Source: Octopus sinensis
Lineage: Eukaryota
Direction: 5' to 3'
Assembly (NCBI RefSeq): GCF_006345805.1
Contig: NC_043001.1
Coordinates: 19,654,001-19,718,000, forward strand
Length of the DNA stretch: 64,000 bases
Shown: piece by piece, positions 1 through 64,000 of the stretch
How positions within the stretch are numbered: the stretch's first letter is position 1
How the letters are laid out: each line of letters starts with the position of its first letter
Notes under the pieces: model-generated
Databases searched by the model: none
What the model saw: the letters and a program-made list of their open reading frames with translations, nothing else
Told to the model about the DNA's origin: nothing
Translations under genes and position numbers: made by a program

Positions 1-715
1 GGGCTAAAAACTAGTAAATCTAGTGAAGTGCATGTAATAACTGGAATAAGAAATTACTATCCTGTCACCACGCATATTTCTTGTTTATGTAATAATGTCA
101 CCAGAGATAATAAACAAGATAAACTTAAATACAACAGTAAAGTTCAATGATAACTTCAATTTCGGCTATTAACCAGTTTTAACTGTCAAGCAGAGATTTG
201 CTGAATAAAGATTAACAAAAAAAAACTATCTGTCAAAAAGAGAGAATGCAGCTTTTCTTAGCGGCAGCATATGCGTGTATGTGCATAATATAATAATAAT
301 AATAATTGTGTACAGTGCTCAGGTGCACTACAACTCATCTAAAGTGTTTATATAATCAGGTGTAGTTTCGGCGGATTTCGGAAAGCATGAGGGCCTTAAA
401 GGATGCAGTGTCATGGCAGTCAACATCTGACGCAGGCAGTTTATTCCATGCTTCAGCAACTCTGAGCGTGAAAAAATGTTTCCGAAAGTCATGGGAGCTG
501 TGTTGTTTTCTGACTTTGTAGGCATGTGTGTGTGAATATGTACGTATGTAACGCATATAGACTACATATAGTCATACATTCAGATATAACTGATATTTAT
601 CAGGAGCAATAGAGTGAGTCAAGGATTGAGAGTTTCACGCTTTTGTACATATATCAAACATTTGATAAATGCTAATAACCTAAACTTTCGGCCTTTGAGT
701 CCAATCTATTGCTTC

Positions 716-1384
716 GGATCTTTTCCTTTTGAACGGCACATATCAACACAATTTCTAGTTAATTAAACACTTTTAAACTTCGTATACTGGTAGAATGTGT
801 TTATAAAACATTATTTTTTCTTGGCTTTATTGAGAAAATTCTATATGTTGTAACATATTTCGACTTTAATTTCGAGCATTTCGGCAATTTTAACCAATCG
901 CTGACCTCCATTGACGTAAACAACATTCCGTGCTGTATGAATATGTCCCTCGTTTAAGAAATAAATTAGGTTTATTTACATTTGCGAAGAAAAAAAGATA
1001 CCGGATCTTTTTAGGTAACTAAAAAATTTTAAACTTCGTATACTGGTAGAATGTGTTTATAAAACATCTTTTTTCTCTTGGCTTTATTGAGAAAATTCTA
1101 TAGTTTGTAAGATATTTGTTGTTTTTTTTTCTTCAATTTCTGCAATTTCAACCAATCAGTGACGTCTATAGAGTTAAAAAGCATTCTGTGCCGTATGAAT
1201 ATGTCCCTCGTTTAAGAAACAGATTGGGTTTATTTACATTTCTGAAGAAAAAAAGATACCCTTCCCCCACCCCTAACCCTAAAAGATATTGAAATGCAAT
1301 AGATCGATTCTGGGGTCAAAATTATGGGTGACAATTTCATATAACACCGCTAGAAAAAAACTGCCGTTCAAACCGAAAAGATCC
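716..1384. mobile_element. Non-autonomous DNA transposon (MITE) with ~25-bp GGATC...GATCC terminal inverted repeats and an internal ~250-bp duplication
   Basis: The left end GGATCTTTTCCTTTTGAACGGCA (716) matches the reverse complement of the right end TGCCGTTCAAACCGAAAAGATCC (to 1384). TC flanks both sides. The block aaacttcgtatactggtagaatgtg occurs twice (~775, ~1030). Short family members lie at 3833-3932, 19937-19994 and ~34185-34282. Confidence 0.7.
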
Positions 1385-2406
1385 TCAACGACTTCAAAGG
1401 TTGCAAGACGCAACAAGAATTTTAGAAAAAATAAATAACTAAATGAGTGGAAATTGAACCGGTGAGTGTGTTAAATAATAAGGCACTAAAAGAGAATGAC
1501 TCTCCCCAGACAATAAAATATGTTTCAACACATGAATTCAGATAAAGAATCTTGCAAACCAAGTAAAAACGAAAAATATATATGTGTGTGTGTGTGTGTG
1601 TACACATATAATAATAATAATAATAATAATATAATAATAATAATAATAATAATAGGGGGTATAACTCCAAACTTACAGGGAAAAATTCAATTTAGTATTA
1701 AATCGAATTTCACAATATAAATATATAAAATATAAATTAGTGATAAAACCACTATTATGCAATTCAAACAATGATAGACATAAACCAAAACATTAATAAC
1801 AAATAAAATATATTTTATAAAACATAACTAGATCACAAAAATATAAAAAGTATATTTGTAATCTAGTTATATGTTTTATAAAAAATATTTTTTATTTGTT
1901 ATGTTTTGGTCTATGTCCGTCATTGTTTGAATTGCATAATAGTGGTTTTATCTCTAATTTATATTTTATATATTTATATTTAATGATTCACAATCAAGGT
2001 GCAGAAATGGCGTTATTCCAAATGAACAAGTTAATGTAATACGATAGTAGAAAGAATTCCGCGAATTAGGTACTCCAAAGTCAGTTGGAAGGCCGGGGGT
2101 CCGTGTGAGCGTGCGGTAAATAGTTAATCCAAAAAAAAAAAAAGAACAAGCACAAGAAAAAAAAAAACAACAACGCGAGGACGTGGTACATGCAAAATGT
2201 AACCACGTGGATCGTTAGCGATTTTTTCCACTCCGTCATCCTTTTCTCCTGGACAGTCCTCCGTCTCTTTTTCTGACGAAGAGCTTTGCCCGAAACGTAA
2301 AGCCACCTTTCTTTCCTTCCCTGAGCATCTACTATTATTTTGCATGTACCACGCCCTCGCGCTGTTGATTTTTCTTTGTGTTTGTTCTTAGTTTTTTTTT
2401 TATATA

Positions 2407-2785
2407 CTAGCAGTATCGTCCGGCGTTGCTCGGGTTTGTAAGGGAAATAACTATAAAAGCATTTTTAGAGATGTAAAGTATAAAAGCCATCTCAATATGG
2501 CTAACCACAAAGGGGGGTGTTACTGTAGTTTTTTTACGTTCTGAGATTTAATAATACTTCCCTTATATAATAGCAAAAAAATGCATTAAAAATGGGAAAA
2601 AACGATGGTAAATTTTTTTTTAAATCGTAGACTCATCGTAGACGCGCACTAATACCCAGAAGGGCTCTATATGAATCACGACTATAAGATACCCGGTTTT
2701 GGTTACACTGCACCACAAAATGTGGGAGTAGTTAGGAATCTAAATTGTAGGAGACAGACACACAACTTCACTTTTATATATAAAA
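2407..2785 (-). mobile_element. Non-autonomous Helitron (family 1)
   Basis: Reverse-complement copy of 22657-23037. The 3' end has an imperfect CCCG..CGGA hairpin followed by CTAG. Confidence 0.75.
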
Positions 2786-3045
2786 CCCCTTTTGAGCCTT
2801 GTAATTATTCTATCGATCTCATTTACCAAAGCGTTAAGTTACAGGGACGTACACCGGTTGTTAAGCAGTAGTGCAAATTCCGCCGAGGTCGACTTTGCCT
2901 TTCATCCTTTCGGGGTCGATAAATTAAGTACCAGTTACGCACTAGGGTCGATGTAATCGACTTAATCCCTTTGTCTGTCCTTGTTTGTCCCCTCTGTGTT
3001 TAGCCCCTTATGGGTAGTGATTTATCTCTCTCTCTCTCTCTGAAT

Positions 3046-3083
<38 letters not shown>

Positions 3084-3087
3084 GTAT

Positions 3088-3173
<86 letters not shown>

Positions 3174-4399
3174 GGGGGGCAGAGGCACGTAGACAACAGA
3201 CAGGTACATCCTCAGAGAGAGAGGGGGGGCAGAGGCACGTTGACAACAGACAGGTGCATCCTCATACAAAGGTATAGACCTGAGGATAATATTACAGTAA
3301 TTAAACTACGTACGACAGAGAAATATGTTTCATAAGCAAAGAAATAAAATTTAGTGTCGTTTAAAACTGACAGCGGTACGACGAAACTGCTAATTTGGGG
3401 GTCATTCATTACAAAAGAAACCACGATAAACCTTTTACTACGAAAACTAAAAAAAATTTTCATACTTCTTACCTTTTTATATAGACAAATACACCCCTTC
3501 TTTTGCCCCACTGTCAGCTTGTGGCCCTTTTCTATTGCCTGTCAGTCTTCTGTCAGTTTGTTGCTGGGAGGTTTTTTTTCACCCATTTTCGGTAAACGAG
3601 AAGGGGAGAAATAGTTAATAGCCCTCTCTTTATCTACTATTCTGTTTTTCATTTACTCTATCACTGACTTTCTTTTACTCTCTATCAATATCTTTCTTTT
3701 CTACTACTTATTTTTTTCTTTTAAGTACTTTATCTTGTACAATTTAATTTTTTTCTTTTTTGCAAATTAACATACTCACATAAAAATTTAAGCACAATTA
3801 AAAGAAACTGCTTAATCACCCCACCCCCCTCCGGATCTTTTATCTGACACATTCTACAAGTATACGAAGTTTGAAAGTATTTAGTTACAAAAAAAGATTT
3901 TTTAAAATCTGTCGGGCAAAAGGTAAAGATCCCCTCCCCCTTTTCCCTTTTTCTTTGTTTCCTTGAAATTAAATTGTTACAATCTTTATATGAATCAAAT
4001 TCTTTCTTGTGATTTATAATCACCTTCCCCCAGGGGGAGTTTTATTAACTTATTTTTAAGGTAATGTTGGTGGATCAAAATTTTTCCACGTGAGATTTTC
4101 CCCATGCTTATGCTCAAAGTTGACTGGAAAATAACCTACTGACTTACGGAATATTTGTTCCAATCCAAACTTATTTCTTATCTACTTACACAGCTCTGTC
4201 AGCATGGTTTCTCGTTTCTAAACTATATACAATCCCTACAGTAATTATACACACACACACACACACACACAGATATACATATGCATGTACACACACGTGC
4301 ACGCACACAGATACATGTGTGAAAAAAAATCACTGTATTCATATGTAATGAACCGTTTTCGTTGACAAACTAGAAGTGTAGGAGAGAGAGAGAGAGAAA

Positions 4400-4463
<64 letters not shown>

Positions 4464-5094
4464 GTATATATATACACTGAATTATTTTGCAGGCTGAGTG
4501 GAAAGCAACAATAGGTATAACGCGATAGAGATTCGCGCTTTTTGTTATATATAGTAGGTTGAAAAAACTTTGATCTCGCAAGGTTATGAAGAAAAAAATG
4601 AAGTGACAAAAACTCTCTCCAGGGCGTGTTTAAAATCTAAAACCCACAACTAGTTAGTAAAATTTTTTTTTTAGTTTATCTTAGAAAGTTATTTACAGTG
4701 AATGTTTACCAAACAATAAATCTTTTTTCTTTGAAATTTTTTCTTTGAAAGTTATCAATTCTTTTTATACACTTTCCTGTAAGTCAGACCGTCTCGTGGT
4801 CCCGGCAGACAAAATGGAAAGGGCGCTGTCCCGGAGGATAGCTAGGGAGATGTGCTGGAACAGCCACTATGACTCACCGGACTTGCATTTGCGGACAAGA
4901 CTAGTAAAACAGAGATCGATCTACATATGGTGAGAGATAGAGCTCTCTCTCTCTCTCTCGTGTCTGTGTAACCGACAGTTTATGAAGCTATTTATTGCTT
5001 TAATAAATTCACTGCTGTCATGGTCTGCTCATTGTAATATGTTGATACACTGCGTTCAGGTATCTGTTTTATGACCAGTGACACTTGAGATCCT

Positions 5095-5252
5095 TTATAT
5101 TCTATCTTTGTCAAAGTCTTCATTGTTCATATACCCATGGATAGATTTAATAAACCGTAACTTTTCACATAAAGCTGGCCTCCAAATACCTGCAGCATTA
5201 GCACATACCCTGCTAGCTCTAGTTATTATTGATGGGTAGATGCAGGTCAGCT
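5095..5252 (-). CDS. Last coding exon of putative small secreted peptide gene ((E)LTCIYPSIITRASRVCANAAGIWRPALCEKLRFIKSIHGYMNNEDFDKDRI*)
   Basis: A long AG-free pyrimidine-rich tract ends in ...ctcttgtcattaag (AG at 5254-5253). A phase-1 join to the 9142-9212 exon keeps the frame open for 52 codons to TAA at 5097-5095. AATAAA lies on the minus strand at 4996-4991. Confidence 0.55.
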
Positions 5253-5821
5253 CTTAATGACAAGAGATATGAATGAATCATAGGTAGCCAAGCGAATGAA
5301 AATGAGCGACCGTTATATCTACTGTTCTAGATATACCTTTCTTACGTCAAAAGTTCATTTAAGAACCATACTGTACACTGATATGCAATTGTTAACCCTA
5401 TGGAGGTGTTGTGTTACAATGTGGATAATACATTGTAGTGTTCTGGGTTAAATTGTTTTGCTTTAAGTGTTAATGAAGTTTTCATGGCTGGAAGCTTTTC
5501 TTGATTATTATCAACTAACCAGCACTAAAGATGTTCTCTTGTTAAGGGATGGGGGTTCATGTCACTTTCAGTTTTCTTGAATAAATTAAAGTGAAGGAGA
5601 CCCAGTGTGTTTATCATGGATGCGGATACTAGAGCAGTTTACTCTCATATTCGAACAATCCTTCCTCGTTGTATCAAGCCTTATTGAGCAAAACTAAAAT
5701 AGGGTCGGGTGCAGCTAACTCGGACACCAAAACAGGCACTCCTTCCAGATATATTTGATGGTTCTTGTATCGGTCTAACAAGTATTGCAGTTGTCTGATC
5801 AATTGAACTATATCCTGAAAT

Positions 5822-6386
5822 TTGGGGGAAGGGGGCCAGTCGATTAGATCGACCCCAGTACGTAACTAGTACTTAACTTATCGACTCTGAAAGGATAAAA
5901 GGCAAAGTCGACCTCGGCGGAATCTGAACTCAGAACGTAGCAGCAGATGACATACCTATTTCTATTTCTTTACTACCCACAAGGGGTTAAACACAGAAAG
6001 GACAAACAAGGACAGACAAACGGAATAAGCCAATTACATCGACCTCCAGTGCGGAACTGGTACTTAAGTTAACGATCCCGAAAGGATGAAAGGCAAAGTC
6101 GACCTGGGCGGAATTTGAACTCAGACCGTAACGGCAGACAAAATACCTATTTATTTACTACCCACAAGGGGCTAAACACAGAGGGGACAAACAAGGACAG
6201 ACAAAGGGATTAAGTCGATTACATCGACCCCCCCCCCCAGTGCGTAACTGGTACTTAGGTTATCGACCCCGAAAGGATGAAAGGCAAAGTCGACCTCGGC
6301 GGAATTTGCACTCAGAACGTAGTGGCAGACGAAATACCGCTTAGCATTTCGCCCGGCGTGCTAACAATTCTGCTAGCGCGCCGCTT
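5822..6386 (-). mobile_element. tRNA-derived SINE (family B, Deu/Nin-like core) with about three tandem body+tail units
   Basis: Repeated units of gaaaggatgaaaggcaaagtcgacctcggcggaatttgaactcagaacgtag; a single head at the 6386 end. Confidence 0.8.
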
Positions 6387-8456
6387 TTCCTCATTAAATA
6401 ATAATGTAAGTGGATTGATATTCTACAGACCACTGACGTCATTCTCAGGCAGAATCGGTATGAACACAGGGTGTGATAAGAATAACTTATTGAATTATTT
6501 ACAAGCCAGTGCATCGGACCGGCCTCCATATAGTTTCTGCCCCTATTCCTAGACGTGATGCTATTGCTGAAGATACTCGCCCCAAGATGCCTCACAGTGG
6601 AATCACACCAAGGACCAAGGATCTCATGGTTGCCAAGCAAATTTTTCACCATTCGGCTATATCTATGTCGTTTCTGTAAATAAATTTAGCATAATACATA
6701 GATATTTTATATTATACATATATATATACATATATATATATATTATATATATATACATATATATATACATACATATATATACAATATCCTTTTGTCAGAA
6801 AAATAAGAACTTTACGGTATCTTCTCTCATTGCAGAGGGGGAAATAGTCAAGTAGATATGGCACTGGATTTACAGTTCAGGTCTTACATTCCAGTACATC
6901 CAGCTGTTTTATCGGAGACTAATTCTATGTTAAACCAAGTAGTTGTTTAGCTCTGATCAAAGGCATTCCAATCATCATCATCCTGTCTCTTTCCTAAGTA
7001 CAATGCACCAAGAATCACAATCTCCAATGTTTTATCATTTTCTATGATGCTAGAATATCATTTAAGAGAGATTTAACTGCTGCTTGTAAAGGATCAACTG
7101 GTCATGTAAAGGCTCTCTCATTAAGTTCTGTGTTGAAGTACCAAATAAGTTATAGAGAGCACCACTTGATCACCAAATCAACTGGGAATGTAATATTATT
7201 AGAAAACTGACATTCTATCCGAAGAGAGACTTATCTCTTATCCACTTCATACCAAGAAACCAGAGCTAAATTTACAATTTAAGGTTCATCTGGTGTCTTT
7301 GAAAATAAATAGAATGAATGTACACGTTTTGTAACCTTGTTACAAGGTCATGAATATAATCTCTGGGAAAAGTTACAAATTTTTTACTGTTGCACTCAGC
7401 AAATACTTTACTAAAATAAATTTCGTTTATACACCTTAAGTTCAGTATTTAAGAAAAACAAGCGATATATGTGCTGTTAGTTTTATCTAATATTTTCATA
7501 CGTTAATAATGCCATGTACTTTGGTTTGTTAATGATCCAAAGCATTAGTTGTCAAAGCTTTCTGCTCCAGATGTGTGACATAATTTTGACAAAAGGAGTA
7601 AGTTCTAATAATTCACAATTTTTTTTAAAAAAACTAACTCTAATGAATGCATTAAAAGAATTAAACTTAATTGTTTCATAATATTTATAAATAGAGCCCA
7701 TTCTCTTTTAACATTTTTTTTTAACCAAGAGCATAAGTGTGATATTTACTTATATAATTATTGTAAGAAAAACGTAGGGAAAATTATAGATATACCTTAA
7801 ATTTTTAATAAAATAATTAAATTGCATATCCATTTTGACAACAATCATTAAAAATTTTGATATTTTTCCAAAAGTAGAAGTGAAGTACTTTGTACTTTAT
7901 TGTGGCTGGTAAATAACTTAGCATACTTCTGGAAAAAGGTATATGCAGTCTTTTTTCTATTTTTTTTCCTTCCACGCTTATGTTACCTCAAGGTAACTTT
8001 GAGAATATTTCTGAATACTTTCCAATTGAAAGGTATTAGTACACATGGAACGAGTAAAAGAAAATCAAATGAACTATGATAGTTACAAACTTTCATACTC
8101 TTTCATTTCAAACTTTAACAACTTCAAAATTTTTTTTAGTTTGTGCATAAACACAATTGCACATTAAGATATGTGCGCAAAGTTTTCAGCATACTCAGGT
8201 GCGTTTTTTATTAGGTTAACACAGACAGCGTGTCTTTATCTTATGCTGTGTACCTATTATTATCCAACCTAGAAAAATGGGTAAACGGTGAGGCAGACAA
8301 GATAACTCATTTGCTCAGAATTGTCCAGCTAAGATGGATGGCATAATTGGTCCCAATGGGATTTTAAACTGTTGCTGAAAATCTGGTCTAATTTCAGGAA
8401 TTATAATATATATAATTCTTGAAGTTAGACCTGTGTGTTTGTGTATGTGTGTATAT

Positions 8457-8490
<34 letters not shown>

Positions 8491-8575
8491 GATGTGTGTG
8501 TGTGTATATATATAGATACGTGTGTGTGTATATATATATAGATACGTGTGTGTGTGTATATATATATATAGATAC

Positions 8576-8624
<49 letters not shown>

Positions 8625-9141
8625 TGTGTGTGTGTGCATATATATATATATATATGTATATATATAGCCCGGTCACTTCGTATACTCAAAGATGAGTTTG
8701 AGAGCCATGGGCCGAAACAATATATATTGTCGAACTAACGACCATAGATTAGATAATTTGTGTGTGTATGTGTGTGCGTGCGTGTGAGTGTGTGTGCGCG
8801 CGTGTGTGTAAATGTGTATAGACAAAGTAGTTCGGTATTTATTGGTAGTGTGTTAAATTTGCCGTTTAAATATTCATTTAATCACATGATATTTTTTAGT
8901 CAAATACTTGGTTTAATGCATTCTTCAAACCAGATTATTTACCAAGCAAATAAATGCGACTAAGTTTAAAATTTACTGAGAAAGTACCTTGCCGCAGTTA
9001 AATTTCAGTTGGGTGGAAAGAGTGTTAAATAGGGAAAAAATACATAAAATTCTTTCGAAATTTAATTACGTGTTTTTCCATAAAGTTTCCGTACTGCAAA
9101 CCTGTAAAAGAAGTTAATCAAAATTGTAAATAGGCACTTAC

Positions 9142-9202
9142 CTAATTGTATCCATAATGTCAGCAAAAATATAAAGACGGGGATAATCAGAAAAGACTTC
9201 AT
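9142..9202 (-). CDS. Signal-peptide exon MKSFLIIPVFIFLLTLWIQL of a putative secreted peptide gene (exon 9142-9212)
   Basis: Acceptor tttattttcgtttgacttgtag (AG 9214-9213), start context CAACATG at 9202, 20 codons with an N-terminal Lys and hydrophobic core, then consensus donor TTAG|GTAAGT (GT 9141-9140), phase 1. Confidence 0.7.
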
Positions 9203-10494
9203 GTTGAAAGGACTACAAGTCAAACGAAAATAAACTCGTTTTAACGAAAAGAGATATTAGCGCTCCGAAGTGTAAAAAAAAAATATTACTAACACTAACA
9301 AATCTAAGAAAGGCTGAGAGGCAAGGAGGGAGTGAGAGAAAGAAAGAGAAAAATTAAGCAAGAGTGAGAGAAAGTGGGGGGATAAAAATATAATTTACTA
9401 ACGTCACAATTATATATGTAGCGGTAGGGGGATACGGGTTTGCCTTTTTGGAACAGATAACTCAAGAACTTGAGAGCTTGGTGTTAGGAGTATATTAGCT
9501 TAGTAGTCCAACCCGTGTTCAAAACATCAAGCTTCGAGCACTGCTGTATGCAATAAGCTCGTTATTATTCTTATTATTAATACGAACATAGCGAGATGAT
9601 TGCTGCTTTTAATATTTATGCTTGTCCACTCCTACACCAACAAGAAACCGTTCAATTTCTATAGACATTCACACTAGTGTAGACTTAACTAATTCCTGTT
9701 GCACTGCGTATAGCACAAAAAACAAATTAAGGGGAAAGAAATACAGTTTAAAAGAAATTGTTGATTCCAAGTATTAAAAACAAAACGGAATTGTTTGAAG
9801 AAAAATTATAAAACAGCCTCGAGGGCAAATTAAATTAGAAATAACTAAAATAGCCACGATAGTATTGCATGTGTAGAGTATAAAATACGCGTTGATAATA
9901 TATAATATATAAAATAATGTAACAGATTTTCAAAATTATAAAATGTCCCATTGCAGGGTGCATCGACAAACATGTTTGAAACAATTTTCGTAATAGCAGT
10001 AGTAGTAATTGTTACTTAAACTTGAGATCAGCCCTCATCCAACAGACCTTTTATATAAAGATGTTTTGTCCGAATCTCCCAGACCCATTTTTCATTTATT
10101 TTTATTTTTTCTGGAATAGTGTATTTGATTTATCCCTTTTAAAACAGTATGCTTTGACTGACATTTGGCTGTTATTTCTAACGAGTGCGTTGAGGCTGCA
10201 TTGAAGAATAATGCTAACAAAGCTAACCTTTTAAAGGCTATGAATGTCTAATAAATTTCAACTCCTAATCTCTTCTTGTGATAAATTACATTACATACTC
10301 AAAAGTTGTAGACTTGAGAGATAATAATTACGGGAGCTGATTATTGGAGGAGTTTGAGAGTCTCGCTTAATCGACATTTTTCAACACATGTTACTTCTAT
10401 GAGCTTCGTAAGTGTATTTAGCATGCAGACCGCTTTCTTGATGTACTTTTACTTCGGTTATATTTACTGATACAATCAGTCTCCCTGCAATCCT

Positions 10495-10649
10495 TGTGGC
10501 TGTGTGGTAAGTAGCTTGCTTACCAGCCACATGGTTCCGGGGTTCATTCCCACTGCGTGGCACTTTGGCCAAGTATCTTCTGCTATAGCCTCGGGCCGAC
10601 CAAAGCCTTGTGAGTGGATTTGGTAGACGGAAACTGAAAAAAGCCCGTC

Positions 10650-10724
<75 letters not shown>

Positions 10725-10922
10725 GGATGTGTGTTTGTCCCCCCAACCTTGCTTGACAACCGATGCTGGTGTGTTTACGTCCCCGTAACCTAGCGGTTCG
10801 GCGAAAGAGACCGATAGAATAAGTAGTAGGCTTACAAAGAATAAGTCCTGGAGTCGATTTGCGCGACTAAAGGCGGTGCTCCAGCATGGTCGCAGTCAAA
10901 TGACTGAAACAAGTAAAAGAGA
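10495..10922 (+). mobile_element. tRNA-derived SINE (family A) with internal (TA)n
   Basis: Head gtggctgtgtggtaagtagcttgcttacc, body ttggcca/gggcaagtgtcttct, tail atgactgaaacaagtaaaag. Further copies at ~15835-16248, 19003-19270, 23575-24000, 26930-27310, 35473-35805 and 54590-54780. Confidence 0.8.
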
Positions 10923-10930
10923 AAGAAAGA

Positions 10931-10964
<34 letters not shown>

Positions 10965-11213
10965 CGAACTGGCCAGGTTGCCAGCTTGCCCGATGGGGAG
11001 AGGGGCATGTTAGTATCTAAGGGGCCCACCCCCCTCAAGTGTGAGAGGTTTTTATTCACTCCTAGAAGAATGCTTTATTTCAGCCTACTTTTAACAAAAA
11101 ATAAATAAATAAATAATAAATTGTAGTTGTGGGTGGGTCTCCTTGTAGTTGAGGGTAGGCCTCCTTAGTCTCCAGGCAACCAATATTTTTAGACCCAGTC
11201 CGCTACTGTATAT

Positions 11214-11268
<55 letters not shown>

Positions 11269-11336
11269 TGATAAAACGGTAAGGTAACAAAAGAAAGAAA
11301 GAGACCTCAATATTATGTAAATAGAGGAAATTTATC

Positions 11337-11625
11337 TATACAATAATATGTTACATTACTCGGTAGTCAAGATATAACTCAGATGCCGAAGTGGAAATCC
11401 ACAACACCATCTCTTCGGTTATCTGGCTATTTTTGGCCTTTTGGGATTATCGCCTAACATCGGTTGAGGACTCTCACACACAGAAGAATTTAATATGGAT
11501 GCATATCACATAGATTATTCTATGAAGAGAAATAGCCAGATAACCGAAGAGATGGTGTTGTGGATTTCCACTTCGGCATCTGAAACTCAGAGTTTTATCT
11601 TGACTACCGAGTAATGTAACATATT

Positions 11626-11633
<8 letters not shown>
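11337..11633. repeat. ~100-bp inverted repeat with ~100-bp spacer, within a (TA)n array
   Basis: 11337-11432 is the reverse complement of 11530-11633, with a small indel. Confidence 0.85.
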
Positions 11634-11684
<51 letters not shown>

Positions 11685-11795
11685 CAAAATTAGAAAATGG
11701 AGAAACATACTTAAATCAATCAAACATCAACCATCAGATGATACCCAATCAATACTTTATTACACCATTACATAACAGCAAAGGCATTATACAAA

Positions 11796-11826
<31 letters not shown>

Positions 11827-11849
11827 GTGTGTGTGTGTGTGTATGTATG

Positions 11850-11935
<86 letters not shown>

Positions 11936-11940
11936 ATATA

Positions 11941-12300
11941 TCTCTCTCTATATAAACGGCAGTTTGTCTGTGCGTTTTCTGTGTGTCTGTTTTCTTGTAC
12001 CCTCACTCTGACCACGGCTTTCAACCGATTCTGATGAAACTTGACACACACATAGCCCAATGTCATAATTCAAAACTAACGCAGCGAAAATTTTGAAAAG
12101 TTCCCCCATTTCTGAAAAAAATCGATAAATTCGACATGGGGTCGAGAATCAGAAACCCAAACCACAGACCGTCTAGGGGACGCAACTCCACCTTTTTTAA
12201 CTCAAAAATAATTTACCTCCATTTTTTTGCTATAACTCTCTAAAAATGCTTTATAGTTATTTCCCTTACAAACCTGAGCAACGCCGGGCGATACTGCTAG
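11941..12300 (+). mobile_element. Non-autonomous Helitron (family 2)
   Basis: 5' TC...TATATAAACGGC; 3' CCTGAGCAACGCCGGGCGATACTGCTAG|T. It shares its last ~70 bp with family 1. Confidence 0.7.
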
Positions 12301-14229
12301 TATATATATATATACATACTGATATCTTCTTAGTCTTGTTAGCTAAGTAGAATATACTTCGCTGAAAAGATTCAATAAAACTGAAATATGCCTGTTGCGT
12401 TCACCAATTGACATTAAAGACGAGATCCAATCCAATCTACATCCTCCTTCATTTTCCAAAAGTTTAAATAAGCTGATCTTATTATTATCCCCTTTTTTTC
12501 TTTTTTTTTGAGACTTTTAATCCCTCGAGAGAATTTTTCCTTGCAAATTGCGTAACTATTTTAATTGATTGAAGTTTTTCTGTTCACTATATTACATATA
12601 TAAAACTATTTTATTTAAGAAAACCAGTCTACTCCAAAAGTACTCGTTTGACACTAACGTTCAATATCTGCAACCCTTTGAGTTATTGTTCAGCTTTTTA
12701 ACTTTTTTTTATTTTTTAAACACGAAACTATTATCAAACATTTTTGCTTTGCTCTGTTGGAGATTTTTTTACCATTTGAAACTACGCGGATTTTTTCTCT
12801 CTTTTTTTTAAAGCAGACCCGTCTATGTAAAGAAGTGGAAAGTTACTTCTTGTTTCATTTTCCCAATTTTGTCTTTTTCCATCCTTTTATCAACAATAAA
12901 CCGAAAAAATGTTACTTATTAGAACTTGATCTCGAAGCATATATAAAACGCAAAGCAACAGTGTGTGAATATTGGGTAGACAAAACCTTTTTGGACAGAA
13001 AAGGTCGGCAGCTGCCCGTGGGACACGAACCCATATCTCCTATAGACATGACAGGCGTTTGCATTACACCAATACAAACCTTCGAATGTTTTTATCTCGC
13101 TTGTAAGAATAAAATTTCTAAAATGAATAAATTCGAAGGATTGCTTTGGTCCAATGGTAAGACGCCTGTCATGTTTACAGAAGATGAGGATTCGAGTCCT
13201 ACGGATAGCTCTCGACTATCCAAAAGGGTTTCTTAACTCAATATTTACACGCTATTGTTAATAGCTTTATGAGTGAGCTTCGAGTTATACTATTCAAAAA
13301 AGGGATTATTTCACGTTCTCTCGAAAGTTTATTAATTCTCGTGGCATCAAAAAAGAAAAAGTTACTTTGAAAAACTTTTAAAAACATTTAATGATAACAA
13401 AAACTATGCACATCTCCAGACGAAAGAACGAGTGAGAAAATTGAAGTGAGTGATAAAGAAGATAATTCCATTCCTTCTTCTACTAAAGCAACCTCCAATA
13501 AGCAAACTTTGGATATGAATTCCAAAACAGAGAGAAGTATACTTTGCCGAGCTATGTTGCAAAAGAAGATATACCCTACCTCAGACCCTTATCAAAGGAC
13601 GAAGGAATAAAAACATAACGTAGTTTCTGTACGTCAAAAGCCAAGGAGCCTTTTTATGTCCTTGAAAATGCAATTTCAGATACCGGTGTACGGTACAATA
13701 TATTTTCCATCGGCTGGAATAGAGGCCATGGAATTGTATGAACAATATTCATAGAGGTCTAGGCGAAAAAGGCAAGTCGTACTGATGCGTGACACATCTG
13801 CCTAGAGTAGAGACTCGTATTCTAGTACTTGGGGCAGCGTAACATATAGATCACCGTAAAGGTTATTGGCGATGACGTTGATCTTTGACTTGTCGTCACT
13901 TTTGAGGCACAGTACGGGCAAGTGGTGAGTACCGAGGTAAGCGAGGAAGGATGAATGGTCAGGTGGGATCTGCATCGACATGCATGTCTAAACGATGGCC
14001 AATTATCACAGAACCATCCCCGATTTGTGCTCCGTCGTGAATGCAGACTGAAAAGTGATGAAACTGATGATGCAGGGCAGAAACGGATGATACAGTGTTG
14101 CTATGCGTGTGATGGAAAGGGCTTTATGGGGGTTATTTTCCTAGGGGAAGTCGAAATACAAATGAAGAAAAAATAGAGACCTCAACAACAGGTCGCAGAA
14201 GTTGCTGTCGCAAGGCATCAGCGGTCGCA

Positions 14230-14671
14230 AGTGGAGGCGCAATGGCCCAGTTGTTAGGGCAGCGGACTCGCGGTCGGAGGATCGCGGTTTCGATTCCCAG
14301 ACCGGGCGTTGTATGTGTTTATTGAGCGAAAACACCAAAAGCTCCACGAGGCTCCGGCAGAGGGTGGTGGCGACCCCTGTTGTACTCTTTCGCCCCAACT
14401 TTCTCTCACTCTTTCTTTCTCGCTCCTGCTTTCTTTCCGTTGCCGTCTCTACGTCTTCTGCCTCGTCTCCTCTCACAGCTGTTTCTTGTCCCCGACTTCC
14501 TACGCAACCGCTGAGCCTGGATGCGCATTCATCCATCCGTCGATGCTCTCGGTGTCGGGGGTTGACTTGCTTTCTCTTCTGCGGGTCTTACGAATAGCAA
14601 AAGATCATGTTTCGGACTTCTCCCATCTTGCGAGCTCTGAGACGATGATCGTTCGCTCAACAGCAACAGCA
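14230..14671 (+). mobile_element. tRNA-derived SINE (family D variant) with 15-bp TSD
   Basis: tRNA-like head gtggaggcgcaatggcccagt...ggtttcgattcccagacc and (CAG/CAA)n tail. GCATCAGCGGTCGCA occurs at 14215-14229 and 14672-14686. Confidence 0.8.
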
Positions 14672-15379
14672 GCATCAGCGGTCGCAGCTCTGGAAATGGT
14701 GCAAGAGACCACCAAGTAATCACTCCTAAGAGCCGATGAACTGGAAGCCCTTCATGATGCCAGCGACCAGGGAGTCGAGGACTAAGAAATCAAAACCTTC
14801 CATCCAATCATTTTTTGACAATAGGGATGAACTAGACTGAAGACAAGTGACCAGCTGTCAGGGATGGCTAGAGAAAAAAAACACTTACGAAAAAAGTCAA
14901 GAAGACCAATAAGGCGTGCACGATATAAGAAAAGGGATCATTTAACTTGACACTAACTTGAAAGGAAAACGCCGACCTATATAATTTAGTGTTAAACCTT
15001 GAGAAAACAATTTAGTTAATGTTTATTGAACACGAGATAGGTGACCAAATACCACGAGAAGACAGCCTTTCAGTAACGACCACATTGATGGTCTCTCTGC
15101 ATTTGAGCGAATATGCCCCAGAGGGTGTAAGTTCCTTCACGGCACGGCTTATCCAAAGAATGCTCAATAGTACTTTTGGATGTGCCACAAGGGGTGAAAG
15201 AAGGTCAGAGCAGCGGGTGCTCTGATCATACAGGAGTGGCAGCTTCTCACCCATGTAGGGATGGTCTGCTGTTTTCATGTTGCTGTAAATCATTCCTCTT
15301 TTTAATTATATCAGTGTTTTATATAATCATCTAATTATTACGTCATTATTTGTGTAATTAATATTTTTTTACATGACAT

Positions 15380-15443
<64 letters not shown>

Positions 15444-15569
15444 TTGTGCAATGTCTTTGACTCTCCCTCGTTGATATAAAATCTTGTACATGCCAACACA
15501 TGTTTTGTATCCATTTTGTAAAATGTCTGTTATGTGTAAGAATGGCCCCCGAGAGCAAAATATAAACTA

Positions 15570-18240
15570 TTATCATAATTATTATTCATGGTGTGCATGA
15601 ATGCCATACATTCGGAATCAATGTCCTTGATGCCGGGTCACAACCACTTTCCTTAGATTTCGGGAACCCTTCTTACAATCCTTGCTATTTCAAATAGAGC
15701 AGATTTCCAAAATCAACGCAACTCTTGTAGTTATATCAATCTCAATAAGGCAGTTGTTAAGTCTGTTGCTGACGGTACCTAAAGGCACCTACAGCAACTG
15801 ATGATTACTTTTGTAGAAACCCTCCACTGTCGCAAGAGTGGCTGTGTGGTAAGTAGCTTGCTTACCAACCACATGGTTCCGGGTTCAGTCCCACTGCGTG
15901 GCACCTTGGGCAAGTGTCTTCTACTATAGCCCCGGGCCGACTAAAGCCTTGTGAGTGGATTTGGTAGACAGAAACTGAAAAAAGCCTGTCGTATATATGT
16001 ATATATATATATGTGTGTGTGTGTGTGTATGTGTGTGTATGTTTGTGTGTCTGTGTTTGTCCCCCTCGACATCGTTTGACAACCGATGCAGGTGTGTTTA
16101 CGTCCCCGTAACTTAGAGGTTCGGCAAAAAGAGACCGATAGAATAAGTAGTAGGCTTACAACGAATAAGTCCTGGGGTCGATTTGCTCGACTAAAGGCGG
16201 TGCTCCAGCATGGCCGCAGTCAAATATGACTGAAACAAGTAAAAGAGTTATCATATTTCCTTAAGCCAAATTCTGGTATTTTTCTATTTTTTCTTGTTCT
16301 TTGATGATAGATTCATGTCTGTAGATATAGGCATATTTATGATGGTGCATTCTTTTCACCCTTGCCATGAACCATAATATCTGGTCCTCTGGCATTTATT
16401 TCGCGATCATACTGTGCATTAATACCCAACAAAGGACTACAGAAACTTATTATATGCATGACAGATCCCTGTTTCTCGTTACATACTCTGCACTTTGCAC
16501 TTTCCGCGGATTTGTCTATTATGGCCTTAATGATATTCGTCCACAACGACTGCCTTTGAGCGGCCATTATAATCTGTATGCTTCTTACGGTCTCCCTTCT
16601 TCAGCCATAGCCAAGACTCCTTTGCTGCGACGTCCTGTGTCTGTCTAGCATGCTGGCCGTGTTGTTCTTTTCCCCAGATGTTTCTTTCTCGCTCCTGCTT
16701 TCTTTCCGTGTATTCCGTTGCCATCTCCATGTCTTCTGCCTCCTCTCCTCTCACAGCTGAAATCGGTCTTTCTTGATTGCTTCATACATACTCTTCTATG
16801 TTTTGTTTTGCCATCTCTACACAGTTTTCCATTGATATCAGACCTCTCCCACCTACTTCTGTGATAGACATAATCTATCGACCCTGCCTATGAGTTATAA
16901 CGACCGGTATATGGACTGTGCCTACCTGGTTTTACAATCTGTTTCTTGATTCTTCTGTAGCGGGAGAAATTGATTTGTAAACAATATTATGAAATGTCGG
17001 AGTCAACAGTTGTAACGATAAAAATTTGTTGCTATAACGGCAAGTTGTAAGATGTGGAAGATGGACAATACATGAAGTTTTAAGGAAATATTTTTTTACC
17101 GTTACGTTACAATACCTTGCCTCGACGGGCAGGTTATGATAAATCCAAAAGCATGCGAAGTAAAGTTTGTGTTTGGGTCCTCTTCATTGTTTAGTAGTAA
17201 TTACAGAGAGAGATAGAATGTTGTAAGAGAACAAAATTAGAGCTAGTGAGAGTTGTAGGGTGTGGGACGTTGTCTCATAGTTGCTGACAGTAAACTTCAT
17301 TTCTCCCTCTGACCAAGGTTCTAGCTGGTCAGCCAGACTTCGTTGTCACCGAAGTGATTAACTGGTTGAGTCGTCACCATGTGGCTGAACTCGTTGAGTA
17401 GTCACCGACTGATTTTTGCTTGGGGTGTTCTTGCTTTTATGATATCATTGAGAACAATAGATTTAGTTGGTGATCTTGTTATCTCTATTCTAGCTTTTGG
17501 TGAAGTAGAAGAGGTTAGAAAGGGTCAAGTGGTGAAGACATTATTTCGGCCTAGCTAGAGGCATCTGGAAAATGCAAAACTGCTGTCACAGAAAAACCAT
17601 TGATCCACCGTGGGAAAAGTTCTGTTGCTGTGTTAATCTAAATTTGGCTATGGTGGATCGAATCCACTTCATACTTGCAAGATCCACTACACTTCTTTAG
17701 TCCAGTTCAGGAAATTATCAGAATATCTTATTAGAGAGACCAACCATGCGTTTACTGCAGAGATGTTTTTCCTTCTAATTAATTTTGAGCTTAGCACTCT
17801 TTTCACTCTCCTGAGATATTCGGTTACCACCTCTTTCATTTCTTGGCAGAGAGTGTTATCTGCCTCCAATACACCTAAGTACTTGTAACGGTCACCCTCA
17901 TTCCCTTTAATCCTTTCTGACTTGGAATATATTTCCTCTCTCTTTATCGCTAGCATCGCACAATTATCTGTTCCAAACTCCATACTAATATCACCATTCA
18001 CAGCTCGAACAGTCTGTAGCAGTGAATCTAAAGCTTTCTCACTTTTGGCAAATAATTTCAGGTCGTCCATAAACAAGAGGTGGTTTATTTTCTCCTCACT
18101 GCTAAATTCGTAGCATGATTTAACCTTGCTCAGGGTCAATGTAAGAAGGATAAGGGCAAACACGAATAGCAGTGGTGAGAGTTTATCACCTTGGAATATT
18201 CCCCTACTTACGTTGACTCTACCGAGCTTATCTTGGCCTG
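15570..18240 (-). mobile_element. Fragmented, 5'-truncated R4/Dong-like non-LTR retrotransposon (RT + CCHC + restriction-like endonuclease), interrupted by later insertions
   Basis: 17687-18240 encodes GIFQGDKLSPLLF, HLLFMDDLKLF and YKYLGVLEA. ~16780-16960 is a degenerate DRLY..GGRGL region. 16337-16754 encodes HGQ, SWLWLKKG, AAQ, CRVC..H..C and PDI. ~15660-15810 is a GALGTV..KSALFEIARIVRRV-like C-terminus. TAA-like tail near 15570. Confidence 0.8.
17011..17590. mobile_element. Possible solo LTR inserted in the R4-like relic
   Basis: 580 bp bounded by TGTAAC...GTCACA and lying between two collinear R4 ORF segments; no TSD found. Confidence 0.3.
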
Positions 18241-18271
18241 ATGTTAGTACAGCTCTCCATTTTGGCACACT

Positions 18272-18302
<31 letters not shown>

Positions 18303-18303
<1 letters not shown>

Positions 18304-19270
18304 TAAGGCAGCGAGCTGGCAGAATCGTTAAGATGCCGGGCAAAACGCTTAGCAGTATTTCGTCTGTCTTAACGTTCTGAGTTCAAATTCTGCCGAGGTC
18401 GACTTTGTCTTTCGTCCTTTCAGAGTCGATAAATTAAGTACCAGTTGTGTACTGGGGTCGATCTAATCGACTGGTCCCCTCCCCCAAAATTTCAGGCCTT
18501 GTGCCTATAATGGAAAGGATTATTATTATCATTAAGGCGGCGAGCTGGCAGAAACGTCAGCACGCCGGGGAAAATGCTTAGCAGAATTTTGCCCGTCTTT
18601 ACGTTCTGAGTTCAAATTCCGCCGAGGCCGACTCAGCCTTTCATCCTTTCGGGGTCGATAAATAAAGTACCAGTTACGCATTGGCGTCGATGTAATCGAT
18701 TTAATCCCCTTGTCTGTCCTTGTTTGTCCCCTCTACGTTTAGCCCCTTGTGGGCAATAAAGAAATAAGAAGGCGGCGAACTGGCAGAAACGTTAGCACGC
18801 CGAGCGAAGTGCGTAGCCGTATTTCGTCTGCCGTTTCGTTCTGAGTTCAAATTCCGCCGAGGTCGACTTTGCCTTTCATCCTTTCGGGGTCGATAAATTA
18901 AGTGCCAGTTATGCAATGGTGTTGATGTAATCGACATGATCCCTTTATCTGTCCTTGTTTGTCCCTCTATTTTTAGCCCCTTGTGGGCAATAAAGAAATA
19001 AGAAGTTGCCTTCCCAACCACATGGTTCCGGGTTGTAGTGGGCAAGCGTTCTTTGCTATAGCCTCGAGTCGAGCAAAGCCTTGTGAATGGATTTGGTAGA
19101 CGGAAATGGAAAGAAACCCGTCGTATACACATATATATATATATAAGTATTTGTGTGTCTGTGCTTGTCCTCTCACCATCGCTTGACAACCGATGTCGGT
19201 GTGTTTACGTCTCCGTGACTTAGCGGTTCGGCAAAAGAGACCGATAGAATAAGTACCAGGCTTACAAAGG
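18303..19270 (+). mobile_element. Chain of three family-B SINEs followed by a family-A SINE
   Basis: Heads aaggc(a/g)gcga(g/a)ctggcag at ~18304, ~18535 and ~18769; the family-A body starts at ~19003 directly after an A-rich tail. Confidence 0.8.
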
Positions 19271-19640
19271 ATATATATATAAACGGCAAAATGTTTGTCT
19301 GTCTGTGTGTGTATCCTTTATACAAATCCACAATTTTTCAATTAGAGGGCTCGCACTTTCTATGGTCATTCAAAACCGTCCAAGGGTGGTTGTGCACATC
19401 TTTACATTTCCCTAGTCACCCCGCAAAGCCATTAAAAAAATCAATAGAAGTGACTTTTTTGTGGATTTTATATCCAAAACCCAATCAAAATGTCCGAAAC
19501 ATGATACGCCAATTGAATGCCAGCTAGCTGTATGTGATTGGTCAGAGATTTGGACAGTACTTGCGTGTATGTGCGCACGCACGCAGCTGTATATGCATGC
19601 ACTAGCATTATGACCCGGCGTTGCTGGGTCATAGTGCTAG
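19271..19640 (+). mobile_element. Non-autonomous Helitron (family 3)
   Basis: 5' TATATATAAACGGC like family 2. The 3' end is a long palindrome ACTAGCAtTATGACCC-ggcgttgct-GGGTCATAgTGCTAG|T (19601-19641). Confidence 0.65.
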
Positions 19641-20519
19641 TTGTCATATAAATAAATACACGTTCATACAAACACAAAGTTTATCACACAAAAAGGAAAC
19701 AGGACAGAACTATGAATCCATGCACAATAAAATTACATTTTAAATGTATCATGCTTGCATAATTTCATTTCCCAGCTTTCACGCGTTGTCTGCAGCAAAT
19801 AGCCACGTCATTTAACCTCAATGTCTCCCGGAGACAGAATCGCTGCAGAATTAATAGCGCTCTGAACTTTTCCACCTGTTCTTTCTCTTGCTATTGTTTT
19901 CGGTGGGACCTTCACAGCTAATTAAATCACTTAGACGGATCTTTAGTTACAAAAAATTATTTTTTTAAATCTGTACGTCAACAGGTAAAGATCCTATTTA
20001 GACATCAGAAGTTATCAATTGCTTTCTGAAGAACCTTCCACACGTTCGGAAATTTTTTTCCATGTATTTGAGAAAGTCTGTTTCCCAAGTTCTTACAATT
20101 TGTTGCTTCTAGTCTTCTTGTACACGAGCAGTTGTAGAAACTATTGTGATTTTCCAGTTTTAAATACGGGATTACCCGTTGTAAACGTTGAGTATGTAGG
20201 TCACCGAAAGTAAACGTTATTGAACAAGGTGTCTCCAATATAGACGACTGTGAAGGTGGATGAAGTCGTCAATGTGAACAATTGTATCGATTAAATTGAA
20301 GGAAAATTAAAAAAAAAGTTGTATTTCATTATACATAAAAATGTTTATTTACAAACGTTTATAAAATTTCATAATTAAGTCAAGTGATCCAAATCTGTAT
20401 ACGTATTTAACAGCATATATAAAAAATGCTTGATTGCTAAAAAGCATTTGTAAGCTTCTGTGACCGCGTTGAAATGGCTAGTGAAAAAATATTTGTGCGT
20501 GTGACAAATTGCGGGCCTG

Positions 20520-20597
20520 GTGGTGGTGGTGGTAGTAGTAGTAGTAGTGGTGGTGGTGGTGGTGGTGGTAGTAGTAGTGGTGGTGGTGGTGGTGGTG

Positions 20598-20633
<36 letters not shown>

Positions 20634-20642
20634 GTAATAGCC

Positions 20643-20679
<37 letters not shown>

Positions 20680-20731
20680 TAGTAGTAGTGGCAGCAGCAG
20701 TAGTAGTAGTAGTAGTGGCAACAGCAGCAGC

Positions 20732-20763
<32 letters not shown>

Positions 20764-20790
20764 CAGCAGCAGCAGCAGTAGTAGTAGTAG

Positions 20791-20836
<46 letters not shown>

Positions 20837-20876
20837 GGCAGCAGTAGTAGTAGTTGTAGTAGTAGTAGTAGTAGTG

Positions 20877-20934
<58 letters not shown>

Positions 20935-20936
20935 CG

Positions 20937-20970
<34 letters not shown>

Positions 20971-20995
20971 TAGCAGCAGCAGTAGTAGTAGTTGC
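20520..20995. repeat. Compound trinucleotide microsatellite (GGT)n/(AGT)n/(AGC)n
   Basis: Directly visible; it produces the spurious poly-T/V/S/L ORFs. Confidence 0.95.
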
Positions 20996-21480
20996 TGTTT
21001 TGGTGGTGCTGAAGTGAGACGATGGTTGGTACTCTCGCATTGTAAAGGTGATGGTGGTGAGGAATTTAGCCCCCACTAAACTGTGATCTTCTCTGTTGCT
21101 GTACCAGTTGAGAAGTAGGACGCAGCTGCCTAGACAAACCTTTTCCTGTCCTGATTGTTAAGTGGTCGAGTTATGAGACAGAGGTCGTGAAAGGTCGAAC
21201 TGAACTGTTTCAACTTGTTGGAAGGTACACACAAGATAATTCATTTCCTTGCTCCTAATGTAGATAAATGTAATTAAAACAAACATCAACGGCGAAACCA
21301 ACCAAGGGTCTACTAAACAATTCGAAGCATTAGTATATCAGATCTTGGCTAGGTTTCTTGATACAAAGTCCTTTTATGCGCCCCTATTTTACGTTGGATA
21401 TACTGTATGAAATTTCCGTCAGCTTCTTCGCTGTATGTTGAGCAAAGTTACTTCGTTTGTGTTAGTAGAGTTCAGACTTT

Positions 21481-22075
21481 ATTGCCCACAAGGGGCTAAA
21501 CACAAAGGGGACAAACAAGAACAGACAGACGGATTAAATCGATTATACCGACTCCAGTGCGTAACTGGTACTTAATTTATCGACCCCGAAAGGATGAAAG
21601 GCAAAGTCTACCTCGGCGGAATTTGAACTCAGAATGTAGCGGCAGACGAAATACCTATTTCTTTACTACCCACAAAGGGATAAACACAGGGAGGACAAAC
21701 AAGGACAGACAAACGGATTAAGTCGATTATATCGACCTCAGTGCGGAACTGGTACTTAATTTAGCGACCCCGAAAGGATGAAAGGCAAAGTCGACCTCGG
21801 CGGAATTTGAACTCAGAACGTAGTGGCAGACGAAATACCTATTTCTTTACTACCCACAAGGGGCTAAACACAGAGGAGACAAACAAGGACAGAAAGACGG
21901 ATTAAGTCGATTATATCGACTCCAGTGCGTAACTGGTACTTAATTTATCGACCCAGAAAGGATGAAAGGCAAAGTCTACCTCGGTGGAAATTGAACTCAG
22001 AACGTAACGGCAGACAAAATACCGCTCGGCATTTCGCCCGACGTGCTAACGTTTCTGCCAGCTCGCCGCTTTTTC
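21481..22075 (-). mobile_element. Trimeric family-B SINE with 12-bp TSD
   Basis: Three ~180-bp units plus one head; AGTTCAGACTTT at 21469-21480 and 22076-22087. Confidence 0.85.
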
Positions 22076-22239
22076 AGTTCAGACTTTTTCCCTGTTAATC
22101 AAAACTTTTGTTATTGCTAAATTTACTTTGAGATCACTAGATTCTAAGTTATGTTCATACATTTAGAATTTTTTTTTCGATAGTCAAAAGATTTAGATAG
22201 AAAAACATAAGTTCCCAGGTACTGTTTGTTTCGAACTCC

Positions 22240-22410
22240 ACTGATATTGGGAACCTAGACAGACACCTATCTTTACGCTAAATTCCACTCTGAAAGAATT
22301 ACTTGCTCCGACTTTGTTGATGACATCTCTAAACATGGCTTGGGTGATTCTCACAAGCCATTCAACTAAACCCATTTTTTCTTGGCGTGGTACCTGTCAA
22401 AGACCTACAA
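22240..22410 (-). mobile_element. RTE-type LINE reverse-transcriptase fragment
   Basis: Degenerate FV.L...DRVPR...MGLVEWLVRITQAMFRDVINKV...FSVKIGVCLGS. Another fragment (KKEAWKCYYARVLDMEN) lies at ~23200-23345. Confidence 0.6.
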
Positions 22411-22656
22411 ACCGAACTACCATAGTTTTTTGCTTTTTTTTCCATGGAAATTAAGATTTGATTTTAATAATTCAAGTTGTTTTACTAGGATGAGAATATC
22501 GGGCACTGCATCTCACCTAAGCAAATTATTTGTGCTATAATTCTTTCTGCAACTTTCTTTAATTAATTCACCAATTTGATTCTTCTTTAGTTGCAACCTT
22601 CTAAAATATATCCTCTGTTCTTGTAACATGTGATGATAATACTGCTGTGATAGTCA

Positions 22657-23037
22657 TCTTTATATATAAAAGTGAAGTTGTGTGTCTGTCTCCTACGATT
22701 TAGATTCCTAACTTCTCCCACATTTTGCGGTGCAGTGTAACCAAAAGCGGGTATCTTATAGTCGTGATTCATATCGAGCCCTTCTGGGTATTAGCGCGCG
22801 TCTACGATTTAAAAAAAAATTTACCATCATTTTTTCGGATTGTGAATGCATTTTTGGCATATATAAGGGAAGTAACTCTCTAAAAATGTATTATTAAATC
22901 TCAGAACGTAAAAAGCTACAGTAACACCCCCCTTTGTGGTTAGCCATATTGAGATGGCTATTATACTTTACATCTCTAAAAATGCTTATATAGTTATTTC
23001 CCTTACAAACCCGAGCAACGCCGGGCGATACTGCTAG
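22657..23037 (+). mobile_element. Non-autonomous Helitron (family 1), full length
   Basis: A|TC 5' end, CCCGAGCAACGCCGGG hairpin, CTAG|T 3' end. Inserted in an AT dinucleotide without TSD. Confidence 0.85.
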
Positions 23038-23722
23038 TTTGATATGAAACTTCTCTATGCAACCTGGTTTACTATGTGACTGCCCTGCATCGCCAGATAT
23101 TATCCCTGATGTTCTAGCTATTTCCCTATATACATATACTTAAGTATCGATCGTATAGCTGGGTCCTTACGTTAGTTCTGTTTGAAGTAGTCCTTCTCAT
23201 TCACATACATTCTCCATATCCAGAACCCTCGCGTAGTAACATTTCCATGCCTCTTTTTTCTCAGCATCAATACTGGCTATTGCAACGTTATCACTCCATA
23301 TACACATTCCTGGGCGACATTTTGAACAACACACCGTCTTGCAATCCAAATATATATATATATATATATAGGAAAAAAGCAACAAGAATGGATTAAAATA
23401 TCGGTACAATTGCTTTTTTCCTATTTGTAATCACCCCACTTGTCGTATGGTTAACACCATATAGATTTCCGGTGCATCCTAGTTAAGGACCATATTCATG
23501 TGAATTCATTAGAATTCACTTGAATCTCAATTACTTAAACCGCATATATATATATATATAAATATATACACATATATATTTGGTAAGTAGGTTGCTAACC
23601 AACCACGTGGTTCCGGGTTCAGTCCCACTGCGTGGTATCTTGGGCAAGTGTCTTCTGCTATAGCCCCGGGCCGACCAATGCCTTGTGAGTGGATTTGGTA
23701 GATGGAAACTGGAAGAAGCCTG

Positions 23723-23787
<65 letters not shown>

Positions 23788-24131
23788 GAGTATGTGTGTG
23801 TGTGTGTGTGTTTGTCCCCCTAGCATTGCTTGACAACCGATGCTGGTGTGTTTACGTCCCCGTCACTTGGCGGTTCGGCAAAAGACACCGTTAGAATAAG
23901 TACTGGGCTTACAAAGAATAAGTCCTGGGGTCAATTTGCTCGACTAAAGGCGGTGCTCCAGCATGGCCACAGTCAAATGACTGAAACAAGTAAAAGAGTA
24001 ATAAATGTTTTTTCTTCAATGTCAAGTAAACCCAATAACAAATGAAAGTTATTTGAGAAATGAAGTATAAAAAACAGAAAGTTATCTCCCTTACATCTGC
24101 GAGTCAGTGTTTGCTTCTGGAACTAAATATC

Positions 24132-24526
24132 TATTTCTTTATTGCCCACAAGGGGGCAGACAAAAGGATTAAGTCGATTACATCGACTCCAGTGCGTAAC
24201 TGGTACTTAATTTATCGACCCCGAAAGGATGAAAGGCAAAGTCGACCTCGGCGGAATTTGAACTCAGAACGTAGCAGCTGACGAAATACCTATTTCTTTA
24301 CTACCCACAAGGAGCTAAACACAGAAGGGACAAACAAGGACAGACAGACGAATTAAGTCGATTATATCGACCTCAGTGCATAACTGGTACTTAATTTATC
24401 GACCCAGAAAGGATGAAAGGCAAAGTCGACCTCGGCGGAATTTGAACTCAGAACGTAGCGGCTGACGAAATACCGCTAAGCATTTCGCCCGGCGTGCTAA
24501 CGATTCTGCCAGCTCGCCGCCTTACA
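24132..24526 (-). mobile_element. Dimeric family-B SINE with 12-bp TSD
   Basis: GAACTAAATATC at 24120-24131 and 24527-24538 flanks two body units and one head. Confidence 0.85.
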
Positions 24527-25594
24527 GAACTAAATATCAGAGCCACTACGTCAGGCCTGGCCAACTCGAATTACATTCGCTTTTCATGCTGGCATGGGTT
24601 GGACAGTTTGATCAGAGCTGGCTAACAGGAGAGCTGCACCAGGTTCCAATCTGGTTTGGCATGGTTTCTACAGCTGGATATGCCTTTCCTAATGCCAACC
24701 ACTTTAGAGTGTACTGAGTGCTTTTAATGTGGTGCCAACACAGATGCTTCTCTATATGGTGCCAAAATGGGTGCTTTTTATGTGACACCAGCACAGGACT
24801 TTAGTGGGTCAATCCTCTTCATCAGGGGGAATGCTGAGGAGGATGGGTCTTCTTGAGTACAACAAGGTACCAGATATCTCAATCCATTGTCATCTTCTCA
24901 ATAAGATTCAGTGTCTTGGGATTGTCCTTCAGTTCTCCATCACATATCTTCCAGGGTCTCCCTCTTCCATGGGTTCCATCTAATTTGAGTGATCAGTATG
25001 ACTTCAGATGTGATGTTGGGAAAAGTTAAAATACAATGGTAAAAGAATGGTGACTTTTTTGGGGGGGGGTGGAGGGGGGTTACAATATGCCAGCAAAACA
25101 GGTTTATTGAGAGGGTGGTGTTGGGGGAAGTTACAGTGTAAAGGAAGGAATGTGTCATTGTGGGGGTGCAGTAATGGAGAGACTAGCAGAAAAGGAGGAT
25201 GAACATGTTCTCAAAGTAACACGCCAAAAGAAGTGAAGAGAATAGGACGTGTTGATAGAATACTCTGGGAAAGAATAAAAATTGCAAATGTGCAATCACA
25301 GCCATCCTTGATCAAGCATCACAACTCAGAAAGATAGAAAATGGTGTTGCAGGACATGGTGGAAGCATGGAGATTCAGAATGATTAAATCATTATGACAT
25401 GTCCTTTATAGAAAGCTGTTGCATACATCACAATATACAAATTTTATTCAACATATTTCCTATGGATAATAAGATTTTCCATATAAAATATAATTTTCTA
25501 ATACTAAAATACACACACACATACTTCTGTAAAGTAGATCATACGTTACTCAACATAATGATAAACATTTGGTAGTTTTTACTATCTGTACAGT

Positions 25595-26155
25595 AGTTGT
25601 ATACTGTCAACTTAATGTGACAGTCCCATGAGGGGAATCACAGCACTGCTATTTAGTCCTAGGAAGCATCAATGCTTCTTAGGGCTAAATAGCAGTGGTG
25701 TGATTCCCTTCATGGGACTGTCACATTAAGTTGACAGTATATAACTACTCTATCGTACCACTACTGCTTATATCTCTCTGAGATATTTAGAAATGTAATA
25801 TTTCTATTTTTGTAATTAGTGGATTTATTTCACTAGAATTCTTATATGTTTACAAGGGCTAGACAGGCATCTTCAACTAGCAAGCCATGCTACTCCAGAC
25901 TGGTGACGAGCAAAGACTCAGAAACATGTCTCTGGATGCAGGCTTAGCTGGGTGGAGGTACTTGTCTCCCCTTTGTAAACATAAGGACACAGGAAATGTA
26001 TCAAGGCTGACAGGAAGCGTTGATGCTTCCTAGGGCTAAATAGCAGTGGTATGATTCCCTTCATGGGACTGTCACATTAAGTTGACAGTATACAACTACT
26101 CTATTGTACCACTACTGCTTATATCTCACAGAGATATTTAGAAATGTAATATTTC
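25595..26155 (+). mobile_element. Penelope/retrozyme-like non-autonomous element: 5' inverted segment, ~351-bp tandem period, hammerhead ribozyme
   Basis: Hairpin 25593-25748; direct repeat ~25665-25810 / ~26015-26158; 14/15 TSD-like TACTA(T/C)CTGTACAGT at 25580 and 26156; hammerhead at 25894-25936. Confidence 0.6.
25894..25936 (+). ncRNA. Degenerate type I minimal hammerhead ribozyme
   Basis: TCCAGA-CTGGTGA-CGAG-CAAAGA-CTCA-GAAAC-AT-GTC-TCTGGA. Stem I is TCCAGA/TCTGGA, stem III is the palindrome ACATGT, and the cleavage triplet is GUC. The core deviates (CUGGUGA instead of CUGANGA). Confidence 0.6.
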
Positions 26156-27356
26156 TACTACCTGTACAGTTTTATGATTAATTAAGCAGATCTTTTATGA
26201 CACCTTTTTATGAAGATCTGCTTCCAGTCAGCTTTCCTTGATCATTACTTCTTCCTGTGTACAACCTCAGTTTATTCTTACATCTAATATATATACAAAT
26301 ACACAACAAAGTTTATTACAGAAGATAAAAATGTATCTACATCCCAGAAATGAATTGAACTTATGGCCCTCTCCATTAGTTCTACCACTGATCATCATCC
26401 TCATCATCATCATTTAACGTCCGTTTTCCATGCTAGCATGGGTTGGCAGTGTTTCTACAGCTTGATGCCCTTCCTAATGCCAACCACTCCGTGAGTGTAG
26501 TGGGTGCTTTTTACGTGCCACCAGCACAGGTGCCAGGGGAGGCTGGCAACAGCCACGAACGGTTGGTGGTTTTTACGTGTCACCGACACAGAAGCCAGTC
26601 AAGGCAGAGCTGGCATCGGCCACGTATGGATGGTGCTTTTTTACGTGCCACCGGCATGATAAATTATGGAACAGAAAAGAAATACACACACACATATATA
26701 TAACAGTAAGGAACAATTGATAATTAGAGCAAAAATACTGTATCATTCTTTTCATGCGAATTTATGAGCTTTATTCTAAACAAAGACTCAGTCATTTAAT
26801 AGAGATTAACAAAATAAGTATCAAAGTACAGCAGCCAAAACTGTGAAGTCAATGACACAGTCCAAATACTGGATCTGGCAAAAGAATAAAATAATTTTTG
26901 CTTTACAAACTTACATATAGGCAGAGGCCTTATATGTACCAGAGTGGTAAGAAGTTTGCTTCCCAACCACACGGGTTCCAGGTTCAGTCCTACTGTGTGG
27001 CACTTTGAACAAGTGTCTTCTAAAGCCTCAAGTCAACCAAATCCTTATGAGTGGATTTGGTAGATGGAAACTGAAAAGAAGACCATCATGTAAATGTGTG
27101 TGTGTGTGTGTGTCACCACTGCTTAACAACCGGCGTTGGTGTGTTTACCTCCCTGTAACTTAGTGATTCAGCAAAAAGAGATCAATACAATGAATATCAG
27201 ACTTTAAAAAAATAAATACTAGAGTCAATTTGTTCAACTAATATTCTTCAAGGCGATGCCCCAGCATGGCCACAGTCTAATGACTAAAACGAGGTAAAAA
27301 GGAAAAAAAAGATAAAAGTTATTGTCCAAGATTTAATGTATAATACATTATATAAG

Positions 27357-27640
27357 TGGAGGCACATGGCCTAGTGGTTAGAGCAGCAGCCTCACAGTCA
27401 AAGGATTGTGGGTTCGAATTTCAGACTGGGCGATGTGTGTGTTTATGAGTGAAACACCTAAGCTCCACGCAGATCCGGCAGAAGGTAATGGCGAACTTCT
27501 GCTGACTCTTTCACCACAACTTTCTCTCACTCTTTCCTCTAACATCTTGCAGCTCACCTGCGACAGACCAGTGTCCTGTCCAGGTGGGGAACCTATACAC
27601 CACGGAAACCAGCCCTTATGAGCCAGGGATGGCTCAAGAA
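27357..27640 (+). mobile_element. tRNA-derived SINE (family D)
   Basis: Head gtggaggcacatggcctagtggttagagc...ggttcgaatt. Related copies at 44147-44520 (+) and ~46790-47077 (-). Confidence 0.75.
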
Positions 27641-28874
27641 GGAACAAACATTATATAAAGCCAAATATATCATTACATATATTAGTATTCCGATTAGTCT
27701 ATCAAATGTAATGCTTATTTACTCACATTCATCATCATCATCGCTTAACGTCCGTTTTCCATGCTGGCATGGGTTGGACAGTTTAACTGCACCAGGCTCC
27801 AATCTGATCTGGCGATGTTTCTACAGCTGGATGCCCATCCTAACGCTAACCAGTGTGTAACTGGTACTTATTTAATTGACCTCGAAAGGATGAAAGGCAA
27901 AGTCGACCTCGGTGGAATTTGAACTCAGAACGTAGTGGCAGACGAAATACCGCTAAGCATTTCACCCAGCATGCTAATGTTTCTGCCAGCTTGCCGCCTT
28001 AGACTAGTTTTTATATTATCATATTTAGGTCCATTTTTCTATGTTTGCATAGATAGGATGGATCCTCCACAGCACAGTATCCTGCCATCTCTAGCAATTC
28101 ATCATCATCTCATTCATGTGGTTTGGCCCCTTGAGATCAGCCTTTATCTCTTCCCCAAATTTCCTGCCTGGATCGAAAACCACTTGCTTACCCAATATCA
28201 TCATCATTCATACACATCACTTGTTCATACTAGTAGTCTTCTCTCTTACATTCTACAATTGATTCCTCTTATACCAGTTTTCCTTTCAGCCAATTTCTGC
28301 ATACTAACATAACTCGTGTTTGTCTCATTTATTTTCAGCTTTCACACATCCAAACCACATATGCAGATGTATCATCATTTGGGCCCAGGCATGGCTGTGA
28401 TTAAATAGTCTGCTTCACAGCCACATGGTCCATGGTTCAATCCTAGTTTGTAGTACCATGGACAAATATTTTCTACTATAACTGTGGGTTGACAATACTT
28501 ACTTTGGGAAAGCTTATCAAATTCAATCTCATTTTCATTTACCATCCATTATTCCAGGTTTGCACAGAAATATATTTGAGCCAGGATTTTAAGACTCAAT
28601 AGCCTTCCTGTCATCAATCTTTAGCTGTTTTACAAGTATGGAATTTTTGACTCCACAGGTCTTCTAAACTGTGGAGCAACCAGTCATGACACCGACAAGG
28701 GATGTAAACACCATATCACCTTTCTGCTCTGGCATAATGGTGATGTGCAAAACTGTGGAATATCAACATTCACACACAAGAACACATACATATACAATGG
28801 ACTTCTGCATAGTTTCAGCCTGCCAAATTCACTGGTTGGTCTAGTGAATGGATATTATATATATATACATATAT

Positions 28875-29630
28875 ATTATCATCATCATATAACATCCATT
28901 GTCCATGCTGGCATGGGTTGGACGGTTTGATTGGGCTGGCACATTGAAAGGCTGCACCAAGCTCCAGTCTGATTTGGCATGGTTTTCTGTGGCTGGATGC
29001 CCTTCTTAATGCCAACTACTCTGAGAGTGTAATGGACGCTTTAATGTGCCACCAGCATGGGTGCCATTTGCATGACACCAGTAGCTGCCTTGACTGCAAT
29101 TTTGCTTGGCTTGATGGGTCTCCTTCTCAAGCACAACATATTGTCAAAGGTTTTGGTCATTGCCTCCGCCAGGCCCAACACTCAAAAGGGACTCGGCCAT
29201 TTTGCCTCCATGAGGCCCAATGCTCTAAAGGAACTCAGTCACCTCGCCTCCATGAGGCCCAACACTAGAAAAGAATTCAGCCACTTTTCCTCCATGAGGC
29301 CCAACATTCAAAGGTTGATTTTTTACGTGCCACCAACACAAGTGCACTTGGCTTGACAGGTGTTCTTGAGCAGAGCACATTGCCAAAAGTCTCGGTCACT
29401 AGTCATTGCTTCTGTGAGGTTCAAAGTTCGAAGATCATGCTTCACTGCCTCGTCCCATGTCTTCCTGGGTCTACCTCCACAGTAAGCGATCAGCACTTCT
29501 TTACACAACTGTCCTTGTCCATACGCATCACGACCATACCAGTGCAGCTGTCTCTCTTGCACACCACCTCTGATTCTTCTTATGCCTAACTTTTCTCTCA
29601 AGACGCTTATACTCTGCTGAACATTCACAC
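28875..29630 (-). mobile_element. 5'-truncated RTE-type LINE 3' end
   Basis: ORF end LREKLGIRRI..QERQLHWYG..GRPRKTWDEAVKHDL..DRDFW, followed by the 3' UTR and (GAT)n tail. Confidence 0.8.
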
Positions 29631-30834
29631 AGATAAGAGAAATTAAAGAACAGATGTTTATTCCATTAGTTGACAGCTGTTTTATAATCTATGTTAGTTA
29701 AATAAGCAAAGCTACATAATCCATCACACATATATATGAATGAACATACATCAGAATTTATACCTAGAAATATAAATTGTGCTGTAAGTAAAGAGATTAT
29801 TCTTCAGAACATTTCATGGCAAGTTTACACCAGACTCTAAATATCAGCAAAAAACAATACTAACCAAAATAAGCCCACTGAGATAGAGACATTTCTTTGT
29901 TATTCTCACCATTGGAAATGCCATGAACCAGGGATTAATCCAATGGAAACATATAATCAATAATGTTATAGTTAACAATGGAAATTAAAAACATGTGCAT
30001 GTATGAAAGAACTCTGTTCTAACTATACACAACATAAAGCTGATATTGATTACATTTCTTATGCTGATTTCGAACATGTGATCAATATTAGTTTCTTACT
30101 TATGTATAAAGTCAGTTTTATATGAAAGGTTTATAGTCGTCATCATCATCGTTTAACGTCCGCTTTCCATGCTAGCATGGGTTGGACGATTTTGACTGAG
30201 GACTGGTGAACCAGATGGCTGCACCAAGCTCCAATCTTGATGTGGCAGAGTTTCTACAGCTGGATGCCCTTCCTAAGACCAACCACTCCGAGAGTGTAGT
30301 GGGTGCTTTTACGTGCCACCAGCATGGGGATCAGTCAGGCGGTACAGGCAATGACCTTGCTCAAATCTTTTTACAAATGCCATCGGCACAGGTGCCAGTA
30401 AGGCGATACTGGTAACAATCATGCTCGAATGGTACCGTTTACATGCCACCGGCACGGAAGCCAGTTAGCCGCTCTGGCAAAAATATGGAACGCTTCACAA
30501 ATTTGCATGTCTGAATTAAATTCAATACTTTATATGTACTTATTTCATTCACTGTGGAGAGATGAAATTTTAATTCACTTACAGCAGGATTTGAGATCAA
30601 AATCTTAAGCTCTAAAATTATGCCTTGTAATACTTTGGATTCAAAAATTCTATCTCAGCTAACACCACTATTCAAAATATAGTCAATATATATTGTAAAT
30701 GAAGAGAAGCTTTATGATGTTAATGTGTGGAAAGAATGGAAGTAAAGACTGTGATAGCTACAAGATGTTTAGATACTGTGTGTTGGAAGATAAGTGCAAA
30801 GAGGAGTGCTGCAACATATTTAAATGGTGATTGA

Positions 30835-31510
30835 CAATGGTCATGTGGTGAGAATGGATGAAAAGAGTTGTGTGAAAAAGTGCCACACCCTAGCAGTTGC
30901 AGGAACCTATGGAAGAGGTAGACCCAGGAAAACCTGGGACGAGGTGATGAAGCACGACCTTCGAACTTTAGGTCTCACCGAGGCAATGACTAGTGACCGA
31001 GACCTTTGGAAATATGCTGTGCGTGAGAAGACCTGGCAGGACAAGTGAGAACATAACATGTGGCCTTTACCTGGGATGTAGCCAGTCCACTAATGCATAC
31101 CTTTCCTTCTTGGGACACAAAACTCAGCTTGCAAAGACCTGTTGAGGCAAGTGAAATCGAAATCGATCAAAATCAATGGAAATTGTAGTTGTGATACCAG
31201 TGCCGGTGGCACGTAAAAGAACCATTCGAACGTGGCTATTGCCAGTGCCGCCTCAACTGGCCTCCATGCCAGTGGCACGTAAAAAGCACCAGCCGATTGT
31301 GGCCATTGCCAGCCCCGCCTGGCACGTAAAAAGCACCCACTACACTCACGGAGTGGTTGGCGTTAGGAAGGGCATCCAGCTGTAGAAACATTGCCAGATC
31401 AGACTGGGCCTGGTGCAGCCTCCTGGCTTCCCAGACACTAGTCGAACCATCCAACCCATGCTAGCATGGAAAGCGGACGTTAAACGATGCTGATGATGAA
31501 GATGATGATT
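30835..31510 (+). mobile_element. 5'-truncated RTE-type LINE 3' end
   Basis: GHVVRMDEKSCVKKC..GRGRPRKTWDEV..DRDLW, then UTR ggttggcgttaggaagggcatccagctg and gacgttaaacgatg(a/c)tgatga tail. UTR-only copies at ~24570, 26400, 30140, 36240, 40310, 41090, 42550, 42800, 43470, 44930, 49000, 52230, 52820, 54890 and 55800. Confidence 0.85.
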
Positions 31511-31823
31511 GACGATAAAGATTTACAATAAGGTAATTTTAAGAACGTAACAATAAAAGGAGTTTATAATATAAATAAAATTAATTATTCATCAAACAAA
31601 GATTTTAAAAATAAAAAAAAAATTGCTGAAACAGAAATAAGAAACAAAATTGAAATATACTTGAAAAATTCCAGATTTTATTTTCAATATTTTTTTTTTT
31701 TTGCGTAGCAAAATTTGATCCTTAAAAGAGCAAATATACTTCAAGTTCATGTCAAACAATAAAATATATCCTTAACATTTTTTATATATGTCTACAAGGG
31801 TAATCCTGGAATGGGTTCTACAT

Positions 31824-33452
31824 TCAAAAGTGTCGTGTAACGGCATTCATCAAACAATACGTGTGATCAGACATCATGTTTGCATTCCAATTGTGTGAGC
31901 AAATAAAATCATCTTCTTCTAGGCAGTATGTATGATCTGTACCTTTTCCATCGGGTTCTTTTTGGAGCTTAGCATCAAAACAATATGTATGATCAAAGGA
32001 AGGCTGATTTTCTTTTGCAGCTTGAAGTGTAAAGCTTAGTTTCTCCCAGTCTGTTTTAACTGACCTATTACCAAATGTTTTCAAATTATTCATATTAGAA
32101 ATTATGCCTTTTTTATGAGAATATGTGTGGTCGGGTTTAGAAATATTTGAACAATGTACTGTGGTTTCAACTGGTTGATCAAGGCAATTGTTTTTACTTG
32201 ACTTTTTCAGAGGTGTACTCACTGGTTGAGAGTTTTGGTTATGCTGAGTATTCAGAGGTATGGGTCTCCCAGAATTACTGCAGTTATCTGTATGAGAAGA
32301 ATGGTGTACAAGCTGCAAAGACGAATCCTCTTGAGCGTTTGTCTTTTTTTCGCTACAATGAACTCCAATACTGTACGTATGGTCAGGTTTCAATTTCCTT
32401 GCATTTTTCTCAGGCACAAGTTCACTGTTACAAGCTGAAGGTTCTAATGGTAACTTATCACCAAGCATGTTAGTGCTACAACCTGAGCTGTACGTGTGAT
32501 CAGACTCGATATTGGGCTTGTTAGAATCAGATTGATTCACCGACGGTTCTTGACTGGAATGTGAAGATTTTACTTTCCTTTTACAAAGGCGAGATTTTTT
32601 AGCATGTGACCAATATGTATGATCAGGTTGTAACTGATTTTTCTCAATGCTATTCGAATGGCACTTACTTTTGTTGCCAAATGCAAGTGGGTTCGTTTCG
32701 TTCCCATCATTCAACTCCTGGCTGGCATTGAAACAATAAGTATGATCGGGTTTATACTGTTGATCAAAACTACAGTTACCTTTGGGCGATGCTGACTGTT
32801 CATCAATATGTTTTGTACCTGAGCAGCTTCTTCCACCTTCACTCGAAGGAACAGCTTTCAACGAACAGCTTGACTTTTGTTGATCAGAATTTTGTTTTGT
32901 GTGCAGTTCAATATGTTTGATAAGTTCATTTGATTTTGTAAATATTTTTTTACAATATCCACATTTAAAAGGATTCTTCGTCATGTGGCTTCCTGAATGA
33001 TTTCCTAAATGCGTACCTAAGTTACTTGATGATGTAAAAGACTTTTCACAAAGGTTACATTGGAACAATTTCTCATCAGAATGTACCCTCATGTGTCTGC
33101 TTAGGTTGCTATTATGTGCAAAAAGTTTTTGACAAAAAGTGCATTCATATAAGAAATGTATCTTTAAATTCTTTGAAAGACCTTTGGAATAAAAAAATGG
33201 CTTCAAAAAACATTTTTTACCAGAATTTTCTGTGTTATGGTTTTTAAAATATTTATTTAAATGGCTCTGAAAGGGGAAATTTTTTTTGTGGTAATCAAAC
33301 ATTATAGGTCTTCCAATATTGCTTTTAGGTAAAGGTTTCTTAGAGTTCGTTACACCAGTAGATTTTCCTTCACAATTCATTATGTGGGTTAAAGCTTGTT
33401 TAAAACATTTTATATTTGATGAGTCTTTGTTACTTTCATTTTTTAAGCGCAA
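31824..33452 (-). CDS. C2H2 zinc-finger protein (3 intact fingers plus degenerate ones) with eight C-terminal DHTY motifs; single coding exon
   Basis: 542-codon ORF with fingers CTFC..HMRVH, CNLC..HLGNH and CGYC..HIELH. The listed start is TTG; the first in-frame ATG is at 33380. Acceptor tttatatttttcag (AG 33542-33541); AATAAA on the minus strand at 31682-31677. Confidence 0.9.
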   Translation of the reverse strand: MRLKNESNKDSSNIKCFKQALTHIMNCEGKSTGVTNSKKPLPKSNIGRPIMFDYHKKNFPFQSHLNKYFKNHNTENSGKKCFLKPFFYSKGLSKNLKIHFLYECTFCQKLFAHNSNLSRHMRVHSDEKLFQCNLCEKSFTSSSNLGTHLGNHSGSHMTKNPFKCGYCKKIFTKSNELIKHIELHTKQNSDQQKSSCSLKAVPSSEGGRSCSGTKHIDEQSASPKGNCSFDQQYKPDHTYCFNASQELNDGNETNPLAFGNKSKCHSNSIEKNQLQPDHTYWSHAKKSRLCKRKVKSSHSSQEPSVNQSDSNKPNIESDHTYSSGCSTNMLGDKLPLEPSACNSELVPEKNARKLKPDHTYSIGVHCSEKKTNAQEDSSLQLVHHSSHTDNCSNSGRPIPLNTQHNQNSQPVSTPLKKSSKNNCLDQPVETTVHCSNISKPDHTYSHKKGIISNMNNLKTFGNRSVKTDWEKLSFTLQAAKENQPSFDHTYCFDAKLQKEPDGKGTDHTYCLEEDDFICSHNWNANMMSDHTYCLMNAVTRHF

Positions 33453-33716
33453 GGTTAATTAGAAAAATATTTCTTTCTTCGTTATACATATCTTCAGTCA
33501 GAGACACATTCTTGAGAATTCTAAATTAAATGGCTTGAGGCTGAAAAATATAAAGAAAAAAAATGGAAATTGAAATATATTGGTACATTTTTACATACAC
33601 ACACACACCCCACCACCAATAACAAGAACAACAATAACATCAATAACAGCAAAAGTAAAGGCTTGCTTTGCAGGCCCCATGATAGCCTAATTATTTTCAG
33701 CATAGTTCTCATATAA

Positions 33717-33935
33717 CCCTTTAGTGTTCAGATTATTCAATCAAACATAATGCTTATTGATTTCCATTGATTTGAATTAATCATGCATTATCTCATATCT
33801 TCAAGATCTTGATGGTGTAATTACTTAACGTAGAATAACATTGTAGGGTAGGTGTGAGAGCCTGGATCTGGTCAGTTTGAACAGAAAACAGATTAAATAT
33901 TTTAGCCGGATATGGCCAGTTTAAATACTAAAGGG
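33717..33935 (-). mobile_element. piggyBac-type MITE
   Basis: CCCTTTAGT...ACTAAAGGG termini with ATAA/TTAA flanks; same family as 62125-62344 and 34461-34681. Confidence 0.7.
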
Positions 33936-34794
33936 TTAAAACACACAGATATACAGTGTACCTATTCCAAAAGTGGGCTACAAATTGTAAATATGTGTAG
34001 ATGTGTATTTACACGTATATTCATTCATATTGAGTCTAGTTTTGTTGTTGCTGATGATGATGGCAGGGGTGATGCAATTAAAACTGAAAGTGAGTTGAAA
34101 TGTGAATATTTCCGAAATACGACAACTTTAACAAGAAATAACTTCCAAAATACAGAATTTTCTCAACAATGCCAAGAGTAAAAGATGTTTTATGTGACAC
34201 ATTCTACAAGTATACAAAGTTTGAGAGTGTTTAGTTACAAAAAATTATTTTTTAAATTTGTCGGTCAAAAGGTAAAGATCCCAAAATGGCGAACAATTGG
34301 AATACAACTTGGGAATATAATGATTGCATTACAGAATTAATTCTCATCTGTCCTTAATTTCTGATGAAACACCATTTAGCTCTCTTTAGTTTTGGGCTGC
34401 AGGCCCAATTAGCCCTCCACAGGAGCTAGATTAAAAGTCTGCATGGAGGGCAGCTTTTAACCCTTTAGCATTCAAACTGGCCATATCTGGCCAAAATATT
34501 TAACCTGTTTTATATTGAAACTGACCAGATCTCGCCTCTCACCTCAGCCCTACCATGTCATTCTAAAACTAAAATAATCACATCACTGAAATCTCTAAAC
34601 TACAAGATAATACATGATTAATTCAAAACAATATAAATAAACAAACATCACGTTTGACAGAATAATCTGAACACTAAAGAGTCAAGCTAGTATAAAATAA
34701 AGCAAAAATGAAAAAATAATAATAACCCTTGTACAACAGGTGACAGCCTAATGCTGAAAGAAATAATATTTATCTCTCATATTTCATTTAATTT

Positions 34795-34970
34795 GGAAAT
34801 ATTAAATTTCTAAATATCTCATAGAGATATGTACGGTGGTGGAGCGATAGAGTGATTGTATACTGTCAACTTAACGTGACGGTCCTGTAAGGGAGATGCT
34901 TCCTAGGGCTAAACAGCAGTGGTGTAATTCCCTTACAGGACCATCACGTTAAGTTGACAGTATACAACCA
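34795..34970. repeat. Second, inverted-rearranged member of the 25.6-kb Penelope-like family
   Basis: Arms 34856-34894 and 34929-34967 are complementary. The sequence matches 25672-25805, partly in reverse orientation. Confidence 0.7.
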
Positions 34971-37774
34971 TTCATTTAATTTATTTTATAAGAGAAAAAA
35001 AATGGAAACAGAGATGTGAATTTTAAAATACATCATCTCTTTGAGTTCCTAAATGATAGCCATTAGATGTAGGGTCACTGATCTAAGTGGGGTGGTTTAG
35101 CAAAATCAGGGTACAGTATCACAAAATTTCATGTGGGATTTAGTTATGTAGTTTTACAAATGCATTCAGGTTCCACCCGAGTAAACTATACTTTTCGGGT
35201 GAAAATATGAAGCGGGGTGTGCCTCAGGGAGATTCACTCTCTCCATTTCATGACCCCATTACTTTCTCTGACAAGCATACCGAGAACATCCAGACCTACT
35301 TATAAGCTTGTTTGAACCTGGGTAAAAATAAATCATCTGTCTACGTCATGAATTAATCCTTTCCCCAAAGTTGCTGGCTCTGTACCTAAATTATTAACAT
35401 TTATTTCTTATGATGATTTTTCTTTTTTCCTAAAAAAAAAAAAGTGTAAGTTAAAAGTAAAAAAAAGAAAAAGTGGTTCAGTCCCACTGCGGGGCACCTT
35501 GGGCAAGTGTCTTCTACCATAGCCTTGGGCCGACCAAAGCCTTGTGAGTGGATTTGGTAGACAGAAACTGAAAGAAGCCACTCGTATATATGTATATATG
35601 GATGTGTGTTTGTGTTTGCCCCCCCCCCCCAATCGCTTGACAACCGATGCTGGTGTGTTTACATCCTCGTAACCTAACGATTCGACAAAAGAGCCCAATA
35701 GAATAAGTACTAGGCTTACAAAGAATAAGTCCTGGGGGTCGATTTACTTGACTAAAGGTGGTGCTCCAGCATGGCCGCAGTCAATTGACTGAAACAGGTA
35801 AAAGAGGAGCTATTTCCATGACCTTCATGGGCTCTCAGAAACTAAAAATTCCATCTCGTGGGGGATTTTCTGACATCTGGGATAGCAAGGTGCACTGTTG
35901 AAAGTTCTGACACATAGACACTAATTTTCAAAATGCGTAACATGACGTTTTTCTTGAGGTAATGCTTGATTGTTAGAAAGTGTTTCTCCTTTGGAAGTTC
36001 ATTATTATTTAGGATCCAATGTGGGAATCTATATGTCAGAGGTTCTTTGTAGTCCCCCCCCCACTTCCCTTTTAAGTAATTGTTATGCCTAGCACCCACC
36101 TAAATGACAAATGAGGTATCACAACTAAACTAACTTAAAACATGGATGATAGTTTATAAATTTTACTCTAAAAATGGATTGTATATGTTTTTAACAGTGC
36201 ATTTGATAAAGAAGACAAAAGTTATAAATTTACTTTATATCATCATCATCATCGTTTAACATCCGTTCTCCATGCTAGCATGGGTTGGATGGTTCGAACA
36301 GGGATCTGGGAAGCCAGAAGGCTGCACCAGGCTCCAGTCTGATCTGGCAGTGTTTCTACAGCTGGATGCCCTTCCTAACGCCAACCACTCCGTGAGTGTA
36401 GTGGGTGCTTTTTATGTGCCACTGGCACAGGTGCCAGGCGAGGCTAGCAATGGCCGCGATCGGATTGGTGCTTTTTAAGTGCCACCGGCACGGAAGCCAG
36501 TCAAGGCGGCGGTGGCATTGGCCACGTTCAGATGGTGCTTTTTACGTGCCACCAGCACAGAAAAATATTACAAGTTAATGACTTCCCTGTGCCTGATGAG
36601 ATCTCATTTCATTTTTAATAACCATTGTTTTATTATGTATAATATAATAACTACTAAAGGTAAAATTTAGTATGGTAATCAAGTTATCTCATTGGCCCCT
36701 AAAGCCTAAAACCCCCTTCAGCATGCCCAGAGTCCCCTTGAGGGTGGTACTGCTCATGTTTAGAACCTCTGCTCCATACAGTCATTTGGCTTCCTGAAAT
36801 AGACATCTTACTGTCTTAAAATAGGGAGAAATGTATTGGATAATGTAAGCTTAGACACTGCATCTGGTGGGTGGGTGAAGATGGGATGATCAGGCTTGAA
36901 TACTTTTAATCAAAAGTCAGCTGACTTAATACAGTAGATGTTATAAGGGTAAATAACTAAATGTACATCATTTTCCAAAAGACATGAATCTTCCGTTAAT
37001 TCTTTTGTGGAAACAGAGGGGTGCTTGTACCCTTTAACCCTTTCATTACTCTATTTATTTTGAGGAGCTTTGTATTTCTTTCAATTACTGGTATTTTATT
37101 TTATTGACACTGAAAGGATGAAAGGTAAAGTTGACCCCAGCAGATTTGAACTTAAAACATAAACAGCCAGGAGAAATACAAGGTATTTTGTCTAAAGCTC
37201 TAATAATTCTGCCAACCCATGGCTGTCATATGAAATAATAAAAGTCTCTATTATAGGCACAAAGTTTACAATAGTAATAATAATCCTTTCTACTTTAGGC
37301 ACAAGGCTTGAAATTTTGAGGGACGGGGTCTAGTCGATTATATCGACCTCAGTGCATAACTGGTACCGTAAGGATGAAAAGCAAAGTTGACCTTGGCAGA
37401 ATTTGAACTCAGAATGTAAAGATGGACAAAATGCCGCTAAGCATTTTGCCTGGCATGCTAACAATTCTACCAGCTAGCCCCAAAATCCTTTTTACTATAG
37501 GCTCATGGCCAGAAATTGTTTTGTGATGGAGAACTAATCGATTACATCAACCCCAGTGTTTCACTAGCACTTCATTTATCGGCCTCGAAAGGATGAAAGG
37601 CAAAGTCGATCTTGGCGGAATTTGAACTCAGGTTTCAAATTTTGACACAAACCCAGCAATTTCAGGGGTGGGGGAATGTCGATTACATGGACATCCGTGT
37701 TCAACTGGTATTTATTTTATCGACCCCAAAATGCAAAGTCGACCTCTGCTGCATTTGTACTTAAAACTAAATAA

Positions 37775-38040
37775 TAATAATAATTAATTCGTTTATTGGC
37801 CACAAGGGCTGACAAAAATTAATTAAAACATAAAGGGGCAAAACGCAGGACGAAAGTTAGAAAGGGTTTTGTCCGTTTGCAAAAAACCGTGTAAAAATAA
37901 CAACGAAAATATAACAATTGAAATTCCCAATAGGGGAAGGCGCTTCGAAAGGTTACTCGGGGGAAAACCCATAAAAGCCACGGGAGCCTGGTCAAAATAA
38001 TTCCTTTGGGCGTGGAGTACAAAGCCATTTGATGATATAA
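37775..38040 (-). mobile_element. Probable LINE 3' end with (TAA)n tail
   Basis: The minus strand ends ...ttgtcagcccttgtggccaataaacgaattaattattattat. Confidence 0.4.
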
Positions 38041-39583
38041 AGAGAGATAATTGGTTCAATTCATGAAAGCACTTTTTTCATCAGCAAACAAGCAAATCGA
38101 ACCCCGATATATACTAAATAAGAGGAAAGAGTAGAGCTCGTGACCTTTGTGAAACCCTTAATGACTGATGACATTGGTACGATTAAGGTTCAGTTGAATA
38201 TTTCTGCAAGTTAACGTCTGCAGGGGAAACGTTCTGGGTGTGCGGTGAAGGACCAGGTATAATGGTTAATGTGGGACCTGAAGAACAATACGTAGGATAG
38301 GTGACGCGAAATAAAATAAGGTATATTGGGTGAACTTAGATGGAGGGGTATGCAACGAACTAGTTCAGAGGAACAATACTTATAAGGTACTGAAATAGAC
38401 AATATAGAGAATTCAGCCTCTCTCTAATGTACGTACCGAATAAATATTTGGGAAATCAAACCCTTTTTCTTTTTACATATTTAGGAGGTTGTCTTCATGA
38501 GTAAACAAAACGAAGAAACATACTTAATTGTTACGAAGATTTAGAAATAAAATGTCCCAAACCCCACTTAAATCTGATAAACTAAGTTAATCGATAAATA
38601 AAATAATACATTTTGAATGACACCAAACCGAAAGAATACAAAATATAATTCGACAAATATAGGGTAACCAAATATAGGTATATGATGTATAAGGAGATAT
38701 AACACAAGATATTAGATAAATAATTGAAGTGGATATATCGTTATTAGTTCCTTTAAAAACTCGATTGTTACAAGTTATTTTTGCTTAACAACTTAGAAAC
38801 TGATTAGCTTGAAAATGACGTGTTGGAGGGGAGGGGAAACCTTGTCGAAAAAAGCGAAGCCACAAATAGTGGCGGCCACGTGTAAGTCCGGTTTAGCTAG
38901 ATGATGGTCACTGTTAGGATATATATCCCACAGAAAGGCAGGGTTATCTTTGAAGAAATCTGCCCTGCTGTCGAAGCCTGTTGAAAATTCAAGGACTTTG
39001 TACTAAACAGGGTAATGTGTGGTTTTACATACCTGAACTTCGTTGAGAAAAGTAACTCATAAATTAATTAAATTAATTTTGAAATATTACAAAATAAATA
39101 ATTAAGATTTTATATTTTAGTTTCAAACTTTTTTTCTTTAAAAGAAATTAGGCGATCTTAATTAAATATTGAAATAAATCTTGAATTTTTGTTTTCAATT
39201 TCTTTGCGACAACAACAAACAGAACTCGGTGTCCCAGGGGTTAAAATGAATATAAAAATGCTAACTCATCTAAGATTTCGTTAATAGAATTGTATTAGCC
39301 AGTCAAATTTATGTGATAACCTAAGCAAAAAAAAACAAGAACAGGATATAGTTAACTGAGATCTGGATTGTGAAAACGAAATCCAATTAAGATCCATTGA
39401 GCCATTTTAGTTAATTACTAAATAAAAACTGTTTTGTGGAGAGAAAGCATCAGTACAAAGAAAATAACATCCCAGATTAGGAATAGGATTGTTTGAGGGA
39501 TTTGTGGCTGCAGAAAGGGACAGCTAGGCATACAACAACCGAGTATATGTACGTAGATATGCGACAAAAACAAGACAGCTTAC

Positions 39584-39720
39584 CTTTCCGTTCATAAACA
39601 TAGTGTTTGGTTGAAGGGTCAAATCTCCTTCTGTCTCTGTTACGCAAGATGAGACGCAAAGGGTTGAGGGGGAAACTCTCTCATGATTACCTCCCTTGAA
39701 CAGCTGAATTGGCGTTTCCG
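39584..39720 (-). promoter_or_regulatory. Putative non-coding first exon/promoter of the DHTY zinc-finger gene
   Basis: Strong donor GGAAAG|GTAAGC (GT 39583-39582) in a locally CpG-enriched region. It could splice to the 33541 acceptor; the 5' boundary is a guess. Confidence 0.4.
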
Positions 39721-41929
39721 GGTCCAGGAAATGTACTTTCGTTAATACGTCGAAGGTGTGATGTGGTACGTTGTTATCGTACGACAGGAGAAATAGGAAT
39801 GGCCATTGTGAAAGTCGTCAATGAATGTAATAGTTGTCTGCGCTGGAGATTACGTTAAACTACAAAGTTTGTTTATACATACAAAAAAAAAACAAAAAAA
39901 ACATGCGTACACGTCATTGGTGTGTCACCTGGAGCGTGAAAACCAGCTTCCTGATAATAGAATTCTTTTAATTGTTCACAAAGAAAGTTTAAAAAATATA
40001 TTTCGGAACGGTGATTAAAAAAAAATTAGTTTAACCACAGGAAACATCATAAATCTAACAATATGAAAAAAAGCTACGAAGTGAGTGAGAGAAAAAGAGA
40101 GTTATTATTTTGAAGTTTCTTTGAGAGTAACTACAAAGCATTGACTGATGGAATCAATACTAAGTGTTGGGTCGACCACTGGATAAACAAGCTATTATCG
40201 ACATCTTTATGACTTTTCATAAATCTGTCTATTGTCACAACTGAAAAGATAGTTTTTAGCCTTGTTTCTGACACCCATTTTCTCTAGATGATTTTTATTA
40301 TCATCATCATCATCATCATTTAGCGTCCGCTTTCCATGCTAGCATGGGTTGGACAGTTCAACTGGGGTCTGGGAAACCAGAAGGCTGCACCAGGCCCAGT
40401 CTGATCTGGCAGTGTTTCTACGGCTGGATGCCCTTCCTAACGCCAACCACTCCGTGAGTGTAGTGGGTGCTTTTTACGTGCCTCCGGCACATGTGCCAGA
40501 CGGGGATGGCAAACGGCCACGGACGGATGGTGCTTTACACAGGGAACTAGTGAAGGGGCTTCTGTTTGGTCATTCAACCCACTTGAATTAGTCCCTAAAT
40601 CTCATCGTCAACCCCAAAATTACATCCTTCCTTCTTACAAGAAGAATATATTGGATAATCTGATGTTAGGTACACTATGTTTAAATAAAAGAGGGGTTGG
40701 TCAATGCTTCAGGTCATAGTTATGTTCAGTCAGTGTTTACTGGAAATAAACGACTGCAACCTTGCAGCTACCATTCAAATTATATTATGCTTTGCATTCA
40801 CCAAACTAATTATTCACTTTTTCAGCTCTTTAATCTCTCTTTCTTTCTTTTTTAACATCATGTGGAGCATATGGTATCAACAAGAAATTTCCACCTGTCT
40901 CTTTCTTTGACAAGGGACTGCATTTGTCTCAAGGTGTAACCCACCTGCCAATGCTTCAGTTTCTGTGGTTGTTTTATTCTGTCATGCTTGTGTCTCGCTG
41001 AGGTGTCCATCAGTAGGCTTGCTTCATAATGTTGGAAACAGGTTTCCATGGGATGTACCATTTTCTCCTCTTGAGACAAATTATCATCATCGTCGTTTAA
41101 CATCCGCTTTCCATACTAGCATGGGTTGGACGATTTGACTGAAGACTGGTGAACCAGATGGCTGCATCAGATCTTAATCTGGCAGAGTTTCTACAGCTGG
41201 ATGCCCTTCTTAATGCCAACCACTCCAAAAGTCTAGTGGATGCTTTAACATGCCACCGACACGAGGGCCAGTCAGGCGGTACTGGCAACAGCCTCACTCA
41301 AATGGTGTTTTTTTACATGCCACCTGCACAGATGCCTATCAAATCATACTTAACTTAATCTTCTCCAACAAGATCAATATTATGATTTCACTATTCTACA
41401 GCCAAATAGCATCACATTTTTATATGAAACATCCTCTTTTATATATACAGAAAATGCTACTGTTTATGGCAAACTTTTTCCAGAGAGTATGCTTTCAGTG
41501 GCCACCTCGGAGTTTACTCAAATATCTCGGTTAAAAAGTTTATTTCATAATTTATTAGTTACTTCCAATTAATTACAAAGTCAATAAACAGACTTATATA
41601 CTGGTTGTTTCTATTGATATTTGTTAAATGTTTGCCTCAAACACATTTCAAAGTAAGATAAATTCCAATAATTGAGGAAATGGTGATGCTTTGTGTTAGC
41701 AGCAGTTAGTTCATAAGGTAAGTTATGAGCGACTTCTGTAAGCTCAGTCCCTAGAGGAGCATAGAATTTAGCATTTTGAGGTTTGTTCTTTGTCAAACAC
41801 TATTTTTCTTCACTCTTAACTGAAGGGCAACACCCTAAATGTTAGCTTCTATACTTCTCACAGGAAACTTTGTTGAAATTCAACCTGTTAATCTTTCAAT
41901 TTGCTGCTAATAGGACTTGGTTTATACTC

Positions 41930-42540
41930 ATGTGAGGTGGTGAAGCATGACCTTCAAACATTGGGCCTCACATAGGCAATGACTAGTGACTGGGACCTTT
42001 GGAAATATGCTGTGCTTGAGAAGACTCAGCAAGCCCAAGTGAGACAATAACCTCGTGGCCTATGCCAGGGGTGTAACCAGCCCACTTATGCTTACCTTTC
42101 CTTCATTGAACACTAAACTCTGCTTGTGAAGACCTGTTGAGGCAAGTAAAATCAAAATCGAAGTCAAATTCGATGACTGGCATCCATGCTAGTGGAGCAC
42201 TTACAGTACCACATGAGCGTGCCGGTGGCACATAAAAAGGACCATTCAAGCATGATCATTACCAGAACCGCCTTACTGGCACTTGTGCTGGTGGCACGGG
42301 AAAAAACATTCGAGCGAGGTCGTTGCCAGTGCAGCTGGACTGGCTCGTGTGCAGGTGACACATAAAAAGCACCATTTGAGCATGGCCGGTGACATGTAAA
42401 AGCACGCACTACACTCTCAGAGTAGTTGGCATTAGGAAGGGCCCCCAGCTGTAGAAATTCTGCCAGATCAGATTGGAGTCTGGTGTAGCCATCTGGTTCG
42501 CCAGACCTCAGTCAGATCATCCAACCCCTGCTAGCAAGGA
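41930..42540 (+). mobile_element. 5'-truncated RTE-type LINE 3' end
   Basis: gaggtggtgaagcatgaccttcaaac... matches the ORF end at 30940-31050 and continues into the UTR. Confidence 0.75.
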
Positions 42541-45500
42541 AAATCGTAGCTGCGGCAGGTACTGGTGTCATGCAAATGGCATTTGTGCCAGTGGCACATA
42601 ATAGCACCCATTACAGTCTCAGAGTGGTTGGTGTCAGGAAGGGCATCCAGCTGTAAAAACCATGCCAAATCAGACTTGAGTCTGGTGCAGTCTCCCAGCT
42701 TCACAGCCCTGGTCAAACTATCCAGCCCACATGAGCATGGACAACAGACGTTAAATGATGATGATGAAGTGTTTCTAATTTTACAGAAGTTGCCAGTACC
42801 GCCTGGAGTGGTTGGTGTTAGGAAGGGCATCCAGCTGTAAAAACTCTGCCAGATCAGATTGGAGCCTGGTGCAGCCATCTGGTTCACCAGACCTCAGTCA
42901 AATCGTCCGACCCATGCTAGCATGGAAAGCGGACGTTAAACGATGATGATGATGATGAAACATGGACATCAGATGATGCTGATTAGTTAGTAATTATTAT
43001 TTATGATTACATATATATATATATATTTGTGATTTGGACACAAGTATTTTACTTGTCTATTCCAAACCAGCATTAGACTATATTTTCTGAGGTTCTTTAA
43101 CACATTCAAAAGTAATGAGTTTGCCTTAAGGTGTTGAAGTCCCAATGATATCTGATAAGCAACTGATGAAGAAGGTTCTTTAGTTGTGTTTTCATTCCTC
43201 CTTTGTCTTTACTCATGAATACTTAACTGTTGGATCTGTTTTACTTACCTAGGCTAGTACAGGTTTTATGTTATTTCATTCCTTGACAAAATAAATTAGT
43301 GGGTTAGATATAATCTTTATTATAGCAATACACTGCTTAGTAGTTATAGTTTAATGAGGTTAGAATATTGTTATGCAGCAGATAAGAATTATTCTTTCAT
43401 AGGAGAACCTATTTTATCTTCCCAAGATTAAAGCTTATAAATTTATAATTATATTTAAAGCAGCTAACTGGCTTTTGTGCCGGTGGCACGTAAAAAGCAC
43501 CATTCGAGTGTAATCGTTACCAGCGTCGCCTTACTGGCACTTGTGCTGGTGTCATGTGAAAAAACATTCAAGCGAGGTCGTTGCCAGTGCCGCTGGACTG
43601 GCTCCTGTGCAGGTGGCACATAAAAAAACACCATTTGAGCGTGACCATTACCAGTACTGCCTGACTGGCATGGAAAGCGGACGTTAAATGATGATGATGA
43701 TGATGATTTAAAATCTCAATTGTTAATGTATATCTTGTATTTAGTCATTATCTTGGAGCTAGTTCTTATTATAATCACTGAAGTAGGATATAAGACTATG
43801 TTAAACAATGATAAAAAATGCTTTCTACTGATACTGAAATGATTACAAAACTATCTACAATTCACATGTAATATAAGGCGGTAATATTTTTAGTTTATAT
43901 CAATAAAACGTTTATACATTTTGACGACAGGGTCTCTATGGTGTAACCAGTAATGCAGTTGCCAAAATATAATAGAGATAAGTTTTGTATCATATAGGAA
44001 TACCTGCTTTTTTTCCTGTCCTAGAATAATGCTTGCTAGTGTCTTATAAATAAATATTAATGTTAAACATTGTCACACATATATATGTGTGTGTTTGTGT
44101 GTGTACAGATACATACATATGTACATGTGTTTGTATGTACCCTTGTGTGGAGGCGCAATTGCCCAGTGGTTAGGGCAGCGGACTCGCGGTTTCAATTCCC
44201 AGACCGGGCGTTGTGAGTGTTTATTGAGCGAAAACACCTAAAGCTCCACGAGGCTCTGGCAGGGGATGGTGGTGATCCCTGCTGTACTCTTTCACCACAA
44301 CTTTCTCTCACTCTTACTTCCTGTTTCTGTTGTACCTGTATTTCAAAGGGCTGGCCTTGTCACTCTGTGTCACGCTGAATATCCCCGAGAACTACGTTAA
44401 GGGTACACGTGTCTGTGGAGTGCTCAGCCACTTACACGTTAATTTCACGAGCAGGCTGTTCCGTTGATTCGGATCAACCGGAACCCTCATCGTTGTAACC
44501 GACGGAGTGCTTCCAGTGTGTACCCTTGTCTAGACAGCATGTGACTGTTGAAAATAAGTATCAATGCCATACAAGCAAAGTTCTTTGTGTGCAGTCTTCA
44601 GTGAAAAACATATCTAACTATAGGAAAATATTACTTTCAGGAAACAGGTGAGGGTTTGTGACAGGAAGGGCATCCAGTCAGAAAAATCTGCCTTAACAAA
44701 TTCTATGCAAGCATAGTAAAGTGGATGTTAATACAATGATAAAACTCAATTACACACTAGGATTTATAACTGATAATAAAGTATAAAATAAATAAATTTT
44801 ATTAAATAGAAAAAGAAGAAACTTTATAAAAATATGGCATTTTTCAAAATCAGGAATCAATCATTTTTATAAATTGACTTTTAAACTTTATCAAACTGAA
44901 GTTTATTTTTCCTTTTTTTCAAACACCATTTGAGCGTGGCCGTTGCCAGTACCGCCTGACTGGCACGTAAAAGCACCCACTACACTCTCGGAGTGGTTGG
45001 CGTTAGGAAGGGCATCCAGCTGTAAAAACTCTGCCAGATCAGATTGAAGTCTGGTGGAGCCATCTGGTTCGCCAGACCTCAGTCAAATCGTCCAACTCAT
45101 GCTAGCATGGAAAGCGGACGTTAAACAATGATGATGAACCTATTGCCTTGACTGTAATAAATACAAGTTTTAGTTCTGATAACATTCACTATCTATACCA
45201 ATAATAAATGATATTATAGAGTGAAGAAGCAGATCTAATCATGAAATTTCTGTCTTAATTTCAAAATGAAATCATTCGCTAATGACATCTTATTAGTAAA
45301 GCTAGAAAAATATGAAATAATCCTGAGCTGTTTACACTGAAAATTCAGGATCTTTTCTGTTTGGCTGCCAATTTTCAATCTCTTCAATTCCTGCTCAAAT
45401 TGATTTCATATTCAGTATAATGACAAGGTTTTGTATGCTAATCACTGCTTTGAAATTCATTTTCGCAATAAATCAATCAATAAAAAGTTATTAGCTTTTA

Positions 45501-47833
45501 AAGTTTGAAAATTTTGGGTAATTTTAGCCAATCATAAGCCACAGGCACATTCATGCCTGTTTCCATAGTAACAAGCTAAACATAAGAACTCTTTTGTCTG
45601 TGAGATAGCACGTATTGACAAATATATTCTACATGAAACAAGTGCATTGACATTGTATGCTGCTGCTTGTGCCCATCTGCTGGTAAAGAGATGTGCTAAA
45701 AATAACAGCCAAATAAGGCTTAAATCAAGCACTCCCACCTTTTTTTTTTTTTTTTGCTTGGCTTGTGCATAATTGTATCAATTCCCATGTGTAGAATACA
45801 AATTGACAAAAATTTTCCAAAAATTCCAAAGAATAAAAAAGCTATGAGGGGTTTATATGCCATGCGTAAAGCAGAAGTTGATTCATTTAGTTTCATATTA
45901 AAACACAAAAAGACAGCTTCCAAATCCTGTTTTCTGACTGGGTGAAAATTATCAAACTTTAAACCTCTATAACTTTTTTTTTTAAATTTTTTCTGGTAAA
46001 AGTGAAACATCTCTTGAAATTCAGCTTGGAAAACTACATTGATGTACCAAATTAAAAAATTTTTATTAACCTTTGAATTTTCATAAACTGACAGCCAAAC
46101 TGAAAAAGATCTAAAATTCACAAAGAACTACAAATTGCTTTCTGTTCAAAGAGTCAGGTAGCAATCATGATAGTCAACTTGCTTGTACTTCTATTAACAA
46201 AATAAAGCAACTTTATAGTGTATTAAGAAAATATATCATGTATATATCAGTAAATATACTGTATATCAATATAATTTAACCCTTTAATGTTTAAACTATA
46301 TCAGGCTAAACATAGAAGGGACAAACAAGGATAGACAAATGGATTAAGTCGATTACATCGACCCCAGTGTGTAACTGATACTTAATTTATCGACCCCGAA
46401 AGGATGAAAGGCAAAGTCGTCTTCGGCAGAATTTGAACTCAGAACGTAGCGGCAGACGAAATACGGCTACACATTTCGCCTGGCGTGCTAACGTTTCTGC
46501 CAGCTCACCACCCTCAGGCCAAAATATTCTACTAGTTTTATGTTCAAATAGCCAGATCTGACCTCTTACACCTATCCTACAATCTATAAAAAAAACCTTA
46601 TGAGATCTTGAAGCTACAATATAATGCATGATTAATTCAAATAAGAGAACACTTATATTGATTCCAGTCTATTACTGGTACTTATGTTATAAGCTCCAGA
46701 AACAAAATAGAACTGGCAAAATTTCAGCTCAGAAAACAAGATAGAGAAACTTTATATGTAATCCCTTTAATATTGTTTGTTCCTTTTTGAGCCACGCCTG
46801 GCTCATAAGAGCCAGTTTCCCAGTTTCCTTGGCATATAGGTTCCCCACCTGGATGGGATGCCTGTCCATCGCAGGTGAGCTACTAGATGCAGGAGGAAAG
46901 AGTGAGAGAAAGTTGTGGCAAAAGAGTCAGCAGAAGTTCGCCATTACCTTCTGCCGGATCTACATGGAACCTAGGTGTTTCACTCATAAACTCTCACATC
47001 ACCCGATCTGAGATTTGAACCCGCGATCCCTCGACAGCGAGTTTGCTGCTCTAACTACTAGGCCATGTGCCTCCACAATCCCTTTAATATAGTGTATATA
47101 TATATTATTGTCTCTGTGATCTTGCAGCCCTAATTATTAAGTTAGCATTAGTTTTGTTCACCAAGTGTCTAATGAATAAATAACAATTAGCTGTATATAG
47201 TTTTAAAGTATAAAATTATATTTTTAATTGGATTTTTTTTCGCCTTTACTGCCTAATTATTTCTGGTTAGCTTTCTAATACTCCAAGCTTTGAATATTAA
47301 CACAAACAGAAATGTTTATTATAAGCCATATATTCATAAATTTTAGCTATCTTCATCATTTTAATAGCAAATATTCCACTATCTTTTCAGAAAGATACAT
47401 TAGTAATATTGAGAAATATTTCTGCCTGAAAATATTGAAAAATATTTCTACTTGAGTTTGAACTCTAGTAATTTCACAAATATACATAATACAAAAACAA
47501 AACATGGAATATATCTCATATTCCAAATAACAGTCTAAAAGAAAGAATACAATTCCATTTATTCTCAAGATCAAATGAGGCATCAGGTTTTCCTGAAAAT
47601 CATTATAATTCAGTCTAAAAACAAAACAAATCTAAATGTTACAAATACTGATTTCAAATTTTGGCACAAGGCCAGTAATTTCAGGGGGAGTGGGTGAGAT
47701 GTTTACATCAATCCCAATGCTCAACTGGTACTTCTTTTATCAACCACAAAAAGATGAAAAGTAAAGTAGGCCTCGGAGGAATTTGAAAATGTTACAAATA
47801 TTGAAGAATAGATGCTTATTTCAACTACCGAAT

Positions 47834-48731
47834 TTACTCAGCAGTAATAATTTTATCCTCTGAGGCCAAAACTACTTCTGTGGCAGTTACTGAACTTTCA
47901 GCTGGTTGAAAATTTACTCTTATATCTTCAGCAGGCAGAGTCTGTGAATTACCATCACCATTTACAGAACACAGTTCCAACGGCTGCACCATCAACAAAG
48001 TATGTCCGGCATTTCTTTGATCAGAACTTTCATCTGAGGCAATCTGTGATTGAGATGGCGGTAAATGCAAAGTAATTGTGTGTGTTGATATTCCTTGCTT
48101 AGAAGATGTATTTATGGTTGCTTGCATCCCAGTAAGCATCTGAGAGTCTTGCGGAAGAGAATTGGTTGCAATAGCATAAATTAATTCTGCAGCAGTGAGA
48201 TCCGTTGATACCAGATTATTCCCTGTTTGGGCCATTTTAATAATGTCATCTGCACTTAGATTTGAAACACTGTTCTCTACAGGTGCTAACTGAGTTTGTA
48301 TTTCACCATTACTAGGGTCGTTGACTTTTTGTAATATACTTTTATTATTACTGGAAGAAAGAACTGTTGAATTAGTAGTTGTTTCAGTGGTGGTGGTAGA
48401 TGTTGTTGTTGATAATGTGGCGGTAGTTGTGGTGGTGGTGGTGGTGTTGGTCGTAGTGTTGGTGCCTTCTTGGACATCAATCAACCCATACTTGTGATCA
48501 CTGACATGGTTAGTAAAACTGGTAGCATTTACCGTTCGGTAGTTACAAATATCACAGTGATAAATTCCAGATGAATCTGGATGCTTATTTTTCATGTGAG
48601 TTTTTAAAGAAATAGCTTGGATGCACGAGTAAGAGCAATATTGGCATTTGTATGGTCTCAATCCAGAGTGGCGCATTTTGTGACGGCGAAGTGAGTTGTG
48701 ATCTCCAGTAGCATACTGACAAACATCACAC
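47834..48731 (-). CDS. Multi-C2H2 zinc-finger protein, coding exon 2 (fingers 9-11, poly-Thr tract, low-complexity tail)
   Basis: Acceptor atttttatttag|G (AG 48733-48732). The phase-2 join gives HTGEKPFK-CDVC; stop at 47834. Confidence 0.92.
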
Positions 48732-49545
48732 CTAAATAAAAATAAAATATTGAGCATCATTGTTTAACATAAAATATAAAGGAAAATAAATCATTAAAGC
48801 TCACATAACTTTGAAATTATAAAAACAAAATAAAATTAACTATTCAATTTTTTTTACCAATATCAATATCTGCTTAAATTTACACTTTCGGTTCTTTCTA
48901 ACATTTGAGATTTGAACTCAGACTGACTTCCTCTCTTAAAAATATGATACAGGTGTAACTATGCTCATTTTAATGATTTTTATTTTTTTTGCTAATAAGT
49001 GCTAGTAGGGTGTTAAGAGCACCATCCAAGCATGATCATTGCCAGAGCAGATATCTGGCCTCCGTGCCGGTGGCACGCAAAAGACACCATTCAAGCGTGA
49101 TCGTTACCAGCATCGCCTTACTGGCACCTGTGCCAGTGGCATGTGTAAAAGATTCAAGCGAGGTCGTTGCCAGTACCGCCTGACTGGCCCTTGTACCGGT
49201 GGCATGGAATAAGCACCCACTACACTCTCAGAGTGGTTGGCATTAGAAAGGGCATCCAGCTGCAGAAACTCTGCCAGATCAAGATTGGAGCCTGGTGCAG
49301 CCATCTGGTTCGCCAGCCCTCAGTCACATTGTCCAACCCATGCTAGCATGGAAAGTGGACGTTAAACAATGATGATGATGATGATGATGATGTTAACTAG
49401 ATATAAGAGGGTTTGGAAACAATATAAGGTTTCTGTAAGATCCAGTCCCCACTGAACACAGGCAGATGTTTATAACAGGTGGAGCAATACAAATGAATAA
49501 CTATAAATGGCCTGAAAGCTTTTTGAGATTTATAAGATTACTTAC

Positions 49546-51101
49546 TTGAATGGTTTTTCCCCAGTGTGGATACGTAGATGTAATTGTAGCATAGCTTTGC
49601 GTGCTGTTGAATGACCACAGTATGAACACACATATGGTTTGATCTTACTGTGGACAGCTTGTACATGTTTACTTAAACACTTCTGATTAGCAAAAGTCCG
49701 TTTACAAATGTCACACTGTTTGGTGGTATACCAACGGTCAGCATCATTTGACTGATGTTCTGCATGGATCATTTGGTGGTTCCTCATCTGACTGAACTGC
49801 TTAAAGCCTTTCCAGCATATATCACATGTATACGGTCTCTGGTCACTATGAATCTCTTTATGAATCAGTAATTTGTGGGTAGTGTCTGTTTTGAACTCAC
49901 AGTTCTCACATGCAAAAAGATCTGTATCAATGGAGTGGCAACGCCAAAGATGCATCCTAAGATGTTTCCAAAGAAGAAATTCAACTGCACACATGTTACA
50001 CTCAAAGAAAGACCTATTTGCATCCTTTTTGTGGCAAGCAATGTGAATCTTTAAACTTTGGTCCTTCTTAAACTTGGCAAAACATCCTTGCAGATTACAC
50101 TTAAGACTGTAGCCTTCTGTAAGAACATTAGTATCTTTGTTCTTTCTTTTCTTTTTACCTAAATAATAATCATCTTTCAGAGCTTTTGGTGGGCGAATTT
50201 TTCTACGACTCCGTCCTTTGCGTGAATACCATTCGCTATTTTCATCTTCCTCCCAGTCCTTGTCTGAAACAGGTGAAGAGGATCTCTGAGGTAATGGGTT
50301 TTTCCGTTTTCTACCTGGCTTTTTTTTGGTAGACACAACTTGTGTTCCAACACTGACTCTATTAACAGGTTCTCCAGGTAACTGATTGTCTTCATTGTGG
50401 GGCAAAATATTGTGGACTTGCACGATATGGGATTTACATTCTTCAATACTGTTAAACCCAATTCTACATTGGCCACACAGAAACAATTCTTTCGTAAGAA
50501 CATCATCCCCTTCAATATTAGGTTCGGAAAAGTCGTCAGAAGCAGCAACAGAAAACTGACTAATTGCTTGTGAATTAATTTCAGATTCATTAACAAAAGT
50601 CAACGAGTCTTCAACTGTTGTTGTAGCTTCCAGAGGAATGTAAGATGGTACAATATTTCCAGTTGATAAGATATCGTTGTGAGTTGGAATCATTTGGGGC
50701 TCGTTTAAAGAACCTTGAGTGAAAATAACTTGTTGATGATTTGAGGCTAACTCTATCAATGACCCTGCATCAGATTTTTCAATCAAAGAAACAGAGTCTA
50801 CATCTGACAATGAAGATGCTTCTTGAGAAACGGCTACAGACTGGGTCTTAGACAGATCAGGTATTGTCTCTTCCTCAACAGTGACATCCCCTGAAGAACT
50901 TTCTGCTTGTTCGATATCAGGCATATTTGAAATCGTACTCAATTTGGAAGGAGTTGTCTTGATATGCACATTACGAACGTGTATGCCAATCTCTTGAGGC
51001 TGGTTGCAGGAGAAATTACAGAATCGGCATTTGTATGTAGTAACAACATCCATGTAATCAGTAAGATTAACATCCGTAAATCTGTCGACTGTTGAAGCCA
51101 T
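49546..51101 (-). CDS. Multi-C2H2 zinc-finger protein, coding exon 1 (fingers 1-8, basic KKKPGRKRK patch); spliced product 817 aa, 11 fingers
   Basis: ATG at 51101; donor AA|GTAAGT (GT 49545-49544); 814-bp intron. Upstream acceptor ttcttgttcatctag (AG 51154-51153) implies a non-coding 5' exon. Confidence 0.92.
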
Positions 51102-51379
51102 TTTCTGTCTTTTGGAGTTTGTTTTTCAGGAAAGCTAAGTTCAATGTTGCATCTAGATGAACAAGAAGGATAAAAAAGATATGTTTATTAATTATACAAT
51201 AATTTCAAAAACAGAGCAGGGTGGGATATAAATACAATTCTCTTTTCCACATATACATATTTCTGAAAATGGTAATATATAAAATAATTTAATATAAATT
51301 ACTAAGTTGAGGAAAAAGTTTGTGCGCCATATTAAAATACTGATTTTTTTATGCAAGAATTTATTCAAAATCAACAACA

Positions 51380-51700
51380 ACTATTCTTCAAAATAACGAC
51401 CATCATTTTCCACGACCTTCTGCCAACGATCTGCAAGCTTTCGGATTTGGTTGAAGTACCAATCCTTTGACTTTGAAGCAAAACATTCTTGACAGGCTTC
51501 TTCACCTCCATCGAATAAACCCAAATCAGCGATCTTTCACAAAGTGCTGCATTGATTGGAAGAGACCTTAGTCAGATGGAGGAGCATCATCTGGACTATA
51601 TGGTTGGATGCAGCAGAACTTCCACACTGATCAATTCTTCAATCTTGTTGTTGGTCTTTCTGGTGGTATGACTTGGCACAGGAGCAACAGACAAAAATCA
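51380..51700 (-). mobile_element. mariner transposase relic (C-terminus)
   Basis: Degenerate EVLLHP.YSPD.AP.SD.LF...FASKSKDWYFNQIRKLADRWQKVVENDGRYFEE*. Confidence 0.8.
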
Positions 51701-53190
51701 GCCAACTTTGCTTCATATATTATAGTATACTGGTAATTTCTTTTGCTTTTCTTTTCTTTTTAATTCTTACAGCTGGATGCCTATTTCATCCCCAACCACT
51801 TTACATTGGGCCTGGTTGCATTTTATAATGTCTTAGCAGTAGGGGTTGTCTGTAGCTGAACTAAAAAGTTCTTGCTATCCTTCCTTACAAACACACTCCA
51901 AACTTTAACCCACAGGTGTCTTATCTCCCTTCTCTGTTTTTTTTTTTTTTATCATCTACTACAACACTTTATTTTTTGCAACTGGCTGACCATGTACCAC
52001 ATCTACTCAGATACTCCTCTTCTTGCTATTCATATGGTGTTCACACCCCACCTCAAGCCACACACAAACCAATACAGCTAGTTTTTCCTTCACAAAATGT
52101 TGGACTCCTGAAATTCTCTTCTTGTAACTGTTCAGAAGGAAGGTGAACCACATTCATTTCACATGTCCTGCAAAAGCTATGAACACAATCTCTTCCTCCG
52201 ATCCAATCCTATATTAAAAAATAAATATCATCATCATCATCATTTGGTGTCTGCTATCCATGCTGGCATGGGTTGAATGGTTTGACTGAAACTGGTAAGC
52301 TGAAGGGCTACACCAGGTTCCAATCTGATTTGGCATGGTTTCTATGGCTGGATGCCCTTCCTAACACCAAATATGTATATAAATAAAATATACCAATTAA
52401 AGAAATGAACATAAAAGACTAGCACTTCATCACTTTCCCAAGTATTTCCACAAGTGTGATAACCAATTATTCCTTCTATAGCAAGACACCTATGCTTGGC
52501 TCATCAGATTTTCCCTTTTCTCTATTCTTTTTCTGTCTTGTAAGTTACATGATAACCTCATGACACAAAAAAAGCACCCAGTACATGCAGAAATATGGTT
52601 GGCATCAGGAAGGGCATCCAGCTAGTGAAGCCATGCTAAAGCTGATAATGGAGCTTGACGCTGCCCTGCAGCTTGCTGGATCTTATCAAACTATGCAACC
52701 GAACTCAGTATGGAAAATGGACATCAAATGATGGTGATGATTGTAATGTATTATGACAAGGTACATAAGTTAATTGTATTTAGGGGTTGCAGGATCGCAG
52801 GACGGCCTGCTGTGCTTACCTTGGATCATAGAGCGACCTGCTGTGCTTGAGGAGACCTATTGAGTCAAGTACATCAACATCAAAATAAAAAGCAAATGGA
52901 AATTGTAGTTGTGATACCTGTGTCAGTGGCACATAAAAAGCACCATCCGAACGTGGCCAATGCCAGCGCCGCCTTGACTGGCTTCCATGCCGGTGGCACG
53001 TAAAAAGCACCAACCGATCGTGGCCGTTGCCAGCCTCCTCTGGCCCCTGTGCCAGTGGCACGTAAAAAGCACCCACCACACTCATGGAGTGCTTGGTGTT
53101 AGGAAGGGCATCCAGCTGTAGAAACACTGCCAGATCAGACTGGAGCATGGTACAGCTTTCTGGATTTCCAGACCCCAGTCGAACCGTCCA

Positions 53191-53375
53191 ATTAAGATAT
53201 TCATTGTGAGTAAAACTGGCTAGACAGAAATTGTATGGAAGCCCATAAGATGGATTATATTTGTCATTCAAAACCCTAGCCTTCTCATAAGCTGGGTCAT
53301 GCTGATTCTGCCCTTTTCATTAAGAGTGCAGGGCCTGCAGAACACTCAAAACAATTTACATAACTTAATGATTAG
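53191..53375 (+). repeat. 185-bp insertion copied from 53526-53540 plus 53599-53773
   Basis: Direct sequence match; it interrupts the RTE UTR between gaaccgtcca and gctagcatgg. Confidence 0.85.
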
Positions 53376-53817
53376 GCTAGCATGGAAAACGGACGTTAAA
53401 CGATGATGATGATGAATATATTAACAATGTGAATCAATAAGCATTACATTTGACAGAGTAATCTGAATGCTGAAGAGTTAAGGGAATTTTAATAAAAAAT
53501 TCATTTCTGCTGATATAAAACTGAAATTAAGATATTCATTTGGCAATCAAGAGGTCCTTAGGCAAGTGTCTTTTATAATAGCTTCAGGTCAATTAAAGCA
53601 TTGTGAGTAAAACTGGCTAGACAGAAATTGTATGGAAGCCCATAAGATGGATTATATTTGTCATTCAAAACCCTAGCCTTCTCATAAGCTGGGTCATGCT
53701 GATTCTGCCCTTTTCATTAAGAGTACATGGGCCTGCAGAACACTCAAAACAATTTACATAACTTAATGATTAGATAATAAAAAATCTCAGAGCGAGTTAT
53801 AAACAGTAGCTACGACA

Positions 53818-53957
53818 CATCGTGACGTATATTTGCCATTTAAATATGGCTAACCCCTAAGGGTGGATGCTACTGTAGTCCTCCTGGGGCTACAAACTAC
53901 AATAGCTTCCACTCTTAGGGGTTAGCCATATTTAAATGGCAAATATACATCACAATG
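53818..53957. repeat. ~60-bp inverted repeat with short loop
   Basis: 53818-53878 is complementary to 53897-53957 with ~5 mismatches. Confidence 0.85.
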
Positions 53958-56846
53958 ATTAGATAAATAACTGAAAAATCATGAATTCTGCCATCTATTT
54001 GATTGTATTACATTAAATATGTTGTTTCTCCACTTAATTATGACCTTCATATAAAAGGCATCCTTGGAAAATCCACACACACAGACATAACTGCACTTAT
54101 TCAATAATTGTTTGCTCAAAATCTTTATACCTCAGTGACTTAGTGTTTCTGGTAAAATTTTGCTTCTCTGAGATCTTATAACATCAAAACAGGTTCAGGT
54201 ATTACCATACGGACTAAGGTTATTACCACATGGCCCCACTGAATGTCCCATTCAAACTAAATGTAGATTACGAAGTTGCCTCCCTTGCTTTTCTTGATCT
54301 GAGTTCATTAGAAAAACCCATGTCTTTTTTCCCATTTGGTAAGAGTGTAATTTTGAATTCATAGAAAATACATTAATCCACATTTAACTATATATTCTTC
54401 AGGTCATGGATGTGATTTGAATAGAAGTTTTATTTATTTTTCTCAAAGATCACCTTCACTCAAATCACATTTATCTGAACAATGCTTTATTCAGTATGTA
54501 AAAAAGGAAAAGGAAAATATTTTTATCTACTATACTGTAATTAATATATTCCCTCTGAACAACATAATGAGTACTCCCACGTTTGTGAAACTACTTCTCC
54601 CAACATCGCTTGACAACTGATGCTGGTGTGTTTACGTTCCCATAACTTAGCGGTTCGGCAAAAAGAGACCGATAGAATAAGTACTAGGCTTGCAAAGAGT
54701 AAGTCCTGGGGTCGATTTGTTCGACTAAATGCGCTGCTCCAGCATGGCCACAGTCAAATGACTGAAACAAGTAAAAGAAACACACACACTCAGAGGGTGG
54801 CTGACACTTTGATTTTGAACACTTTCTTATTGCAGACACATCTAATTAAGTTTGGCATAATATTGTCCAGAAAAATAAAAATAAAAATCGATCAACATCA
54901 ATGGAAATTGTAGCTGTGATACCAGTGCCGGTGGCACGTAAGAGAACCAACCGAACGTAGCCATTGCCAGCGCCGCCCCGACTGGCCTCCATGCCAGTGG
55001 CACGTAAAAAGCACCATCCGATCATGGCCGTTTGCCAGCCTCCCCTGGCACCTGTGCAGGTGGCACGTAAAAAGCACCCATACACTCACAGAGTGGTTGG
55101 CGTTAGGAAGGGCATCCAGCTGTAGAAACACTGCCAGATCAGACTGGGCCTGGCACAGCCTTCTGGCTTCCCAGACCCCAGTTGAATCGTCCAACCCATG
55201 CTAGCATGGAATATGGACGTTAAACGATGATGATGATGATGATGAATCTCAACAACAGTGGCTCTGCCCTTGTGCAATCCAAAAGGAATTTTCAACCCAG
55301 CAGTAGATAAGAATACCTTTGGACATAACAAACAGTAACATACCACACATTAATCCACATTTGATTGATGCTATGTGTTGGTCAAACAATCCATCTTCAT
55401 GATTGCAAGCTTCTGAAGCAATAACTTATGGTGAATTAGTTTTTGGTGTCTCCAGCACAAACCATAAAAGATTTCATGATGTCACAAAAGACTATCCTAA
55501 GTCCTTGAACATAAACTTCATTACATGAGAAATTCTTGCACTGAACAGAAGCAAATGGCAGTCTGTATTAAGAAGAACAACTATTAATTGGAGAAAAATT
55601 ATCCCCCAACTAATGAAATGTAATGCCTGAAAGTTACTCTGTGGAATTTTTTTATAGTAGAGGGTTCAGAGATAATCTCACCTGTTCTATCTGTAGTTGG
55701 AGCAACATACATGTAAGCATATCACATTGGCCTCCCGATAAGTGACCTTTTATGGATGGCGAAACCAGCCTTTGAAAGAGTACTGCAACTCTTTGGTAGC
55801 ACTGGCATCCATGCTAGTGGAGCACTAAGAGTACCATCCAAGCGTGATCGTTGCCAGAGCGGCTAACTGGCTTCAGTGCCAGTGGCACGTAAAATGCACC
55901 ATTCGAGAATGATCGTTACCAACGTCGCCTTACTGGCACATGAAAAAACATTCGAGCGAGGTCATTGCTAGTGCCGCTGGACTGGCTCCTGTGCAGGTAG
56001 CACATAAAAAACACCATTTGAGCGTGGTCGTTGCCAGTACCGCCTGACTGGTCCTGCGTGCCGGTGGCACGTAAAAGCACCCACTACACTCTCGGTGTGG
56101 TTGGCGTTAGGAAGGGCATCCAGCAGTAGAAACTGCCAGATCAGATTGGAGCCTGGTGCAGCCATCTGGTCCGCCAATCCACAGTCAAATCATCCAACCC
56201 ATGCTAGCATGGAAAGCGGACGTTAAACGAACGATGGTAGCACTTCAATATCAACCTGCATTTCAATGGAATTGCCAACATAGCTGAGTAGTTAAGAAAC
56301 TTACTTTGCAACCACATGGTTTCAGATTCAGGGCTACTGCACAGCACTTTGGGCCAGTGACTTCTACTATGGTTCTGTGCCAACTATGCCTTGAGAGTGA
56401 ATTTGGTAGATGGAAACTGTGCAGAAGCTTTGACAGTGTTGGTTTGTTTACGTCCCCGTAACTATTCGGTTCGATATAAAATACCATTTCAATAAATACC
56501 AGACTTTAAAAATATGTACCGGTGTTGATTTATCCAACTAAACCCTTCGTGGTGGTGCCGCAGCATCGCCACAATCAAACGTCCGAAATAAATAAGATCG
56601 ATCTTCACAATTTTGCCTTGATTTAATCATTCTTACAAATGTATTCAATGAAAAAATAATTCAAATGCCTTCAAAACCTTTATTGTGTGACCCTTATCCA
56701 TAGTCTCCAAATAAATTTTCCCAAAGTTATATGATACGAGTAAATATCCACATTTTAAAAACATAGTAAGCAGATATAACACCAATTTAGCAACTGTACT
56801 CGCAGAATACTTGAATGTATTTTATGATTGATCCCTAGTTTCTTAC

Positions 56847-57110
56847 CATAGGGCAATCTTTCGTTTTGACTCGTCAGATGTTTACATTTCTGCGAGTCAT
56901 ATCGCAACATCGCCACCGATTCTAGGCGATCCTGGAGTTAACATTTAGCTTTACTACAATTCCAAGTACGTAAATAACATCATTCTCTGACAACTTCACA
57001 GAAACACCAACACAATTCTGAAGAACTTTAGAACCTTCTGAAGGATGAAACGCGAAGTCGATCACGGCGAGATCCAGCGCTAGACATGCAAGAAATAACA
57101 GCAAATTCTC
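56847..57110 (-). promoter_or_regulatory. Candidate non-coding 5' exon of the 11-finger gene
   Basis: Donor TATG|GTAAGA (GT 56846-56845) in a CpG-enriched patch. Partly overlaps a degenerate SINE-like stretch, so uncertain. Confidence 0.3.
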
Positions 57111-57803
57111 ACAAATAACATTTTACCACCTTAAATACATAAGGACAAATCGAACAATGGGCGATACTTTATGAACCCAAAAGGAAATACTAACAGACAC
57201 CAGAATAACATACACTAATATCGATCATTGCATTTTCTAAAAATAAATGGATAAATAAAGCCTTGTTTCAAATGATATTTAATCATGTTTTAAGTATAAA
57301 ACGTAAATGTATTCAGCAAGGGTGGTATTGATTAGTTACTTATACAAGATTTATCTGGAGTCTATCCTTAAGCGTATCTTAATAAAACAAGATTGAAATT
57401 TCATATTTGAAATATGCTTCTTTAGAAAATTTAATGACGTTCATATTGGTATTTTACCCTATTATTCCTGGATTTGTTAGTATTTACTTTTGGCCAAAAT
57501 GCAAAGGATCACCGGACAATGTAATCTGAGATATGCAAAAAAAATAATAAAATAAACGAGATGGTCACAGATGGAACGCTTTTAATTATAGACTACCTTT
57601 AATCTCAAAAATTAGCTTGCTTTTTTCAAAAAAAAAAATGTTTTTAAAGGCGACACAAGTGAAATAAATTTGAAAGCGTTATTTCGTTGGTTTTAGTTTA
57701 AAATATATTTAAAAATCCTGAAAGCCATCTACTGTGTGTTAAATTCTTCATTTGCAGAGCGCTTTATCAGTAAACATATTTAAAGGAATACTATTAGTTA
57801 GAA

Positions 57804-58369
57804 TTTTAGAATTCAGATTCTTCTGTGAATTACATTCATGCTGTGGCCAGTGGAACAAATTAAAGATCTCTATAGATTGCTGAGCAATTTTATACAAGCA
57901 TGGTTTTCGGTACTTGTACCTGGTTTTCTTTAGAATGGATTGGACATGTGCTTAGTAAATAGAAATTTAGGTGTTGAGATAAAAGAATGTTTTTGCTATA
58001 TTAAGAAAATTGATGTACAAAATATTCTTCACTCATTTATGAGCATTTCAGGAAAGTCTGATAAAAATTTGGTAAATTTTTTATACATATGCAATTATTT
58101 AGAATTCAGATTCTTCTGCGAATTACATTCATGCTGTGGCCAGTGGAACAAATTAAAGATCTCTATAGATTGTTGAGCAATTTTATACAAGCATGGTTTT
58201 CTTTAGAATGGATTGGACATGTGCTTAGTAAATAGAAATTTATTCTTGAGATATAAGAATGTTTTTGCTATATTAAGAAAATTGATGTACAAAATATTCT
58301 TCACTCATGTCTGAGCATTTCAGGAAAATCTGTTAAAAATTTGGTAAATTTTTTATATATATGCAATTA
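57804..58369 (+). repeat. Tandem duplication, period 293 bp
   Basis: agaattcagattcttctg at 57808 and 58101; the second copy lacks 20 bp bounded by tggttttc repeats. Confidence 0.9.
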
Positions 58370-58982
58370 ATTATTTAAATTGAATTTAAATAATTTTAAA
58401 TAATTTTCATGAATATTTTGAATAAATTAATGTTACATACAAGCACACCTTCAATAATATATATATTTTTTGGCTTCTCAGAATAAGATATTGTTAGAAT
58501 AATGTTATAAGTGAAATCTTTAAACGATATATTGAAAATATCTGGTAAGAATTAAGAGGTAGTTTAAAGAGATAAATACAAAAATTGAGACAAAACGAAA
58601 AACATGAGGATTTTCGGGCGAACAAGGATATCCTCTACGCCATATGTAATATCTGAGAACCGACGTGCAAGTCATTGTATTTTCATGAATAATAATAGTC
58701 ATTGCAAAAAACAAGATGAAATATCATAACTATACTAACCTTGGAGATTAATGTAATATAAATTTTAAGAAACTGTGCTGTTTAATTCATCGAAATATTG
58801 CGATTTGAACATATTTTAGTGAGAAAAAGCGCTAGAGGCTAAGCTTCAATGTAGCAGCAAATAAAACAGAGGGAAACAATAGGTTTATAATAGAAGCGAC
58901 GAAGGGAAGTAACTCGTGTGGGTCGGAAAGGCAGCGTTTGTTGTAGCAGACGATTTATTTCTAAGAATTTGCCTGAGAAAAT

Positions 58983-60356
58983 ATGTCTGAGACATGGGCA
59001 GCAGTTGGAATTGACCAAATGGAAGATTTACCTGTTCATGTAGCAGTAGAAGAACTAATACGCATGATATTCTTAGAACAAAAGCAACAATTTGTAAGGG
59101 ATAAGTTTTCACTTACCCTTGATATAAAATCATGCAACACTGGAAATGATAGCACCCAACAAGAATTGTTTAAAATTAAATTATATTGCATTAGCAGTAT
59201 TTCAGATATTTCTGTGTATCTTAAGGAAGGATTAATCAAAACATTGCAATTCTTAGTAGAAAGAATGCAATCCTTGATTAAAAATGAAAGTCACTTATGT
59301 CAAATTCAAAAGTGTCATTTGAATGACAATCATGCTTTGCAAAGGAATTATTTTTTTATTAAAAATCCTCAAAATAAAACCACTGACTTAAGTGAAATTT
59401 CTCTAAGTATCAACAGAGTCCTTCAAAGTCAAGCTACATGGTATTTGAGAATCTACCAAAATCATGCGCATATGCTGAGTGAATGTAGCAAAATTCTTGA
59501 TTATCTGAAAAAAATAAGAATTTTAAACCCATCAGATGAATTCAAGTTTAAATTAAAAGTATCAGGTATCAAATGCAACCCTGATTTATCTACTAATAAC
59601 TATATTGAACTGTGTAATAAAAGAATACTCATTGGTTTACATCAAAATACTAAAACTGGTAAGACAGATGATATTTCAGGAAAGACTTTCATAGGTACTA
59701 CAACATCTTTAACTATTTCCACCAAAGAAAATATTTTCCGGAATATCTTTACTTTGACTTGTCTTGGTTTTCTTTTCCCTCTTGCAGAAGAAGATGCTGG
59801 AGAAAAACAGCATTTAGTTGAATTTTTCTCCTTTGGTCCCTATGGTGAACCCTTAAAACTTCCACATACAATTTTAAATTTTATTTCATGGGAGAAATAC
59901 AATCTAAAAGCTTTGCTAAATAATTCCTTTGAAAATAGAAACAGTTCTTTACAGCCAGAACAATGTCTTGTTACACAACTAACAAATGGAAATACTTTGA
60001 AATGTCAAAAGTTTTGTATTGTTATTTATATAATATTTGACAATACTGATAAAAGACATGCCATGAGCTTACATGTTCTTGGACATCTACATAACAACTT
60101 GAAGTCTGTTTTTGACACCAATGAAAGAAATGTAAGAATAGCAATAGAAAGTTTCACAGATCTTGTCTTTCGTACAGATACTTCAAATCAGGAAAATACA
60201 AATGAAGACAGTTTTTCAAGTGTTAGTGAATCGATTGCAAACGTTGTTCGAAGATCTACAAATGAAGAATTTCGAGAAAGCTGTTTTCATACCATGAAAT
60301 CTAGTTCAGTACAAGAAATGAAAACTGCAATAGCAAAAAGGTTGAAAAAGCTTTGA
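58983..60356 (+). CDS. TOP6BL: Type II DNA topoisomerase VI subunit B-like protein (TOPOVIBL/DUF4554), intronless CDS
   Basis: 457-aa ORF with an in-frame stop just upstream. Motifs AVEELIRMIF, LYCISS, FSFGPYGEPL, ISWEKYNL and VSESIANVVRRSTNEEFRESCFHTMKSSSVQEMKT are collinear with vertebrate TOP6BL as I recall it (AVxEILRxL, LHCxxT, LYGPSGLPL, IDWKKYHL, SIMSILTGSTRSSFRKMCLQTL). No search was run. Confidence 0.65.
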   Translation: MSETWAAVGIDQMEDLPVHVAVEELIRMIFLEQKQQFVRDKFSLTLDIKSCNTGNDSTQQELFKIKLYCISSISDISVYLKEGLIKTLQFLVERMQSLIKNESHLCQIQKCHLNDNHALQRNYFFIKNPQNKTTDLSEISLSINRVLQSQATWYLRIYQNHAHMLSECSKILDYLKKIRILNPSDEFKFKLKVSGIKCNPDLSTNNYIELCNKRILIGLHQNTKTGKTDDISGKTFIGTTTSLTISTKENIFRNIFTLTCLGFLFPLAEEDAGEKQHLVEFFSFGPYGEPLKLPHTILNFISWEKYNLKALLNNSFENRNSSLQPEQCLVTQLTNGNTLKCQKFCIVIYIIFDNTDKRHAMSLHVLGHLHNNLKSVFDTNERNVRIAIESFTDLVFRTDTSNQENTNEDSFSSVSESIANVVRRSTNEEFRESCFHTMKSSSVQEMKTAIAKRLKKL

Positions 60357-62124
60357 ATATTCTTAATTAAAACTTATTAAGAAAACTGATTTTCTCCAAT
60401 TTTATCAAACAAATATTTCAGCATTAAAACATTCCAAAAGAATTAAATTGTGCTCTCATTAAAAATTTCTTCTTAAATATAACTATTTGGGAGGCATCCT
60501 GTGTCTTGTATAATTTGGGAGTGTCAGCTTGCTTAATTTTTCAAGTCGTATCTTGCATACTGTGTTCTCTTCTCTGAGGATCCAGCTGGGGTGACAACTT
60601 GTGTTGGTCAGCTGCAAACCTCATGGCCACAACCAATGCCGAAATGTTTCATTAAAATGGAAACTGACTGGGACACTGCTCAAGATGACCTGAGCAGATA
60701 CCAATAAATGCTGGATGCAGTGATGTATGGCACCTATACCTGGCCTGACCTGATAACTACTTGATACAGTTTACATCAACAATTCTATTGTAATTACTAA
60801 AAGACAATAAGTAATATTAAATATTTCAGGTTTGTGTCATAGTGCCATTGCAGAGTATTAACTTTCAAAAACTGTTACACAAGCCCATGAAGAAGCTTCC
60901 AAAATAGCAACCAAATTTCTTTCATATTATACTTTCCAAAAGAAAAGAAGACACAGGCTAGTATTTTGATCATTTGTCTTGAATTTTATAATTCCAACAA
61001 TTAATTGCTTATTTGATAATTTGGATAATAATATAACTGAAACAGCCATTATATCTTCATTGACATATAATACAGAAACTCAACAGTCCAGCACTACAAG
61101 CTAATAAAATACTCATCAGCTAATATCATTGGTGTTTCATTGAAGTGCCTATTTATATCTAGATGAAGTTTGTAATAGATGTCTTTGTCAATTATAAAAC
61201 ACAGTCACAATTTTCTAAATGTCATGTTTGGAAACTCCGTTAGCTTCAATTTACAATGTATTTATCAAAAAGTACAATTACTAGCTTTTAAAAATTATTA
61301 TATTTTGAAAAGTAAATTTAAAAGCAATAACAGAGATACTTACAAATACACATATATTTAGAACATCTCCTTTCAATACTAAAGAACGTTTGTGTTACCA
61401 TATTGTTTCTATCTTCCTGCCTCTTCATAACATTATACTAAATCAATTATCTATGCTGTTAATAATAATGTGTTTACTGTTTAGATACAATATGTGTATG
61501 TATCAGATAGGGACATATAAACACTTAAGAACAAATAAAACCATTCAACTTGCTTTATTTCATGGCATCATCCAACACACTTATCTGTATACAATTTCAA
61601 ATTTTAGATAAATATTGATTTACTGTTTAAAGAAGGCCATAAACATGGCGAGAACAGATGATTATATCGACCACCCCAGTACTTGACTGCTACTTATTTT
61701 ATCAACCTAGGAAGGAACCCAGCAGGATTTTAATTCAGAATGTAAAAAGCTGTAACTGAATACCTCAGGCTATTTTGTCAGAGGAGTGCCATAGAACAAT
61801 GTTATAACTCAGCAGGATTAGCTTACAATGTAATTTTGGATCATGGTAGAAGCCATTTTATTTATGTCACCAATGCTTTTAGCCAAGAGTTGACTATTCC
61901 ATCATACCTTTAGAAAGTAGTGTCTTTCTATGCAGAACTTGTCCAGGCAAGAACTTTAAATCTGTCTTAAATATGGTAATCATCGTAGAAGGAAAGAGGT
62001 AATTTTTCCCTTTTTCTGACTAGTATACATTAATCTAGTATTTAAAATTTCCTTTTCAGAATAACTGTTTTCTCAATAGATCCTATTCGCAAGTGAGAGA
62101 CTGTTTTTTAAGATGGCATTTTAA

Positions 62125-62344
62125 CCCTTTAGTGTTTAAACCGGCCATATCCAGCCCAAATATTCTAAACGTTTTATATTCAAACTGGCGATATCTAGCC
62201 TCTCACACCTAACCTACAATGTCATGCTAAAAATAAACAATCACATCACTGAAACCTCAAAGCTATAAGATAATGCATGATTAATTCAAAACAATTTGAG
62301 TGAAAAAGTATTACATTTAACAGAGTAATCTGAACACTAAAGGG
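62125..62344 (+). mobile_element. piggyBac-type MITE, intact
   Basis: TTAA|CCCTTTAGTGTT...AACACTAAAGGG|TTAA. Confidence 0.85.
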
Positions 62345-63094
62345 TTAAAGCAGCCAATTTTGTCCGCTGTTGAAAATGTTAGGAGAATGCATAAGTACTT
62401 TTGTTAATGATCCTGAAAAAGAAATTATTTAATGTCCATTATGCTCAAAACTCACATATAAAGTACATTAAACATCATAGCTAGCTAAAAAATAGTTTAA
62501 TTTTGAAGTTATAATGGTTATAATAGCAGTAAAAATTGCATTTCAAAAACTGACCTTCCTCTTCAAAGCCAGCTCCTGACAGTTGCTAACTCTCTACAAG
62601 TCTGAAGTGAGATCCCCAACAGAATACTGCTCATTTGATTCACTGCAACTGTTGCCATTGAACACAAACATCCTAGACTGGTTTGTACAGAGTCACTCAC
62701 CTACTCACTCCAAACTTTGATCCACAGACATGCTCTTGGCTTTTGTCTTTTTTATTGTTACCAGTGGCCTCTGCTCTTTGGGGCAAGCTGATCTCATGCT
62801 CCTTCCCTTTACATTCACATGACTCACCCATCACCCACATTGTGTCTATTCCCTACATTGCACTGCACTAACAACTTCACCCAATCACTCCTCCCTAAAT
62901 ATCAAACTTTTTGGATTCCCTACCAACCCATGTTTTCCTTGTCAACAAGCTGATGAATATAGGAAAAGACAGTTGATTCAAGAATTACGTATCTCTTCCT
63001 CAAGTCAAAAATAAATTTTTAGATACAAAAATCACTTTCACAAAAAAAACAAATATTCAAATTTCTAAAAAACATCCAGAATATGTTGGACATC

Positions 63095-64000
63095 ATCATC
63101 ATTATCATTATCATTTAACATCCTTTTTCCATGCTGGCATGGGTTGGACACCTTGAGTGAAAACTGGTAAACTGGGGAGCTGCACCAGGTTTCAGTCTGA
63201 TTTGGCATGGTTTCTACAGCTAACCCTTCCTAGTACCAACCACTCCAAGAGTGTAATGGGTACTTATACATGCCACCAGCACAGGTGCCATTTTCATGAC
63301 ACCAGTATCTGTCAAGACTATGATTTTACTTGGTTTGATGGGTCTTCTTCTCAAGCACAGCATAATACCAGAGGTCATTGTCACTCATCATTGCCTCGGT
63401 AAGACCCAACACATGTAAGGTACTTTTCACGTGCCACCTTGCTTCTGTGAGGCTCAACACTTGAAAGGTACTTTTTACGTGCCACTGGCACAGGTGCCAG
63501 TTGTGACACTAGCATCAGCCACAACTATGATTTCACTTGGCTTGATAGGCCTTCTTAAGCACCGCATATCGCCCAGTCTTCGTCACTAGTCATTGCCTCT
63601 GTGAGGTCCAAAGTTTGAAGATCATGCTTCACCACCTTATCCCATGTCTTCCTGGGTCTACCTCTTCCACATGTTCCCTCCACAGTTAGAGATCAGCACT
63701 TCATTACACAGATGTCCTCGCCCATATGCATCACATGACCATATCAGCATAGTTGTCTCTCTTGCACACCACATCTGATGTCTCTTATGCCCAACTTTTC
63801 TGTCAAGATGCTTACACTCTGTTGTACATGCACACTAATATTGCACATCCAGCAAAGCATACTAGCTTCATTCTTTCAAGCCTATGCATGTCCTCAGCTG
63901 TCACAGCCTATGTTCCACTGCCATGTAGCATAGCTATTCACACACAGGCATCATACAATCTGCCTTTCACTCTGTTGCCAGCAGAAGTAGGAGCTCTCTG
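63095..64000 (-). mobile_element. RTE-type LINE 3' portion, running off the window
   Basis: (CAT)n tail at ~63095, then UTR, then the ORF end homologous to 29400-29630. Confidence 0.8.

Follow-up and report, generated by a model that had tools for sequence, protein, structure and literature searches.

The metazoan co-regulator HCF-1 is essential, and transcription factors recruit it via a four-residue motif, here termed the HCF-1-binding motif (HBM), which normally occurs once per protein. Among such factors, Krox20/EGR2 is a C2H2 protein with HCF-1 as coactivator, and to our knowledge CREB3, THAP11 and Krox20-type factors all carry a single HBM, nothing to the contrary having been found in the literature searched. 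Repeated docking motifs are known from other systems. ZEB proteins are C2H2 factors with multiple CtBP-binding PxDLS sites, and the phosphodegrons of Sic1 form, together with the WD40 domain of Cdc4, an allovalent pair in which a multi-site ligand engages a single beta-propeller pocket.

In this study, we analyzed a gene in a 64-kb stretch of Octopus sinensis DNA (the window) whose product had been described, in an initial annotation made from the letters alone, as a C2H2 zinc-finger protein with eight DHTY motifs of the HCF-1-binding type. Orthologues were recovered from O. vulgaris, O. bimaculoides, Argonauta hians and three further lineages (P0003-P0005), probably squid or cuttlefish, in addition to O. 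sinensis itself.

RESULTS

A single-exon zinc-finger gene with a long C-terminal tail

The gene is a complete single-exon coding sequence (Table 1), and an identical protein is predicted on GCA_006345805.1 CM016863.1. Its database label is "zinc finger protein 184/429-like." The octopus start methionine aligns with the starts of the orthologues, and in-frame stops occur 2 to 27 codons 5' of the ATG at all four loci compared, leaving no space for an N-terminal domain; a Pfam search of the ORF protein gave no match to a THAP domain at E <= 1. For the whole ORF, dN/dS was 0.11 in comparison with the congeneric copy. As transcripts, the Logan contigs L008-L010 from the closest relative were rejected, since their colinearity with the window extends through non-coding flanks and marks them as genomic. 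Contigs of the P0003 cluster (2.2-3.1 kb), present in well over 100 sequencing runs, are transcript-like, and their comparison with the genomic locus L011 gave no proof of splicing.

Table 1. Features of the octopus gene, in positions of the window
Feature	Position	Strand	Remarks
Complete single-exon coding sequence	31824..33380	-	518 aa + stop; ATG 33380 (MNCEGK...), TGA 31826-31824
Degenerate finger 1 (IMFDYHKKNF...KNH)	33237..33305	-	From alignment; both Cys ligands lost in octopods
Degenerate finger-like segment 2 (KCFLKPFFYSKGLSKNLKIH)	33156..33215	-	Non-canonical yet conserved in all orthologues
Three intact C2H2 fingers	32901..33149	-	F3 33081-33149, F4 32997-33065, F5 32901-32969
C-terminal tail	31827..32900	-	358 aa (residues 161-518); Ser/Asn/Lys-rich; holds motif array
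DHTY motif 1 (QQYKPDHTYCFN)	32736..32747	-	Residues 212-215; invariant in all orthologues
DHTY motif 2 (NQLQPDHTYWSH)	32613..32624	-	Residues 253-256; Trp-Ser after Tyr likewise invariant
Basic patch KKSRLCKRKVK	32568..32600	-	Residues 261-271; K261, K262, K271 invariant
DHTY motif 3 (PNIESDHTYSSG)	32490..32501	-	Residues 294-297
DHTY motif 4 (RKLKPDHTYSIG)	32373..32384	-	Residues 333-336
DHTY motif 5 (NISKPDHTYSHK)	32121..32132	-	Residues 417-420
DHTY motif 6 (NQPSFDHTYCFD)	31983..31994	-	Residues 463-466
DHTY motif 7 (DGKGTDHTYCLE)	31926..31937	-	Residues 482-485
DHTY motif 8 (ANMMSDHTYCLM)	31857..31868	-	Residues 505-508
Conserved C-terminal end of tail	31827..31907		Includes motif 8

Pfam zf-C2H2 matched three stretches of the ORF protein (E = 1.3e-14). 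The tandem C-x2-C-x12-H-x3-H pattern is present, with three intact fingers in octopods and one more in P0003-P0005, in which finger 1 is intact (FKCDYCKK...). AF2 modeled beta-beta-alpha elements over the finger region (pLDDT 60-81). The recognition helices of fingers F3-F5 are conserved among orthologues, with many invariant columns, and these fingers presumably constitute a sequence-specific DNA-binding module. Such conservation is a poor fit to the fast-evolving, expanded zinc-finger genes.

The tail behind the fingers is predicted to be disordered: for residues 166-518, AF2 (run on an input alignment of six rows only) gave pLDDT values below 50 and no secondary structure, and Pfam returned no match in the tail. 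Its earlier description as low-complexity sequence fell short: the tail is Ser/Asn/Lys-rich, with predicted disorder and a dN/dS of 0.117 that indicates purifying selection. A Lys-rich patch is retained at the position of residues 261-271 in all orthologues, and the octopus version, KKSRLCKRKVK, is a candidate nuclear localization signal.

Eight DHTY motifs without an underlying DNA repeat

A six-frame scan of the window placed all eight DHTY motifs in this one minus-strand ORF, at the same coordinates as annotated, and found none in any other frame. The PDHTY form (motifs 1, 2, 4 and 5) and Cys after Tyr (motifs 1, 6, 7 and 8) were each counted four times, again as annotated. The consensus of the copies is (K)-P-D-H-T-Y-[C/S]. 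From the protein's own composition, 0.0025 occurrences of DHTY would be expected, and the maximum among 200,000 shuffles was two.

Eight of the nine tyrosines of the C-terminal half lie inside a DHTY, each following an acidic residue upstream, as might be expected if the tyrosines were phosphorylated or otherwise modified for SH2/PTB-type readers and the tail served as a signaling scaffold. We regard this as very improbable, because the Y+3 position is inconsistent and shows no SH2/PTB signature, the zinc fingers and the basic, NLS-like patch point to the nucleus, and the invariant His and Thr would be unaccounted for.

The claim that varied codons and unrelated spacers set the array apart from a DNA repeat was confirmed by a codon table, Smith-Waterman comparisons against shuffles, and repeat scans. 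Codons vary among the copies (GAT/GAC, CAT/CAC, ACT/ACA/ACG and TAT/TAC), there is no DNA tandem repeat, and the only direct DNA repeats are 14-35 nt long and encode the motif with its immediate flanks. The mean spacer-spacer Smith-Waterman score was 19.6, compared to 19.4 ± 0.8 for shuffled spacers. The idea that the tail arose from internal repeats was rejected, as there is no residual similarity among the spacers.

The motifs are invariant while the spacers diverge

None of the full-length orthologues recovered departs from DHTY at any of the eight sites, and O. bimaculoides and O. vulgaris keep all eight, too. In an alignment of O. sinensis, a second Octopus, Argonauta and the three distant lineages, all 32 motif columns are identical; some lineages have nine copies. 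The initial annotation had named the comparison of motif and spacer conservation as a test able to refute its reading, and the outcome did not refute it: spacer identity between orthologues drops to 17-21% while motif columns stay at 100%. The motif codons, in turn, hold synonymous differences between orthologues. Together with the low dN/dS of the tail, the lack of a DNA repeat and the unrelated spacers, these synonymous changes indicate, at the level of sequence comparison, that selection acts on the motifs as peptides.

The same data bear on whether the motifs are functionless relics of an old internal duplication. The quasi-regular spacing could be taken that way, with start-to-start distances of 41, 41, 39, 84 and 46 residues in octopus (38-52 in P0003), i.e., six intervals of about 40 residues if the 84-residue gap is taken as two, followed by two of about 20. 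An inert relic is nevertheless effectively refuted by the conservation pattern and extremely improbable in our view, given four residues perfectly kept at eight sites in all lineages between such divergent spacers, synonymous codon changes within the motifs, and spacers that lack mutual similarity.

We also analyzed the extent of the family. An exhaustive search of 1.84 billion representative proteins with a profile of the tail returned only two clusters, both belonging to a single orthologous family, and a full-length search found one gene per species, the remaining matches being finger-only. The proposal that the array is an effector module within the expanded cephalopod C2H2 repertoire was therefore not borne out. 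When 17 motif 13-mers were concatenated into a synthetic query, no match was obtained at E <= 10 and the family itself was missed as well, probably due to the HMMER correction for repetitive query composition, so this search was uninformative. As far as public data show, the gene is restricted to coleoid cephalopods.

Compatibility of the motif core with HCF-1 binding

Of 347 human [DE]HxY peptides from disordered regions, only 66 bound HCF1 in vitro (Ord et al. 2026 preprint). In the published rules, the anchor residues D, H and Y are intolerant of change, x should be small, Y+1 uncharged and Y+2 a residue other than Pro, and known HBMs are located in disordered regions (Ord et al. 2026 preprint). 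All eight octopus motifs have the core [D/E]-H-x-Y, always as DHTY, and fall within the tail predicted to be disordered. Pooled over 51 motif instances from the orthologues, Thr fills position x in 50, Cys, Ser and Trp fill Y+1 in 31, 14 and 6 with no charged residue there, and Pro is absent from Y+2. For comparison, we used published human deep-mutational-scanning tables in DIDO1 and KANSL3 backgrounds (Ord et al. 2026 preprint). Thr at x is the second-best residue in the DIDO1 scan and equals wild type in the KANSL3 scan, Cys and Ser at Y+1 reach wild-type level or higher, and the Trp at Y+1 of motif 2 is mildly unfavorable. The residues at x and Y+1 outscore the background composition of the tail, and Cys and Ser are swapped at Y+1 between lineages, which matches the expectation of a "small uncharged" rule. 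Judged by these tables, the motifs are compatible with the HBM determinants at x, Y+1 and Y+2, and the HCF-1-recruiting reading of the initial annotation is partly supported.

The frequent Cys after Tyr, together with a tail content of 3-4.5% Cys and 5-6% His and the crowding of motifs 6-8 and one conserved Cys into about 45 residues, might alternatively reflect H-x-x-C metal-binding or redox sites with a role in folding of the tail or in metal sensing. This is improbable, since Y+1 changes from Cys to Ser at the same motif in other lineages and is an invariant Trp in motif 2, substitutions that a metal ligand would not tolerate; the invariant Asp, Thr and Tyr would also be left unexplained, and predicted structure is absent.

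The flanks agreed less well with the HCF-1-recruiting reading. Pro occupies H-2 in 24 of the 51 instances; the DIDO1 scan ranks it as the worst residue there, with a penalty of about 2.2 log2 units, and the KANSL3 scan penalizes it by about 0.5. It is thereby unfavorable in one of the two backgrounds and mildly unfavorable in the scanning data overall. A hydrophobic residue at H-4 is part of a favorable N-terminal flank, and five of the eight octopus motifs have Y, L, I, L or M at this position. Additive DIDO1 scores, a rough guide because the Trp at H-4 of the DIDO1 peptide dominates them and only eight peptides serve as calibration, were intermediate, ranging from -3.6 to -7.7 for the octopus motifs, compared to -2.5 to -3.7 for four peptides treated as binders and -6.4 to -14 for four non-binders. 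Of the former, CREB3 and KANSL3 are confirmed binders, and CREBZF and ICE1 were counted as hits by their enrichment values. With the KANSL3 matrix, the octopus motifs scored near binders. Against the human HCF1 scanning matrices, motif 8 had the top score of the eight. Whole flanks were no better than random flanks from the same tail: a fraction of 0.07-0.13 (KANSL3) and 0.71-0.99 (DIDO1) of the random sets scored at least as high as the real flanks. Among measured human peptides, HHDHTYSL of CREB3 is an HCF1 binder and PDHTYK and PDHTYEP are non-binders, and QPDHSYN of SEC16A binds despite Pro at H-2 (Ord et al. 2026 preprint).

On the side of the reader, the HCF Kelch domain shares 74-77% identity with the human domain in tick, sea anemone (Nematostella) and leech (Helobdella), and its pocket keeps S202 and R228 in 16/16 sampled metazoan HCFs (P134 in 13/16). 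An HCF with a conserved pocket may accordingly be expected in octopus. The HCF sequences retrieved included none from a cephalopod, and one ENA match was rejected as a cephalopod HCF, as it consists of TARA plankton contigs.

As a rival reading, the array might be a multivalent short linear motif whose reader is not HCF and whose match to [DE]HxY is coincidental; a different beta-propeller, an enzyme that modifies the tail or a protein specific to cephalopods would be conceivable partners. The conserved pattern is tighter than the HBM consensus at x and H-2, Ser and Gly are enriched beyond Y+1, and the family is lineage-restricted; the penalty for Pro in the DIDO1 scan, the flank scores and the majority of non-binders among human [DE]HxY peptides point the same way. 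In addition, Asn, Ser and Thr score alike at x, and the near-constancy of Thr seems to exceed what HCF binding by itself would demand. We nevertheless consider a non-HCF reader rather unlikely. All positions constrained by HCF1 (D, H, Y, Y+1, Y+2 and x) carry permitted residues in the eight motifs of every orthologue, DHTY is the validated CREB3 motif, and the carrier is a DNA-binding protein, the typical HBM class. No other D-H-x-Y reader is on record in the literature searched.

DISCUSSION

The best reading of this locus, which we favor by a modest degree on the sequence evidence, is that it encodes a multivalent HCF-recruiting transcription factor. The protein would be a nuclear, sequence-specific C2H2 factor whose three conserved fingers contact DNA, and each DHTY copy would be able to dock in the one peptide pocket that the Kelch beta-propeller of HCF offers. 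HCF could thereby be held at the DNA sites of the protein, along with its OGT, histone-modifying and TFIID contacts. The array may act via avidity and rebinding among individually moderate sites or via clustering of several HCF molecules. HCF binding and its stoichiometry, nuclear localization, DNA binding and the transcriptional outcome are all points that we infer.

A more speculative and, to our mind, doubtful possibility is that the sites are more than redundant HCF docking sites, the array being either an allovalent one tuned by modification or one half of a cephalopod-specific motif-reader pair unrelated to HCF. In a tuned array, the invariant Thr, or the Ser or Cys after Tyr, might carry phosphate or O-GlcNAc and so set the number of open sites; HCF/OGT might then be recruited to particular loci in a switch-like manner or as hubs.

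If the eight invariant copies bind HCF, they would represent a natural experiment in the multivalent engagement of a single-pocket propeller, informative about avidity, stoichiometry and the formation of hubs, and possibly about binding gated by modification. Multivalent HCF recruitment, if true, would also provide a zinc-finger factor restricted to cephalopods with a concrete effector mechanism for the first time. A tuned allovalent array or a new reader pair would constitute a previously undescribed mode of co-regulator engagement by a zinc-finger factor. Should HCF not be the partner, the conserved DHTY sites would nonetheless mark an interaction motif under strong selection.

Full-text literature searches for "DHTY" returned no relevant paper, and none was found for multiple or tandem HBMs; an array of this kind has thus no earlier description in the literature searched. 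The report on the cephalopod C2H2 repertoire mentions neither HCF nor effector motifs (PMC12513265). With expanded C2H2 families, i.e., the vertebrate KRAB-ZFPs and the cephalopod repertoire (PMC12513265), the octopus gene shares C2H2 fingers and a large coding exon and, with the latter, the restriction to cephalopods. It differs from them in that it appears to be present once per species and in having few fingers with conserved recognition helices, and no tandem array of related genes surrounds it within the window.

Closer likenesses exist to the known HCF-1 partners. CREB3/LZIP (DHTY), THAP11 and Krox20/EGR2 present the same four-residue core in a disordered part of a DNA-binding protein, but each has one motif, whereas the octopus protein has eight invariant copies (or nine, as noted above). 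Unlike CREB3 and THAP11, it is without a bZIP or THAP domain, and Pro commonly precedes the Asp. ZEB proteins resemble it in combining DNA binding by zinc fingers with repeated docking motifs for one co-regulator, but they use another motif and another partner and have two or three copies instead of eight. The likeness to Sic1 and Cdc4 lies in many sub-optimal copies of one motif on a disordered chain facing a one-pocket propeller; it is a likeness of mechanism only, phosphorylation dependence and degradation as outcome being features of Sic1/Cdc4. The intermediate strength predicted for the individual octopus motifs would fit allovalent logic of this type.

A DHTY array in the tail of a zinc-finger protein

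The window is eukaryotic in character, with a G+C content of 30-43%, microsatellites and a reverse-transcriptase relic. The 518-aa zinc-finger protein encoded on its minus strand is identical at every residue to a product of chromosome record CM016863.1 of the Octopus sinensis assembly GCA_006345805.1, and the O. vulgaris protein differs from it by 1 residue. The first ATG of the open reading frame is the shared start of all orthologues in the alignment, and an in-frame stop precedes it by 2-27 codons in 4/4 loci examined; the simplest reading is therefore a single coding exon with no N-terminal effector domain. AlphaFold2, which worked from a shallow alignment and is thus supportive only, assigned the tail a pLDDT of <50 without secondary structure and the fingers 60-81. 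Since both cysteines of finger 1 are lost in the octopods, these have one working finger fewer.

Features of the DHTY gene, its orthologues and the remainder of the window
Feature	Window position (strand)	Residues	Observation
Open reading frame	31824-33380 (-), open from 33458		First ATG at 33380
Finger 1	33237-33305	26-48	Both Cys absent in all octopod sequences (IMFDYHKK...); complete in P0003-P0005, residues about 25-48 (FKCDYCKK...H...H)
Three C2H2 fingers			Sole Pfam matches in the protein
Two extra finger-like segments			Upstream of the three fingers, from the orthologue alignment; finger 1 is one of the two
Tail		358 residues	C-terminal to fingers, Ser/Asn/Lys-rich, carries all eight motifs
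Motifs 1-8 (DHTY)	32736, 32613, 32490, 32373, 32121, 31983, 31926, 31857		Start-to-start distances 41, 41, 39, 84, 46, 19 and 23 residues
Poly-Gln run		about 190-200 (P0003 cluster)	Ahead of motif 1; length differs among near-identical P0003, P0136, P0137 and P0141 (members of 565, 563 and 561 aa)
KKSRLCKRKVK			Conserved basic patch after motif 2, read as a candidate nuclear localisation signal
Ninth motif		gap near 380-385	P0003 421-424, P0005 481-484
C-terminal end			Conserved ...DHTYCL..V.R.F (orthologue alignment)
5' flank indel	33936-33710		About 226 bp missing from the congeneric genomic contig L008 (at 254-268), otherwise 89% identical, non-coding included
ORFs of 308 and 519 aa	47834-48760 and 49542-51101 (-)		Pfam finger matches of ZNF462/ZNF142 type and a low-complexity region rich in Thr; DHTY array absent; resemble exons of another C2H2 gene, unrelated to the first
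457-aa ORF	58983-60356 (+)		DUF4554 (PF15091, E=2.4e-8, above curated cut-off), a family that probably includes the vertebrate meiotic protein C11orf80/TOPOVIBL
218-aa ORF	17687-18343 (-)		Poly-Asp run, then partial reverse-transcriptase domain (RVT_1, E=7.6e-9); probably a retroelement relic
Trinucleotide microsatellite	20375-21079 (both)		Long; gives rise in several frames to overlapping ORFs (poly-Thr/Ala, poly-Ser/Gly, poly-Val/Ala) that are repeat artefacts

The DHTY array is real, far above chance expectation and strongly conserved. A six-frame scan found all eight copies in one frame, exactly at the initially annotated positions, and none elsewhere in the 64 kb. As the initial annotation had stated, four read PDHTY and four DHTYC, codon use varies between copies, and the spacers are unrelated (inter-spacer similarity of 19.6 versus 19.4 ± 0.8 for shuffled spacers). 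The protein's own composition predicts 0.0025 copies, the most in any of 200,000 shuffles was 2, and DHTY holds 8/9 tyrosines of the C-terminal half. Tandem Repeats Finder detected no tandem DNA repeat, and direct DNA repeats are limited to 14-35 nt coding for the motif and adjoining flanks.

Orthologues and selection on the motifs

A search of 5.8 billion proteins yielded five full-length orthologues, the remaining matches covering the fingers only. P0001, from an Octopus, shows 92% identity to the window protein, and its cluster includes O. bimaculoides XP_014781270.1 ("zinc finger protein 184") and O. vulgaris "finger 429"; P0002, from Argonauta hians ("zinc finger protein 429-like"), shows 67%, and P0003, P0004 and P0005, taken to be from squid or cuttlefish lineages, show 33-37%. 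The motif columns are identical (32/32) in all aligned sequences. In the spacers, P0001 matches the window protein at 89% identity, P0002 at 56% and P0003-P0005 at 17-21%, and finger-region identity in these distant orthologues is 47-55%. Comparison of the window with the P0001 locus gives an overall dN/dS of 0.11 and a tail value of 0.117, and motif codons carry synonymous differences (e.g., ACA/ACG and ACG/ACC). The invariant columns, the dN/dS values and the synonymous motif changes therefore indicate that peptide-level selection has held the eight sites fixed across the deepest sampled split.

The pattern of conservation rules out that the motifs are inert relics. The distant orthologues carry, between motifs 4 and 5, a ninth motif that is absent from octopods and is labile and decaying (DPDHTY, NPDHIY or DPGHTY, the last in P0141 of the P0003 cluster), whereas the other eight are invariant.

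It had also been proposed that the tail might be an effector module used by part of the expanded cephalopod C2H2 set. This is not supported: a tail profile run without word filter against 1.84 billion representative proteins matched only the two clusters of this gene family. The DHTY-tail gene is a single orthologous gene, not a module common to many zinc-finger paralogues. A paper on the cephalopod C2H2 expansion (PMC12513265) makes no mention of HCF or effector motifs, and searches of article full texts turned up no account of DHTY arrays or of proteins with several HCF-1-binding motifs (HBMs, [D/E]HxY).

Fit to the HCF-1-binding motif

In a 2026 preprint (10.64898/2026.03.19.712392), the complete set of 347 disordered human [DE]HxY peptides was assayed against the HCF1 Kelch domain, with only 66 binding, and deep mutational scans were performed. 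The anchors D/E, H and Y were intolerant; a small x, an uncharged Y+1, a non-Pro Y+2 and, preferably, a hydrophobic H-4 (positions relative to His or Tyr) completed the rules. According to the same source, Thr is the second-best x in the DIDO1 background and on a par with wild type in KANSL3, while at Y+1 Cys and Ser are at least as good as wild type and Trp is mildly negative. Its supplementary tables list CREB3 HHDHTYSL as binding and PDHTYK and PDHTYEP as not binding. At H-2, Pro ranks lowest of all residues in DIDO1 (about -2.2 log2) and is mildly unfavourable in KANSL3 (about -0.5), yet SEC16A QPDHSYN is a natural binder despite it (10.64898/2026.03.19.712392).

Six orthologues supply 51 motif instances: Thr occupies x in 50 of them, Y+1 is Cys (31), Ser (14) or Trp (6) and never charged, and Y+2 is Pro in 0/51. 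Metal binding by the motifs is unlikely because the Cys after the Tyr exchanges with Ser between lineages and is replaced by an invariant Trp in motif 2. The probability that the motif tyrosines serve as phosphotyrosine docking sites is low, with no consistent residue downstream.

Additive matrices built from the two DHxY scan backgrounds scored the eight octopus motifs at -1.2 to +0.5 (KANSL3) and -3.6 to -7.7 (DIDO1), with the C-terminal motif 8 highest. The binders, of which CREB3 and KANSL3 are confirmed and CREBZF and ICE1 were assigned by inference from their enrichment values, scored -0.03 to +0.46 and -2.5 to -3.7, respectively. The corresponding ranges for four non-binders were about -2.5 to -4 (apart from a single peptide at +0.38) and -6.4 to -14. 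When random flanks sampled from the protein's own tail served as background, x and Y+1 were clearly better and H-2 was worse.

We read the motif core and the strictly constrained positions as fitting the HBM, with a predicted per-site affinity for human HCF1 that is moderate at best. The multivalent HCF-1 recruiter of the initial proposal is the best reading available, but it is unproven. Taken together, the flanks do not score significantly above random ones (random sets matching the real score, 0.07-0.13 for KANSL3 and 0.71-0.99 for DIDO1). In our reading, HCF binding alone explains neither why the Pro is conserved nor why the Thr is invariant. The main rival, recognition of P-D-H-T-Y-[C/S] by a reader other than HCF, is considerably less probable than the HCF reading.

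The putative HCF partner and a possible mechanism

The human Kelch domain sequence used as HCF query is 99% identical to a database entry. The domain is highly conserved: its counterparts in Nematostella, a tick and the leech Helobdella share 74-77% identity with the query. The matches listed included no cephalopod HCF, and one match that was looked up came from plankton contigs. Mutation of S202, R228 or P134 abolishes motif binding; S202 and R228 are kept in 16/16 metazoan HCFs sampled, which range from ctenophores to vertebrates, and P134 in 13/16. From this pan-metazoan distribution, HCF is expected to be present in octopus.

With somewhat better than even confidence, the motif evidence suggests that the DHTY protein is a multivalent HCF-recruiting factor. 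Its three conserved fingers would bring it to specific DNA sites, and the disordered tail would present eight docking sites to the HCF Kelch propeller, which has a single pocket. As the sites look individually moderate, avidity or rebinding would make the array work; alternatively, it may cluster several HCF molecules and the partners carried by HCF (OGT, histone modifiers, TFIID contact). Spacers of ~40 residues would permit joint occupancy of adjacent sites, the last three (~20 apart) perhaps not.

Comparison with known systems

In valency the array is unusual for so well-studied a motif, and the HCF hypothesis is cleanly testable by peptide and Kelch-domain biochemistry. The behaviour of the octopus protein does not match that of the rapidly evolving C2H2 expansions, and it is not a THAP protein, its Pfam matches being C2H2 fingers alone. 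Among the closest known proteins are HCF-binding transcription factors with a single motif, namely CREB3 (also DHTY), THAP11 and the C2H2 factor Krox20. In mechanism, the closest likeness is Sic1-Cdc4, in which a multi-site disordered ligand engages one propeller pocket.
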